From positions 29,326,001-29,390,000 of the forward strand of contig CM060734.1 of the NCBI GenBank assembly GCA_030704615.1: a stretch of DNA of 64,000 nucleotides, in the 5' to 3' direction. Positions 1-64,000 of the stretch are shown one piece after another; position 1 is the first letter of the stretch; the number at the start of each line of letters is the position of its first letter. A program made the translations under genes and the position numbers. The stretch is from Takakia lepidozioides (Eukaryota; Plantae; Bryophyta). The notes under the pieces were generated by a model, which was given only the letters and a program-made list of their open reading frames with translations, made no database searches and was not told the DNA's origin.

Positions 1-399
1 CCCGTTTTGAATTCTTTTGGTATGGACATTTTTGACGTGGTTTTGTTCTTACCGCAAGATGCAAAGTAGTGCAGGTGGCAGGACTTCACCGGAGTTCATT
101 GGCAGGAGGAACGTGCCGTTTTCTGCCAGGGGGGATTTCTTCCGTAGTTCTCAAAGGGACTTCACCCTTCCTTCTTATGCTGACCGGCTTGCGAGGGCAA
201 CCATTATGAGGTCTTTCCCAACCTAGTCGTGTACAGCAGATTTTAGACCAAGAAAGCCTCAAGAAAACGAAGATGAAGGACGTGGCAGCAGCTATTAAAG
301 CTCGCAAGATGCGCAGATTTGTCTTAGATTTTGCTGCGGAAAGTGGGGGGGGGGGAAAAGATTCCCAAGAGATCAGGTGGAAAGTCCCCCAAGGAGAGG

Positions 400-477
400 A
401 TAGTAGTACTGATATATCTTAGAGCTCAGAGTATTTTTGAGAGGCATAGTAGTACTGATATATCTTAGAGCTCAGAG
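400..477. repeat. Short tandem duplication (about 32 bp, 2 copies)
   Basis: atagtagtactgatatatcttagagctcagag occurs at about 400-431 and 446-477. Confidence 0.85.
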
Positions 478-1107
478 GATGAGAGGGATGAGGAGGAAGG
501 TGGGGCAGGTCCCTCCGAAATGAGGATAGTAGTGCCCATTCCGGCTATGACAGTTGTATTGTTGTGGCTTGTCACTCAATTTGAAGAAAGTGCCGCACAA
601 TCTCAGTTGTCAAGGACTTTTGACTTGCGCATCTTCATCAAACTGTTCCGTTTTGCATGGATTATGGGAGGAAGTGCAAGTTATGAAAGCCAGATCTGGT
701 ATCCGAGAGTCCATGTTTTGCTACTCTCACAGTGGGATGGTTGAGTGTTGAGATGATCCAAGCTGAAATTTCATATACAGAGTCGCACGCAAAAGCAGCA
801 ATAGGAAAGAGTCTCCCAATGAGTTACTTCTGGCATGTACACATGCACATCGAGTAACGTACTTTTTACAGGGCAGATGGATTCGAGAAAAGGCCCACCA
901 TTGCAAACATTGTAACTTGAATTGTCTAGCTATTGCCTTGCATTCTCAACTACAACGATCTGCTGCGTTTGCAAAGCATATCTTCCATAACACTCATTGC
1001 CAAGCTAAAGCTGTCTGTAGCTGGGTGCATTTTGTGGCTTACTCCACCTCGACCCTATGCTGCGGACATGCCAACAAATGGACCACTGACCCAGGGCTTC
1101 TCTTTCA

Positions 1108-4100
1108 CTAACTCTCTCCAATGTCATCTGGGCGGGGGTGGTGCTGGAGAAGGGTATATTTGACTTTCGTACTTGGCAGATCTGAGGTCTGATCCCTCTC
1201 AAGCATGGGAATATCGGCATCAACCATGGCTTCACTATTAGCAGTAATAGCCTCCGGAGACATGCTAGGATTTTCCAGTGGACTCCCTTGATCTGCAAAA
1301 GGTGCCACTAGCCGGCACGCATTGATTGCTGTAAAAGAAGAGGAGCAGAACTCTCGCTTCCTCCGCTTCCGCTTTGGTATGGACTCTGAAAAGAGAGGGG
1401 GCCTGTCAATTGAAGCGCTGGCAGGAGCCAGGGAGTCACTGCTTGCGGCACCCTTCCCAACCCACAATTTCGAGCTACCTTTGCCCAATGAAAGTGAGTC
1501 CCCGTCAGGGCCTCGCTTGAGGGGAGGAAAGTACCGATGCTGCCGCTCTTTTGCCTCCATATCCACATGCCGACTCTGATAATGTTCGTCATCTGTCTCC
1601 TGCTCATATAATATGATGAATAAAAATATGAAAGAACTAACTCAAAGGTGTAAACTGTATTTTACCTTAAGAGCACACTGGCAGAGGAAGGTCGAGAACC
1701 TGAGATGCGTTCCAGCGACTTTCTTTTCTGCTGATCTTTCTCAACACTAAACTGCAAACAAATCTGCCTCCTAAATTATCGACAAACTATACTACCGATT
1801 GGCACTCAAGACTGAATGTAATCCAAAACCTACAACAAAATTTACCTCACACTACAAATTGGTTTGCAACACCATGACTGACTTGGCCAGCATTCCAATA
1901 TCAATCCATCCCGGCATCATTTTAAGACCAGATAGAGACTCCACAGCGATGTCCTTTTAAGTCACCACTTTCTCTGAATGACCTGCAGTTGCTGCTTCCT
2001 GCGGTCTGCTTGTGAACTGCCCATATCTTCACAGATGCTGGAGCAATAAAGCTGGTGTGGTTGACGAGTTGGTTGAAACTGCCTAAACAATGAAGTGGAG
2101 AAACATCATTGCTGGTACAGATCCTAAGAAAAACTGGCCTGTCACTTCATAAAACATTTCAAATGTGAGAGTGTGTCACGAGGAGAGCACTTCCTTCCAA
2201 AATCAACAGCCAAAATAGAAGTTCAGTCCCAACCTCATCACTGGAGTCTGCATTCCGACTTTGACCTGAGAGAGCCACATTTTCCACTAACCGCCACTGA
2301 GGGGTCTCAATGTCCACATGCCGAACTTGTTCAACATACTTGGCACCCACATTGACAGGCATCACCATGTTGTTTATGTCGTAGTCTGAGGCCCTTCTTC
2401 GTACAGGCCCAGATCCTGACACTGGCCTTGTCAGACCCCCATTAGAGGACGAGGGGGGCCCTGCAGTGGTGCCACCGGTTGAACCCCTAGGGGATGGCAA
2501 TGCAAAACTTGAAGAGGCAACTCGCTGCAGAGCTTGAGGTGCACCCCGTTGTAAGCTATGTGGCAAAGTGGATTTAGGCAGTACAAAGTAAGAAAGATTG
2601 CGATGGGGAGCTCCTCTGCTCAACTGATGCTTGGCCTTTTCCACACGTGCCTGCAGTGCTTCAATTTTCCATAGGACTTGTTCCATTGAATCTTGGCCTC
2701 CCACAGACCCATGCGCTGCTACAGGTTGCTCTTCTGCATCCTCTTCTGGTCTAATTTCAGCATTGGCAACTGTAGGAGACAAACAGTGAACAAAGATCCT
2801 CAATGACAACACTTTCAAACATGCAGTTGAAGTTAGTCATAGATCTTAATAAACTCCAAACATAGAAAAAGTGTTCCTCTACCAATGCTGTTTTCACCCT
2901 CATTGAGTACTGAATGTGAATAATGACAAATAAAAAATCTGTTCACCAGACACACACATCCAGCTCAGAGATAGTTTTCCAAAAAACAGTTGAGGAGTCT
3001 GACCCTCAATACATTCAATGTTGTTAAGTGCCCATATACAGCTCAGAGAGAAAGGCAACACAGACCCTATGAGAACAGTTGTGATAAAAAATGGATTTGT
3101 AGTGCAGTAGAGTGAATGATGACAAAACATGAGCACGGTCAGGGGCGCACAGGTGAGTTGGATTTGCTGATTTTGAAGACTATCAACCTCGCCCTCAACA
3201 CAGGCATCGTCTGACTCCTGCATCTTCTTCTTGTCTGCACAAGATACATCAAACAAAGAAGGGGATTACAGCCTGAGATGGTTAAACCTCCAGTCACATA
3301 TCACAAGACCTCTAAAGACAATAAAAAAGAGGGGCCCTTCAGCAGTCACAGCACAGATACTTACATTGCACATGCTGAAATAAACTGCACACTTGTGATC
3401 AACTAACATGATGTGCAGCAGAGCCCTGGTTACACGCACACCGTCGATTTGCTAATGCATGACAAAATTTCACAAAGCAACAATCATCCACTCAGATTTT
3501 ACCATATCCAGCACCTGTGCTGGAAAAGATAACCTTCAAGTGATGCCAGTCACTAACTGTCTCCACCCATTCTCAACATAAAGTTTATTGGTGCACTTGA
3601 AGTGCCTCAATCCAAGAAGGGATAAGGGTAGAGACAGGTAGAAGTTTCTTATGAGAATATTACGCTGTCAAATAATTTTAAACATTTACTAAAATTGCAG
3701 TAATGTTTATCCTTGAATTAAATAAATCTGCAAGGGAATCAAATGATCTATTGCTATGTCAAGCAACGAGTTCTCTGCCATAGTGGCACATCAAGAGATG
3801 TAACAGGTCCACTGAAGCTCACAGTGGCCAGTAGCAATTGTGGCTCTAAATCTTGCTGAGAATCTGGCCTACTTGAACTGGGTGTAGACATTAGAATCTC
3901 CGTCAGTACCATATCTTGAGAACAGAGGGTGCCTTGCCATAAAAGCATCCAAATCCACGGCGACCTCAACCTTTCTTCGTCGCCTACGGCGCAGGATCCG
4001 ATGCTTTCTAGGCATTTGCCTGAGAGGTACTGTTCGAGCTGCTGATCCCTCTGTGTCCTCCGGCTCCAGCTTCCAGGTCTTTCTAGCCATGATGTCCTCC

Positions 4101-7100
4101 AAAATCTTGTCATATTTGTCAGATTGTGACTGGAGCTCCTTCATTCGCAACTCTAGCCAGCGACACCTCCATTCAATCCCTCGTCTATAGGTCTTCCAGT
4201 CCACATTCAACGCCTTCTTACTCCTGGTTGAAGAGAAGATTAGTATAATTCACAATGCATGCATAATCCAGGATTCACATTACAAGACATCAGAGGAATG
4301 TTGTGATTGTAATTTGAAATCAAGACATGTGGAATTGACAAGTACCAACATTTTCATCACCTAAACATCATTCTGCAAGTATTTATGAGCCTTGACAATC
4401 AATCATTAGCCAATCACAAATTACTGGCCTGCAGATTGACAATAGCCATATCCATCAACACTACCTGTCACTTGTTCCCACAAAATCATCTTCTTGAGGA
4501 GCCAATGCTCCATTCCCATCTCGCAAATGGGATGCAATTTCACCACCTCTTTGACGTCCATCCACTCCAAGATCACCCTCACTCTCACTGTCAGAGGACT
4601 CAAATGAGCTTGAACACTCTGTTGCTTGATCCCCAGAATCGAGCCGGACATCATCGGAACTGACAGATTCAACAATCTCAACATATGTGTTTTGAAAGAA
4701 TGGATTGTTCCTGTGAGGCTCTGCCTCCTTTTCTCCATCTGCAGATTTTCCTCCTACCTCTACCTTTTCTTCCTTTAAACTGGTGTCTTTGAACCTAGCA
4801 ACAGGTGGAACAATGCACACTGTATCCTCTCCAAGCACACCCACAGACTCTTCCTGCCCTTCACCTGACGACTTTGAAAGGTAGATTGCATCCCCTTCAA
4901 TTGATCCCTCTGAGCATCCATCGACTTGTATCAAGGGTGGGTTTCTTTCAACTGGGCCAGCAACAACACCTTCCACAGCAGTTTTCACAACCTTGCCTTC
5001 TGAAAGGCTGGCTTGCTGTTCAGCAGAACCATGCCCAGCACCACCTCCTCCTTCACTTGGTGCCTCCCTCTTCAGATTTGCAACTGCAATCTCCTCTGTG
5101 GCTCTGGTTATGCCCACCAGAGTATCCCCTACTCCAGCATACTGCTCTAAGTGCTTCTTGCCTTGCCGAAGAAGATTGCTCGCAGCGCTCCATATTTTGG
5201 ATCGCTTTTGATTGTACTTCATGGCATTGTAACATATTCGCTCGAAGTCTTCCTGTAGAACAAGAACATTACAAGGATTGCAAGGAAATTTGAGATCCAA
5301 ATCAAGGATATGGAAAGAATGCCTGATAAACTATTTCTGTCAAGTCAGGACGACTTGTGCCAACTTGACCTGCCAAGTTTCTCTAGCAGCTGTCTTCCAC
5401 TTGAATGCCCTGCCAGATATTACACTTGACCAATAAGCCGGCAGGGCATTCAAGTGGAAGACAGCTGCTAGAGAAACTTGACAGTTGTCTCTCACTAATG
5501 CTTCGCACCTGGGGTTGGCTTCGGGAAAGAAACCACATCTAGCCAGACTGACAACAATGATATCGTTATAATCAACGCAAGAGACTCAAGAACCTTTTGC
5601 TCAAGTTCGAAGAAGATAAGCCGAAAAGCAAATCTAAGAAAAACTTTGTGAGATGGTTGCTTTGGGAATACCACAAACATCCGCCATGATTGGTACTGTT
5701 GGGCGAAGATCTTCTGTTGCATCATTGCAAAGCACATTGGTGTTTTAATAATCTTGGAGTAATTGGGAGCAAACGAGTCATCCACCGGGTCCACAGAAAT
5801 TCCATTTGCATCGAGACTGCTCCAACCACACAACAGCAAATTATTCACAGAAAGTATTCATGCCGGTTACATAGCTGAATCTAGCCTTCTGTTTGGTTCC
5901 TAAGCAAAATCAACATAAGACAGACTGGGAAAGCCTAGGGACTAACATGGACCCCTGATAATGTACAAGGAGTAACATCAAGAACCAAGGTAACCCCCTT
6001 CTGTGGAGGGCGACTGGTACCTTATGTGAAACAAGAGTCACAATCATCAAGAAAACACTTGCACAGAAAAAAATGTGCACCAGAATTATGAGCACTCTAC
6101 ATTTACCCTATCGCAAGTCTGGCCCAAGGAAGATCAACGAATAATCAAGACTGCTGAATGTTATCCACTGCAGAAAAATTCAAAATATGACATCTCCTTT
6201 TGACTCATGACCTTTGACCATCAACAATGTGCCATGAAGCCTGAAAAATGTAGGGCAGTCAACAAAATGTGAGCAAGAACTATGAGGTTTCAAGTGGTGT
6301 CATTCCCACAACCTTCCACGTGGTTAGTCTTGGAAGTATTGCTTGGTTTGATTCCCTAGCAAATTTGCACAAGCAAACAGATGATTGTGCAAGAACTGCT
6401 GGGCGAAGTCCAAAGACACAAGAATACTTCATCAATTCAAGGGAAATGAAGAGAGTCATACTGTAAGTACTATTGCGGTAAATCAATCCTTCTGAATAGG
6501 TTCCTTTCAGTCCAAAGTTACCTTATAAGAAATTCCAGAATACCAACCAGGCCTACTTCTCTCTGCGTGAGAGAGTCCTTTTCGGTCGCCCGCATCTCAT
6601 TTTCATTTCCAACATGGCTCTTGCTGTTCACTCCCTCGTAAGCTCCACTTGCTAAGCTGCCATTGTCATCCAACTGGTCGTGCTCACCATTCTTCTTTCC
6701 CCCTCCACTCGACTGCTCAAAGCCTGCCTTCCCTATCTTCGCTACTAACAAATGAGCCAGCACTTTCAGAGTAGTTTCTCCTGTTCAGACCCAGAGTCAT
6801 TTGCAGACTGGGTGTGAAATATGTACCCAGGCATAAGTCTTGTTTCACTCTACTTGATGGTTGAAACTTCAATGCTTAGCTTTCAAACAGTTTATCATCG
6901 GCCATCACATCCGATGCCTGACCAAAGGTACTGCCACGAAAGCCTGCTACCCAAGAGCCGCCACCCTGTAGTAAATTCAACAACTCATCCACGACGCCTA
7001 AATACTTCTACTTCCAACGGCACAACACCACGACTCAAAATACAACAATGATAACAGAACAAAGAAGCCCAAAACAAACTAAACGACACAATCCCACAAA

Positions 7101-7265
7101 AGTGGGCCAAAACAGATATCCTCATCAGTCATTTCCCTGGAAGCGACGCCGTACTTCTCTTCCGGATACACTGATACACAACTTACCTGTACCAGTCGGC
7201 CAGATTTGTATGCAAAAAATAATCGCTGTCTCAAACGCCTTTGCACGGTTGAAGGCACTTGCCAT
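1108..7265 (-). CDS. Bromodomain + KANSL1/NSL1-like (WIN motif, PEHE domain) protein. Predicted exons: 7265-7187, 6780-6522, 5816-5672, 5252-4465, 4223-3910, 3234-3151, 2769-2234, 1599-1108. Start codon and the exon-6 donor are uncertain.
   Basis: All seven introns are GT-AG with matching phases (1,2,0,2,1,1,0). Bromodomain: LDANGISVDPVDDSFAPNYSKIIKTPM...EDFERICYNAMKYN. KANSL1-like blocks: EWRCRWLELRMKEL, SAARTVPL, DYDINNMVMP...DIETPQWRLV...ETDDEHYQSRHVDMEAKER. Confidence 0.85.
5374..5480. repeat. Perfect 41-bp inverted repeat with 25-nt loop in intron 3 of the bromodomain gene
   Basis: 5374-5414 (caagtttctctagcagctgtcttccacttgaatgccctgcc) is the exact reverse complement of 5440-5480. Confidence 0.95.
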
Positions 7266-8716
7266 GCCGAGCCCTCCCACCTCCGCCTTCTTCCCAGCAC
7301 ACCCGTGACGCTCAGGCGGTGGCACGCATAAACTTCTTCCCCAAGTCTTTCGATTTCTGATCCTCGCAAGCCTCGTTCCATTGCAGGCTGGTGCGAGAAG
7401 AAAGACGACCCCAGCACCCCCATGACACCATCCCCATTCAACCCGCGCATCATGTCTCCATCATGCGTGCATGCAAGTGGGAAAAAGGAAAAAAAACGTG
7501 CATGCATGTATGTGTGCCACCCGCGCCTTGCATCGCACCCCTACGCCTACAATAAAAAAAACGACAAAGTTCAGAAGCTCAAGAATGGACGTGGCATCCC
7601 TCCATGGCCATACAAGGCACGCATGCATGCATCCTGAAAATGGGCAACCTGCTTCTTTCAATAGCAACGTCACTGCTGCTTTTTCTTTATATATTTTATT
7701 TTACTGGCTCTCTTGTAGAAAGAGACTAATGGAATACTATTTGGACGGTGAGGGGCACAGTGTCTCAGTGTCCGTCACCATTAACGGCGACTGACTCCGT
7801 GAGCCGTCTCCGTGAATGTGGCACAACTACCAAGTAATGCCAAAAATAATTTACATGTAACTTATAGATTTCAAAGCAAGATTTTCTCCTGCCCAGGTAC
7901 ATGAGAATTTCTGTCCAAAGGGAACATGAGGAAAATAAAACGGTTGCATTTGCAAACTTTGCATCAAGGTGCAGATGCAGAGCGCGTAGACTCTTGCATT
8001 CCCTATGAATCGACAGCTACAAGGAATCTGCGGGTAGATGTTCTTCATACTAGCTCTATGTTTCCCAGACCGCACACCAATCACCAGTCTGGGAAACAGA
8101 GCGTTAATTTGAAGAACATTGCTTCATGCATGAAAGTTCTGAGGAAGAGAGGTCATGCTGCCAAGCTAGGGCAGAACCTCATCAAGCACAGGAGGGAAGA
8201 AGAGGACGATGAGCACCTGATGAGACTGGAAGATGAGGGCATGATCAAAGCTGGATATGGAAACTTCTAGGTTGGGAGAAACAGAGATGATAAAAGTAAA
8301 AGAGGCTTTTGATCAATGCTCCTCGTCGCCGTTACCTATCTCAAAAACGGCAAGGAAGGGCGTGATCTCACAGCAAGCTGAAGCAGAGAAGAACTCTCTG
8401 TCTAAGGATGATGATAAAATTGTCCATGACAACCTGGAGATGCGAAAGGGAGGACTGAACTGTGTAGTCGCCCAGGTGCACCCAAAGAGGGCTGAAGCTG
8501 ACCCACAAGCTTAGATCAACAGTCAGTAGCTCAGTTGGATAGTGTACTGAGTGCCACCCAGAGGATTCTGGGATCAAATCCTCCTATCTTGACGGGTGTG
8601 GTATGTTCTTCTCCCCCTTCCGTGGGCAGGTCCCATTTGGATGCCTTTATGGCGAGGCTATTGTGAAAGAGGTTATTTTCTCCTCTCACTATTAAGCGGA
8701 CCTGATTATTATTATT

Positions 8717-9270
8717 ATTTTTTATTTTTATTTTTTGAAAACAGGGGACAATGACCCTGATGGAAACTTTATTTGGAGTTATTTCGGGGGAAAAAAATTA
8801 AAACCCCTATTACACCATGAAGCACACACACCGTAATCAGTGAACAATGGAACCTAACCCCTTGAAAAGGGAGGAAGACCTTACCAAGACTGAGTCCCAA
8901 ATTTCTGTAGGACTTCTAAAAGAACATCTACGCTTTTAATCTTGTATGATGGGCTAGATTAAAATATGAAAGGCTTAGAGTCTTGCCATTAAACATTGAC
9001 TTTGGCCAAATCGAGTTATCTATAATGAAGCCACGAGGCTTTTGTAGAATCGCGGAGGTATTTCCAATTTGTGTCACGATCGAACTCGGGGGATGTGGTG
9101 GAGGGTGGCATGGAGAGCTTGCCAAGGGGATGGTGGCAACTCGGTCCAGGTGTAGAGGTTTGTGGACGCACTGTTGCAGATGAGGCCCTGGTTGCCCCAT
9201 GAGGCTTGGAAGGCAACGTAGATTGCGATAGCGTTTTGTGGGTTGCGCTTGATGTTTGCACAAAGTTTCC
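8717..9270 (-). mobile_element. LINE 3' end remnant, related to the LINE at 59.5-62.5 kb
   Basis: T-tract followed by gaaaacagggga...aaaaaaattaaaacccc.attacacc matches 59523-59640. Peptide SPEFDRDTNWKYLR matches SPEFDRDINWHHIK. Confidence 0.8.
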
Positions 9271-9408
9271 CGCCTCCCTCAAGCGGGTCAAAATTAAATC
9301 TTGGCTGGCCCCTTTTTTGCAGAAAGATTCTATAATATTCCTTCAGGAGCATAAGCTAACCCAGGACAAAATTAACTCACTGACAGACCATCTCTGGCCA
9401 TTAGCTTC
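9268..9408 (+). mobile_element. LINE APE-endonuclease N-terminal fragment, interrupted by the Pack-CACTA and resuming at about 14091-14135
   Basis: KRVKIKSWL...IIFLQEHKL...HLWPLA contains the L1-type LQE motif. The frame continues as SLWKPTSVG after removing the CACTA and one TSD copy. Confidence 0.6.
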
Positions 9409-10387
9409 CACTACAACAGATCCCGGCTTTAACGTCTGCCACATTTGCCCAGTCGTAGCATATATGTCTACAAAATGCAAGGGGGCGTCCTGGTTGCCAT
9501 TTATGACCACCAGAAGTCGTATATGCCACCTTGTACGTCCGCCACGTCAGGATCTGCGGTCAAACACGTTTGACCAGATAGGGGAAGATGGTAGATACGA
9601 CTAGGAGTCATGGCCAAAACTGCAACATGATGACGTGAGCATGGGAATGTATGACTGTCAATATTCACGACTGCACGTGACGATTGTCGGTTGCCCAAGG
9701 AGTGTCTACGTGGACGATGCCAACATAAATGGATGAAACAGATGCAGGATGTGATTGCAAATGACGACATGTCAACATATCATTGCTCGCGGGCACTAAG
9801 CCACACCCTGTGAATGAAGGAATGAATGGATGAATGAATGATTAAAATGAATTAGGATGAGTGAACTAGGATGAATTAGGATAAATGTGCTTGAATTTAG
9901 GGTTGCTAGGTCGCAGTGTTAAGTATGAGGATAATAAGTAGTAAAAACATTTAACTACTGTTTCACTGATCCAGCAGATTAAGAGTAAACTAATCGACTG
10001 TTGGTTAAGGTTAGTGAAACAAAACGACTGTATTATCTCAACGAATGATACACAAACGCCTTGCTGGCAACTATTGGATGAACATATCAAACATAACTTT
10101 TGTGCACTGGATGAACGTATGAACGAATGATACAACAAACGCCTTATTGGCAACTATTGGATGAACATGAGAACAAATAATAATGCAAACGCTGAGCTGG
10201 CAGTAATGGATGAACTGACAGTGAAACTCATTTAAGGATTCATTTTGGATGAATGGATGAAATTAAAATGGCCAAAAAATGGAAAAAACAAAATCCATCC
10301 ATCTATCGCTACATTCATCCATCCAGTCATGAGTAGAGGGGATTTACCGTTTTTTTTTTCCTCCCATGCCATCTGTTTGTTTTCTTT

Positions 10388-10532
10388 GTGTCGAGTTTGA
10401 TCGTGAGAGACGACAAACAGGACGAAGTTGTGTTTGCTTTCTTATAGTGTCGAGTCTGATCATGAGAGACGTCGATCAGGGCGAAGCTATGTTTGTTTTG
10501 TTTTAGTGTCGAGTCTGATCATGAGAGACGAC
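10388..10532. repeat. About 59-bp tandem repeat, 3 copies, inside the Pack-CACTA
   Basis: Core gtgtcgagtctgatcatgagagacg at about 10388, 10447 and 10506. Confidence 0.75.
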
Positions 10533-10564
10533 GAGCGGAGCTGGTGGGATAGGGGGCGGACAAG

Positions 10565-10643
10565 GACTCAAACCCTAGAATCGGGGCATGAAGATGTGGT
10601 GCACGATGTGGCCATCGATTACTATGGGAAGCGGCTCGCCACC
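10565..10643 (+). pseudogene. SEC13: Captured N-terminal fragment of a SEC13-like WD40 gene
   Basis: TQTLESGHEDVVHDVAIDYYGKRLAT matches the conserved SEC13 N-terminus. Confidence 0.85.
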
Positions 10644-10744
10644 TTCACGATCACGATGGACAACCGCAATCGCAAGGTGTGGCTTTTTCTCAATGTACGA
10701 TGTGAAGAAGTTTGTTCATCTTGCAACAAAAAGGCTTAAGCCAA

Positions 10745-12020
10745 ATGCGCTTGCGACCTATGAGCAAATGATTGAGCAAGGGGTATTGCCCAACAAAGTC
10801 ATGTTCATTTGCGCTCTCAATGCATGTGCGAGCCTGGCAGCCCTGGAAAAGGGCAAAGAGGTCCATGCTACGATCGATGTTGGAACATAGTCATATTTGA
10901 ATCTGAAGAATACTCTCGTTGATATGTATGTCAAGTGTGGGGTTGCAGCTGGCAGGTGGGGTGATCCCACAGAGGCGAGAACAATGATGAAGGACAAAGG
11001 TGTTAGAAAGGAGGCAGGGCACAGCTGCATTGAGGTTGACAATCGGGTGCATAAGTTTACTGTATGAATCGAGTGAATCTGATGTAAAGAGAAGGTGTGA
11101 AGGCAGATAAGGTCATTTTCTTGTGCATCTTGAATGCATGTTCCAGCCCATTGTTGATAGAGCAAGGCAAGTAGCTCCATGAGGGCATCATTAGAGCTGG
11201 ATTTCAATCAAATGTCAGTATGGGGAATGCCCTCGTCAGCATGTATTGCAAATGCGGGGGTGTGGAAGATACACGGGAAGTGTTTGCAAAATTGCCCAAG
11301 CGCGATGTGATCTCATGGAATTGGATGATAGCTGGATTAGCTCAGACAGATCACGCACAAGAGGCACTTGAACTATTGACAGTGAACCAAAAGGATTCTA
11401 CTGAGAAAATTCGCCCTTTACATACCAGAGTGGCTGAGCCTGAACAGGAACTACAAACCCTACATGTGATGATAGTTGGACTCGGCAAGACTGCCCAGTC
11501 TACTGAGGAGAGGGCAGCTCCTCATGTGGGTAGTGCAACTATAGTTAATGCCAGAATTTTGGTGCTTCAAGGACTGCCCCAATCACACCTGAAAGCTGCT
11601 GGAGAACAACTTGATCTTTTGGTGGCTGACTTAACTGAGTTCAAACAGGAATAATGCAATTCACAGCAGCAGGTAGCAGAGCTGGTCATGGGCAAAGAGG
11701 TGCATGGGGATATCATCAAAGCTGGAATTGTACCAAACGTCATTCTAAACACTACCCTGGCAGCTCTGGAAAAGGGGAAAGAGGTCCATGGCGACATCTT
11801 CACAGCTGGAATTGTACCAGATTTCATTTTGAACAACACCTTGGTGGACATGTTTGCAAAATGTGGGTGCATCTAAGATGCAAAGGGAGTGTTCAACACT
11901 ATGGCTGAACAAGATGTGGCGTCGTGCAAGCCTGGCAGCCCTAGAGAAGGGCAAAGAGGTGCATGGGGATATCGTCAAAGCTGGAAAGTACCAAATGTCA
12001 TTCTAAACACTGCCATGGCA
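10745..12020 (+). pseudogene. Captured, shuffled PLS-class PPR gene fragments, including an E-domain piece, with stops and frameshifts
   Basis: ALATYEQMIEQGVLPNKVMFICALNACASLAALEKGKEVH; GNALVSMYCKCGGVEDTREVFAKLPKRDVISWN; MKDKGVRKEAGHSCIEVDNRVHKF; repeated ALEKGKEVHGDI. Confidence 0.85.
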
Positions 12021-12639
12021 GCTCATTCACTACCCACTTTGGATTGGTAGCTAGCATGCACAGGCAGCCTGTTGCTAACCAGTGCTTGTTTGGGATATTA
12101 TCTATTGTCCAGTCTTAGCTTCTTTGCTGTTGGTTTGCCCTTTGAAACCGGAGTCAAATTAGCAGTTTTAAAATCTGAAATAGCATATCTACCAGGGAAT
12201 AACTTCGTCCCAAATGGCCATTTTCTCTTTACTCAGTTCAACAATTTAACCATCTGGAGATGATATGAAGTGGCAGTACCTGGACAACCCAGAGGGCAAG
12301 CCATCCCTTCCAATAATTGCAGACGTATGTGCAGCACCAAAGTTTATATTGATTAGGGAAACGCCTTTGACTTCCCACAGGTCAAGTTGCATGGATAGTT
12401 TGTCAATGAGGTGAGAGTCATAGTCTGTTCAAGTGTCAGTTCACATTCCATCGATAGGAAGATCATGTCTGCCATGAATAGTCTTTCATTGGAATCCACA
12501 AAGGGCAATTCAGATATGATCTGCAGTATGCCACTGTGCTATGTCAACTGGAAGCCACAGCAACACCGGCACAATTGATATGCACTGCTAATCAAGGCAC
12601 CTTCTTCAACATGTTTCACCTTGTTTTACGGCCCTAGAT

Positions 12640-12965
12640 TTTTATGTTGACTTCTGCAAGTTAGCTGGTTGAGTGAACCTTTGATAGTTTGGAGTGACTT
12701 TGACATGATACTGCCAATGTGACAACAGGAAAGTATCCAAAAACAGGTAACAGAGATGAGGAGAAGTTGTGGAATGAATACTTTTCTGACCCCAGTCAAC
12801 GGTGGGACAACCAAGGCAAAAAGGTGTATGCCCGTCAATTACCAGATGTCATTCTGAATACTGCCCTAGTGGACATGTATGCCAAATGCGGGTGCATCGA
12901 GGATGTAAAGGAGTGTTCAACACTATGGCTGAATGAGATGTGGTGTCGTGGAATGCGATGTTTGC
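12640..12965 (+). pseudogene. Captured intron end plus exon of an OSB-like organellar ssDNA-binding gene (PDF-motif region), joined to a further PPR fragment
   Basis: EEKLWNEYFSDPSQRWDNQGKK resembles the OSB LWxxFFxxPxxWWDNR motif. It is followed by DVILNTALVDMYAKCGCIED. Confidence 0.65.
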
Positions 12966-14670
12966 AGCCACCGCGCTACCTGTCACAAGACAACTCCCAA
13001 ACCTCCAGTCCTTGACTGCCAGAATGGGGTAAGGGTTCCCTACCTGCAATTTTCCATTTTGCACACATCAAGTTTGCTTAGACATTCTTAGCGATGTTAG
13101 CGATGTTAGTTTGTTTCACATATGTCAATGTTGTTGTTGTTATATTGCCTGAAAGCTTGCTCATGTATCTTCTGCCGTTTTCGGGCTGGATGGCAGTTGA
13201 AGATGGGTGACCAAGTCCGGCCAAGCCAGTGTATGCATCTTCTGCTCAGGCATTTGGAAGTCTACTAAGACTTTGCAGCTTTGTGCATTTATGTAGCAGA
13301 GGATTAGATTATGGAACGGATCTCTGAACATTATGTCATGTTGTATTTGAATCGATGTTCCAATTTCAAATGTGTTTTCATGTTTCAATGGTGTTTTCGT
13401 ATGCTTTCAATGCTACGGTCATGTACACGACTACCTCCCATCCACAGAGCCTCCGCCACGTGCCACTTTCATCCCTCGTGTTCGCCTATACTCGTGTCAT
13501 GTGCAGTATCCAAAGTGTGCCATGGAAGTCATATGTTCCAGTCATAACGACCACCCCACCCCCATCCTGCATAATTTGACTCCACGTGTGGACCTGGGAT
13601 TAAACGTCCGAAGTCATATATGCCAGTCACGAAAGACCCTCCCGCTCCATATTGTCATGCCACGTGTCTTGTCCAGTCTAATCCACGTGTTGTCCTTGGG
13701 TTAATCTGCGGAAGTCACCCTATCATGCCACGTGTCGTTCCTGGTATTCTCCACGTTCTGTCCTACGGTTAATCCACGGAAGTCGTATATGCCAGTCGTG
13801 AAGACCCTGTCGCCTTCCCTTTGACGTGACACGTGGCATATCCCTTCCGTTCCACGTGAAGCTGACATGGATTCGCAGTCATTTACTACGGTCCTATCAA
13901 TGACTATGATTAGGCGTCCCCGTTGCCACGTCAACAGTGAGCTCCACGACTGGCAGATACGACTCTATGGCGCTTATGACTCATTTGTCACAACTGATTG
14001 GGTTTATCTGACTAGGCAGTCATGCAGTCGTAAAAGGCTGATACGACTGGAAAATAGCAGACATAAAAGCCGGGATCTGTTGTAGTGTTCCTCTCTTTGG
14101 AAGCCCACCTCGGTTGGAACAAGCTCATTCACACACTAAATCACTGTTTCTGGGTTCAATTTTGGCCTACCCTTAAACTCCACTGGCTCGTACAGGTGCC
14201 CCCCCGATAGGTTGAAGAGTGTCTTCTTTGCTGAGCCGGTTCTCACAACTTTCACAATAGGAGGAGGCAGAGGGGATTTTGGCTGGGCACCGGGAGGTGG
14301 GCTCGTAGCAAAGTCCCTGTCTTCGCCCTTGTCTTCAGCCTCTTCCACCTTTTGTTGTTTCTGTTTCTTCGTCTTCTTTGGAGTCACAACTGGAGCGTTT
14401 TACTGGCGGGTCCTCTTCTTGGTTCCCTTTTGTTTTTCCTGCAAGGCCTGATCCAACGTCTTCTGTGCGATAACAGTTGCTTTCCTTGAGTTTTTCAAAG
14501 TAGCAGCCTCCCCTGGCTGCATTGGCCCAGGAGGGACATGATTTTGCCGGGCTCGGAGTCCTCCAAGCCAGGAAAAACGGGGGCTCCCTTGCGAGAGACC
14601 CGCTCTTGACGAGCACAAAAAACTCAGAAAAAGCAAAATAACGACTGAAAATGGTTCAGGACGGCTCCAT

Positions 14671-15000
14671 CGGATGGAAATTCGGCGCGATTTTTCCATC
14701 CGGGGGATAGATTTTGGCATCCACGTGGAGGCCTCTCCCCCCGAGACGACTTCATCCGAGCCCCCTCGGATGGAAATTCGGCGCGATTTTTCCATCCGAG
14801 GGATGGAATCTGGCATCCACGTGGAGGCCTCTCACCCCGAGATGACTTCATCCGAGCCCCCTCGGATGGAAATTCGGCGCCATTTTTCCATCCGGGGGAT
14901 GGACTTGGAGTGCCACCCGTCGCTCCCTACCCCCGAGATGACTCCATCCAACCCCCCTTGGATGGAAATTCGGCGCCGTTTTTCCATCCAGGGGATGGAC
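14671..15000. repeat. 96-bp tandem repeat (about 3.5 units), each containing a hairpin
   Basis: Units start at 14671, 14767, 14863 and 14959. Each has GGATGGAAA-N-TTTCCATCC. Confidence 0.92.
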
Positions 15001-15839
15001 TTGGATGAACATGTTGGCGCCATCTCCCCCCACGAGGTCTTTTGCGGGACACGGTTTTATGGAGCCGACCACGAAGTAAATGCTGCGCCTCATTCCCGGG
15101 TACGGGCATATTAAATGCTGCACATTCACTTGTCCAAATTTCCCTGCCACCCACTGCATTTCAAACCGAGCCAGCAAGACTAGTTCCTCGCTCTGAGCTC
15201 CTCTCACTTCCTCTCCTCCCACACTCCCACTTCATTGCGTTCCCTCTCTGCTTCCTGGCAGCCCTTTCATTACTCGGTGATGGCGTGCCGAGATCCCAGC
15301 AATTGCCCCAACCGTGGTCTCACCCCGTGGAACTTCTCGCCCAAGTCAGGGGACATTGTCATATTCCTGCAGAATTGGATAGACCAGTCTCAGCAGAGGC
15401 GGGTCCACCTGTCCGCTTTTGAGTACCTTACTGGCTTCCACAATCAGCCTCGCGGGGACGGGCTTGCGCAGCTCTGGTGCCTGCGAATCGTCGATCTGCA
15501 GTATCCACCTGCATGGAACATCCCCAAAAGCCGCACGACCTTCCTGTATCATTGGAGGTGCTGCCAGTGGACCTACGAGGATTGCATCGGGTGTACGTAC
15601 AGGCCTTAGAAATTCCCTCGCAACAGTCTATGGGGACATTCTCATAAACTACGAGGATGAGTCCTATGGACATAGAGTCTCCACAGCAAAGATCTCCATT
15701 TACGATGGTGCATATATCGGAGGACATGACACCGTTGTACACCAAAAGGGAGTGGGCTGCATCCATTGTCTTCACTTACCGACACCCTGTCAGTCATGAG
15801 CTTGTTGAGAGGCCAATCAAGGTTCCAGCTTCTTGTAAA

Positions 15840-15979
15840 TTTTCATGTTGACTTCTGCAAGTTAGCTGGTTGAGTGAACCTTTGATAGTTTGGAGTGACT
15901 TTGACATGATACCGCCAATGTGACAACAGGAAAGTATCCAGAAAGAGGTAACAGAGACGAGGAGAAGCTGTGGAATGAA
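15840..15979 (+). repeat. Second copy of the OSB-like intron/exon fragment (near-identical to 12640-12778)
   Basis: Shared string atgttgacttctgcaagttagctggttgagtgaacctttgatag...gaggagaagytgtggaatgaa. Confidence 0.9.
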
Positions 15980-16382
15980 GTAGTAGGTGTGAGTGATTTG
16001 AAAGGAGGTGATAAGAAATTTGAGGATATTCGTCGAGACGGTGCTATGGCCAGCCGACCCCATTCACGTCGCCCATGCACAACCCTTCTGGATGATCTAC
16101 CCAGTACCTGACCCTCCAACAATCCGTCCGATCCGCAACCTCCTTAAAACCCTCACTAAAGAAGCCAACAAACAAGCCTCAGCCTCTCTCAGCCACACCA
16201 AACTCACTGCCATCATCATCAACAAGCGCCAACTAGAATCCAGCCTTCCTCCGGCTCCCTAGGAACCTCATACGCCTCTGGGTACCACTGGTACCCATGG
16301 GCCCACGGGTGCCTAGCGGCACCCCTAACCACTACTACCATTCCCCCACCTGCCCTAGGGTACCCCCTGGGCCTCCATTCTT

Positions 16383-16474
16383 ATATAGGGCCCACCCCTG
16401 AAAAGGGGCAGTAGCCGCAAGGCAAAGTGGCGCTTAGTTACGCCGGCTTCGGCCGGAGTCTTCTTCTTCTTCTT
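16383..16474. repeat. Structured ~85-bp dispersed element, copy 1 (non-autonomous TE end or SINE-like), with a (CTT)n tract
   Basis: Near-identical to 59160-59241 and contains three tetraloop hairpins. Confidence 0.85.
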
Positions 16475-17254
16475 CTGATTTTTTCCTTCTTTGCATTCAA
16501 CAGTCATGCACATGAATGGCTAAGGTGCAATAATCACGTAGAAGTCATAGGTTTTGTGTTTCCACAATTGTGTTCTCTCCTGTTCTTATTGTTTGTCCTC
16601 ACACCTAGTAGAGGGCCTCAGGTCTGTTGTGGTATGACTTGTTTCAGGTTTTGGTAGTAGAAATGATCCCACTCAGGGTAACAATTGTTCATCTATCTCC
16701 TGTTCGTTGGATTAAAGTGAGGATTGGTGTGTCACAGCTTGTTACAGCTTGTTGCCACGTGGAGTGAGGACGCAATGACACGTGCGAGGGGGTGGTTATG
16801 GCCACATGACGCAGTGTGGATGATTCCGCATGTGGGTGGGAAAGTTCACAGATTTGCTTTCATACCCCTCCTGGTGCCTTGTTAAAACTTGCCTGACAGT
16901 AGTTTACTCTGGATTGCAACCCGAGAAGTGCTGAAGAACACTACAAGTCATACTTAACAATAATCATTTAAACATGCTGCCTCTTTCCCCAGATGGACAT
17001 TCCGTTGCCCTGCATGCGTTTGAGGGCGTTGTGCTCGCCAGTAGATCTCCTCCTCAGAGATACTCATATACCTCCAGAGACCCTCCTGGCCTGTTAGTGT
17101 GGTATGTCCATCCTTCTTCTTGTCAGATGTTGACTTCATACGACGCTTGGCCTTGACTGGAACAAAAAAACCAATCCATGAGACAAATCAGTATACTTTC
17201 CAAATTCATGGTGCGCAGCAAGGACGAGAGACTTCCCGTGCTTACTGACCCATT

Positions 17255-18070
17255 CTAACCTCTTAACCTACTACTCCAAGACACATCGGTTGACATAAAA
17301 AGAAGAAGTTGAAAGCAAAGAGGTGGGAACACACCTAAAAACACACAAGGGTCAGTAATCCCTAGGGGATTTGCATATCTCGCTAGCCAAATCCAATCAG
17401 GGTGAGAGCTATCGACAGACATCTGAACATTTGCACACTTCCAGTAATTCTCCTCCATGTACTCTTGAATTGTCGGAGATGACATCATGCTAGAAAGGAA
17501 TGGCCATAAAGCCTCAACAAGATCCTCAACAAAAGAATCTCGTCCCTCCTTGACGATCGGCATTAGAGTGCCATCACAGGATCTCGGGTAAAAACCAGTG
17601 TTCAAAGGGTTCCTCAGGGCTTTGGTGGGCTCATCATCAATCAAAAGCGTTTGGCCTTTTAGGCCGTAGGGCTTACAACTTCTCCCGAAGTGTTCCCAAA
17701 GACCAACAATGTCTTTAATGTAGAACGGCTGTGTTGAGGCAATGTACTCATGAAGCTTGGTGCAAGTATCCCGACACCAGATAAAGCAAAATTTCCTGAC
17801 CATATCCTTCGGGAGAAGATATGCAAGAAGAGCCTCAACCATATGCTGAACTCCACAGGACCATATACCCACATGGTAATGGTTGAACGCAAGTTCAAGA
17901 AATTCCAGAAGACCCGGACGAGGAACGACATTGTCCCAATCGTAGGGAATTTTGGCACGAGGGAAATGTTCAAGGAACCTCTGTGATCCAACAGGCTTGG
18001 GTTTATAGCACAATAAACCAACAACACTCAGAATGATTAACTTTCTTTGACCTCCAGATGAGGCCGTCAC
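17255..18070 (-). CDS. FCP1/NIF-type HAD phosphatase-like domain lacking the catalytic Asp, probably part of a larger TE-borne multi-exon gene extending to about 19.95 kb
   Basis: KLIILSVVGLL, RPGLLEFL...VGIWS, FIWCRDTC, IKDI..LW, TLLIDDEPTKALRNP. Upstream ORFs 18806-19942 are low-complexity and on the same strand. Confidence 0.8.
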   Translation of the reverse strand: MTASSGGQRKLIILSVVGLLCYKPKPVGSQRFLEHFPRAKIPYDWDNVVPRPGLLEFLELAFNHYHVGIWSCGVQHMVEALLAYLLPKDMVRKFCFIWCRDTCTKLHEYIASTQPFYIKDIVGLWEHFGRSCKPYGLKGQTLLIDDEPTKALRNPLNTGFYPRSCDGTLMPIVKEGRDSFVEDLVEALWPFLSSMMSSPTIQEYMEENYWKCANVQMSVDSSHPDWIWLARYANPLGITDPCVFLGVFPPLCFQLLLFMSTDVSWSSRLRG

Positions 18071-21000
18071 TCGTGTCTTCCGGAGTAAGAGATTTGTTGC
18101 CGCGCTCGCTCAAAAATGGTCATGACCCATCTGTCAAGATTCGACGGTTAGCTTTGGATGTGACCATCGGCAGCTATATTACTGATGTGTAGTAAAGTAG
18201 GAGATGAATCTAGAATTTATGGCGACTTAAACAAAATTGAGTATGTGCTTCGGGAAATAAGTCAAAATGTTATAAGTGGGAAGGAAGGGATGGGAGGTCT
18301 CCCGTCCAAATACCTCTTTGTCAATTTCAGCGGCGGACACATCCCCAAATGATCTTTGGGCTTGGTTTTGTCTTCCACCTTCTCTCTGCTGACAGACAAG
18401 GACGATTAGTTAGGTCTCAACTGAATGAAATCAAGAATGATATACAATTGACTTCCAGGTGCAAACACAAACTGGAATGACTAAGTGGAATGGTAGCGCA
18501 CACCTCGGTGGAATTCTCCATTGCTGCCTCATTGCTTTGTCTGTCAAATGATGCTCTCCGGATACTTCCTCGGGCTCTGCTTCCTACGTCTCTTCTTCGC
18601 CGCTGAAACAAAACGACGTCTCGTTAAAGGTAGCAAGACGATGTCAATTGGTGTAAAGTGAGAAAGTGTAATGAGAGAGCACACCTCCGCAAAATTTGTT
18701 CGACGCCGCGCCACGCGCTCCTACAATTGATTTGAAACAAATACATGAGGATTGAAGATAGGGAACAAAAGCAGTCTAAATTCAATTGTAAAAAGAGCAA
18801 AGTGATCAATAGGTACAAACCTTACTCTCTGACTGGGGTTCTCTCAAAGCCTCCGGAGGATTTCTTGCTAGTGCCTCTGCAGCAGCGGTGATATCATTCT
18901 CTCCAGAGTCTTCAACCCGATCCTCATTAACGTTCAACTGCCCTGATGCTGAGGTATTCCCAAAAGAAGAGGACGGGAGACCTCCCGTGCCAACCCTTGA
19001 CATGGAGAGGAATTAACAATAGAAACCTCTACAACATCTGATGCAACATCCTCCAGAGACAATCCAACGGTCGAAGGGGTACAATAGCCGTCAACAATTG
19101 CCCTCAACCCATCAACGACACCATCCGTGAGTACTCCTTCGGCGGCGGGAATGCTAACACCAGTAGGGAGCTCCGTTTCCAATGTCTGCGTCTGTGGGAT
19201 GTGGTCGATGGAGGACAGCTGTGACTGCCTTAAAGAGAACGGGAGACCTCCCGTGATAAGGTCTGCGGAAAGAACGTAGTCGACTTGACTGGGTGTCATC
19301 TCAGAAAAGTCCGATATCGCGAGAAGCCTATCCCCACCTGTATATTGGACTTGGGAAGTAAAGTCAATGGAGGCATTCGTTAGCCCTCCAGAATGAAATG
19401 CTGACTCAACCCTGTTGACCACTTCGTCCTCATCAATATTGATAATCTCCTTGTGCATGCCCGCGTTGACTTGCACTCTTGCATCGATCTGAGGATTATA
19501 CGGCTGGCGAGTTGAGATATTCGGGGGCCTAAAGGATATTGGTTCCGGGGAGAACTAAAGCATACCGCCCATCGTCCGCCGGCCTGGCTTGCCCGTCTGG
19601 CGAAATATTTTCTGACTCCACGTCGCGTACATGCACTCCAATCGAATGCTGGATAAATGGGTTTTGAAATAGGCTCTGCTGCACGCCGTCGGATTCAATC
19701 TCACTGTCATTTTCATCTTCCTCCAAGTGCACAGGTTTATTTACGGCTGTATCTGGTTGCGTTAGTAAATCCTTTCGAGAGTTGGTGTCGCGGGACATTT
19801 GTGACCTCTCCTGACGACCTTGACTTCTTTCAGAATGAGCGTGTGTAACTGATGAAGACTCCACAATCTCACCCCCAGCAGATCCCTCGCCCCTGCCCTC
19901 AGACTCCGAGGAGGATTGCGTGCGGCAAAAACCTTTGAACACTACAGTCTGATAAGGTTGACGGGTGCGTTACTTCCAACACCCTACAGTTCGATTCCTG
20001 ATGGATAAAAAATTAACCGGTTAGTAACTTTCAGTAACTGGGCAATCCCAACAGAAAGATGTTAATGGTCAAAGGAGGACGGGAGATCACCCGTCCAACG
20101 ATGTAATTTATTTCACCAAACATGAGCTTTCCCACCTTGTTTTGCTTTTCTGTGGCTTTCTCTCTGTTTGCTTCTCTGGAGTATTAACCACCTCTTGGTT
20201 TTCCAGGGCTGCCAGTTCACTTACAAAGTGATCCCAAGGCTCTTCCTCCAGTGTATACTCCTCAAGGTACCCTTCTTTTGGCATTGATATCACGATGATC
20301 ATGGGTTGGTTCCCTTGCCTTTGGTATGACTCAGTTAGGGTTTTATGAAAACAATCGTCATCTTAGCACTTCTCCACCTGTATGTTTGTTTCATTGTACA
20401 CATCTTGTTGGGTGTTGTTCAAATCTTCTTGGCTGTCAGTATCCTGAACCTCTGTGCGCTCCTCTTTTTCTTGTTGCACTGAGTCCACACAGTTCATGGT
20501 CACCATTTCTCTTCTCACCTGAGTTGTAACCTCGGTGATGTAGGTTGATGATTGTCCATCTTCATCCATTGGGAAATGCCTGCCCTTCTGCTGATCACTT
20601 TCCCTGGTGCATGATCTTTCTTTCTGCAGTATGTTCAGCCTGTCTTCCAGCACCTCGCAAAAGATAAGCTCTTTCTTACTTCGCTTTCTGACTCTACTCT
20701 GTATTTTTTCTTTGATGATGACATCTGCAACCCCTTCATGAAATGTCATGTCTTGAGCTTGATCCCAGTTTGTAATCTCCCATCTTTCATCACTGATGTT
20801 CTCATCTTTGCATGGATTGCTCTGTGCAGAGCCCTTTTGTACTGCTGCCACCTTTGTATGCAGCACCTTTTCATCATCATTGACTTGGATTACTTCCAAC
20901 CCCTCCAGCGCTTTCAGGGGTAAGTGCCCTTGGCAGCTCCTTCTCTGCAGCTATCCCTGGATGTACTCTGTTGTCTTGTTCTTGACTCATGGACTCACAA

Positions 21001-21571
21001 CTTTTTACTGGGAAGTAAACCTTCCACAATAAACGCCCTTTGAGATGGAGCACTCTGCATATTTTTTCCACATCTCTGACTACTATACATTGTGGCTCTC
21101 GCAGTCTTTTGTATGCCCCTCTCTATACCCCCGTCAGTCACCATGATCTGAAAAGCGTTGTTGAACTTTTCTGTTGCCCACCTTACCATCATTAAAAATA
21201 AAACCACTACCTTACTCAGGCTAAGTTCTACCCATAACTTGAACTGTCTCCCTTTTTTTTTGACCATGGCAGTAACTCGGACTTGCTGGTCCATCCTTGC
21301 TTTTCTTCTCTCAGCAATAGTTATCAGATCCAAGTGTGTCCTAGTTTTCCCATCTTTTTGTTCTATCTTGACTTGGTTAACACCTGGAAAAAGCTGGAAC
21401 CTGACTTTTTGTTGTGATGCCCTATCACCTGGACCTACTCCTGGGTGAATGGTCTTATACTGTTCATGACTTGTATCACTATCACAGTGGTGACACTGGG
21501 TTTGTTCTACACTGTCAACATAAAGACCCTTGTTTTGCAGAAAACCAAAGGTGTAATCTTTTGTCATATCT

Positions 21572-23177
21572 CTACCTTTGACCTTTCCACTTCAATGTGG
21601 CCACTTGAGAGGATCCATCATAGTCTTGTAACATCATGATCCATCTGCCTCTTCTTCCATAGGCATCACTGACCGTAGCTAACCATCCTAGAGGCTTATG
21701 GTCAGTTCTTACCGTGAAGGTGTTCCATAGAGATACTGTTGGAAGTGCAGGATGCCCCACATAGTGCATAACACTCGCCCTCCATGGGATGATATCTCTT
21801 CTGAACATCTGTCAATGCCTTACTTGCATACGCTATGACATGTTCCTTACGATGATCTTTCTGTGATAATATTGCCCCTACACCCTTAGTGCTCCAATCC
21901 ACATCTAGTATGAATGGTTTTGTGAAATCGGGCCTTACCAGTATAGGTGCTTGCTGCAGCTTAAGAATCAATGCCTCAAAGGCATTATGAGCTTCAACAT
22001 TCCAGACAAATGTCTCCTTTTTCTTTGTCAGTGTAAATAGTGGTACTCCAGTGCTCGCATATCCTCTTATGTAGTCTCGATAGTAGTTTATAACTCCAAT
22101 GCAACTTTTGACTGTTGTTGGATTTGTTGGTACTGGGAAGCTTTGGATTGCTACCACTTTGTCAGGGTCTGGTCTCACACCCTCCTTGGACACCACATGT
22201 CCCAGGAACAATAGCTCTTGTCTCCCAAGCTCACACTTGGTGGGATTTAGCTTGAGATTGTGTTGTCTGAGCCTTTGGAGTATGAACTCCAGATGTTGTA
22301 AATGTTCTTCCCATGTTGCACTGTGTACATTGATATCATCCACAAAGATTTTGGCAAAGGTCTTCAGTTCATCATGGAGTATGATGTTCACGGCCCTTTG
22401 GAATCTTGCTGTTGCATTTTTTAATCCAAAAGGCATCACCATCCATTCGAACAGTCCCCTTTTGGTGATGACAGCTGTTTTCTTCATGTCGTCATCCCTC
22501 ATCTTGATTTGCCAAAATCTAGATTGTAGATCAAGTGCAGAAAACCATTGTGATTCTCCAAGTTGTTGCAACACGTCCTGTATCAAAGGCATGGGATAAG
22601 CATCCTTCAATGTGTGTAGATTGAGTTGCCGGTAGTCACCACAAAATCTCTTACTGCCATCTTTCTTTGGTGGCAGTGCAACAGGGCATGCATACTTTGA
22701 CCTGCTGATTCGCATCTTTCCTTGTTGAATAAGTGCTTCAATTTGTTCTTGTACAAGGTTCTCCTCAGATTCTGACAGCCTGTTTGCGGGTGTTCTGGTG
22801 GCAGGAAACCCTTGGGTGTTGATCTCATGTTCAACATCAGCACAATGCCCCAGATCTGATTTGTTGAGGGCAAAACTGTACTGGTTCCTATGGCAGACCT
22901 CTATCAATTGTTGCTTTTGTTCTGGTGTAAGCTCAGGCGAGAGTCTGAGTTTACTTCGTATGCCTTCCCACCTTTGTTGTTCTTCCAGGCTATGCATACT
23001 CTCCCCTGCCCTTATGTTATCAGTCCCAATGGCATTCAGGTGCACCAGATGAACTTCCCTCCTTTGCTGGTTGGTTATCTTCGTCCAGTCCTCCAGCTCA
23101 TCATCAGATACTGGGTTTGAGTAGCATTCTCCATCCCAGATCTTCGTGTAGGCTTCTTTGATGAAACCATCTGTCAT
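21572..23177 (-). pseudogene. pol: Gypsy pol RT/RNase H, frameshifted near 21800
   Basis: ORFs 21702..23177 and 21572..21808 carry RT and RNase H motifs. Confidence 0.95.
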
Positions 23178-25262
23178 TTCCTTGCGATTGAGATCTTGGC
23201 ATTGTTCAAGATCTTTCTCAATTGGAGCTCATCCTCCCAGATATCAAGGCACTTCATGTACTCTTCCATTGCTTCCTGGTCCGAGTATAGACCTTCATCC
23301 TCCTCCTCATCAGTGTCTTCAGTAGAGTGGGAACTCATACTGTCGTTCATGTCTGATTCACAATCAGATCGCCCATCTTCATCCATTGGCGTCAATAGGC
23401 TTTGATTGATGCGGAGACCCTGTGTTTGTTCCAGTGTCATTACCTCCGTCTTGAGCTTAGTATCATCAGCCAAGGGTTCCACAGCCAAGTTTTTGCAGAA
23501 CTCATGGAAGTTGCCAATCGTTGGCTTTACTTGGTTCATGGTGTGAAGTGGAAAGTAAGCCACATTTAAACCAGGCCCATACCTGACTCGTAATGTTTAT
23601 GTTTCCGTATCAACTGCTGCTCCGAACTTCTTCAAGAAGTCTAATCCAAGGAGCATGTTGTATGTGTCACTATTCACTACCATGAAGCTGATTCTGTTAG
23701 TCAGTTTTCCCACTGTAACCTTCAGATTGTCGAGTACCCCCATTGTTGTTTCTACAGCACCTGAAGCTACCCTATATGACATATCTCGATCTGTCAATAC
23801 ACAGCTCATGAGTCCTAAAGCCCTCACCGTGGTCGCTGCTATCACAGATATCATTGCTCCTGTGTATATCTGGCCCATCACTTGGAAGTTTCCAATGGTG
23901 ACCAATGCATGTAAAGCCTTCACTTTGGCATTGAAAGCATAAGATATGGCTTCAAGTTCCTTGTTACTAGTTTCAGGTGTCAGTTTTACCTCTTGTTGAA
24001 CACGGTTGGCTGGAAAAGCACTCATCTTGCTCTTTTCCACTACCTTGACCAAGCTCTTTAGTTTCTCGAATTCTCCTGGCACTTGCATGGTGACCTCCAT
24101 CGGTGACATGGATATGCGTCCCTTGTAGAAATGATTCAGTATTTTTGATCTTCCTGTCTCTGGTTCTGGGTATTTCTCAGACCGTCTTGGGAAGAGGAAT
24201 TGCCCCGAAGCTCTTGTTTGTTCCTCCGGTAGCTCCTCTTGTGATGAAGCCATTTCTTCACCTAGTGAACTAGGTCCTCCTTTCGCATTGGGTGTAGGCA
24301 CCGGTGTTCTCACTCTGGGGAGCCGACGTATCTCTTTGATTTCGTGATGTGCCATCAGTTGATTCAACTGTTCCAGGACTGCCTCCTCATCATCACACAT
24401 AATTTCAAGCAGATTGTTAGAAGGTAATGCATTACCACCTTGTTCTACAGTCTGGTTCGAAATGTCCTAGAACCTTGCAAAAGGTACATCTAATTCCACA
24501 AGTTTATGTCCAGTGACCATACTGATTGCATTTTGCACATTTCACTGGAATCTACAGGTGATTACCAGAACCTTCAGTGTACACATTCTTCTTTTCAAAG
24601 AACTTGCTTACTGTTAGATTTAAAGCATCTAGACGTTTATCAACGGGCCCAGTCACTAAAACCTCTCCTACGTCCTCTCCTTCCATGGGTTCGAAGGGCG
24701 TTTCTCTAATCTTAGATAAGCCACGTTCCACTTGTATGGCAGTCTCCACTGCTTCATCAACACTTTGAAATCTGGTTCCTAGCATAAGCTTCATTATCTC
24801 ATGCCTAAGACCCCCCATAAACCTTCGACTTTGTTCTAACTCAGGAATTTGTCCTTTAACAAACAGTCGGTTCAATCGGTCAAAGTAAGCCTGAACCCTT
24901 TGTTTTGGCTCCTGCCTTACCTCATCCAACTTCATTTTCAACTCCGCTATCCACATGTCCAAACTTTGCCAACATGGCCACTTGTAAATTATCCCAGTCT
25001 ACTAGCTTCGGGTTCTGACGCCTATACCAGTCATCTGCTTTACCTTTGAGGTTCAACCTTGCCACCTTGAATATCTTGTCATCTGATAAATCTCTTACAT
25101 CACCTGCCATCTGTAATTTTTCTATCCAATCCACCACATCCTCTGATTTACCACAGTAGGGAGCCTCGGCCCCTGATGGACTAGACATCTTTCTATGTAT
25201 TCTTACTTCAAGTCACTGTTAGTCTTTCTTCATCCTTACTTCATACTACATCCTAGTTCCTC

Positions 25263-26375
25263 GTGTTAGCTGTCCAGATCCCATCTTGGATTACTTCTTC
25301 TCTACCGTTCACTGTCACTCTTCTCGGCATAGCGGACACCATTACTCATGCATATGCTATTCTAGTCCACAATACCACTGTAACCCTATTTCCAGTATGT
25401 ATGACTCGTACACAGAGGTCTCCATTATGCGCTCTTGACGATTGATGGTAAAATGCTGGCCTCGGATTAGTGTATGGTGTTTGATCTACACTACATGAAA
25501 TTAAAACATCTCCTATTTCTGGATGGACAGGTACTATTGCCCGATCCGAACCTGGCATGTTTCTCCAGCCCGATCAGTGCCTAATAATGCCTCTCAATGG
25601 GTTCTTGTATGACAAGATCTCACGTTTTGTGACCATCCACTCTCTACCTCTACCGATCGTGTCTATCATTTCCCACACTAGCATTCTAGATTTGTAACCT
25701 TGGTGCTCCAAACGGATGAGCACGTCTCCTTCCTTGAACTCTACGACTTGTCCAGTGGTCCATAAACTATATCTAATATTACCCGTTGGCCTAAGATCTA
25801 CAAAGATGTCTCCGGGTTCCGGAAGCCTATGAAGCGATGTTAGCTCAGGATCCCCATCTTCTAGTGTATGCTCTACTGGCTGATTCCTAAGTTCAGATTC
25901 ATCGTCTGAAATGGACTGATCGGACATGACTGGTATGATTTATCGCATCATGGCCTGCATCAACCCAAGTATTTTGGTCATGACACAGTATCCATGCTTT
26001 AGCATACGTCCCTCCTCCCGTGTGCACGATACGAATTGCTATGTCCCCTGGCATACAGTAAAAGGACAACGGATTCATACCTGCAAGAGAGATTCGACCA
26101 AAACTCTCTATACGTACAACCAAATCACCAATATCAGGCCCTTGAGTTGTGTAATTAGAGCTGTGCATCCATTGTGCTACCAAATCGCCAGCTCTTTCTT
26201 CCGCCAGCTTGTACTTGTTATGGCCGCGATCACCAGCTCCGATACAAAAAATGGGGGCCCTGTAACAACCCACCAGTATAACTCTTCCCGTTCCCTCTTG
26301 ATCATACAACTTGTTAGTCCGGTTTCGATGCTACATGAAGCCGCAGCGGAAGCAGGAAAACATCATGACACCTAG
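25263..26375 (-). CDS. Accessory ORF cluster upstream of gag with a repeated PxxGDhh motif; function unknown
   Basis: PDIGDLVVRI, MPGDIAIRIVHTG, PEPGDIFVDL, KEGDVLIRL, PEIGDVLISC, NGDLCVRVIHTG across three successive ORFs. Confidence 0.55.
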
Positions 26376-27156
26376 ACTAGACTATCTTATGCTTGGTCTT
26401 CCTCTTACTTGTTCCCTTCTACCTCTATAATTCATTCCCCAGCCATTGGCCGATGTTCAATAAAGATATCTTGACCCCACTCCGAGTTCTCGTCGATGGC
26501 ACCCGCACCCCTTTATCTTGTCGGATCTGGATCACCACTATCACGCTTTGTTATCAATGACATATGCCTTGTATCCTACGATGGTTTCACCTCACTAAGT
26601 CCCTTAACTATTACATGACGTATTCTCTCGGTACTGATTGTGTGCAACTGCAATGTTCCTCTCTTGGTTTTCCTCTATCTCTCCAGCCTCCCTCTATCAG
26701 TTCGGCCCGTCGCTATCACTCCGTTACATCCCTCTTCCTACACTTGAGCTTCCCGTTCGTGTGGCTCACTCCCTGCGTATCAGCGTCACAGTGAGCTAAA
26801 ACCAAGTTGGCATGATGGCCTTCAGTCAAACATGAGTTCTCACACTTCACTTCCATAATATGAACTTCCTTTCTCTCTCTTAACAGTGGATCGTAAATGA
26901 TCGAGACTTGAGCTTTGTACTTCAGCTGAATCTCTTTATATCAACAGGACGGCCAGATGGTCGCCATGCATCAACAGAATGTCTTTGTTTGCCATCATTC
27001 TTCACTAATCTACTCACTAACCCCAAACATAGTGCCTTCTCCGTGCTAAGTGTTCTTCTCTTGTCGCCATAACTCAGATCGCCACACATCTCTTCCTCTC
27101 TTCTTTCTCTCCTGTCTGTAATCTCTCTAAGACTGACTACTTTTTTTTTTCAGTCT

Positions 27157-27899
27157 CTCTCGATACCAGGTCTTGTACCCTTCTGCAATTCCTAGATTAG
27201 GCCTGCTTCTCGTAACCGATCTGATTCTAATCATCGCCCAACAATTATTATAGTACTAAGTGCACATCCTTCCCTAGATGTGCCTGCACGCAAAACACTT
27301 AAATATTAGGACATATGGCCTTCAATTAAGTCGAGATAATATCAGAAGGACCCAAAACTTGATTATAATCTCCACTTAGTCACATATTATACGGTCTAAG
27401 GCGACGGCGACCCAGCAGTTGATCGAAGTCTCATCAATGCTCTGCATGCTGTTATTGGTTTATATGAGCGTTCGCAATCCTAAGACTTACTCCATGTGGC
27501 TACATGGCCATACTTACCATGTTAACCACATATTCCACAACATTTGCCTTAACAGAACATAACATATGCCATAACATAAAGCAATTCTGTCCGCCCTTCG
27601 TTTATCATTCATCCAAATCCTCATCCTTTGTACATAGGCAAAATACTGGCCTTCCGCTCCCTTGAACGCGCGCCAGTGCTCGTTTCTCATCCATCCATTT
27701 CCAGTCAAAGTCTCCACTTCACATCCTTATCTTCATTCATCACCTGATTCGTGCCTCTATCCTTGCTTTATCTTCATCACTCCTTCATCATCTTGCTACC
27801 ATTCATCCGGTTTACCCTAAGTTCTCTCTTAATGTTTCAAGTGTTGCGCACCTTTGCCAAAATACATGGGCGCAACCCTTCACCAATTTTACCCTTACA
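27157..27899 (-). repeat. Putative 5' LTR (27899-27174, TG...CA) and tRNA-Met-like PBS (27168-27157) of Gypsy 1
   Basis: Minus strand reads TGTAAGGG...GGGTACA-agacc-TGGTATCGAGAG. No second LTR is available for confirmation. Confidence 0.55.
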
Positions 27900-30800
27900 G
27901 GGTAAACCACTGTGTAAAAATACTCGGGTTGGAGTAGTAGCACATACTAGAAAGTAGAACTGCATACTGGCCAAACACTGTTTAGCATTGAGGGGACATG
28001 GGACAGGAATTTGAGAGCACAGAGAACGCGAGCATGGAAGCAACGTGAAGAAAGGTTGAGGTGAGCATGAATGAATAAAACCAGATGACATAGTGGATAG
28101 TGTGCTGATAGTGTGCTGAATAGTGTGCTGCCCAGATAGTGGAGTTACCGGAGTTGGGGGTGAGCTGAAACCTGGGCCAGCCCAGACAAAGCCACCCAGC
28201 AACAACAGGCCTGGCATAGGATCTGTTAATTACGGTGTCATGAGCTGCATTTTCGCATTGGACTGACTTTCTATGAAAGAGAGGGAAGGGGAGGTGGGAT
28301 TTGGGAGTAAGAAGCAATTGTTGAGAGATTTGAGCGGGTGAGGACAGGTATTACCTGGTAGCAGGTCATGTTGGAGGTTAGGAGAAAAATACCAGCACCC
28401 TTTCAGGCCATTGACCACTTGTATAAGGGAGCAAGCAGCAGAAAACTTAGCCGGTGCGTGTCGGAACCGAGCTCCTGCGTTGAGGTGCTTTGGTGGATCA
28501 CTTGGCCATGGGGGAAGTTGGGGAACTTTAATGTCGTTGGACTTAGCTTCAGCCTGGCAGGTCCACAGGCAGATCAGCCCAGACTCAGTTCTCCTTGGCC
28601 CTTCCGCTGAGAACATGTGTCCATTCAGGCCAAGCTTTCGGAATGCAGGGTGGGGGCACACCCCATCCAGTACAGCATGGGAAGTACTACTGACATCCGT
28701 GTTGGTGTGGGCAAACAACACATCAGGTGTAAAATTCTGCAGATCAAGTTCTGCCTTGTTCTCTGTTTTGACCGAGCTAGCAGCATGCAAGTTTGGTCTG
28801 TCATCCAAATCTGCTGAGTTTACTGACTGCACTGGCGTCCACTTGTGTCTGATACCTGATTCAGAGGTTGAAGCATCGAGGGTAAACTCCAGCTTGAAGG
28901 GGAGAGGGCCTTTCATGTAGTGTGCATATCGCCACTTTGGTGCGTCATCTTTCCCTTTAAACGAGGCCTATGTAGACTGGGCATCAATGGTCTGCCGTGC
29001 AGATTGGCAGATCTTGCCCTGCGGAGGGCAGCGCCAGTTTCATCAAGAGATCTGCGGAGAGAATATGCAACATGACCTGCAATCTTCCATGGTGTGGTAG
29101 TGTGTTGCCCAAGTGCTGGAGGGGGATTCCTGTGACTAACTCCCCGGATCATAACACCTGACATTTGTCCTATAGAGTTCAGATAGTGCATAGCAAGATC
29201 TAGCTTCATTACCTCCTTCAGATTGCAGGTCGAGCTTGGCACATCAGGGCCCTGAGATCCTAGTAAATTGCCACCAACTGGGGCGGAATGATGATGCTGG
29301 GGAGGCCAGGTGCAAGTTGGCACACTTAGGGCGTCACATCTAAGATGTTGAATCCAAACCTCGTTGCACAGTCCAGCAGGGGAGTCTCTTGCGATGTACT
29401 CATCAGCAGCGCATCTCTCCAGCTGCGGTTGTCATAAGTTGCGCTTGTCGGGATGGTCATGGGCAGCAGGCAGCAACGTTGTGGGTGACGAGCTACCGAT
29501 GTTGAAGAGAGGAGCAGCATATCCTGCCGTGGGGGTGGCTACGCAATTTCCACCAACAGATCTATGAAGAAAGTGTACAGCCTGATCTGCTGTCATTAAT
29601 GATGCATCTGTTTTATGAACAAGTGTGGGAAGGGGATTTCTACAGCTATCTTTCCAGGTCATGACACCTGACAATTGACCTGCAGAGTTGAGATGGTACA
29701 TAGTAAGATCTTGCCGAGTCTCCTTCAGCTTGCCTACCGAGCCTGACGGCGCCTGGCCAGGAAACTCTGATAATTTGCCATCGCATGATACGAAATGTCG
29801 TTGTTGGAGAAGCCAGGTGCTGGAAATGGTGCCATCCACGATGCTGCGCTGCTTGAGAGAGAGAGTCGCTCGCAGCAGCTTGCTTGGGCAGGCTGCTTGG
29901 GCAGCTTCTCTGTATGAAGATCTGTAGCGCCAGCATAGCTCGGTTGCCCTTACTGACGGAGTGCCCAAGCAGCTTGCTTGAATGCCCGCAATTTGGGTAT
30001 GGGACCAGCATAGACAGTAGTAGCCCATGATCTATCACAAAGGGGGTGAAGTATCTTACAGTCCGCTGGCTTGTTACCACTCTCACTGTTGCACAATAAT
30101 CAGGGACGTACGCGCAAACGCCGTTGAGGGGGGAAGTCATCCTCGTGTGCGGGTGGACTATGCTAGTTACGTCGCCTCGCAGGGCTTTGATGGTTGTGTC
30201 GGTCTGGCATGCCAACAAATATACTGCCTGCCTGTTTGCTGCTAAGCTCACTAATGTATAATCACCGAGGTACATGTAAACGCCTTTGAGGGGGGTGGTC
30301 AACCTTGTGTGCGGGCAAGCTGTGATAGTTACATTGGCTCGCAAGGCTTTATTGGATGTGAGGGCCTGGCATGTCCGCATGTCTGGTGGTTCCATTACGC
30401 GCCACCTTGAGCCAGCCGCTGCAGAGTGAAGCGACCACATCCGTGGCCAACACACTGCCTGCAGGGAGCATGCATTCTTAAGCAGGGGGTGGTTGGGAGT
30501 TACGGTGAATACCCGAGGGCGCGCAGCGGAAGCACAGGATGTAGAGAAGAGGGCAAGTGTAATGATGATGCCGATACCCTTTACGCAGTGATCGCAATGA
30601 GCGCGCAATAGACGAGCCACCCCCCCTCCACCGCACCTTACCACGAAGAGTACGCAGGGCGGGCAAGCCCCCCTTGAAACGCAACCTCTCCGAACGGAAG
30701 GGGATAGGGGCCTGATTCGTGAGAGTAACGCAGGTCTTGATGTAGCTCCAGCAGAGAACCCAAAACGGGTACCATAGACTCGAAAGGGAGCCACACATAT

Positions 30801-31252
30801 AAAAAAGAAGCCACCACGGCTGATGGAGAGACTGTATTAGCATGCATAAGGGCCCAAGAGCGGAGAACCGTTGAGTATCAAAGTCGTGGTAGGGGGAGGC
30901 AAGCGTGTCCTTGTATTGAGCGGCTGTTGAGGAGAGTAGTAGATCACGTCGCTCCGGTTGGAAGCTCGAGTTGGAGTTTTGGTGAGTGTATGTTGGCAAA
31001 ACCCACTCTGAAAACGCCATGTGAGAGCTTAAATGAAGCGCACTAGAGCAGCAGTGGGGGGTGTTGCTAGAGCAGGAGGAGAGGCGGCAAGACCGCCTCG
31101 CGAGAGCACCATGAACGGGACAAGAATCCATGGCGGCGGCCATGGCCAAATGTAGAGAACCGGGCAGAGTAGCGGCAAAGTTAAACATGAGAGCTAAAAA
31201 GACAAGAGAACTAAAAATTTGGCGGAACCCTATGCAGATAGATATGGTGGGC

Positions 31253-33610
31253 CTAAGCAGAAGTGCTCACTCGCTTCCTCACCAATGATGCCTTAAGAGC
31301 GTGGCGGACTGTGGGCGCCATGGCTATGAGTTGTGCAAACGTAATGTTTGCTTTAATATGGCGAAGATCCTCCATTAGATTGTACGGTTCCAGCTCGTAT
31401 GTGAACCGCATAGTTGAAAGCATCCCCCTACGGGAAAGCTTTTCTGGTGCCGCCGGCCGATTCGCCGGACTCTTCGCTCTTGATTCAGGGGGTCGAGAAA
31501 TGGTTGGTCGGACTATTGGAGGTTCTGCCTCTGCGAATGCTATCTCCTTTTCTTTGGGATGGATGTCTTCCTCCTCCCGAAGCACAATCTCCGCCACCTT
31601 CCATGTCTATGACTTCATTACTATGAAGTTCAGATCCTCCCGTTCCGATGTGGATGTGGCTGACTCCGACGCCTCATACCCAGGGCCTTTCCCTAGCGTA
31701 TCTCGTTGTTGTTGGGTCATCACTGCGTAGCTACCTTTTCTGGGGCTAGCTGTCGCTTGGTGCTGCGTCTCTTGAGGGCGCGTTGTATCATTGGGTTGTA
31801 CGTTGGTCTGCTGTTGCTGAGGCGGCGCCGAGGTAGACGCTTGATGTCCTCTCTGCACCCTTACATCCTGAGGGGGAGACCACGTGTTAGAAGAACCCTG
31901 GGCTATCTGAGCCGCAGGATTTGAATAAGCTGCTCGGGCAGCCTGTCCCTGAGCGGCATTGCCCCCTGAGTATGATGGACATGCCTGATCCGGCCTAGGT
32001 CGTTGTGCTATCTGCGTTGGGGTAGCAAAATACATGCTATGTTGTTGCGGTAGAGGGTTGGGTGGTTCAGTTACATACTGATCCGGGAATGGGGCTCGTT
32101 GCCCTTCCAAATTCCTCTCTACTTGCTGGATGGTGGCAGGGGGCCGGTCGGTCCACCTGCCTCTGGGAACATCTCTCCAAGGGATGGCCTCTTTGGCCGC
32201 AATGCAAACATACTATATCACTCCAACAGTCTTCTGTTGGGTGAGTGGTTCTGCCACATTTTTGACAACCTTTCCTGGATTGACTGAATTGTCGTTTTGA
32301 TCTATCTTGATAAGTCGGGTTTCGGCTTACCTGCCTCTCCCGGGTGGGATAAGGACAATGTTGAGCAGCATGCCTAGGACCGTCGCAGTTGGAGCACCAT
32401 ACCTTTGCTGGGTTGGGGCCGGATTCTCCTACTGGAGCAACATCTCGATACCCCACGTAGCTGGTGATCTGTTGGCCGATGGAGCTCATGCGATCGCCCA
32501 TTGTTTCGATGGTTTTGATGAGAGAGGTGACTTGCGCCTCCAAATGGCCCACCCATGAATCAAACTGCCCAGTGGAATCTGCATACGAGTTAGTAGGGGC
32601 AGCATTCGTATACTGTGGCACGGTCGGTGCTACTGCTGGTGTAGGGGACGTCGCCGGGGGTGTATGGCCGTGCTCCTCCTACATATGACGGCGTATAGTA
32701 ATAAGAGGGTTGGATCACCGCTAATGGCGTCGGTTCCTGCGTGGGCTCGATTGTAATGTATGATGGAAGTGCAAAGTCGGGCATCTTGGCCCGTTGTACC
32801 TAGCGATGCATGTTGTCGAACTCTTTGCCGGCTTGTATGGCATCTACCCGTGTTGCAGGTCTTTGCCGCAAAACATGGAAGTGAGTGGTCTCTCGTAATC
32901 CACTCAGAAAACAATCCTTCAGTACCCCATCATCTAGGGGGGTTAAAGGGTTTTGGAGTCGCATCAACACCCGAAATTGCATTTCAAAGTCCGCTACCTC
33001 CTCTGTGGAGCCTTGGCGGATCCTGGCCAGTGCCATCAAGACACTGGTGAACTGGTGGACCGCTCGAAAATGATCTAAAAATGCGTCCTGAATCTGCTGC
33101 CAAGTGACGAATGTACCTGGCACCTGTTGCCAATACCAAGTGGACGCCCTACCCCTCATGGTCGTGGGAAACCATATCAACCAATAGGCATCGTTTAACG
33201 CTTGGTTAGAATAGCAACACTGAATAAAGCTTTTCACATGATACTCTGGGTTTTCATGTGCTTCCCCGGAAACCAAGGCAAATGCCTGGGTAGCGTTAAC
33301 GGGGGCAGGCCTGCTGTGACACTAACGACGGCGAAGGGCTCCTTGACCTGGCCGGTGGTGTATAAGGGGGACTAGATACAGGGGAAACCACTCGTGAACA
33401 CTCGATCTCTGAAGAGCTATCAGTGTTCTCTCCTTCCCACTCTATCTTACCCAAACTTCTAGTTTCTGAGTCTGATTGTGGACTCAATGCTGGGTGTTTC
33501 CCTAGCGGTTGATCTCTGATGGCTTCTCGAGCCAGTCTCCTTTGCAACCTAGTATCAAAGGATATGCTATCCAAGCTTGGGAGTGTGGCTCTTGATCCTG
33601 AGCTAGACAT
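31253..33610 (-). pseudogene. gag: gag, frameshifted into several ORFs
   Basis: Retrotransposon gag core in 32800..33276 and zinc knuckles in 32067..32621. Confidence 0.9.
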
Positions 33611-35481
33611 AACTCACCGCTGTGCTGATGAGGATTCTCCTACCTCAGCCTGTACTAAAGGACCTATATTACCTTGAACAACCATGTCAAGAATAAACGA
33701 GGTCAGATTTAAATACCTTTCATGGAACCTTGGCGATGGAGGCACGTCAGTGTGCAATCTATGGTGCATTAAAGGATACCCAATGGGCCACGGTCCTTCA
33801 CAATGCGAGCATTATGATCGGAGTATCAGATGCTGGTATGCGAAGAACTGACAAGACTCACAGTGACTAAAGAAATCAACTTGTCACCTTAGGTGGGCTA
33901 CAAACGACGACCTCGGGTGTAATGCGCCTAAGTAAATGCCTGGACAGGAACAACCCGGGAATACAAATCTATCTGGACACCAGTAAAAAATTCTGAGTGG
34001 TGTCGTCAGGTAGAGTTCGGGTGTTCCAAACTCGTTTGTCGATCCAACGTTTCTTATGCACCTTCTTTTCACCCAGGTACCGAATATATTCTTCAATCCG
34101 TTCTCGGATAGACCGTGGTGTATGGAAGAACCGGTGCCGGATGCGTTTCACTTTTTCATCAAAGGATATCCCAAATGGTGTTCTATGCTGGCTTATCAGT
34201 GACCCACTTCTACACTTGTGTTAGTCCTGTCATAAGCAATCATACCATATAACGGTGCTGGTTTGGTACAATGATGCTCAACCGCACGCCACTATCATAC
34301 TCCTCAGCACTCAAAGCAAATGTGGTCCCCTCTAGTAGGAGTTCCACGAACAAAACCTCTAATCTGACCCCTCGGACGGCTACTGGTGGCAGGATCGTCC
34401 CCTTCCTCCTCCGAGGAAGTGTACTCAGTAGGTCCACTCGGGGCACTCTCTATTGAAGAGGTGGCATGTACCACCCGGGGTGGTAAACGAGGCAACTGCG
34501 CCAAAGGGACTCTCAGACCAAAAGGAAAAACTACTGACTGAACTGGGACCGGTGGTAGTGTCCTACGAGCTACAACATGTGATGCAACAAAAGAACTCTC
34601 TGCTGGCCGATCTCTTGTGCCTAGCAGGGTTAATGAACCAGATGAAATCAACTCACGAATAAGGGCTGATGAGTGTTTCCCCGGTGATAGTACCGAGGAG
34701 GCAAGAATGGTCGGCAGGCCCTCCTCAGGTGGGGGAGGTGCTCACTCTCGACTCCGTCCTCTCCTGGGCTGACTCCAATCAACCAGTCCACGAAAGCGGG
34801 GCGATGTCCGCAAATAGTGCGCCCCACACACTCCCTCAACGGAGCGGAATGCCTAGCGACCCTACTGCGCGTGTACAGCAGGGTGTCGGTGATGGTGCGA
34901 CACAACGCACAACAAGCCAAGTAGGCCACCTGCCACGCAAGATGGACCTCAAGGGCCGAATCAAAATGAATATACGCAAGAAAGGGTGGCTGACAACAGC
35001 CTGGCCAATGAGTGTTGAACCGAAAAAATGTAGCAATAGGGGCCGTCCGGGCTCCGGGGCCTCGGGGTCCAACTCGAGCAGAGATCCAATACTCTCGATA
35101 CTCCTCTGCAATGGTCAGGATGCGTCGTCGCATCAACCTGCAAATCACTGTGGCCTCGGGGCCAGGTACATCTCTAGTCCTGGTGCTGGAAATGATGCGG
35201 TAGAGTCCGATCACCCGGTACTCAAAGGAATGCTCCCGACGAGGGAGTGCCAATGGTGCAGCCATACTGCCACTCAAAATTCTCCATGTGGTTAGCCCTG
35301 TGCTTAACTCAAATGCGAGAAATCTATCTAGATGTACCTAATGGTTCACTCGGTCTTTTCCTGTCCGAGTCAAAACATAAAACGTCAGTTAAAAATGAAA
35401 GAACAAAAATCCCAAAGGAGAATGACAAAGGTCCAATTCTCCTTCTATTCGGAATACAAGGAGTCCTAACTATTCACTTAC

Positions 35482-35499
35482 CTCCCGGCAGACGCACCA
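35482..35499 (-). promoter_or_regulatory. Primer-binding site complementary to the tRNA-Gly 3' end
   Basis: Plus strand CTCCCGGCAGACGCACCA equals the 3' 18 nt of plant tRNA-Gly(UCC) including CCA (recalled sequence). Confidence 0.8.
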
Positions 35500-35503
35500 T
35501 TCA

Positions 35504-36449
35504 TATAACAAGCCCTGAGGGGCGCGCGGTCAGGGTGACGGCATAGTTGTCTAAGGAGGACGTGGTAAGTTGCGGTGTAGGTTGGGCTCACTGAACTGCC
35601 TACCCGACTGCGGTTAGTGCAGGGGGTCCGTGGTCGTACATGGTGGCTATGATCACTATCTAAGTCCTACCGGCAAAGAGAAATCACGTACTCCTCTTCA
35701 CAGGGCGAGTTTGCGTTTCTAAGTCCTACAGTATCCTACAATCTACTCAGTAACTGCATTCCAAGTCTTTGTGTTTTATTGTCTAATTCCTACCGCCTAG
35801 GCCCCCGAGCCGCCTATAGCCGGGACATGTTTTAATCCCTTCACAAGACACCTGCCGAGCCTAGGAAGAAGAGGGAAAATCTTCCTCTCCCAATGCCCTT
35901 CCTTCGCCGAGGGCTTGAGTTCAAGTCACCTCTAATGGAAGGGCCAACGCTTCCTACCCCAGTGCCTAAATACTTTGTTTTAGCAAAGGAGTGGCCAAAA
36001 TGCCTATCGTCATCTAATAGGTTCATCAAGTTCAATAAGGTGGTTCTAAGACCCTCAACTCAACAAGTTCAATCACTTTAATCAACGCCCTGTAGGCTAT
36101 AACGAGCACCACGTGCATCTATCCTATTTAAGCAATTTCGCAAATCAGAAATGCTGGAAAATAAACGAAATTAAGAAAATCAGAAATACCTCCCCTATGG
36201 GAAATCATGTGGGGAATCCAAAGATACCCTTGGCGCCTAAAGATACCCTTGGGAACCCTGTGGGAACCCAATGAGAACCGAGGAACACCCGAGAGCCGTT
36301 CCCTGCCGCGGGGAACTGCTGCGGCTCTATCGGACGAATGAATCTCGCTGAGAGCTCATCCCTGCCACTACATTCGTTAGTCCAGAACATGCATGCGTAA
36401 ATAATAAAATAACCACTGGTGGGTCCAAGCCAAATTTCATCCCCTTACA
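35504..36449 (-). repeat. Putative 5' LTR of element 2
   Basis: Starts TGTAAGGGG on the minus strand, like the Gypsy 1 LTR, and ends 4 nt before the PBS with CA apparently mutated to TA. Confidence 0.45.
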
Positions 36450-39400
36450 TTATTTTAAGGCGCTGGTGCGCTTTCCCTCTGTGGAAAAAGTCATCCTCTA
36501 CCTTGGGCTTTGACACAAAGGCTCATTGTAGCCGAGTTTTTAGGACAGAGTACTTTCTCTCCTCCCTTGTCTCTCGAGGTCTCCGCCTCTAGCTCACTGC
36601 TCCCAGGCCCACTTGGCTCTCTCTTGGAGTCCTAAGAACCCTCCCCTCCAAGGCTACGTCCTCCCAAAATCCTAGATTTTATCTACCACTGGCTTAGATA
36701 ATGGCTCCTAACCCTTGGCCTTGAAGTGGGCCAAGAAGAGTGCACTGGGAGGAGCTTGAGAGGCTCCACCCTTGCCCGGGACTTGGAGGAAGTCGGCCGA
36801 ACTAGCTAGTGGAAAATAGAGTCAAGTGGGGGTTTGGTTCTTTGCCATGGGACGCCATGGTACGGAAAGAAATTCCTTGATGTGGGACGCCACAACTTGG
36901 ATGTTAGTTTCTGCAAAATTGATAAGTCGATGAGGACATCGACTCCCTGTTGGTAGGGGTGTGTGTCGTGGCCCTTTGCCTTGAGGGCAGGGGGTCGGGA
37001 TACAAGAGGGGCTGCCCCTGTGGTGGGGGCGGTGGCAACAATAGGTACGGGGGCTGAAACACCCTTGAATGCCCAAGGCACTCAAGGAGGCGGAGGCGCT
37101 CACTAGGTGGAGCCCCACACACCGGGTTGCAGTGGGGGTGGTTCCACGAAGGGTGGTGGTAGCTTAGTGGGTCTTAGTGGGGGTGGCATAGGACTCACCA
37201 TGGGGCGGAGACCTTGTGATGGGAGTCGTGGGGAGTCTTGGGACTCATCACGGTCCAATGGGGCCGTGGTGGGTGGGCCAAGACTCACCGCGACTCATCA
37301 CCGGGAATCGAGGGTTTTCATGGTGGTTCGCCATAAAATGACTGGGTTGCTTGTGAAACCCCCGCGGACAGTCACAGAAGTATATATAGGGAGTAGTAAC
37401 CCCGAGAACGGTGCAAGCCCGTTGGTGACCAAAAACTAGTGAGTAAACGTGCGAGCCGGAAAGCGACCAAGGTATGGGGAGCTGTTCCGGACTGCCAACA
37501 ACCAAAGGGAATTTCCACTAGGCCCAAATTGAGAGAGGCTCTTGTGGAGGAGTGATGGGGGACCGTTATGTCCCGGTAAGCAGCCAAAGCTCCGAGTTGG
37601 CCCGGCGGCCAGTTTGGGAGTTAGGCGCGCGCATCAAAGCGAGTAACTATGACTTGAAGGGGAGCTTACCGAAGTGAGGTGCGCGACACAATTGCTTTGT
37701 TGTGATATTTCATCGCTATACATATTGCTTCCACCAATTGCCAAACTCCTCGCCGTGTGTTCCTAGTGGACTTGAAAGGCGGGAGAAAAGAGAGATCGCA
37801 ATCTGGGACTGGAACAGTCGTCCTGTATTGTTTGTATAGGATTAACTTGTCGTTTCTGGTACCGAATTGGCAACCTAATCTGCTGTCGATGCAGCTTCCT
37901 ACGGTCATCTTGACGCTAGAGTTCCACTCCATGGTCGTCGCAGACACTGTCTAATTTCCTATGTGCTTTACCAACGATTTCCAGACAACTAACAAACTAA
38001 CCTGTTTTGGCAGTACAATGCCGAAACCGCTTGTCTTATGATCAAAAACGATCTGAAAAGAAAAGTGTACCAATATATGCATCTACAGGCCTCCCTCCTA
38101 TGGATCCCGCTCTCTCCCAGCCAACGTAGGACGACTAGACATGCGTCTTCGGCATGCCGGCTGATGCGCAATGCTTCAGCTTGTAGTGCAACATCACGAA
38201 GCTTGTGCTTTCACTGAATTTCAGCCATGCTCCGATGCCATGAAGCAGTGTGAAGTGTTTGACGTCGACAGCGCATGAGCACGCCCTTGGAATGCATAGC
38301 AGTGGTGAAGAAAGAAAATTGCGCTTGCGCGAAGAGAGCAGGAGAGAGGAAAAGACCGACTTGCGAGTATGAGATTTGGAGGGAAGGGCAGACATATACC
38401 CCTATCTCCCGCCATCCTCAGAAGCAAGCAACGGAACGGGGCAACATTGCGAGGCTAGGGAGTGCATGGCGCATCAATGAACTGCAAATTCGTTGAACAC
38501 GAATTATAATTCCAGGTCAGGTGAGGGGAGGCGGGGAAGTACTAGTTTCACTGTCAATTACTCCTGCGAAAGTGAGCCTCATAGCCTACAATGGGTTCCT
38601 CTCAATCGTATATGTCATACATTCCATTGAGATCTCTAAAAAAAAAAAAAAAAAACTTGCAGATTTTTTTTCTATCCACGCTAGGTGCCACAGTGAACAT
38701 AGACATATAACCATTTACACATCCCATGGGTGGTGATGGGAGCTACTCTACTAGTATTCACTGATCAAATGCTACAGTAGGCGTCATGCAATCATATCTG
38801 CCATACATTCCATTGGGGTTTCTTGATAAAATAAAATGAAGTTTGCAACATTTGTGGTATCCATCTGAGTGAATTGGGTTCTGGAATTCAGATAACCACT
38901 TACACATTCAGCCAGTGCCATGGGGGGGTGTTCTAAGAAGGGGAGAGCCCATGAATTAAGCTCATTGTATGACAAAACAACTGAGATAACAGCTGATGGT
39001 GTTCTCTCTAATGTACATATCCCCAATGACCTGCCCCAAGCTAGAACAGCAGTAGGATGACATCAGTGAATAATGATGTGGTGCAAGGCCTGCAACCCCT
39101 GCAGGGCAGCAGCATTATATTGTTGAATGTACTGCACCCTGCTTGAGCCATTCACAGATGGGGGAATCTACAAGTGAGTCACATGGTGTTACATATGGGG
39201 CATGAGAGAAACTGCCCATAAAATGCATCTTTGCAAAGAACCCATTCAACCAGCCAGAGCATCATCTACGCGGATTGCCAACCTCTTTTGGGGGAAAATG
39301 CAAACATGATAAGTAGGGACCAAGCTTAAAGCACTCCACTAGTATTCAATGGTCCATAAACATGTGCCTGGCCAATATAAGAACCACAAAATCACTGGGG

Positions 39401-39899
39401 CAAGTATGTAATGTAAACTGGAAGGCACATGCACTTCGAATTTCATTATGTCAACAATGTACCCAGAGGTGTAATTGATGTGTAAAACTGCATGCCATTC
39501 AAAAGTCTATAGTGAGAGAAATGCCACGTCACGTTGCCAAATAGACACGCCATGTAAGTTGGACACCTCCAACACCCTGCAAAAAGAACACCCCCCAAGG
39601 CCAACCCTTAGTGGCAGTCTTACGAAGCCCACATTATAATTGAATCAACTGAGATTACATATTAAATTTTGCCCAATAGGTCCCTTCACATACTTGACAT
39701 AGAGAAAGGCAGTTGGGGGGAAAAGTCATACCTCATTCCAGGTACTAGTACACGTCCACATCAACCAGCTCATCATCACTGGACTCTGTATCTTCATCGC
39801 AACTGTCCTCCGTGGGACATGGATGTGCTTCCTCAGATCGCATGTCTCTGTAAAGTGAAGCAACCTCTTCCAAGAATGCTATGTTGCTTGTCATGGCTG

Positions 39900-42800
39900 A
39901 CCCTGCTAGCATATTGAGTTGGTACATGACTAATGTAGGCAGGAGCAAGGCTGAAGTCCATCGTTGCATGAAATCCAGGAAGGTTCAGTAAGCAGAACCT
40001 TGACCAGCGAGCGGATGGTGAGATCCAAGTGATCATTCCTTCTCCCTTTTTTTGTTGATTCTTTCATTCGTGGCCTTTACCCTACCAGCAACATGATGTT
40101 CTCATGTTGTTCATGGACTTTTGTGGACCTGGCAGGAGGGGACCTCTGGGTATTCAGCAATTGCTCGCAAAGTGGAGGATATGGAAAGAGCACAGGGTGC
40201 ACAACACGAAGATATAATGGATTTGAAGGCTACAATATCGCATATAATGATGTACCAGAAGGCCATTGCTGAGAAATTTGGGATCAGCATTTCCTCACCT
40301 GCCTTAGTGGGCTCGTCCGCAGCAAAAAGCTCCTGCATCGCTGGCCCTTCAGCCTCAAGATGTCTGGATGACAGGTTTGACTTGCCTGCCATGTCACCAG
40401 GTAACGTCACTCCAGTTGATGCATTCGAGGATGATGTGTAGGTGGAGCATGCTGCCCCGGGTGGAGGGGAGGACACCCCTGCTAAGGAACTTACGCCTCC
40501 TCGTGCAGTTCTGTCACACTGTGCGGTAGTGGAGGCACCTGCAGAACTCCAGCCAGCTGCTGCCGCGGTGGGGACATCTGAGACAACCCTAGACCTTGAC
40601 CTTGTTTCCCCGCAGGCAGATATTACCCAGCAACCCACGGTTGTCACATCCACTCCCAACCTTCATTTCATGCAGGAGAAGGTCGTGAACACAGTAGTGG
40701 AGAAGGGCAAGCATTTGCTCATCCTAGATATTAATGGCTTGCTATGTGAGTGCGTCCATGTCAGGAGCGGTAATGCGTTTGTCGTTCCAAATGGCCTTGT
40801 GCACAAATTATGTGGTAGCAAGATGGTCGTTGTAAGGCCTGGTTGCAAAGCTTTTTTGGACAAGTGTTTTGACACTTTGAAGTGGCAGCATGGTCTTGTA
40901 TGCAACCACGTAACTTCCTACCCACAGTGGAATGGCTTTTCCATGGGCACAATGACCTTGCATTCAAGTGGGATGGGGGATTTAGTGAGCAATCCACTGA
41001 GATGGATGGGAGCCTGCCCATGAAACCATGGTTTTTCAAGAACCTATCTGCTGTGTGGCGGGGCAACTGTCACTGGAATCCCTCAAATACTCTTCTTGTT
41101 GACGACATGCCGCACAAGGGGTTGAACAATCCACCATGCAGCGCAATTTTCCCAATGCCTTGGAGAAGTCATTCTGCAGAGGCGCACAATGATAATTTTC
41201 TGATGACCAGCTTATGGCCCTTCTGGGAGGGGGCAGCTAAGGCTCCGAGCATTCCAGAATATCTCGGAGGGCAACCCACATTTGGGCAACAAGCTATCAG
41301 CCCTCGTGCCATTCAGCCTTGGCAGGTAACATACTTTGTAGTGTGGTACACATTGCCAGAGATTAGACAGATTTTTGTGTCACTCCCTTGTGCCATTTCC
41401 AGCCCCCTTTGTGCTTAAGTTGTGGCATTAATCACTGTTGTGATTGAGTTTGTCAAATTATTGTCGCAATGTGAACTGCAAGCATTGACAATTTGGGTGC
41501 ATCTTATTGTGTTACTGTAAATTGATTTGTCAGTGTAAATAATATACATTTTTGGTGCTTGTTGGTTGGTTGTAGGTGCTTGGCCACGATCGAGGCCCCC
41601 AAGTCAAAGGGCAGCACACCTTCACCCTTTTCAGAAGCCGACACCACTGATCCCTGATTCGCAAAATGGGGTAAGTCTATGCATCTGCTATTCTCCCCTT
41701 CCCGACCTGGATAGTAAAATTGTTATTAGCTCATTGCAGACCATGTAGACATAACACGTTCCAGGATCTGTGTTCCATAATTCTCATGCAATCTGCCATG
41801 TTTGGGGGTGGATGGTAGTTCGTGGTGGGAGACCATGTCAAGCTCATAGACACAGTTTCGCGATCAACAGCCAGATCTGGCCGCATTGCTGGTCTCCAAG
41901 GGATGGAGGTGAGTGAAGGGTACCTTGTCATGCCAGAAGGCCATGTGGCCATCCACATTGATGATGTCCGCATTCCCAATCATATCGTCTATCATATCAC
42001 AACAAATCCATGAAGCCTCATCACACTGGGTTGGGAGACACTGTAGGTTACATTACTGTGTGGAGTGACAAACTAGTAAAGACCTTGCAGACGAAGAGAT
42101 CAGACAGGTCAGTTTTTGCTAGCATTGTGGATTTCATGGGGATTTCCACCTCTGGCTCATCTGGATTTGGCAACTTTGGTAACCTATAGTAGTGACAGAT
42201 TCTCTGAATTGACTGTCCAATTTTGATAGCAATTACATGTTGGATTTCCTCATGCATGTTGTTGCAAACTTATGCCTCGTTAATGAGCAATGTGGTGATA
42301 GGTGGTATGTCCCCTTTGCACACACTATGGTTGGTTATGTTGCTACTAGGAGAATGTGGTTGATAATGGGAGCTTGCTGGATGGTGATGTTGCTCCTTGT
42401 GCTCTTTCAGAATTATGTCGGTGCCACTTTTGTGCCTTTAGTCTTGCTATATACAGGATTGTGATGTTGTATGGCATATCCACGTGTCCGTCCAGAGTTA
42501 TAACCATGAGTACCGAACCCAATATGATATGTGTATCCACATATTACATTCCGACACGTGGCCCCCTAAGGTCCGCGCGCAGTTGGTCCTATGACTCCGT
42601 ATGCAAAACCTCCAGTCAGATGTATGTCTACGAAGCAGCATGTGAGGTTTAGAGGATCGTGCACACAGCACCACCTAGGACTACCACGTCCTCATGGAAT
42701 CCGCTATGCATTGAATATACCATACTGCGCCAGTCGTACGTATGAATGGCAGGAATCCACCGCAACTCAGGAAAGTCCAGCATGTGGGCACACACGAACT

Positions 42801-43271
42801 CAGCACGTGGACGTGCCACGTGGTGTCCCCAGATTCCCCCCCATACAGAGATACGTGTGACTGCAAAGCCCCATCCCCCACAACGACACGTGGCAATGAC
42901 CTGTCGCACCACATGTTACAATCACGACGCGACAAGTGTTGTCGTTTGATTCCCTCCTCCGCAGTCATAGTTCACAGTCAGGGATGGCGTCGTAGTCTAA
43001 CACGTGGCATGTTCTGTAGCCAGCACGTGTCTCTCTTACACCGCGGCTGACATGGACTACACTGTCCGTTCAGTCATTCAGTAAAGCCAGCGTGTATGAC
43101 TACCCCCACAGCTGCTTAGGCGCCACGTCACAGCCAGCCTGGAGAGTCATAACTGCCATGTCACAACTTACTCGGCTTCTACTTCTTCAGAGTCAGGAAG
43201 TCGTAAATGGCTTCCATAACTGCATTTGCAGTCATAACACAGAGACGTAAAAGCCGCAATCTGTTGTAGTG
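39900..43271 (+). mobile_element. Right arm of a CACTA element: degenerate ORF2/TnpA-like gene with an embedded FCP1 domain, subterminal repeats and right TIR; left end not found
   Basis: TIR AAAGCCGCAATCTGTTGTAGTG (20/22 to the Pack-CACTA TIR) ends at 43271. Tnp1/En-Spm-like C-terminal block SGRIAG...PEGHVAIHIDDV...LGDTVGYITVWSDKLV at 41822-42085. Confidence 0.8.
40705..41325 (+). pseudogene. FCP1/NIF HAD phosphatase-like domain, frameshifted near 40875
   Basis: KHLLILDINGLL...VRPGCKAFLDKCF, then VAAWS...FFKNLSAVW...SNTLLVDDMPHKGLNNP...LWPF. Confidence 0.85.
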
Positions 43272-44405
43272 TACAGTCGATTCCAGTGGTCGTAAACTTG
43301 GGGGCAGCGACCGATAGGCCGGTTAATGTGGCGCCTATGCCACAGTTTACGGGTCTTCAGGGATCTGACCCTGATCGCCATCTGGTTCAATTTATGATGG
43401 TTTGTATCACTAATAATGCCAGAACAGAAGACTAGTGGCGGACGATGTTTCCCGCTACTTTGCGTGAACTGGCTTTTCAATGGTATGACCATCAGCCCCA
43501 TGGATTGGATGACTTTGAAAACGGCTTTTTAAACTCAATTCCGGCCTTTGGGTTTTACCGATCGCCTGCGTGAACAATTGACTAAGCTTCACATTGTGGA
43601 GGGAGAATCGGTTGATTCTTTTGCGGGACGCCTAGAAGATATTCTTCTGCGATGGAATAACCACAGTACTCCTGATCATATGCAGATGGACCTTTTTCTG
43701 GAAGGATTGATCCCTCAAGAGTTGAAACAATTTGTCAAATAAGGTAACCTGCAAATCTTCAAGGGGCTCTCAATCAAGCTAAGTTGTGGGAACCATCATG
43801 TCACTACTTATATGATTGCACCCATATCTATGTTTGACACTAATACTTGGGCTCCGCAAGCTTCTGTATCTGTGATGCCATCGGCCATAGCACCATCTCA
43901 AACTCAAAATATTGTGGGGATGTACGCCCCTACCTCTTTACAGTACCAATTACCAGCTGGTGTGATAATTGACCCACAGGAAGGACAGATTGATGCGTTG
44001 ACTAAACGGACGGAGGAGCTCTCTGTACAATTGGCCTCCAAGAGAGAAGGCAAGCCGAAGCTCAATAACCAGAGAACCAATATGGTGTGTCACTTGTCAA
44101 GTCCATGGTCATCTTGCCAGTGAGTGTCCATTGACCCCAGCAACAAATTCTCCTAATGGTACCAATGTCAAGTGTGGCTATTGTGGTAAGCCGGGACATG
44201 CAATTTTGCAGTGCTGGCATTTACAATCGGCTATGGGGTTAACTCCGACCAAGAACAACCAAAGGTCAGGATGGGATGTCAACCAGAATGGTTCATCGAC
44301 AGCACCTGCAATGCAGACCACACCTGCACAATGGCCTGAGCAGTTCCTTCAAAATCAGCAGCCCTGGCGACCAACACGCGGACCACAAAGTTGGTATCAA
44401 CCGGC
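43272..44405 (+). mobile_element. gag: Degenerate Gypsy gag fragment, cut by the CACTA on the left and an LTR on the right
   Basis: DPDRHL...FPATLRELAFQWY; EGESVDSFAGRLEDIL; knuckles CVTCQVHGHLASEC and CGYCGKPGHAILQC. Confidence 0.85.
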
Positions 44406-45394
44406 TGTCGCGCAGCTTTTACTCACCCATCCCTTCGCTATCCGAGGCGGAAACTCCAAGATAGAAGAGTTGGAAATCTCTAAGTGCTCAGCCCGCGCAG
44501 AACAATCAGTCATGACCTACAGCTAGTGTATCATGGGGGTGTTTCCTATTTGTTTCCCTTTCCGCATTCATGTTAGCTACCTTACCATTGATAATTAAGT
44601 ATCAGTTTGCTTCATCAATCTATCGGATTCCATCAACTCATCAATTCATTCCACAGCTTCACTCAGATCTCTCTACACAGTGTGATTGTATCGTATAAAT
44701 ATCAGATTATGATTTATCAGGTATCAGGCCGAAGCCATTGTGTCTCTAATCTGCTCTACAATATCACTACAGCTTTGCATATAACAAGCATCTACTAATC
44801 ATCTTTCCTCCTTCACCGTGCTCTCCATCTTTGCTTCCGTTCTTGCTCTCCGCCCGATCCCCTCTCATGCATAACCCAGAAGTGCTCCCAAGAATCATGA
44901 TCCTCTCCCCAAAAATCCCTGTTTCTCCCTTCATCTTCCTACCCTGGCTCTAACCGTTTCCCTCACTAACCGTCGTCCGTGAACTAACATGTTCCATTTG
45001 CAGGTGTTGTTCCCCACAGTCGTTCCCTGTCCTGCTCTCCGTTCCCTATGGTCGTGACAGCTGTGTCAAGCTGTGACTGGCTGTGTGAAACTGTGACGGG
45101 CTGTGACTGGCTGTGCAACTGTGTTTGGCTGTGTCGGGCTGTGACTGGCTGTGTGGCTGTGTCTGCTGTGACGACTGTGACGGGCTGTGTTGGCTGTGTC
45201 GACTGTGACAACTGTGACGGGCTGTGTTGGTTGTGTCGGCTGTGACGACTGTGACGATTGTGACGGCTGTGTAACCCCCCTCTACAGTGCGCTGCTGTCA
45301 CCCCTAAGGCTCCTGTTGGTCTCAGTCTGTGCAAAAATTAAGGGTACCCTGCAGATCCCGTATAAGTGTCTAAGTCCCAGACAGTCCTCTAACA
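44406..45394 (-). repeat. 3' LTR of Gypsy 3 (about 990 bp), with an internal (GCTGTGAC)-type simple repeat at 45050-45272
   Basis: Polypurine tract GAGAGGGGAAGGGGTAA (45411-45395) immediately precedes TGTTAGAG. The probable end GCGCGACA lies where the neighbouring gag breaks off. Confidence 0.7.
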
Positions 45395-45432
45395 TTACCC
45401 CTTCCCCTCTCAAAAAGTCATGTCCTCACGGT

Positions 45433-48400
45433 TTACTGATTGCGATTAGAAAACCTTTGTGAGTGAGCACCTTTCTGACGTTGAGAGTTTCGTGGTGGAC
45501 TGTGTGTACGAGCCCGAGGTCTGTCACTGGTTGACGGAGATGTTTGAACACTTCCTGGATAAGTGAGGCCCTCTGGAGGCTGATATCGAGGTAACCTTTC
45601 AGGCATAGGAGACCCCCGTCGCTTCTTCTCTGCCATCTGAATTGCATAGTCTTCTCCCATGTCAAAAGAATCCGCTGAAGAAACAGTTGTATCAGAATCC
45701 TCATCGCCTCTCAGGTGTTTTAATTTTCGAACTTTTTGTGGAATCCTCTGGGGCATACAATGTTGTCCTACCATGTCTGGAAGTTTATATTTTACAACTT
45801 GCTGTAACCGCTGAACAGCAAAATTGGTGTAGACACTGAGCTCCTTGGCTGTCCAGGTGAGTGGGGTACCAATTACTTGTGCAGCGTGCAAGTATTTCCA
45901 TGCCACATGTCCCTTATAGAAAATATCATCAATGCCGAATTTCTGTGTTGACAAATTGTTCCAGGCCGCTTGAAACCATGAACGAATTTGAGAATCCTTT
46001 TGTATCATAACTTTTGCCTCATATAGGTACATATGAGGTGGCACTGAAGGTAAGACCCAATGATCCCCACTGGAATAACTCAGAAAGCGCGCTTGCATCT
46101 TGTGTTGCTCAATGTGATAACGTACCAGAAAACAAGCAGCGTAATATAACCCGCATCCCATGACAATACTTGCTACCTCCTTGGTCTTGGTATAAATGAG
46201 TCCATGTACAACCTGGAAAACAATTAATTCCCTCAACATGGTACCTGCCTCGTGCCAGTACTGTGCAAAGTGATGATCCTCAATTGGTCGATTGTTTGGA
46301 AGAACTTTAGTCCTAGTTGCCACTGGCAGCCAAATGCGCATGATTTGGTAGTAATGTGCGAATGACTACGGAGGACTAAATTCTTTCCAAGCCAAATCCA
46401 ACATGATGGGAATTTGGTTGAAGGGCATAATCATAGCCCTACTGTACTCTCTTGCAGCTAGAGTTTTAGGTGGGTTAAAAGCAGCATTGCCCCATACCTC
46501 AGGTTGTGGTGGCTGCGGTGTGGTTGTAGTAACAACAGGTTCAGCTACTGGTACAGTGACTTGTTGTGGTGTTGGTGGTATTGGTTCTTGTATCATTGGC
46601 ATTTTCTGCACCTCCTGTGAAGACTGAAAAGTCAAAGTTCTGGCTTGTAAATAAGAAGCCATTAGCTGTTCCTGAGGAATATAGACTCTTTTGTCGATAT
46701 TTGAAGTGAGGTCCTCCACTTGAGTCTGCAGTCCATCTACATCCTCCTGTAACTCTACTATCCTACTATAGACATTGTCTATAGTAGTTGTGGCAATGTT
46801 CTGCACTTGCAGTCTGAGCTAATTCATCTCGCTTTGGGTGAGCTTTCGTGGTGCTTTGCCCTCCATTGGCCCTTGTGCTAACCAGACCTGCATAAGGCTG
46901 TTATCCACCAAGTTGCTTGTGGTTCCCCTGAGAGTGTGCTCCTCTTTGAGTTTGTACACTTCTAACTGCTGTTGTAAAGCCTCCATGCGCTTCGCATGAG
47001 GTTCAACCAAATTTGCATAGGCAGCAAATAAATTATTGGCTTCCTTCCAAGCCTTGTTATTGACCGCGATTTCATTTCTATTGGCCATGATCGTTTGTTG
47101 CAACTCCACGATGTGCTTTTCTTGATCAGCTTCAATCTGCATGTATTGCTTGAAAGTATCCTCATTGCGACAGATTGTATTCTTCATGTCGACAATGAGT
47201 TTCATTTGCTCAACATTCTCTGTTTCTGCCTTCATATTTTTTTCTGCTTGACTGTTTATTTCTTTTGTAGTTTGGTCAAGCATAGTTGTGAGTGTAGCAC
47301 ATTGTATGGCCATCCTGTCATGCACTGTCTGCAACTCCGTATGTAGTGCATTCACTTCTTGCAACTTGATTTCATGCTGTACCTGCATTTGGTATAGCTG
47401 TTGCTTATGTGCTTTGTGCAACTGGTCTTGCGCGAGGCCTGCCTCAATCAATTGTTCTTTGGCCAATTGCAAAGCCGCTTCTGTATTCTCCAAGTCTTGC
47501 TGCATCTTGAGAGTGATCTCTTCATCGACCTTGTTTGCACACTCAGTGGCTAGTCGAGCTTCAAACTCCTTCCTGAGTTCCTCTCTCAAGGCTGTCAATT
47601 GGATAGTTGGAACATGGGATTTGACATAATTCCCCAACAAATTAAGTGTCCTGCCTATGGAACTCATCAGCATTGCCTGTTGAGGGTCATCATGGTGAGG
47701 TTGCTGCTGTTCCTCCTGATCCTCAACCGTGTGATGTCTCACAAACCACTCAGGCCATTGTCCCACCGGATTTTCTTCCTGAACCACTTCTTCTATCACC
47801 GGTGCTACAGTATCATGACCTTCTGCCTGTGGTACCTCCGACACAGGTGTGTGTATTATATGCACCTCAGGATTTCCCTTGGGCAACTGTTGCACCTCTG
47901 GAATCCTTCCATTGCAGTGGTTTCTGGCTCAAACACTCCCATCTCCTTTCTTTCTTGCGCATCAAGTATGCCAGAATCAAGAATTATTTGAGCAATGATT
48001 GGGCCAGACACTATGATAGGAGACTTTGCGGTAGTACCTTGTAATCTTTTCATCTCCTCTACCAGTGCGTTGTACATTATGTCCGCCCATTCTACCTCTT
48101 GTCCTTTCAAAGCTTTGAGTATTTCCTCCGTGAAGGATCTGCTCAAATACTGTTGGTTCTGTTTCATGGCAATCAAAACGTTCAACACCTGGCCTACCTC
48201 CTTTAGCCCTGGGTACACGACCTTGGTACAAGCATAACCCTGAGTTTTAAAGAAATTCCCTTCTTGGAATAAGTCCCCTATTTGCGGTCTTGTCCTGTGT
48301 TCCTCCACATGCACCTGACCTGCTGGCAATCGAAACAATTGCTGGAGGTATAGGGGAGTAATCACTAATTCAACTCCCTTCACCGTTGTTGTTCCTGTCC

Positions 48401-48650
48401 TTGGCTCAAAGTTCTGCAAAAATTGTAACATGTACTGTCTATGGTGTAATGTCCAATCTATGCTTTGCAATCCTTGCAATCTCAGCTCCTCCAGTATCTG
48501 TATCGCTTGTGGGGTAGCAATTGTTTGTTTCTGCAGAATTGTGGTGCTCTTCACCCTGATTTCCTCCATTCCTCTCACTCTCTTCATTTTAGACCCACAG
48601 AAATGTTTTGGCTGTAACAACCGCAAAAATGCCTGTAGTGCGCAAAGCAT
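45433..48650 (-). pseudogene. Extra ORF downstream of pol (plant-mobile-domain-like N-terminus, long coiled coil, unknown C-terminal domain), broken by stops and a frameshift
   Basis: Consecutive ORFs of 264, 358, 146 and 302 aa. LQFLQNF...TVKGVELVIT..LQQLFRLP...VEWADIMYNALVEEM, followed by a Q/E/K heptad-rich segment. Confidence 0.65.
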
Positions 48651-49734
48651 AAACGTATGGTTGCCACAAAAAGTGCAGAAACTTCATCACATCGCAGTGT
48701 CCTGTGTTGAGCCGGCGGAGAAGGTAAGCATGTGTTTATTCTTGTTTTGTGACTTCTCGCGATTCTTATATTGGAGCTCTTGTCTGACCGATGTGAGGTG
48801 GCTGCAGACGAGGTGGCTGCGAATCTGGAACGGCCATACAAACACGAAGCTGCTGTACCACTTTCCCATCGAGCCAACAGACGACAAAATGAACGACTGG
48901 CTCAATGTCATGACTTGGTGGCATCAGGTATAATTTTCTCATATTCTGTGTTGGACATCGTCGCAATTTCAAAATCATGAATGTTTTGGAAACCTGCCAT
49001 GATGCAGGTACTGACCCACGCCCAGGAGCAATTGGACTGCAACACCACCACTTTCAAGTTACAGATCGACTGGACGAAGCCTGAGACAATGGAGAACTAC
49101 GTGCAGTCGTGGCGAGGGCGCTTCGCAAACCTCTTTTTCAGAGTAATTTCTTGTAAGCCTGCGGGGCTTGCAAGCATCGCTCAAGAGAAAAGCTCCGCTC
49201 TGTTCTTTCGTGTCTATGCCACTGCGTAAGTAATATTGCGAGCGTATAGTCTGTTAGTTCCTCCATAGTTTCCAAGCTATAGCATTGATGGTCTGTTCCG
49301 TCGAGACGCCCGTTACTCAGAACGACGCCGCCTCTTGCGCTTAATTTCCCTCCAATTTCTTGATCCTTTCTCTGGCTTTCTATTGGCTGTAACCGATGTG
49401 ACGTGATTTTAGATTTCATTTTCTTTAGTGGACTTTCCTTGCTGGATAGTCCACTAGGATCACACATGTGACAAGAATTTCGCTTTTCTGTACTTGCCGT
49501 TCGTTCCGTTCCCCTTTTTCCGTATCCATTAATGGGCCCGCCTTTCATCCATTTTGACGGCCGTTCTTGTCCTCTTTCTTTATGACACCTGTTCTTGCAC
49601 TTCCTTCTCAGCTGTGTGTCGCGCCCTGACTTCCACGTGTCTATTTTTAAACGGGTTTCCGTCTTTTCTTCCGTCAGCCATTTTCCTGAAGTTATTGTGC
49701 GTCCACCTGTCACTGATTCTATGGATCGTGTAAC

Positions 49735-49950
49735 CCTAGTAGGCTGTGTTGAGCTGTGACAGGCTGTGTCATACTGTGGTACACTGTGATAGGCTGTGAT
49801 GCACTGTGGTAAGCTGTGATAGGCTGTGACACGCGTTGGTAGGTTGTGATAGGCTGTGTTGTGCCGTGCTGGGCTGTGATAGGCTGTGTCACGTCGTGAT
49901 GGGCTGTGATAGGCTGTGTTTCGCCTTGATGGGCTGTGATAGGCTGTGCT
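49735..49950. repeat. 30-bp tandem repeat, about 7 copies, in the integrase C-terminal extension
   Basis: gctgtgataggctgtg recurs every 30 bp and encodes TAYHSPSRRN-like units. Confidence 0.9.
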
Positions 49951-52679
49951 TCGCCTTGTCCGTCCGCCCTGGTCATATATGCTTGGCCTAGCGACAAGTG
50001 CTCTATCCTCCGTTGGTAACACTGGTGCAGCCCGTGACTGCTCTAGCGTTTCAACATGCAAATCATGCTGCAATGGTTTGTCATGGATACCACTGTATCC
50101 TTTCAACTTATTGGCATTGACTCTTCCCAGCATTTCTTTGTTAATGGTTTGTAACATGGCGGTGTTGTTATCATACATCTTTTGTATGACATAAGGTCCT
50201 TTCCATGGTGATTTAAGCTTAGAAGCTTTAATCTTTCCTTTCTTCTGCAACCATAGAACCAAATCCCCTATCTTAAAAGTCTTTAACTTGCCTTCATCAA
50301 ACTGTTCCTTTCTCTTCATTTGAATTCTGGTCATATTATCAGCTGCATCAGCACGTACTTCTTCCACATGGTATAATTCATGTTTCCTGACCTTAATGGA
50401 ATCTTGCAATTCCATTCTCTTTCCCCACTCCGTTCTCATGGTAGGTAACAGGAATTCCACTGGAAGTAAGGCTTCCATACCATAAACTAATTGGAATGGT
50501 GTATATTTAGTGGTGACTTTATATGAAGTCATGTATGACCACAAAGCTGTCAGCAGCTTTGTATCCCAATCCGTTCTGTTTGCATTGACTATCTTAGCCA
50601 AGATAGTACATAGTATTTTGTTGGTAGCCTCTGCCTGCCCATTACCCTGTGGGTAATATGTTGTACTCTTTCTATGCACAATCATGAGCTCTTTAGTCAA
50701 CAACTCAATGGTCTCATTCATGAAGTGACTTCCCTGATCACTGATAAATTCTAAGGGACAGCGACATTTCCGGTTTCATGGGTCTGGAGTAATGCAGTCC
50801 TAGTCTTCCTGGGATCCACAAGAAGTCCATTCTTACACACAATGTGTCCCAGAAGCACCCCTGAGTTCACACAGAAAGTACACTTCTCTGGATTCAGGCC
50901 CAGACCTCTCATCCTGCATCTGGCCAAACATAACTCCAATTTATGCAAGTGCTCATTCTTAGAGCTGTACACACTGAAATCATCCAAGAATACCTGCATG
51001 AAATCATCCAGATACTCATGAAAAGATTCACTTATCATTCTCTGAAAGGTCGCTGGTGCATTACAAAGCCCAAAGGGCATGACTTTGTATGCATAAGCCC
51101 CCTCAGTCTGTGATGAAAGCTGTTTTTCCTTGGTCTTCTTCTGCCACTTGCACTTGATTATAACCACTGAAACCATCCATGAATGAGTACATCTCATGAC
51201 TTGCCACAGTGTCTAATACTGCTTCTGTGAATGGCAAAGGGAAATGATCTTTCTTCGTACAAGCATTCAGCTTCTTGTAGTTCACACAAACTCTTAGTTT
51301 ACCATTCTTCTTGGGAACTATAACAATGGGTGACAACCAAGTTGTATACTCTATTGGGTATATAAACTTAGCCTCAGCCAACTTCTTAATCTCTTCTCCA
51401 ACCTTCTGTGCGTAGTTGGGATTCATTCTGTACCTCGCCTGCTTGATTGGTACTGACCCTGGTTCCAGTTCAATCTTATGCTGGCAGACTTCAAGTGGTA
51501 TCCCTTTTAAATCCTCATAACTCCAAGCAAATACATCTCTGTATTTGATGAACAAGCTTTTAGCTTCTTCAAAGAACTTCGGCTCCAAATCAGCTCCTAC
51601 TTTCACCATCCTTGGTTCCTCTTTAGTTCCCACATTTATTTCCCTCACTTGCTCATCAGTTGTGATTGTCCAACCAGTCACCACTTCATCCTGTAAGCTC
51701 TCAGTGGCTGGTTCCTCTAGGATTTCCATTTCTCCTTCTCTTTCCTCATAGAAATGTGATGGGTAACTGCTGGTTTCCTCTTCAGTTGGTGTTGCTGTCA
51801 CTACACCACAGCAGATACCTCTTAAACAACTTAGGCTTTCCAGCCGCATCTCTGCAACCTGCTCCCACTCTGGGTGTGCAGCAAATAGGGTAGCTTCCTG
51901 CTCCTCATCCAGTCCTCCTTTCCAGTCATACTCTCTGACTCCTCGAGGTCTTCTTGTAGCAGGTAATCTACTAGATTTCTTTGTGGTAATTTGTATCTCG
52001 TGCATCCCATTATGCACGGTTAGTAACTGAGAATTCCAGTCATGGAATACCCTGGCCTGTTTCAGCCACGGACGTCCCAATAATAAGGAGTATACCTCCA
52101 TGACTTCATCCATCTTCAACACAGTTACTATGATCATAAAGATCATCTTCTGTATCTGTATCTTAACTCCTCTTATCAATCCCAATGGCTGTACACTTCT
52201 TTGATCTGCCATTGTTACTGTAAATGGGGCTGGTTTCATGTTACTTAGACCAAACTTCTTCCTTAATTGGTCTGTCATGATATTTACTCCAGAACCTCCA
52301 TCTATCAGTACATCAGTTAGTTCTGTGCTTCCAATTCTCAATTGGATTCCTGGCATAAAATCATCAAAGTCCATGACTGTTTCTCGCCCTTCCGGCTTCA
52401 CATTATAACTGGTCACCTTGCTGTTCAGGTCTGTGTTTCCTGTCTCCTGCGCAATTCGATTGATTGCTTGATACAGCCTGTGCCTACAATAAGGTGCCAC
52501 AGCTAATAGCTGTCCAATGGTAATTTCTGCTTTGGTCTGGCATATTACTTCAGCCAAAGTCTCTTCATTACTTTGCATGTCTGCATCTTCTTTCTTCCTT
52601 TCTTCCTCACTCCCTTCTTCTTCTCCATCAGAATCAGAGGAATCTGCCACAGGAATATCAGTACTCTTCTGCATTTCCA

Positions 52680-55600
52680 TGTCTGAAGGCCATGAAAAAA
52701 ACTCATCGGAGGGACGATGAGTAGACTCGAGCCTATCTGTATTGACGTGCATGAAACCACACTCGTCTTCCACTATTGTTGCGGATGGCCCCACAAGATG
52801 TGGCTGGAACCACCTTGCCTTGAAGATAAGAGGCTGGTGCCTTGTATATTGAAGTTGGAGTATGCTCTCAAGCTCTCCAAAGTAGTTGAGTGTGCTCATG
52901 GTAGGTCGTGTATCTCCCCTGCCCCACACGGAGTCTTGCCAATATGAGGCACACAAGCCAAAATCAAATGTTGTTTTGCGCTTCATGTCAAGAGCACGAA
53001 TGCGGAAATGACAACCATGAACCCAAACCGCCGTGTATGAGGTTGCAAATTGAGAGGGGCCCCTTGCAATGTCTTGCACCAAATCTGAAACCACCTCACC
53101 TTTCGCAATGCTATCCTCTACTTTAGTCCGAAGCCAATGGCGGAATGAACTTAGAGGTTGCAATTCCATGGGCAATTCTTGTGAAGGCACATTCCTACGT
53201 CGGCCCCTTGCTCGCGGAGCGCGTGTAATCGCCCTTGCATGATTCCGCCTCTACGCAACCGTTTCCTCCTGTGGTTGCTGAACAAGGTTATTGTATCTTG
53301 CCTCCCACTCATGTATGGATGGGGTGTTTTCAGTATGAACTCATGCGCTTGGTTAATCACCATGATGAGTAATTTTACCCTCTTTGAATTTTTGGGCAAA
53401 ACGATGTCTTTGGTTCGTACATCCTCATCTTCCTTCCACATCGGAGGGGCTTCCTTATCCACCCTTGCCAAGTACTCCATGCAGTAGAACATAGCCTCTT
53501 GCAATGTATACCCCTCCGCCATGCTACCCTCCGGGTGTGTCGTTTGTCTTACATGTGCTTTCAAAGTCTTCATGTATCGCTCAAGGTAGTACATCCACCG
53601 AGAATGAACGGGGCCGGCAATGGAAGCCTCTTCCACTAAGTGCACTACCATGTGCACTTGGACGGCAAAGAAGGAGGAAAGAAGGTGCATCTCCAACATA
53701 CACATGACCACCGCCGCCTCCTTCTTCATGCGTGGAAGGTTCGTTTCCTCCAGCTCTTTGGAGCAAATCCACCGGAACAATGCTCCCAATCTATAGACTG
53801 TCTCGCGAACCTCGGGAGTCAATGTCCCACGTACTGCAATGGGCAAGATGTCTTGCAATAGATTGTGGTAGTCATGAGACTTCAAACCATGGACCCCGTC
53901 TTCGTTGAACTTCATACAGAGGGATGACCCATAACCAGTTGGTGTTCGGACAGCTCCTACGGTGGCTATCACTTTCTTGTATTCCTCCTTTGTCCATTGC
54001 CAAGGTGCGCGCCTATACTTCCACCGTACAACACCCTTTGGGTCCACACCATTTTCTTCGGCCCATAGATGGGGCATGCGACCCTGCTCCTCAAGTTTCT
54101 TTCTAACACCGAGAGAATCTCCTTTCGCAGCCACTCCCTTCTTTGCCGGCGTGCCATGAAGAACACGAAAAAAGGACGAGCAAACATTCTTCTCAATATG
54201 CATGGGATCTAGAAGATGACGAATCTTCAGGGTCCTATACATATCCCTACCCACAAATTCTTACACGTCTATTTTGTCGTGAAAGTGACAATGGAAATCA
54301 TACAAAACATGCAATATCACATGCATGCATAACATTATTGATGGTGTTTTTGTGGAATATGTACCGCCCAATATGACAACTCGTAGAAGATTGAAAGCCG
54401 CTTCATGCCGGGCACCTCCACTTCACCGGACCCCTCCGGATGGGCCTCCTTCCATCGGTCTTCCCAAAAGTGCCCGGATGGTATCACAGGTGGGGGACGT
54501 AACTCCACTTTGCCATCAAATAAGTGTTTGTCTCTTCTTCTCCAATGATGGCTCATAGGAAGAAACTTGCGGTAGTTGGGATACACCATCTTGCGAAGAT
54601 TGCTGGAGCTTTGTGCAAGTTCATCGCCACAATGCAGGCATGCGTGGTACCCTTTAGTGCTCAACCCCGAGCAAACAGTAAGTCTTGTAGACATTCCGCC
54701 ACATTAGGAAAGATAAAAAGTTTCCATGTGCATCTATCCCACTACGGTGCAGAAGACTGTCTCCGCTACTTCAATCAATCCCAATCCTCATCAATATCCC
54801 TTGACAGGTAAATGTACGCGGGTTTCTCATGGGGAACATAATATACCTGGATAATCATGCATTGTCCAAAGCAAGATGCCTCTCATCTGAAAAGATTGTC
54901 TGGCCATAGGGTCAAGTGAAGCATCCAATGCCGGGACCCCCCTCCATAACTCCTTCAGTTCATCAACTAGAGGTCGCAAGTACGTGTCCATGTCTTTCAC
55001 TTGTTTTTTCCCTATGAGACATTCACACCATTAATTGTTTCAATGCTCCACCATGCTAATTATACTTCATAATGAATGACACATCTTACTACATGATTAC
55101 GTCACTCATCAATCTTCCATCGAAATTGCGCCAAAGAGACAAAAATTAATGTAAAATCCAAAGAAATAATAAGCATGAAATGGGAACACTCACCCGGTAC
55201 AATGGCAGCCAACATGATATGGCATTTTTTTATTGAAAGATACGGAGGGATGTTGTAATTCACCATGGTCACCGGCCAAGTGGAATGACTACATGACTTG
55301 GTCAGAGTATGGGTTGACCCCATCCGAGGAGAAGCCGAGGCGGACATGTCGTGGGTCATAAGAGAAAAGGCCACATCTCTTCAGTATGCCTCCATGCTTG
55401 TGAATCTTGTGGCCCGCACATCTTTCCCGGGGGGTTCTGATACGAGGCGTGCCATCTCATCAGTTGTGCCAATGAGGGGCTTCGATAGTGTGCCTACAGT
55501 CGCGGGATGATTGGAAAGTAGTGCATTTTCTGGCACCATCCCCATGTCGGCCCCATATCATAATCAGTGTCATTCATATCTCTAAGTAAAACCTTACGTC

Positions 55601-56250
55601 TTGTAGCGGTTGCAAAAAGGTAGAATGCAATATACAAGTGTATTGTGGCGCGGGTATACCTTGCGCGGGGCTTTCTTCCCTTGAACATCATCCCGATATC
55701 GGTCTTTGTTGCACTTTGGACACTTGATGAGTTTCGCATCCTCTCCGTAGTACAGGGTTTTATCACATGGACATGCATGAAAAATCTTACAGTCCATCCC
55801 CACAGCATCTAAGGCTGCTCTTGCCTCTTTTCTTGATCGTGGCATTCTCGGCTTCAAATGTGGGGCAATGATGTAGTCCGCAATAGTCCGCATTCTGGCG
55901 GATATACCCACATTGCTTATGCCAAACCAGATTTGCAAATTCAGCAACAACAAGATGGTTGAAAGTCTACTCACTTTGGCCCCTTCGTATAAGGGAGTTT
56001 TGGCTTCTTTTTCCATGTCATTCAAAGAGTATGTGTCCTCATCTACCATCTGATGCATTAAGAGGTCCTCCATTGCTGCCACATCCTCATGCATAATTCC
56101 ATTGTCATTGTTGTCCACATCATCGGAGACCGCCATTTCAGACGAGGTCGGGTCCATTTGATACACACCTCCCTCCGAAGGAACAAAATCCCGGTTCATG
56201 ACAAGATCATGAACTTCGTGAATTAACATCATGGGGTTGTGGCCGACATT
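52680..56250 (-). pseudogene. CACTA/En-Spm Tnp2 (TnpD) transposase with introns; Transposase_21, DUF4218 and DUF4216 regions; stops and frameshifts
   Basis: FHACPCDKTLY...CPKC; STWPVTMVNYNIPP; YLRPLVDELKELW; WTMHDYPG; LDPMHIEKN; GLKSHDYH; GPVHSRWMYYLERYM; YFGELESIL...KARWF. Confidence 0.95.
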
Positions 56251-56565
56251 CTAAGATGCCAAAAACAACCATGTCATTATCAGTTTCCATACATGGCGTT
56301 GTTCATTATCATACAGGATAAAACCCAAAGTACACATTATACACACGAGGGGAATACATACATTGCTTCACCAAATGAAGGAGACACTATATAATTCAAA
56401 ATACCCAAATTCACATATAGCATCCACCCAAACTCCCTTGAATATAGCATGAAAAATTGCATCCAAATACACATCAAATGCCTATGTATATATATACACG
56501 GTGGAGGAAGCCACCTCAATGTACAAAATGTCTTCCTACGTCCATCTACACATGATGAAAGTCGG

Positions 56566-58342
56566 CTAACGCCTAAAGTCATACTCTGCAAACAACTCCT
56601 CTCCAGCCCTAATGGTCCTCATTGCACATGTCATCACAAAAGTGGTGATGTTAGGGTCCAATCTACTATCCCCGTCATGACGCTCATCCCAAAACACGTC
56701 GGTGGTGTGGCCCGGCGGTAAGGTAACTGAACTGGGGTTTCCGTCACAATAAATATGGGCTTTGCGGCCCAAATTTCTCGCCTTTACATCATTGTTGTTC
56801 ACAACAAGGATGTAAGGATGGATCAAGGACCCAAGGCCGTGTGTCTGCAATAATTGCCACTCCCGGTGGGTGTACCTCGGCCCAAAATAGGGGAACAAAT
56901 CCACAGAATCCTCTCCTCCCCCCAAAACTACATCCTCCATCAAAAAAAGTCCGCGACCCATACTAGGGTCCATTGCCTCCATCATGCAATACATGCGACC
57001 CCAAAAAAGAAAGGGCTCACCCTCGGGAATCGGAACTGGACAAGGCACAAGACATCGGTAGAAATGGGGTTGGACTCCCATCGTGAATAGCTCCCTAGCA
57101 CCACGATGACGTATGGTGCCGTCATCAGGCCGGCGAAGGCGCGGACCAACCGTGCAAAACAACTTCGGTCTACCTCTCCTAGGGGGCGGCGCCCGTCCAT
57201 CACTTCGGGGGCCCTTCTCCCGGAGTGGGAACCTAGTGATCCATCGGTCCCAGTCATACACAGTCCCCAAAGGTGGTGGGATCCATCCGGGTTCTGCCGG
57301 AGAACCCGGATACGGACTCGGTGGCGGCTGTGGTCTCGGCAATGGAGGGGAAGGGACACGTAGGTTGGTATGAGGGATCTCGCGTGGAGGTAGTACTGGC
57401 CGAGATGGCCGGGATGGCGATGGTGATGAGGAAATAACATGTACAATAGGAGGAACAGACGATGCGGATGATGGTGATGATGGGGGTGCCGATGTCGAGG
57501 ATGTCGAACTCGGACTCGGTGGCGGTTGTGGTCTCGGCAATGGAGGGGAAGGGACACGTAGCCGGTCGGTGTGAGGGACCTCGGATGGCAATGGTGATGA
57601 GGAAAGACCATCTACAATAGGAGGAACGGACGATGCGGATGATGGTGATGATGGGGGTGCCGATGTCGAGGATGATGAATGTGTGTGCGTAGGTGGCAAG
57701 CGCCTAGCCCGGTGCCCAAAAATGGAAAAACACGCATCGTACCCCGCTACCTCACAAACTGCATCTACGTCATGTTGCGAGAAAAAAATGTTCACATCCG
57801 GAACGGGGTGGGGCTCGTAAGAAGGAAGAAACCCGCATCGGTATGCCTCTTCAGCAAAAAAATTGTGAGCTTGGACATCAAGACGGGGCTGCAAGATGCA
57901 TGATATGAAATGCATCAATACTCAATTCACAAACGCGAGGTTTTATTAGATATAGTACTTTTAATTGAGGAGTACGTGAGAAGATATATGGACGACTTAC
58001 CTTTGCTGCATCAGCAATCTCGTACTTGGCGTAATGTTTTTGCACAACATGGGGTCGCCGCATCATCGGTGTGGTCCTCCCAACCGGTAGTCGTGCCCAA
58101 CACCAACTGCACCAACACTCAATCTTAGGGAGGCGGTCCTGGTGGGGTATCCCCGGGGCTCGTGCCTCTGGACTCGGCGGCCTACGACCTCGGGGTGGTG
58201 GCCGTGGGGGCAAAGCTGTGCGGACATGGTGATGCCGCCTAACTCGTAGACGAGGCGAACGTGCTGTCTCGCCCTCAGCAGGTGGTTGTGGCACAGCCGG
58301 CAACGAATCCTCAAGCGTGACACGTCGATAAACACGCGGCAT
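56566..58342 (-). CDS. Two-exon gene (58342-58001 and 57888-56566): CxCxxC...H motif, Pro/Ser-rich linker and SET-like domain
   Basis: Phase-0 GTAAGT donor and TTGCAG acceptor. SET motifs GRGLF, YFG, and RTIRAGEELFAEY. The canonical NH motif is not seen. Confidence 0.75.
57313..57675. repeat. Internal duplication (about 180-200 bp) in the Pro-rich linker
   Basis: LRVPSPPLPRPQPPPSP and STSAPPSSPSSASSVPPIV are each encoded twice. Confidence 0.85.
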
Positions 58343-59161
58343 GACCTAGCACGAGAGAGAGGTAGAGTACTGTATTGTGACCCACTGTAACCTCCGGAGG
58401 AGTTACACTCCCAACCCTTGGAAAAACTTGAAAAAAAAAAACCCTACAAACGTAAAGCCATATGTCCCCACCCCACAAAAAAACAAAACCCTAAAAACAA
58501 AACTATATTGCAGCTAATCCTAAACTAATTATATTATAACTAACCCTAAACTAAACTATGTAACCCTTAAAACCCTAAGAGCCAAAGACCCAAAAACCCA
58601 AATGATCATTGCAAAACCCCATAACCCAAAAAACCAAAAAATAAAATAAAAAATGAGAGGCCTCTTCAACTCACCTCTGCGACTGCCGTGCGACGTCCCC
58701 CTGAGACAACGATGCCCGTGCGATTCCCCAACGTCGCAGCGGATCCTCCTCCTGCCAAAGTGGCCGCCCTTCACTCCCCTTCTCTCTCCCCTTCGCGAAG
58801 GCGTCTGATCGCCGCCGAGGTTTTTCGGTGGGGTCGCCACACTGGTCCAGTCCGTTCTGGAGAGTCTGCTGGACCCGGGTCCACCCACTTTGCTCTGCAA
58901 TCCAAGGTTGGGCATCCATGCATCGGTGCATATGAGGTTACATGACACAAGCGAGTCCACCATGAGTCCACCACGCCGAACCCCGCCATAGAAGAATAAG
59001 GACTTAGAATTTTTTTTCAGAAAGAACGAGTATACAAAATGTTTAATTAACAACACACATTAGATCTGACAGGAATTGAGCATCAAACCTCATAAACCTT
59101 ATCCATTGTTCTTAACCATCGCACTACCCAATGCTTTTTGAAAACATTGAAAATATTTAAT

Positions 59162-59248
59162 ATAGGGCCCACCCCCGAAAGGGGGTAGTAGCCGTAAGGT
59201 GAAGTGGCTCTTAGTTACGCCGGCCTTGGCCGGAGTCTTCTCCATCTC
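59162..59248. repeat. Structured ~85-bp element, copy 2, flanked by a 14-bp direct repeat
   Basis: TGAAAATATTTAAT at 59148-59161 and 59249-59262. Confidence 0.85.
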
Positions 59249-59522
59249 TGAAAATATTTAATGTTTTATATGCATTACCAAAGCCTACAGGTAGGTCATG
59301 GGCCCATCTTGGCTTGGATCTATAGCAATGGACCTGCTTGCCTGGATCTAGCCGTGGCAGACCGAGCAGCAGCAACGGACCCGCCGCAACGGATCCTTCG
59401 ACGAGTAGAGGCCCTCCAACCCTCCACTACCCTCTTTGGTACATGTGGGCCCCGCCACATGCACATTGGTGCGCCTTAAAGACCCCACCTAATATCTTTT
59501 ATTGAGAAGCATTTTCTCCTTG

Positions 59523-62460
59523 TTTTTTTTTTTTTTTTTTTTGGAAACAGGGGAAGGCCCTGAATTAATTTTATTGAGTTTATTGTGGGGAAAAAAAATT
59601 AAAACCCCAGATTACACCTTGAGGTACACACACCTTAGTCAGTGATGAACGAACTAACTTTCTGAAGGGAGAAGATGAAGACAACCTAGGGTTACAAGCC
59701 CTATGTAGAAGTCACACCCGTAGGGGGTTGCTTTGAATGTAGGCAGTCGCTTCTAGACTGGTGAGATCTACAAGGAATCCATGAGGTGAATGGCTTAGCA
59801 GCCGCTTGGAACTTGTCCGAAGCTTATTTGTGTGCACGAATGGATCTCAGCGAAATTTCAGTCTAGCAGCCGATTTGATGTGGTGCCAATTGATATCCCT
59901 GTCAAACTCGGGGGACGCCGCCATGGAGGGGTGTTTTGAGTTCTCGCCATCGATCTGGCGGTTGAGCTGCCCAGGCACAGTGGGATGGTGACGAGCTAGC
60001 GCAGAAAAGACCGTTTCTTGCCCAAGTGCTGGCGAACTGACCGTGGATTGCTGCCGCTTGTTGGGGTCTTCTTGTGACATCTGCATAGAGTTTTGCCCAA
60101 GCCTTCCTCCCTTCAATCTGCAAGTCCCAGAATACTCTAGAAAGCAAGGTAGATAAAGTGCAGGTGGTACCCGAGAGGGTCCAGGCACATCTAACTTTCC
60201 ATATGTTCCACAGTGTAGAGTTGCGAAGGCGATCGTAGACTGGGCAGTTTGAAGCCTTGGTTTTTGAATTTGAGTCGTAGTTGAGTAACAGATGTACAAC
60301 TGAGAAGTCTTAGATATCCCAATGTCTATAAAATTCTTTAACGATAGGCCAGACTTTCCTAGGGGTAAGGCAACAAACAAGGCAATGTTCCAGGGTTTCC
60401 AACTGCCCATAGGAGCAACAAGAGCAAAGCAAGGCTTCCTGGAATTGTAACCATTCTCCCACCTTAAGGACTTTGTTGGCTATTTGCCATAGAAAGGCGG
60501 ACATCTTGGCTGGCCTTGTTTTTTCCCAGATACATGTCCAGATTGATTTCTAGTTTTCCTCCACAAACCCGTAAGATTGCCATTTCGAGTTCCATTTGGC
60601 AAAGAGGGGGCTGGAGATGCCAGAGCCTTGTATGCTATTCTGGTGGTGTACGCGAAGAAGGGAGTCGGAGATCTAGAGAAAGCCCAGGACCACTCTCCTG
60701 GATCGAAGGGAAGCTCTGCGAGGGGCCTTCCTAAAATCCAAAAGAATGAATTTGCTGCTAGCCAGGTTGCGATGGGGATCATAGGGTCTGGAGTTGGGTT
60801 CATGTCTCTTGTGGGAGAGGACCAGCAGCAGATTCTGATGGGAGTATGGGGGAGATTAGGAAGGGAGAGAGGGACTGTACTTTGTAGGGATAGAGACATG
60901 GTCACAGGATGGATACTGAATGGAAAAGCCCGTAGACTGTTGTTTAGCTTGTCCAGACGAAGAGGATGGTAAGTGACTCTCTGACAATAGCTAGGGACCA
61001 GTAGTTCATGGTGGGGGCAGAAGGACCTGCTTGCAATGTTGGTAGCCAAGTAATTGAATCTTTGATGGTCTGAAAGCCAGAGGAAGTCCTGGCTGATCTT
61101 GCAATGCTAGCAATAGATGTGGAGTCCATAAAGTCTTGGTTGTTCCATATGTGTCTAACCTGGTTAATGCCAGATCTGTCCCAGTAAGACCATATTTTGG
61201 CTTGGACCCTTTGTGGTTGGGTTGGCTTGTTGGTATTTAAGAATAGGTGCTGTCGGAGGGTCTCTTCATAAGTCTGAGGTTCCATTTTCCGTAGAAAGGG
61301 TCCGAGCCTTCCCCATGCGTGCCAGATGGTGGTCCACAGGGATGAACCTAAGGCTTTATGTTTGAACCCTTAAGCTACCCAACGCAGAGATGGGGTCCAG
61401 AGGGCTGTTTTGAGGGGAGAGGCATCCTGGATGTTCTGAACCACTAGATATTTCCACCAGCCCCCTTTTGGGCCAAAGAAGCGAGGAATCCACTTACCGA
61501 GGAGAGCTGTTATCTGGGTTTCTGGATCAATAATTCCAAGCCCCCCCTGTTTTTTGGGCAGACAGATCTGCTTCCATGAAACTTGTGGTCTCTTCTTAGT
61601 CTGGGAATCAGATCCCCATATAAAATTGCGGAGAAGACCAGAATTTTTTTTAATCTGATTGGTGTTCGGTCTCCACGATGCAGTGAAGTACCAAATGCTT
61701 GCCGAGAGGACCTGATTGGCCGCCAAGGCTCTCCCGGTGATGGAGAGGTGTTTAGAGCCCCAGAAGGTAAGTTTGCATCTGAATTTGGCCAGGGTGGGTG
61801 CAAACTTTTGGTCATCCGAGAGGCCAACACCGAAGGTATAATCGAGGAATGTTGTTGTTTGTCCAGGTCGTAGCCACGATAAACCCGAGCTAGAGCCCCA
61901 TGAAGGATCAGTTCCTAAATGGGATTGATGGAGGTCTCCAGTTAGGATAGCACATGTTTTTGCCCAGTTGACTTTGAAACCTGAAGGCAGAAAAGGTTCA
62001 ACATAGATGTAGCCTCTTGGAGGTTTTGAGGGGTGGCTTGGAGGATGAGGAAGGTGTCATCGACAAACATTGAGTCTTTGAGTTCTGCTGGCTGAGAGGT
62101 GTGGTAATTAGTTATGCGGAGATCTCTAATGAGGCGGTTGGATTCAAGCATGTAGCCTAGAGAGTCAGCCACAAAAAGGAAGAGGAAGGGAGCTAGTGTG
62201 CAGCCTTGCCTGACAGACCTGTGAGCGGGAATGATGTCGAAAGTTGCCTATTGACAATGACTCTGCTCGAGGAGTTTTGAAGGAGGATAATAACCCATTT
62301 CTTGAAAGATTCTGGGATACCTACCTGGCAAGAGCTCCCATGAGGAATGACCATTCAACCCTATCGAAGGCTTTCTCGAAGTGAAGGAGTTGGAGAGCGA
62401 TTGCTTGTTTGGTTTTGAGGGCAAAGTCAGGTATTTCTTGGGCAAGAAGAGGTTGTCCAT
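59523..62460 (-). mobile_element. 5'-truncated, degenerate L1-like LINE (RT, zf-RVT, poly(A))
   Basis: FEKAFDRVEW, VRQGCTLAPFLF, FVDD, VSWKQICLPKKQGGLG, ETLEHC. T-tract at 59523-59542. Confidence 0.92.
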
Positions 62461-63085
62461 GATTTCTAATTTGCTTATCAGCTTACCTCCGCTCCCTCTT
62501 GAGTCTTTATATTTAGAAGTTGGACAGTAAATGCACTGGGCAGTTGAAGACGTGGCAAAACGTGGGTGGGTCAATGACTATCGCCACAATTTACTGGATT
62601 TTCGGGAGCCTGTTCACACGGCACGCAAGAGACATATGGCTGGATTTCTACCACGTCATGGATCCAGGAGGATCGACAGAGCCGTACGCGTGAAGGTCCG
62701 TGTCCGAAACCGAGGCTCGGAAAGTTACGATGCGGTGACAAGGTGCCGCGCGTGTGGGGACAAGCTAGGAACTTGTCGCCATCGCACTTTGTTTTCCATC
62801 CAACGTTCATCCATTAATTTAGTCATTTATTTGACTAGAAATACTCCCATCCTAGATTCTGGATCTGTCGCAGCAGGAGGCTCGGCAACAATGTGGTTCG
62901 GCGTGGTAAAAGAAGGAGGTTCGGTTCACAGCGCGGTCTTCTTGTGGCTCACGCAGCCAGAGCAGTGCGTCATTCGAGCTGTTTTCAGAGAGTGGTCCAT
63001 GGGCGGCAGGGAGGTTATGTGGGTGCTGCAGCTCTGATTCTGTTTCAGAGTTCTGGGACAAACAGGCAGGAGAGAGAGGAGTTGT

Positions 63086-63536
63086 ATGGCCGCCGCAATG
63101 CTTTGTCTGGCAAATCTCCTGGCGCTCGTGTGCCTGGCAGCTGGGGCTGCTGACCACTCTATTGTGGGGTACAGCCCTGACGATCTTGCCTCCGAAGATC
63201 GTCTCTACGAGCTCTTTAATACCTGGGTTAGTGTTCACGGTAAGGAGTATGGTGGGGTAGCGGCCGAGAGGGAGCGACGGTTTGCTATTTTCAAAGAGAA
63301 TCTCCAGTATATAGATGCACACAGGAAGACGGATTCTCCCTTCTGGCTGGGTTTGAACAAGTTCGCGGACATGTCCAATGAGGAGTTCGGACTACACTAC
63401 ACTGGCACGAAGATTGATAAGTCCCGCCGCCTGAAGAGGTCCACTGGATTTCGGTACGCGGACTTTGAAGCCCCCGAATCCATCGACTGGAGAGAGAAGG
63501 GTGCCGTGGCGGAGGTGAAGGATCAAGGCGGCTGCG
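63086..63536 (+). CDS. Papain-like (C1A) cysteine protease, exon 1 (signal peptide, I29 propeptide, start of mature domain); continues beyond the window
   Basis: ERERRFAIFKENLQYIDAH (ERFNIN-like), LGLNKFADMSNEEF, PESIDWREKGAVAEVKDQGGCG followed by a gtaag donor. Confidence 0.95.
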
Positions 63537-64000
63537 GTAAGGCTTCTTTGAATGTTCGCGTTTCTCGTTCGGTCTGCTGTGGAGACTTAGAGGGGGGTTT
63601 GGATCTTAAACTGTGACTTTGTCTGACAGCACACGAATTATCCAGAGAAGTTAGCTGAACGAGGTGAGAGCTGCCTAGGCATCGTGAGATTTGAGGACCG
63701 TTTCGATTCGAGGCTTTGAGGACTTGTATCTCAAACAGTAGAGGATAAAAGCGGTTAGAATTGGTGCACTATTTCGGTATGGAGCATATTCCTCCTTAAG
63801 AAGGACTAGGAGACTATCCGCCTTCCAGAAACATAGCACACCTTAACCTTTCAGAACCTCAGGTCTGAAAATAAGGTAAGTTAGTCTCCGTGCAAACAAA
63901 GCCTTGGAATTAAGGCTCTTTTCGAATGGCAGTTGATGGTACTTGTCTAAATAAATGTCAGTAGTGGAGGAACCTGCCTGTGGATGTCCAGGTCGGGCTT

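Follow-up and report, generated by a model that had tools for sequence, protein, structure and literature searches.

The 64,000-nucleotide window of the Takakia lepidozioides genome analysed here carries on its minus strand one expressed gene of seven exons, which joins a bromodomain to a PEHE-like segment. The product is fairly likely to be a single chromatin scaffold, about 810 residues long and largely disordered, in which a bromodomain and a coiled-coil block with an A-A-R-T (AART) motif are followed by a PEHE segment that putatively holds a MYST enzyme. The architecture is an ancestral one. So far as the literature searched extends, the plant family of PEHE scaffolds, which runs from green algae to AT3G59670 of Arabidopsis, is previously undescribed. 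The features of the locus are given below in the order of transcription, with positions in the window and with the Riccia sorocarpa orthologue as reference.

7188..7265, minus strand: first exon proposed by the first-pass annotation (ATG 7265, donor 7188); unsupported.
6522..6784, minus strand: first coding exon seen, with bromodomain helix Z; contigs are contiguous over 6522-6900.
5672..5816, minus strand: bromodomain exon, encoding the ZA loop and the Tyr of APNY; Pfam PF00439, E 7e-8; splice joints in contigs; 71% identity to Riccia residues 205-252.
4465..5252, minus strand: end of the bromodomain and acidic linker; PF00439, E 0.009; BLASTP to Riccia 253-474, E 5e-36.
3910..4223, minus strand: block of coiled coil 1, WIN-like motif, basic run and FMARHPLFSRY; this exon alone finds 286 homologues at E<=1e-3.
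4133-4186, minus strand: coiled coil 1, RRGIEWRCRWLELRMKEL; peptide located.
4022-4045, minus strand: WIN-like SAARTVPL (Arg codon 4034-4036), followed by a run of basic residues; peptide located.
3151..3234, minus strand: small acidic exon (27 complete codons and shared ones); both runs have contigs with its splice joints.
2234..2769, minus strand: coiled coil 2 and first half of PEHE; BLASTP to Riccia 613-791, E 1e-48.
2621-2689, minus strand: coiled coil 2, within exon 2234..2769.
2357-2386, minus strand: DYDINNMVMP; peptide located.
2311 to 2234, minus strand: stretch equivalent to the Pfam PEHE model, first half (PEHE match of the Riccia orthologue, 766-814).
2291-2308, minus strand: ETPQWR; peptide located.
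1111..1599, minus strand: last coding exon, with the second half of PEHE and basic KRKRRKR; BLASTP to Riccia 792-951, E 2e-22.
1531-1599, minus strand: second half of PEHE, ETDDEHYQSRHVDMEAKERQHRY, at the start of the last coding exon.

Exon boundaries were taken from spliced contigs of two public runs that belong to different studies. The introns are GT..AG at all six joints, and the open frame is preserved across every joint, as judged from splice phase and exon lengths. Both runs show the joint 1599|2234, and a single 2,482-nt contig spans all exons from the bromodomain through the C-terminal one. In addition, each exon is collinear with one Riccia sorocarpa protein (BLASTP, E 9e-24 to 1e-48) and also with a single Physcomitrium protein. 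Thus the contigs join the bromodomain and C-terminal exons with canonical introns and an open frame, and the locus is one gene, as the first-pass annotation had it; the peptides quoted there are likewise all present on the minus strand where it had placed them. That the motifs arose by chance, or that two adjacent genes were read as one, is extremely improbable. A contig that crosses two genes is not by itself proof of one transcript, and that the runs are RNA is only a guess, but the same six joints are in contigs of two studies with the frame kept at each, and single annotated proteins of liverwort, moss, lycophyte, ferns and alga carry both domains collinearly.

By exon arithmetic the coding region has 810 codons from the first in-frame ATG of the assembled transcript (6593-6595); codon 6785-6787 is an in-frame stop, and transcribed sequence goes on upstream at least as far as 6900. 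The gene start at 7265 proposed earlier is not supported. The contigs read straight through the acceptor that it needs (about 6781), and with 208 and 251 nt left beyond 6900 they would stop near 7108-7151, short of the proposed exon. A tblastn search upstream of the known exons found no similarity to the N-termini of homologues. At the other end, the C-terminal basic KRKRRKR is at 1354-1374 and the stop codon at 1108-1110; a contig of one run reaches 291 nt below 1100, and the 3′ UTR would extend to about 810 if that contig is collinear.

The Pfam bromodomain model PF00439 matches two separate exon pieces (5672..5816 and 4465..5252), and the Tyr-Asn pair is intact, as had been claimed: APNY and KYN are both present, with the acetyl-lysine-anchoring Asn codon at 5211-5213. 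Orthologue bromodomains reach E 6e-22 with the same model. Among single domains in the Protein Data Bank, BRD7 and BRD9 match the Riccia orthologue bromodomain best (E about 1e-16), and the bromodomain near the N-terminus is, by sequence, BRD7/BRD9-like (family IV); it would bind acetylated histone tails. The ZA loop reads NGISVDPV in Takakia, where a Ser (codon 5795-5797) replaces the Phe of the hydrophobic shelf that is found in Riccia, Diphasiastrum and Spirogloea. RNA contigs agree with the genomic window at this codon, and the substitution may weaken acetyl-lysine binding. The acidic linker that follows the bromodomain is probably disordered and bears the conserved motifs ATECSSSF (4602-4625) and RDGNGA.

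The closer matches of the Riccia bromodomain in the Protein Data Bank also include BRD1 and BRPF1. The BRPF1/2/3 proteins, which are the bromodomain and PHD finger scaffolds of the MYST acetyltransferases MOZ/MORF/HBO1, resemble the plant protein in that a MYST scaffold, putative in the plant case, carries its own family IV bromodomain. However the enzyme-binding modules are unrelated (an EPc-like region versus PEHE), and the plant protein has no PHD or PWWP.

In Takakia the PEHE segment is split by the intron 1600-2233, with TDDEHYQSRHVDMEAKER opening the exon that begins at 1599, and because of this split the single exons of the window have no match to Pfam PEHE. An Atlas search with the PEHE exon of the window alone likewise gave no usable match, and matches of single exons to cytochrome bc1 subunit 8 and Cas9 in the Protein Data Bank are due to chance. 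The PEHE assignment made by the first-pass annotation is supported by profile matches in the orthologues rather than on the window itself. Of 11 orthologue segments, 10 match PF15275 at E<=0.01; among the ten scored one at a time, E runs from 3.2e-8 to 7.6e-4. The best match is that of Selaginella (E 3.2e-8, 34.6 bits against a cut-off of 34); the others have 20-34 bits, and most of the matches lie below the Pfam curated cut-off. All start at profile position 1 and end at 44-49 of 127, and the rest of the PEHE domain, about positions 48-127, is unmatched in every plant protein matched. Identity of the two Takakia halves to the Riccia segment with the Pfam match is 61% and 51%.

A profile of the plant PEHE region was used to scan 177,635 Protein Data Bank sequences, and the top two were 2y0m_B and 4dnc_D (E 0.007-0.008). 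These are the chains of MSL1 PEHE bound to MOF, and the aligned segment consists of TPxWR, an acidic run and RHxxxE. The PEHE segment of the orthologues is on this alignment homologous to the MOF-binding part of animal MSL1/KANSL1. With the profile match in the orthologues and a single spliced transcript in Takakia, both checks that could have overturned the first-pass annotation came out in its favour, and the fusion of bromodomain and PEHE is real. PEHE of both KANSL1 and MSL1 binds MOF (PMC6607013, PMC11658772). The plant segment would hold a MYST-family acetyltransferase, namely the plant HAM/MOF-like enzyme, and with writer and reader on one scaffold acetylation could reinforce or spread itself.

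The first-pass annotation had called the protein a KANSL1-like scaffold on the basis of three motifs in KANSL1 order, i.e., an RWL coiled-coil block, a WIN-like motif and PEHE. All three are in place. In the WIN-like motif, AARTVPL in Takakia compares with AARTRPV in human KANSL1 and CSRARPL in fly NSL1 (PMC4018492). The KANSL1 motif is defined by a central Arg, a conserved Arg at +2 and a Pro at +3 (PMC4018492); the Takakia motif keeps the central Arg and the +3 Pro, and has Val at +2. In a 35-sequence alignment of the block, W, W, R, W and R columns are invariant, and the central residue of the WIN-like motif is Arg in 25 sequences, Lys in 8 (all eudicot-type) and another residue in 2. Lys replaces the Arg in many eudicots, yet the following Ser-x-Pro-Phe is retained. 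A Lys at the central position is not expected to fit the arginine pocket of WDR5. Zygnematophyte algae keep the Arg (CARTRG in Spirogloea, SARTHR in Mesotaenium). In the Takakia protein the AART motif may dock WDR5 in the manner of the KANSL1 WIN motif.

No Pfam family covers the coiled-coil block, and the 35-sequence coiled-coil/WIN profile has no match in the Protein Data Bank; the MSL1 chains there are among the sequences it leaves unmatched, coiled coils being difficult targets for sequence matching. A search that started from a plant homologue and was limited to one region returned only the query and three close relatives (86-89% identical), and no animal KANSL1. The order of the motifs and the likeness of the WIN-like motif to AARTRPV stand, apart from the +2 residue.

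The animal NSL complex contains MOF, WDR5, KANSL2/3, MCRS1 and PHF20 besides KANSL1/NSL1. The plant protein is similar to KANSL1/NSL1 in being a long, mostly disordered scaffold with PEHE in its C-terminal region and, upstream of it, an A-A-R-T-x-P-hydrophobic motif that resembles the WDR5-binding WIN motif. It differs in its bromodomain, in the Val for Arg at +2, and in that its match covers the first 47 of 127 PEHE profile positions; PEHE is the region of homology seen, and orthology would be putative. To our knowledge animal KANSL1 has no bromodomain; in the NSL complex the reader function sits in PHF20. With MSL1 the plant protein shares an upstream coiled coil and a PEHE alignable to the MSL1 peptide of the crystal structures with the MOF catalytic domain (2Y0M, 4DNC). 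In contrast to MSL1, it has a bromodomain and a WIN-like motif, its coiled-coil profile is unmatched in the Protein Data Bank, and the plant profile found MOF-bound MSL1 fragments only, with no match to the remaining PEHE domain. In MSL1 the part of PEHE after the MOF-binding segment binds MSL3 through its MRG domain. The KANSL1-like scaffold proposed earlier stands as a bromodomain-PEHE fusion, while KANSL1-type and MSL1-type are indistinguishable and the solved matches are all of MSL1.

It should also be considered, as a rather unlikely alternative, that the protein is a MYST-binding PEHE scaffold that is neither KANSL1-type nor NSL-like, being either similar to MSL1 or a third lineage older than the KANSL1-MSL1 split, and that AART is a short linear motif other than a WDR5-binding WIN motif. 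Among solved PEHE chains the plant profile matches those of MSL1 only, and the nearest named Atlas cluster, at rank 2 of a language-model search, is a chordate PEHE family of 638 aa. MSL1 has about this length. The coiled coil upstream of PEHE, as in MSL1 (PMC11658772), the missing +2 Arg in Takakia, and the Lys in many eudicots with Ser-x-Pro-Phe kept also agree with this alternative. However the A-R-T core has persisted, from zygnematophyte algae up to monocots, within an otherwise variable linker, and in Spirogloea even with the +2 Arg. Moreover the coiled-coil profile, being without any Protein Data Bank match, lends no support to a coiled coil of MSL1 type, and the part of PEHE beyond the MOF-binding segment (profile positions 48-127) is undetected. 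In the scaffold reading favoured above, the protein would putatively act in an NSL-like complex together with a MYST enzyme.

Pfam matches to bromodomain and PEHE occur together in full-length proteins of Riccia, Diphasiastrum, Physcomitrium, Ceratopteris and Spirogloea, and the combined architecture is found in Spirogloea, liverwort, moss, lycophyte and ferns. A survey of green plants had been suggested, and both domains prove to be shared from a zygnematophyte alga through ferns. The architecture is thus no peculiarity of Takakia but the ancestral state for zygnematophyte algae plus land plants, and the bromodomain was lost in Selaginella and angiosperms. In angiosperms PEHE is degenerate, with TPxWR and RHxxME lost and no Pfam PEHE match, yet the coiled-coil block and the ATECSSSF motif are retained. 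On the evidence of these shared segments, AT3G59670, an uncharacterised Arabidopsis gene, is a reduced descendant of the plant PEHE scaffold family. The AT3G59670 family has the coiled-coil block, ATECSSSF, coiled coil 2, DYDxxxxVMP and the C-terminal basic run in common with the Takakia protein; it differs in having about 500 residues, no bromodomain, a degenerate PEHE and, in eudicots, often Lys for the WIN-like Arg.

Since the angiosperm orthologues survive without TPxWR and RHxxME, the family can persist without a canonical PEHE. This agrees with a reading in which the PEHE-like segment is a relic that recruits no acetyltransferase in plants, the protein being, for example, a bromodomain-guided transcription co-factor that acts via its coiled coils. 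A 2019 review of the NSL complex gives Arabidopsis counterparts for MOF, KANSL2, KANSL3, MCRS1 and WDR5, and none for the scaffold KANSL1 (PMC6607013), an absence that fits the relic reading as well. We nevertheless regard it as improbable, as the PEHE segment of non-seed plants ranks with the best conserved stretches of the protein (see the Takakia and Riccia halves above), and it retains the residues aligned to the MSL1 peptide in its MOF-bound form.

The plant family is a candidate for the missing KANSL1-like scaffold, and its ancestral plant form bore a bromodomain. No paper linking the PEHE domain to any plant was found in the literature searched, and literature searches for plant KANSL1, a plant NSL complex or AT3G59670 turned up gene lists only. 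The family raises the question of whether, in addition to NuA4, a PEHE scaffold underlies a second MYST complex in plants, which is testable in Physcomitrium, whose orthologue is LOC112295188, or in Marchantia. A more far-reaching and only tentative proposal is that the ancestor of zygnematophytes and land plants had a MOF-type (NSL/MSL-like) acetyltransferase complex whose PEHE scaffold combined a built-in acetyl-lysine reader with a docking site for WDR5, and that this complex was dismantled stepwise in seed plants, leaving AT3G59670 as a remnant of changed function. The bromodomain would have gone first, then the MOF-binding helix of PEHE, and then, in eudicots, the WIN arginine. Such a complex would have been a self-reinforcing writer-reader unit, and non-seed plants would own a histone-acetylation pathway that Arabidopsis cannot reveal.

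Proteins of the AT3G59670 family are annotated as "uncharacterized protein" or "elongation factor".

A single minus-strand gene occupies the region, and all peptides quoted in the first-pass annotation were located on that strand of the window.

Peptides located in the window
4133-4186, minus strand, coiled-coil block
4022-4045, minus strand, SAARTVPL, then a basic run
2357-2386, minus strand, DYDINNMVMP
2291-2308, minus strand, ETPQWR
start of the exon beginning at 1599, minus strand, TDDEHYQSRHVDMEAKER

X1 and X2, public runs from two different studies and taken as RNA, contain roughly half of the words sampled from window positions 1100-6900, a share consistent with the exonic fraction of that interval. 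Spliced contig pieces lie on the window at ..6522 / 5816-5672 / 5252-4465 / 4223-3910 / 3234-3151 / 2769-2234 / 1599.., and all skipped segments are GT..AG on the minus strand. A single 2,482-nt contig spans all six splice joints, with just 27 nt of contig across the last, and five of the six are confirmed by the second run. From the ATG at 6595 onward the exon lengths sum to 2,430 nt, i.e., 810 codons; splice phases were checked by hand from exon-length arithmetic, and the window exons were searched singly, unjoined. Aligned one by one, the exons are collinear with P0003, the 983 aa orthologue from the liverwort Riccia sorocarpa.

Window exons and the P0003 residues they match
5672-5815; 205-252; E 9e-24
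4467-5252; 253-474; E 5e-36
3911-4228; 475-582; E 5e-29 (tblastn)
2234-2767; 613-791; E 1e-48
1111-1599; 792-951; E 2e-22

Thus the splice joints and the collinearity with P0003 place the bromodomain and the C-terminal exons in one gene, and the possibility that they belong to separate genes does not hold. At two coding positions the window disagrees with the contigs of both runs: at 2604, in a linker, a His codon becomes Pro, and at 6603 a Glu codon becomes Gly; both are probably strain differences.

The PEHE segment of the window is cut by the intron 1600-2233, and a Pfam search with single window exons gave no PEHE match; orthologues were therefore tested as whole proteins. Matches to both Bromodomain and PEHE (PF15275) occur in the full-length orthologues from Riccia, Diphasiastrum, Physcomitrium, Ceratopteris and Spirogloea, and in two transcript-derived proteins with no taxon given. 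PF15275 is matched at E<=0.01 in 10 of the 11 orthologue segments scanned, always from profile position 1 to 44-49; the Selaginella segment scores 34.6 bits against a curated cut-off of 34, and the remaining segments 20-34 bits. In a Protein Data Bank search of 177,635 sequences with a profile of the plant PEHE region, the top two were 2y0m_B and 4dnc_D (E 0.007-0.008), both MSL1 peptides crystallised with the MOF catalytic domain, and the alignment covers TPxWR, the acidic run and RHxxxE. A language-model search, taken as a lead only, ranks a chordate PEHE cluster second (score 0.86). The two halves of the window PEHE segment have 61% and 51% identity to the matching Riccia segment. Profile positions 48-127 of PF15275 are unmatched in every plant orthologue scanned. 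These profile comparisons bear out the proposed PEHE likeness and show the homology to hold for the family, limited to the putative MOF-binding module.

Unspliced contigs across the last intron are found in both runs, at 1572-2084 (X1) and 1763-2262 (X2). With this intron retained, the frame would end 24 codons past ...SSDE, at a stop at 2159-2161, and the product would lack the PEHE segment's second half as well as the basic run at the C-terminus. An isoform incapable of enzyme binding is thus possible.

The bromodomain is matched by Pfam in two separate exon pieces of the window (E 7e-8 and 0.009), and the ZA-loop Tyr (APNY) and the acetyl-lysine-anchoring Asn (KYN, codon 5211-5213) are both present. 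The bromodomain of the Riccia orthologue best matches BRD7 and BRD9 (E ~1e-16), with BRD1 and BRPF1 little behind; judged from these matches, the domain is assigned to family IV. BRPF scaffolds of MYST acetyltransferases likewise have a family IV bromodomain. In the window a Ser (TCT, 5795-5797) replaces the ZA-loop Phe of Riccia, Diphasiastrum and Spirogloea, and the RNA contigs are identical to the window at this codon. Acetyl-lysine binding by the Takakia lepidozioides bromodomain may be weaker for this replacement.

The most conserved part of the family is the coiled-coil block W..YRRGIEWRCRWLEL ... RRRRK.E..D..YM.RHPLFSRY, which has 286 homologues at E<=1e-3 and no match among Pfam families or Protein Data Bank chains. 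Animal KANSL1 may have the same block, as the first-pass annotation proposed. An acidic ATECSSSF (4602-4625), followed by RDGNGA and reaching down to ~4510, is retained from Spirogloea through angiosperms. No known family matches this stretch, which may serve to dock a further subunit.

The KANSL1 WIN motif puts its Arg into WDR5; the bound peptides are DGTCVAARTRPVLS in human and GSDYLCSRARPLVLSE in fly, and the well-conserved positions are the central Arg, +2 Arg and +3 Pro (PMC4018492). SAARTVPL of the window is identical to human KANSL1 at -2, -1, 0, +1 and +3, with Val at +2. In an alignment of the coiled-coil block across 35 sequences the motif is a conserved island within a variable linker; at its centre 25 sequences have Arg, 8 (eudicot-type) have Lys and 2 have some other residue. 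The Lys form in many eudicot orthologues reads xKSLPF, and the central Arg (window codon 4034-4036) is retained in bryophytes, lycophytes, ferns, the early-branching angiosperms Nymphaea and Amborella, and monocots. Among zygnematophyte algae the motif reads CARTRG in Spirogloea and SARTHR in Mesotaenium. Lys is not expected to replace Arg in the WDR5 arginine pocket; either eudicots would have lost the WDR5 contact or the motif would have a different partner. Binding of WDR5 by the bryophyte motif is plausible.

Distribution of the two domains
Spirogloea muscicola, Riccia, Physcomitrium, Diphasiastrum, Ceratopteris: bromodomain yes; PEHE (PF15275) yes
Adiantum: bromodomain yes; PEHE (PF15275) no match
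Welwitschia: bromodomain weak (E 6e-4, below cut-off); PEHE degenerate
Selaginella: bromodomain no; PEHE (PF15275) yes
Angiosperms: bromodomain no; PEHE, no Pfam match

Among the matches listed, ~240 proteins are nearly all angiosperm and ~450-700 residues long. Only P0011 (transcript-derived, no taxon given) has a precomputed Pfam domain; the entries that carry an angiosperm name all lack one. With hhalign, the angiosperm C-terminal region can still be aligned to the non-seed-plant PEHE region (E 2.5e-5); the angiosperm sequences no longer have TPxWR or RHxxME. The Arabidopsis family member, as named in a Hibiscus entry, is AT3G59670, called "elongation factor" in several genomes and a reduced orthologue of the family. 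A 2017 study cloned it among other candidates for novel transcriptional regulators; in the literature searched it appears only in the gene lists of four papers, and no functional study was found.

The analysis shows that the gene gives one transcript and encodes a bromodomain, a conserved coiled-coil block that contains an AART motif, and a PEHE segment with homology to the MSL1 peptide that binds MOF. MOF is bound by the PEHE of KANSL1 and MSL1 (PMC6607013, PMC11658772), and its full activity requires the KANSL1 interaction (PMC6607013). The plant protein would tether a MYST enzyme via PEHE, recognise acetylated tails through its bromodomain and possibly dock WDR5, uniting reader and writer on one scaffold. 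In public databases the family is named "uncharacterized", "Bromo domain-containing" or "elongation factor", and the stored Pfam annotation of at least one relative, P0035, has Bromodomain and PEHE together, so that the combination is already visible there. No mention of a plant PEHE protein was found in the searchable literature, and an NSL review scores KANSL1 as absent from Arabidopsis (PMC6607013). New here is a bromodomain-bearing PEHE scaffold, in a streptophyte family previously unrecognised.

The start ATG had been placed at 7265 in the first-pass annotation, and the contigs do not support it. That start requires an intron from 7187 to 6781, and the contigs run unbroken across 6781-6900; their leftover lengths, 208 and 251 nt, would reach only ~7108-7151, short of the exon. 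The assembled transcript has an in-frame stop at 6785-6787, and its first in-frame ATG, at 6595, is a candidate start that keeps helix Z complete. In the Ceratopteris and Spirogloea orthologues the bromodomain also lies 36-63 residues or less from the N-terminus. The contigs suggest that the transcript begins upstream of 6900; if it does, its leader has an ATG at 6798-6800, which opens a 27-codon upstream reading frame (6720-6800) closing ahead of the main ATG at 6595.

What the first reader, a model, noticed from the sequence alone, without database searches (positions are those of the whole stretch)
52680..58342. CACTA transposase locus with a SET-domain exon in its putative first intron, sharing exon 1 by possible alternative splicing
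Seen: exon 1 (114 aa, CWCSWC...H) ends at a phase-0 donor at 58001. Two downstream phase-0 acceptors are in frame with it. One at 57888 gives a Pro-rich plus SET terminal exon. The other at 56250 gives NVGHNPMMLIH and the Tnp2 transposase. The SET exon is open over 440 codons, while the transposase is broken. Known: the CxCxxC...H motif resembles the transposase-associated N-terminal domain of Tnp2, maize En/Spm makes TnpA and TnpD by alternative splicing, and SETMAR is a SET-mariner fusion. Inference: this family may make a SET protein with the transposase's own N-terminal module, as a candidate element-targeted chromatin or anti-silencing factor. This copy lacks the RFINH-like SAM-binding motif, so it may be a deletion allele or a pseudo-enzyme.
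Basis: partly seen in the sequence, partly recalled or inferred. Interest (0 to 1): 0.9.

Follow-up and report, generated by a model that had tools for sequence, protein, structure and literature searches.

The report
CACTA transposon with spliced SET isoform
This is a dead copy of a plant "cut-and-paste" (CACTA) transposon family whose first coding exon can be spliced either to a SET-type protein-methyltransferase exon or past it to the transposase, a layout conserved in mosses and liverworts and apparently not yet described.

Summary
Exon 1 (58342-58001, minus strand) ends at a phase-0 GT donor. Phase-0 acceptors at 57888 and 56250 open a 440-codon Pro-rich/SET exon and the Tnp2 transposase.

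- **SET domain:** it is real but divergent. Pfam misses this copy, yet 39 homologues exist and 20 of 24 aligned ones hit Pfam SET. An alignment-based model (pLDDT 77) matches only SET methyltransferases in the PDB.
- **Linkage:** SET lies directly upstream of Tnp2, on the same strand, in Riccia, Sphagnum and four contigs of unknown origin. The same phase-0 donor and two phase-0 acceptors recur in three of these elements. Two unchecked first-reader notes report the same layout at two other loci of this genome.
- **Splicing:** contigs of one public run (RNA only by guess, from 89-97% identical paralogues) carry both junctions, exon 1 to SET and exon 1 to Tnp2. Nothing lies on the intron between them.
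- **This copy is dead:** it lacks 11 codons that hold the cofactor motif, which a transcribed paralogue keeps. The transposase is frameshifted and runs into gypsy sequence near 52670.

What the SET protein does (self-targeted chromatin modification or anti-silencing) is inference. I rate it a new variant of known kinds.

The parts
58675..58720 (-). 3' end of a putative non-coding leader exon (its start is unknown). Donor GCAGAG|GTGAGT, with GT at 58674-58673.
   Evidence: Sequence. The loose 154-letter end of contig record 7, upstream of 58347, aligns weakly to 58713-58675 and ends at this donor. Inferred, not shown.
58346..58674 (-). Putative leader intron (329 nt): polypyrimidine tract plus CTAG acceptor, AG at 58347-58346.
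   Evidence: Record 7 stops matching the window at 58347 and continues with unlike sequence.
58001..58345 (-). Shared coding exon 1. ATG at 58342, 114 codons, CWCSWC...H zinc-finger-like module, phase-0 donor after 58001.
   Evidence: Contigs of X1 cover 58000-58347. The module aligns with those of L006, L009, P0020 and P0023, with two Cys and one His invariant.
57889..58000 (-). Intron 1 of the SET isoform (112 nt, GT..AG).
   Evidence: No X1 contig lies on 57891-57999. Record 6 ends at 57890 with 11 loose letters that, together with AG, equal the last 13 nt of exon 1.
56566..57888 (-). Terminal exon of the SET isoform: 440 codons plus stop. N-terminal stretch, Pro/Ser-rich linker, SET domain.
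   Evidence: X1 contigs cover parts of it at 89-97% identity.
57313..57674 (-). Tandem duplication inside the Pro/Ser-rich linker.
   Evidence: Self-blastn: 57412-57503 matches 57583-57674 at 94.6%, and 57313-57363 matches 57511-57561 at 98%. One X1 paralogue lacks 9 nt at 57397.
56569..57108 (-). Divergent SET domain (180 aa). It keeps GRGLF, FPYFGPxY and AGEELFAEY, but lacks the GN.AG.IN cofactor motif.
56734..56735 (-). Site of an in-frame deletion of about 33 nt relative to a transcribed paralogue.
   Evidence: table 5c: 32 letters between the two sides at 56734, read in frame as DVYGNVAGLI(N). This fits the family consensus.
56251..56565 (-). AT-rich stretch after the SET stop: presumed 3' UTR and poly(A) region of the SET isoform, and the last part of the transposase isoform's long intron (56251-58000). 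Ends in CTTAG.
   Evidence: No X1 contig lies on 56258-56445. The poly(A) use is inferred.
52666..56250 (-). Tnp2 transposase exons and introns (N-terminal acidic region, Cys-rich region, Transposase_21, DUF4218, DUF4216-like). Frameshifted near 55367 and 55300-55306, and truncated at about 52670.
   Evidence: The exon 1 to 56250 junction is in X1 record 2.

Best explanation
The locus is a decayed copy of a CACTA/EnSpm (Tnp2-type) DNA transposon family found in bryophytes and in this genome, with one 5' transcription unit that makes two proteins. A leader exon and coding exon 1 (114 aa, with a CxCxxC...H module like the transposase-associated domain) come first.

- **Isoform a:** splicing uses the near acceptor at 57888. 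This yields a protein of about 554 aa: module, Pro/Ser-rich linker, then a minimal SET lysine-methyltransferase domain. It ends at the stop at 56566.
- **Isoform b:** splicing uses the far acceptor at 56250 and skips the SET exon. The same module then heads the Tnp2 transposase.

Both proteins would thus share an N-terminal targeting module.

**Shown:** the splice geometry, the SET homology and fold, the conserved SET-Tnp2 synteny and splice phases, and both junctions in contigs of paralogues.

**Inferred:** in intact copies the SET isoform methylates chromatin or an element-bound protein where the transposase acts, perhaps countering silencing much as En/Spm TnpA or VANDAL VANC do.

This copy can do neither job. 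The SET domain has lost the cofactor motif, and the transposase is frameshifted and truncated.
For: **Geometry.** Donor and both acceptors are phase 0, and the frames are restored only by splicing.

**Junctions.**
- X1 record 2 (320 nt, no gaps) joins 58215-58000 to 56249-56146.
- X1 record 6 runs 57637-57890, then carries 11 letters that, with AG, equal exon 1's last 13 nt.
- No contig lies on intron 57891-57999.

**SET identity.**
- Protein language-model features score 0.96 for SET clusters.
- 39 homologues, best E 1e-12.
- 20 of 24 aligned members hit PF00856.
- The profile matches LegAS4/RomA at E 1e-4.
- Model pLDDT 77, pTM 0.68, and all top 50 Foldseek hits are SET enzymes.

**Linkage.** SET is followed by Tnp2 on the same strand in L001 and L005 (Riccia sorocarpa), L011 (Sphagnum troendelagicum), L004 and L009 (ENA), and L006/L007 (Logan).

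**Same gene structure in distant elements.**
- L006: donor at 1393, SET acceptor at 1523, Tnp2 acceptor at 2723.
- L009: 245, 729 and 2708.
- L011: 10232, about 10349, and a TAG|AAT Tnp2 acceptor.
- All are phase 0. The Tnp2 exon starts with Asn right after a TAG acceptor in the window, L006 and L011.

**Module plus SET in one product.** The annotated Sphagnum protein P0103 and Riccia protein P0023, and the single ORF P0020, each carry the CxCxxC..H module with SET.

**No other source for the module.** The Tnp2 ORFs have no N-terminal zinc module of their own.
Against: - The run X1 is 'RNA?' by the tool's guess, and only assembled contigs were available, so transcript status, strand and abundance are not shown.
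- The contigs are 89-97% identical paralogues, so this locus itself is not shown to be expressed.
- The exon 1 to Tnp2 joint is reported one base off the canonical GT..AG. It needs one mismatch in a contig that already has 22.
- The exon 1 to SET junction rests on a 13-nt overhang.
- In Riccia (L001, L005) and L003 the module and SET lie in one ORF without the intron. Sharing with the transposase there would need an internal donor, which was not tested.
- One Riccia locus (L010) has SET without Tnp2.
- Within-genome copies evolve neutrally: Riccia L005 vs L010 gives dN/dS 0.88, and window vs X1 contigs gives 14 synonymous to 20 non-synonymous changes.
- No methyltransferase activity or target is known, and His of the canonical NHS motif is Ser in this family.
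- No terminal inverted repeats were found for this copy.
Confidence: 0.75

Rival explanations
1. The SET ORF is a host gene fragment recently captured by this element (Pack-CACTA-style transduplication). It has no function, and its fit to the splice sites is accidental.
For: Pack-CACTA capture occurs in this very window: TIRs at 9409 and 14087. This copy's SET lacks the cofactor motif, and Pfam does not recognise it.
Against: The same SET lineage sits at the same place upstream of Tnp2 in elements only 25-35% identical, in Sphagnum, Riccia and other contigs. The GLGLF, GNIAGYINS and GDELF.Y motifs and the splice phases are conserved. That is an old element-borne gene, not a recent capture.
Confidence: 0.05
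2. SET and Tnp2 are two neighbouring element genes with separate transcripts. Exon 1 belongs only to the SET gene, and the exon 1-Tnp2 contig is an assembly chimera or a DNA deletion derivative.
For: X1 is not certified as RNA. There is only one contig for that joint, placed one base off the canonical site. In Riccia the module and SET share one exon.
Against: The joint falls within 1 nt of a GT..AG pair predicted beforehand, and both sides are gap-free. Phase-0 Tnp2 acceptors directly after an in-frame TAG recur in the window, L006 and L011, and a phase-0 one in L009, so the Tnp2 exon needs an upstream phase-0 coding exon. The Tnp2 ORFs lack the N-terminal module that canonical Tnp2 proteins have, as in P0091.
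Confidence: 0.13
3. The SET isoform is made, but it is a non-catalytic pseudo-enzyme across the whole family, for example a histone-tail or transposase-binding adaptor, or a regulator or inhibitor of transposition.
For: The canonical NHS His is Ser in the family consensus. There are no pre-SET or post-SET Cys clusters. No activity data exist.
Against: The GxG motif, the Asn of the IN(S) motif and the Tyr of ELF.Y are conserved. The closest solved relatives by profile, LegAS4/RomA, read YINFS at the aligned NHS position. From my own knowledge, not checked here, both are active histone methyltransferases.
Confidence: 0.2

Closest known systems
Maize En/Spm (CACTA) TnpA/TnpD alternative splicing
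   Same: Same superfamily. One primary transcript with a shared 5' exon yields two element proteins by alternative splicing. The transposase coding sequence and the accessory protein's coding sequence are mutually exclusive splice choices. TnpA also affects the element's epigenetic state (established knowledge, not tested here).
   Different: In En/Spm the shared exon is non-coding, and the accessory protein TnpA is a DNA-binding protein encoded downstream of the transposase ORFs. Here the shared exon is coding (114 aa with a zinc-finger-like module). The accessory protein is a SET enzyme encoded upstream, inside the transposase's first long intron.
SET-carrying DNA transposons: HarbingerS and Phytophthora MuDR families (Kojima and Jurka 2014, cited in PMC12730594), and Plavaka PAG2 in the red alga Bostrychia (bioRxiv 10.1101/2025.02.11.637652)
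   Same: A DNA transposon carries a SET-domain gene as cargo, presumably to modify chromatin. Plavaka is related to EnSpm/CACTA.
   Different: These belong to other superfamilies or lineages and other hosts (oomycetes, red algae and others). The SET is a separate accessory gene, and PAG2 also has a DNA methylase domain. No sharing of a coding exon with the transposase is reported in the text I read. I found no paper on land-plant Tnp2-type CACTA elements with SET.
SETMAR (primate SET-mariner fusion)
   Same: SET and transposase sequences are linked through splicing.
   Different: SETMAR is a host gene that captured a transposase as an extra C-terminal exon, giving a single fused protein. Here SET and transposase are alternative products of an element and never sit in one protein.
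VANDAL VANC anti-silencing proteins (Mutator superfamily; Hosaka et al. 2017, cited in PMC12730594)
   Same: An element-encoded accessory protein is proposed or shown to act on the element's own chromatin.
   Different: VANC is not a SET protein and is a separate gene. The analogy is functional only and is untested here.
Legionella LegAS4 / RomA SET effectors (PDB 5czy, 8sr6)
   Same: Best PDB match of the family profile (E 1e-4). A minimal SET domain with IN(F/S)S in place of NHS.
   Different: These are bacterial secreted effectors with ankyrin repeats, about 16% identical. The resemblance is at domain level only.

Membership tests
SET domain (Pfam PF00856) | Significant sequence match to the family model | tested here: inconclusive
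   This copy has no Pfam hit at E<=0.1. It is nevertheless homologous (E 1e-12 to 1e-4) to 39 proteins, and 20 of the 24 aligned sequences hit PF00856, best E 6.5e-9. Membership is by transitive homology.
SET domain (Pfam PF00856) | SET fold | tested here: met
   The AF2 model built with a 37-sequence alignment has pLDDT 77.2 and pTM 0.68. Foldseek against the PDB gives 105 hits at E<=1e-3, and the top 50 are all SET methyltransferases (SET7/9 at E 5e-5, TM 0.45-0.50). The single-sequence model was useless, with pLDDT 40.
SET domain (Pfam PF00856) | Cofactor-binding motifs: GxG, (R/G)FINHS and ELxF/Y..Y | tested here: not met
   In this copy GRG and EELFAEY are present, but the NHS-equivalent block is absent. 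Family members and a transcribed paralogue have GN(I/V)AG(Y/L)INS, with Ser in place of His. The family meets the feature in a variant form. This copy does not.
CACTA/EnSpm Tnp2-type transposase | Transposase_21 (PF02992) plus DUF4218 (PF13960) and a DUF4216-like C-terminal region, in order | tested here: met
   PF02992 pieces at 54335-55374 (E 2e-12, 1e-13, 5e-9) and PF13960 at E 7e-32. Homologues reach 51% identity; named ones include Adiantum at 44% and Riccia at 40%. The C-terminal piece aligns to P0051 and L005. The sequence is broken by frameshifts.
CACTA/EnSpm Tnp2-type transposase | CACTA terminal inverted repeats and 3-bp target duplication | tested here: not met
   The 3' end is lost, because Tnp2 homology runs into gypsy sequence at about 52670. 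No convincing CACTA terminus was found upstream of the leader. The TIR of the window's Pack-CACTA occurs only at 9409, 14087 and 43271.
Transposase-associated domain (Pfam PF13963) | Match of exon 1 to the CPCxxC...H...HGE domain that heads canonical Tnp2 proteins | tested here: inconclusive
   The window's exon 1 has no hit. L006 exon 1 scores E 0.057 and the P0020 N-terminus E 0.13, both in the same register (profile 28-61). hhalign of the 5-sequence module alignment against the P0091/P0088 domains gives P 0.003, probability 10%, again in the CxCxxC register.
Alternatively spliced element transcription unit (En/Spm-like) | Transcripts that join one upstream exon to two alternative downstream exons | tested here: met
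   Both joints are present in contigs of run X1. Caveats: the RNA status is a guess, the contigs come from paralogues, and one joint rests on 13 nt.

The most novel reading that the evidence does not exclude
A lineage of land-plant CACTA transposons (mosses, liverworts and this genome) encodes its own active SET lysine methyltransferase. Alternative splicing gives it the same N-terminal zinc module as the transposase, and it is thereby delivered to the element's own chromatin, or to the transposition complex, to keep the element active or to mark targets. That would be a transposon-built, self-targeted chromatin writer.
Probability: 0.3. Interest if true: 0.85.

Novelty: new variant of a known kind. 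Interest (0 to 1): 0.66.

Why it matters
Transposons that carry chromatin enzymes are rare. They show how mobile DNA fights, or exploits, host silencing. In this family the enzyme is more than cargo: it is wired into the transposase gene, so both proteins start with the same putative targeting module. That suggests a simple way to send a histone or protein methyltransferase exactly where the transposase binds.

The layout is conserved from Sphagnum to Riccia, so it is old and presumably maintained by selection in active elements. It offers three things:
- a testable model for element-directed chromatin modification in early-diverging land plants;
- a possible natural scaffold for targeted methyltransferases;
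- a caution for genome annotation, since the Sphagnum and Riccia models list these as ordinary SET or unnamed host proteins.

Tried and rejected
**Searches that gave nothing**
- Pfam on the SET ORF and on exon 1.
- phmmer of the SET part against PDB sequences.
- Word-indexed homologue search of the 440-aa exon, region 250-440. This blank reflects the index, because the exhaustive search then found 39 hits.
- Single-sequence AlphaFold: pLDDT 40, unusable.
- Four literature searches found no description of SET in Tnp2-type CACTA elements of land plants.

**Other copies and element ends**
- Self-comparison of the window found no second copy of this element.
- The TIR search found neither end of the element.

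**Selection tests**
- Riccia L005 vs L010 gave dN/dS 0.88, and 1.08 in the SET part. That is neutral post-insertion decay and says nothing about active lineages.
- Differences between the window and X1 contigs: 14 synonymous to 20 non-synonymous changes in the SET exon, only 2 to 9 in the SET domain part. The numbers are too small, and only 40 of 64 differences were listed.

**Riccia internal donor**
- A possible phase-0 GAG|GTACAG site follows the module in L005, but the nearest Tnp2 acceptor is not in phase with it. This was left open.

- The spliced models (exon 1 plus SET exon, exon 1 plus Tnp2 exons) were never joined for any search or fold. All searches were done exon by exon, by reference.


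Full report
**1. Observation**

On the minus strand the ATG at 58342 opens 114 codons that end at 58001, directly before GTAAGT. An AG at 57890-57889 is followed at 57888 by 440 open codons and a stop at 56566. An AG at 56252-56251 is followed at 56250 by NVGHNPMMLIH and the first Tnp2 ORF. Exon 1 and the SET exon are in different genomic frames, and removing the 112-nt intron puts them in frame. Read through without splicing, exon 1 stops at 57878.

**2. The transposase**

Pfam finds Transposase_21 in three pieces (54335-55374) and DUF4218 (53151-54254). Homologues reach 51% identity. The closest named ones are from the fern Adiantum (44%) and the liverwort Riccia (40%), with angiosperm Tnp2 proteins further away.

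- Several homologues align across neighbouring residues in different frames near 55367 and 55300-55306. These are true frameshifts, not introns.
- Tnp2 homology ends near 52675. The same ORF (53190-51103) then continues into gypsy-type protease and reverse transcriptase, so the element's 3' part is gone.
- No terminal inverted repeat was found.

**3. The SET exon**

Pfam and a PDB sequence search miss this copy, and a single-sequence model was useless.

- Language-model features pointed to SET clusters with a score of 0.96.
- An exhaustive HMMER search found 39 homologues, best E 1e-12.
- Of 24 aligned sequences, 20 hit Pfam SET.
- The family profile matches Legionella LegAS4/RomA (E 1e-4) and many histone methyltransferases.
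- With a 37-sequence alignment the window's 180 aa fold at pLDDT 77 and pTM 0.68. The top 50 Foldseek PDB hits are all SET enzymes.

The family consensus keeps GLGLFA, LFPYxGPxY, IDGDPxRxGNIAGYINS and RTIRAGDELFxxY. The window keeps the first, second and last of these, but the GN.AG.IN block is missing.

**4. Reads**

Only one run held part of the stretch. The tool labels it RNA by guess, and only assembled contigs were available. Its contigs are 89-97% identical to the window, so they come from paralogues.

- Record 2 (320 nt, no gaps) joins 58215-58000 directly to 56249-56146. This is the predicted exon 1 to Tnp2 junction. It is shifted by one base, which one mismatch at the first base of the Tnp2 exon would explain, in a contig with 22 other mismatches.
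- Record 6 covers 57637-57890 and then carries 11 letters that, with the AG, reproduce the last 13 nt of exon 1. This is the exon 1 to SET junction.
- No contig lies on intron 57891-57999 or on 56258-45.
- Record 7 leaves the window at 58347, an AG behind a polypyrimidine tract. Its loose end resembles 58713-58675, which ends at GCAGAG|GTGAGT. This suggests a spliced leader exon.
- Record 3 carries 32 extra letters at 56734 that read DVYGNVAGLI(N) in the exon's frame. That is exactly the motif this copy lacks, so the window holds an in-frame deletion allele.
- Some paralogue contigs also carry 1-nt deletions (57803, 55780), so defective copies are represented too.

**5. Linkage and conserved gene structure**

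Contexts of the homologues show SET directly upstream of Tnp2 on the same strand in:

- Riccia sorocarpa, two loci (L001, L005);
- Sphagnum troendelagicum (L011);
- two ENA contigs (L004, L009);
- Logan contigs from different runs (L006, L007; L008 is too short to reach Tnp2).

One Riccia locus (L010) has SET alone, with two stops.

| Element | Exon 1 module | Exon 1 donor | SET acceptor | Tnp2 acceptor |
|---|---|---|---|---|
| L006 | CWCVRCKG..HISSYGRHDG | 1393 | 1523 | 2723 |
| L009 | CDCVYC..EH | 245 | 729 | 2708 |
| L011 | CQCTKC..HIQRFGHH | 10232 | about 10349 | TAG\|AAT, downstream of the SET stop |

- All of these sites are phase 0. In L006, L009 and L011 the SET domains are only 23-27% identical to the window's.
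- In the window, L006 and L011 the Tnp2 exon begins with an Asn codon right after a TAG acceptor.
- The annotated Sphagnum (P0103) and Riccia (P0023) proteins and the single ORF P0020 combine the module with SET.
- In Riccia and L003 there is no intron between module and SET.
- The module's similarity to Pfam Transpos_assoc is weak but in a consistent register: E 0.057 and 0.13, and hhalign P 0.003.

**6. Interpretation**

The best reading is an element transcription unit with a shared coding exon and two mutually exclusive continuations. One is a terminal SET exon. The other skips it and continues into the transposase.

This resembles En/Spm's TnpA/TnpD splicing in principle, but it differs in three ways: the shared exon is coding, the accessory protein is an enzyme, and it lies upstream of the transposase.

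Deep conservation of the SET motifs and of the splice phases argues for function in active elements. Within-genome copies decay neutrally, as expected for transposon copies. The biochemical role is inferred only.

**7. Prior knowledge**

SET genes are known cargo of HarbingerS and Phytophthora MuDR families (PMC12730594, introduction) and of Plavaka elements in a red alga (bioRxiv 10.1101/2025.02.11.637652). I found no report for Tnp2-type CACTA elements of land plants, nor of a coding exon shared with the transposase. Two first-reader notes of this scan (s1-470768, s1-461388) report the same layout at two other loci of this genome. They are unchecked.

**8. Limits and steps left out**

- The spliced products were never joined for a search or a fold. 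Exons were searched separately by reference.
- The species could not be named.
- The RNA nature of run X1 is not certified.

Noticed in passing
window 51103-53190 (-): One 695-aa ORF reads without a stop from the Tnp2 C-terminal (DUF4216-like) region into gypsy-type gag end, aspartic protease and reverse transcriptase. The junction is near 52665-52675. It lies inside the retroelement's coding region, not at an LTR, so it looks like a deletion or recombination joint rather than a clean insertion.
   Followed up: partly
window 9409, 14087 and 43271: The Pack-CACTA at 9409-14087 has perfect 22-nt termini (CACTACAACAGATCCCGGCTTT). A third copy of this terminus, with 2 mismatches in 16, lies on the minus strand at 43271, so another element end of that family is in the window. 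None lies near the SET/Tnp2 locus.
   Followed up: partly
window 59160-59241 and 16383-16464; 59524-59645 and 8718-8843: Two short dispersed repeats lie just upstream of the putative leader exon: 82 nt at 89% identity and about 125 nt at 80% identity. The second sits next to a 20-nt A run (about 59530-59550, minus strand), which suggests a SINE-like or other retroposed insert.
   Followed up: no
L010:8999-10267 (Riccia sorocarpa CM100801.1): A SET copy 84% identical to the L005 protein, with two stops. It has no N-terminal module and no Tnp2 within 8 kb, and a Cyt-b5/fatty-acid hydroxylase gene lies downstream. It is a solo or fragmentary derivative annotated as a gene (P0025).
   Followed up: partly
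L001:16473-19574 (-) (Riccia sorocarpa CM100799.1): A 977-aa Peptidase_C48 (ULP1-like) gene lies about 3 kb beyond the Tnp2 remnants of the SET-Tnp2 element, on the opposite strand. ULP1-like proteases are frequent transposon cargo. Whether it belongs to the same element was not examined.
   Followed up: no
L011:10001-11149 (Sphagnum troendelagicum OZ019924.1); P0014 and P0023 (Riccia): Public annotations list the element's module-plus-SET isoform as an ordinary unnamed or SET-domain host protein, while the adjacent Tnp2 sequence carries no gene model or only fragmentary ones. Counts of SET genes in bryophyte genomes may include transposon copies.
   Followed up: partly
window 57313-57674 (-): The Pro/Ser-rich linker contains a recent tandem duplication (94-98% identical units). 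Paralogue contigs differ here by a 9-nt deletion, so linker length varies between copies.
   Followed up: no
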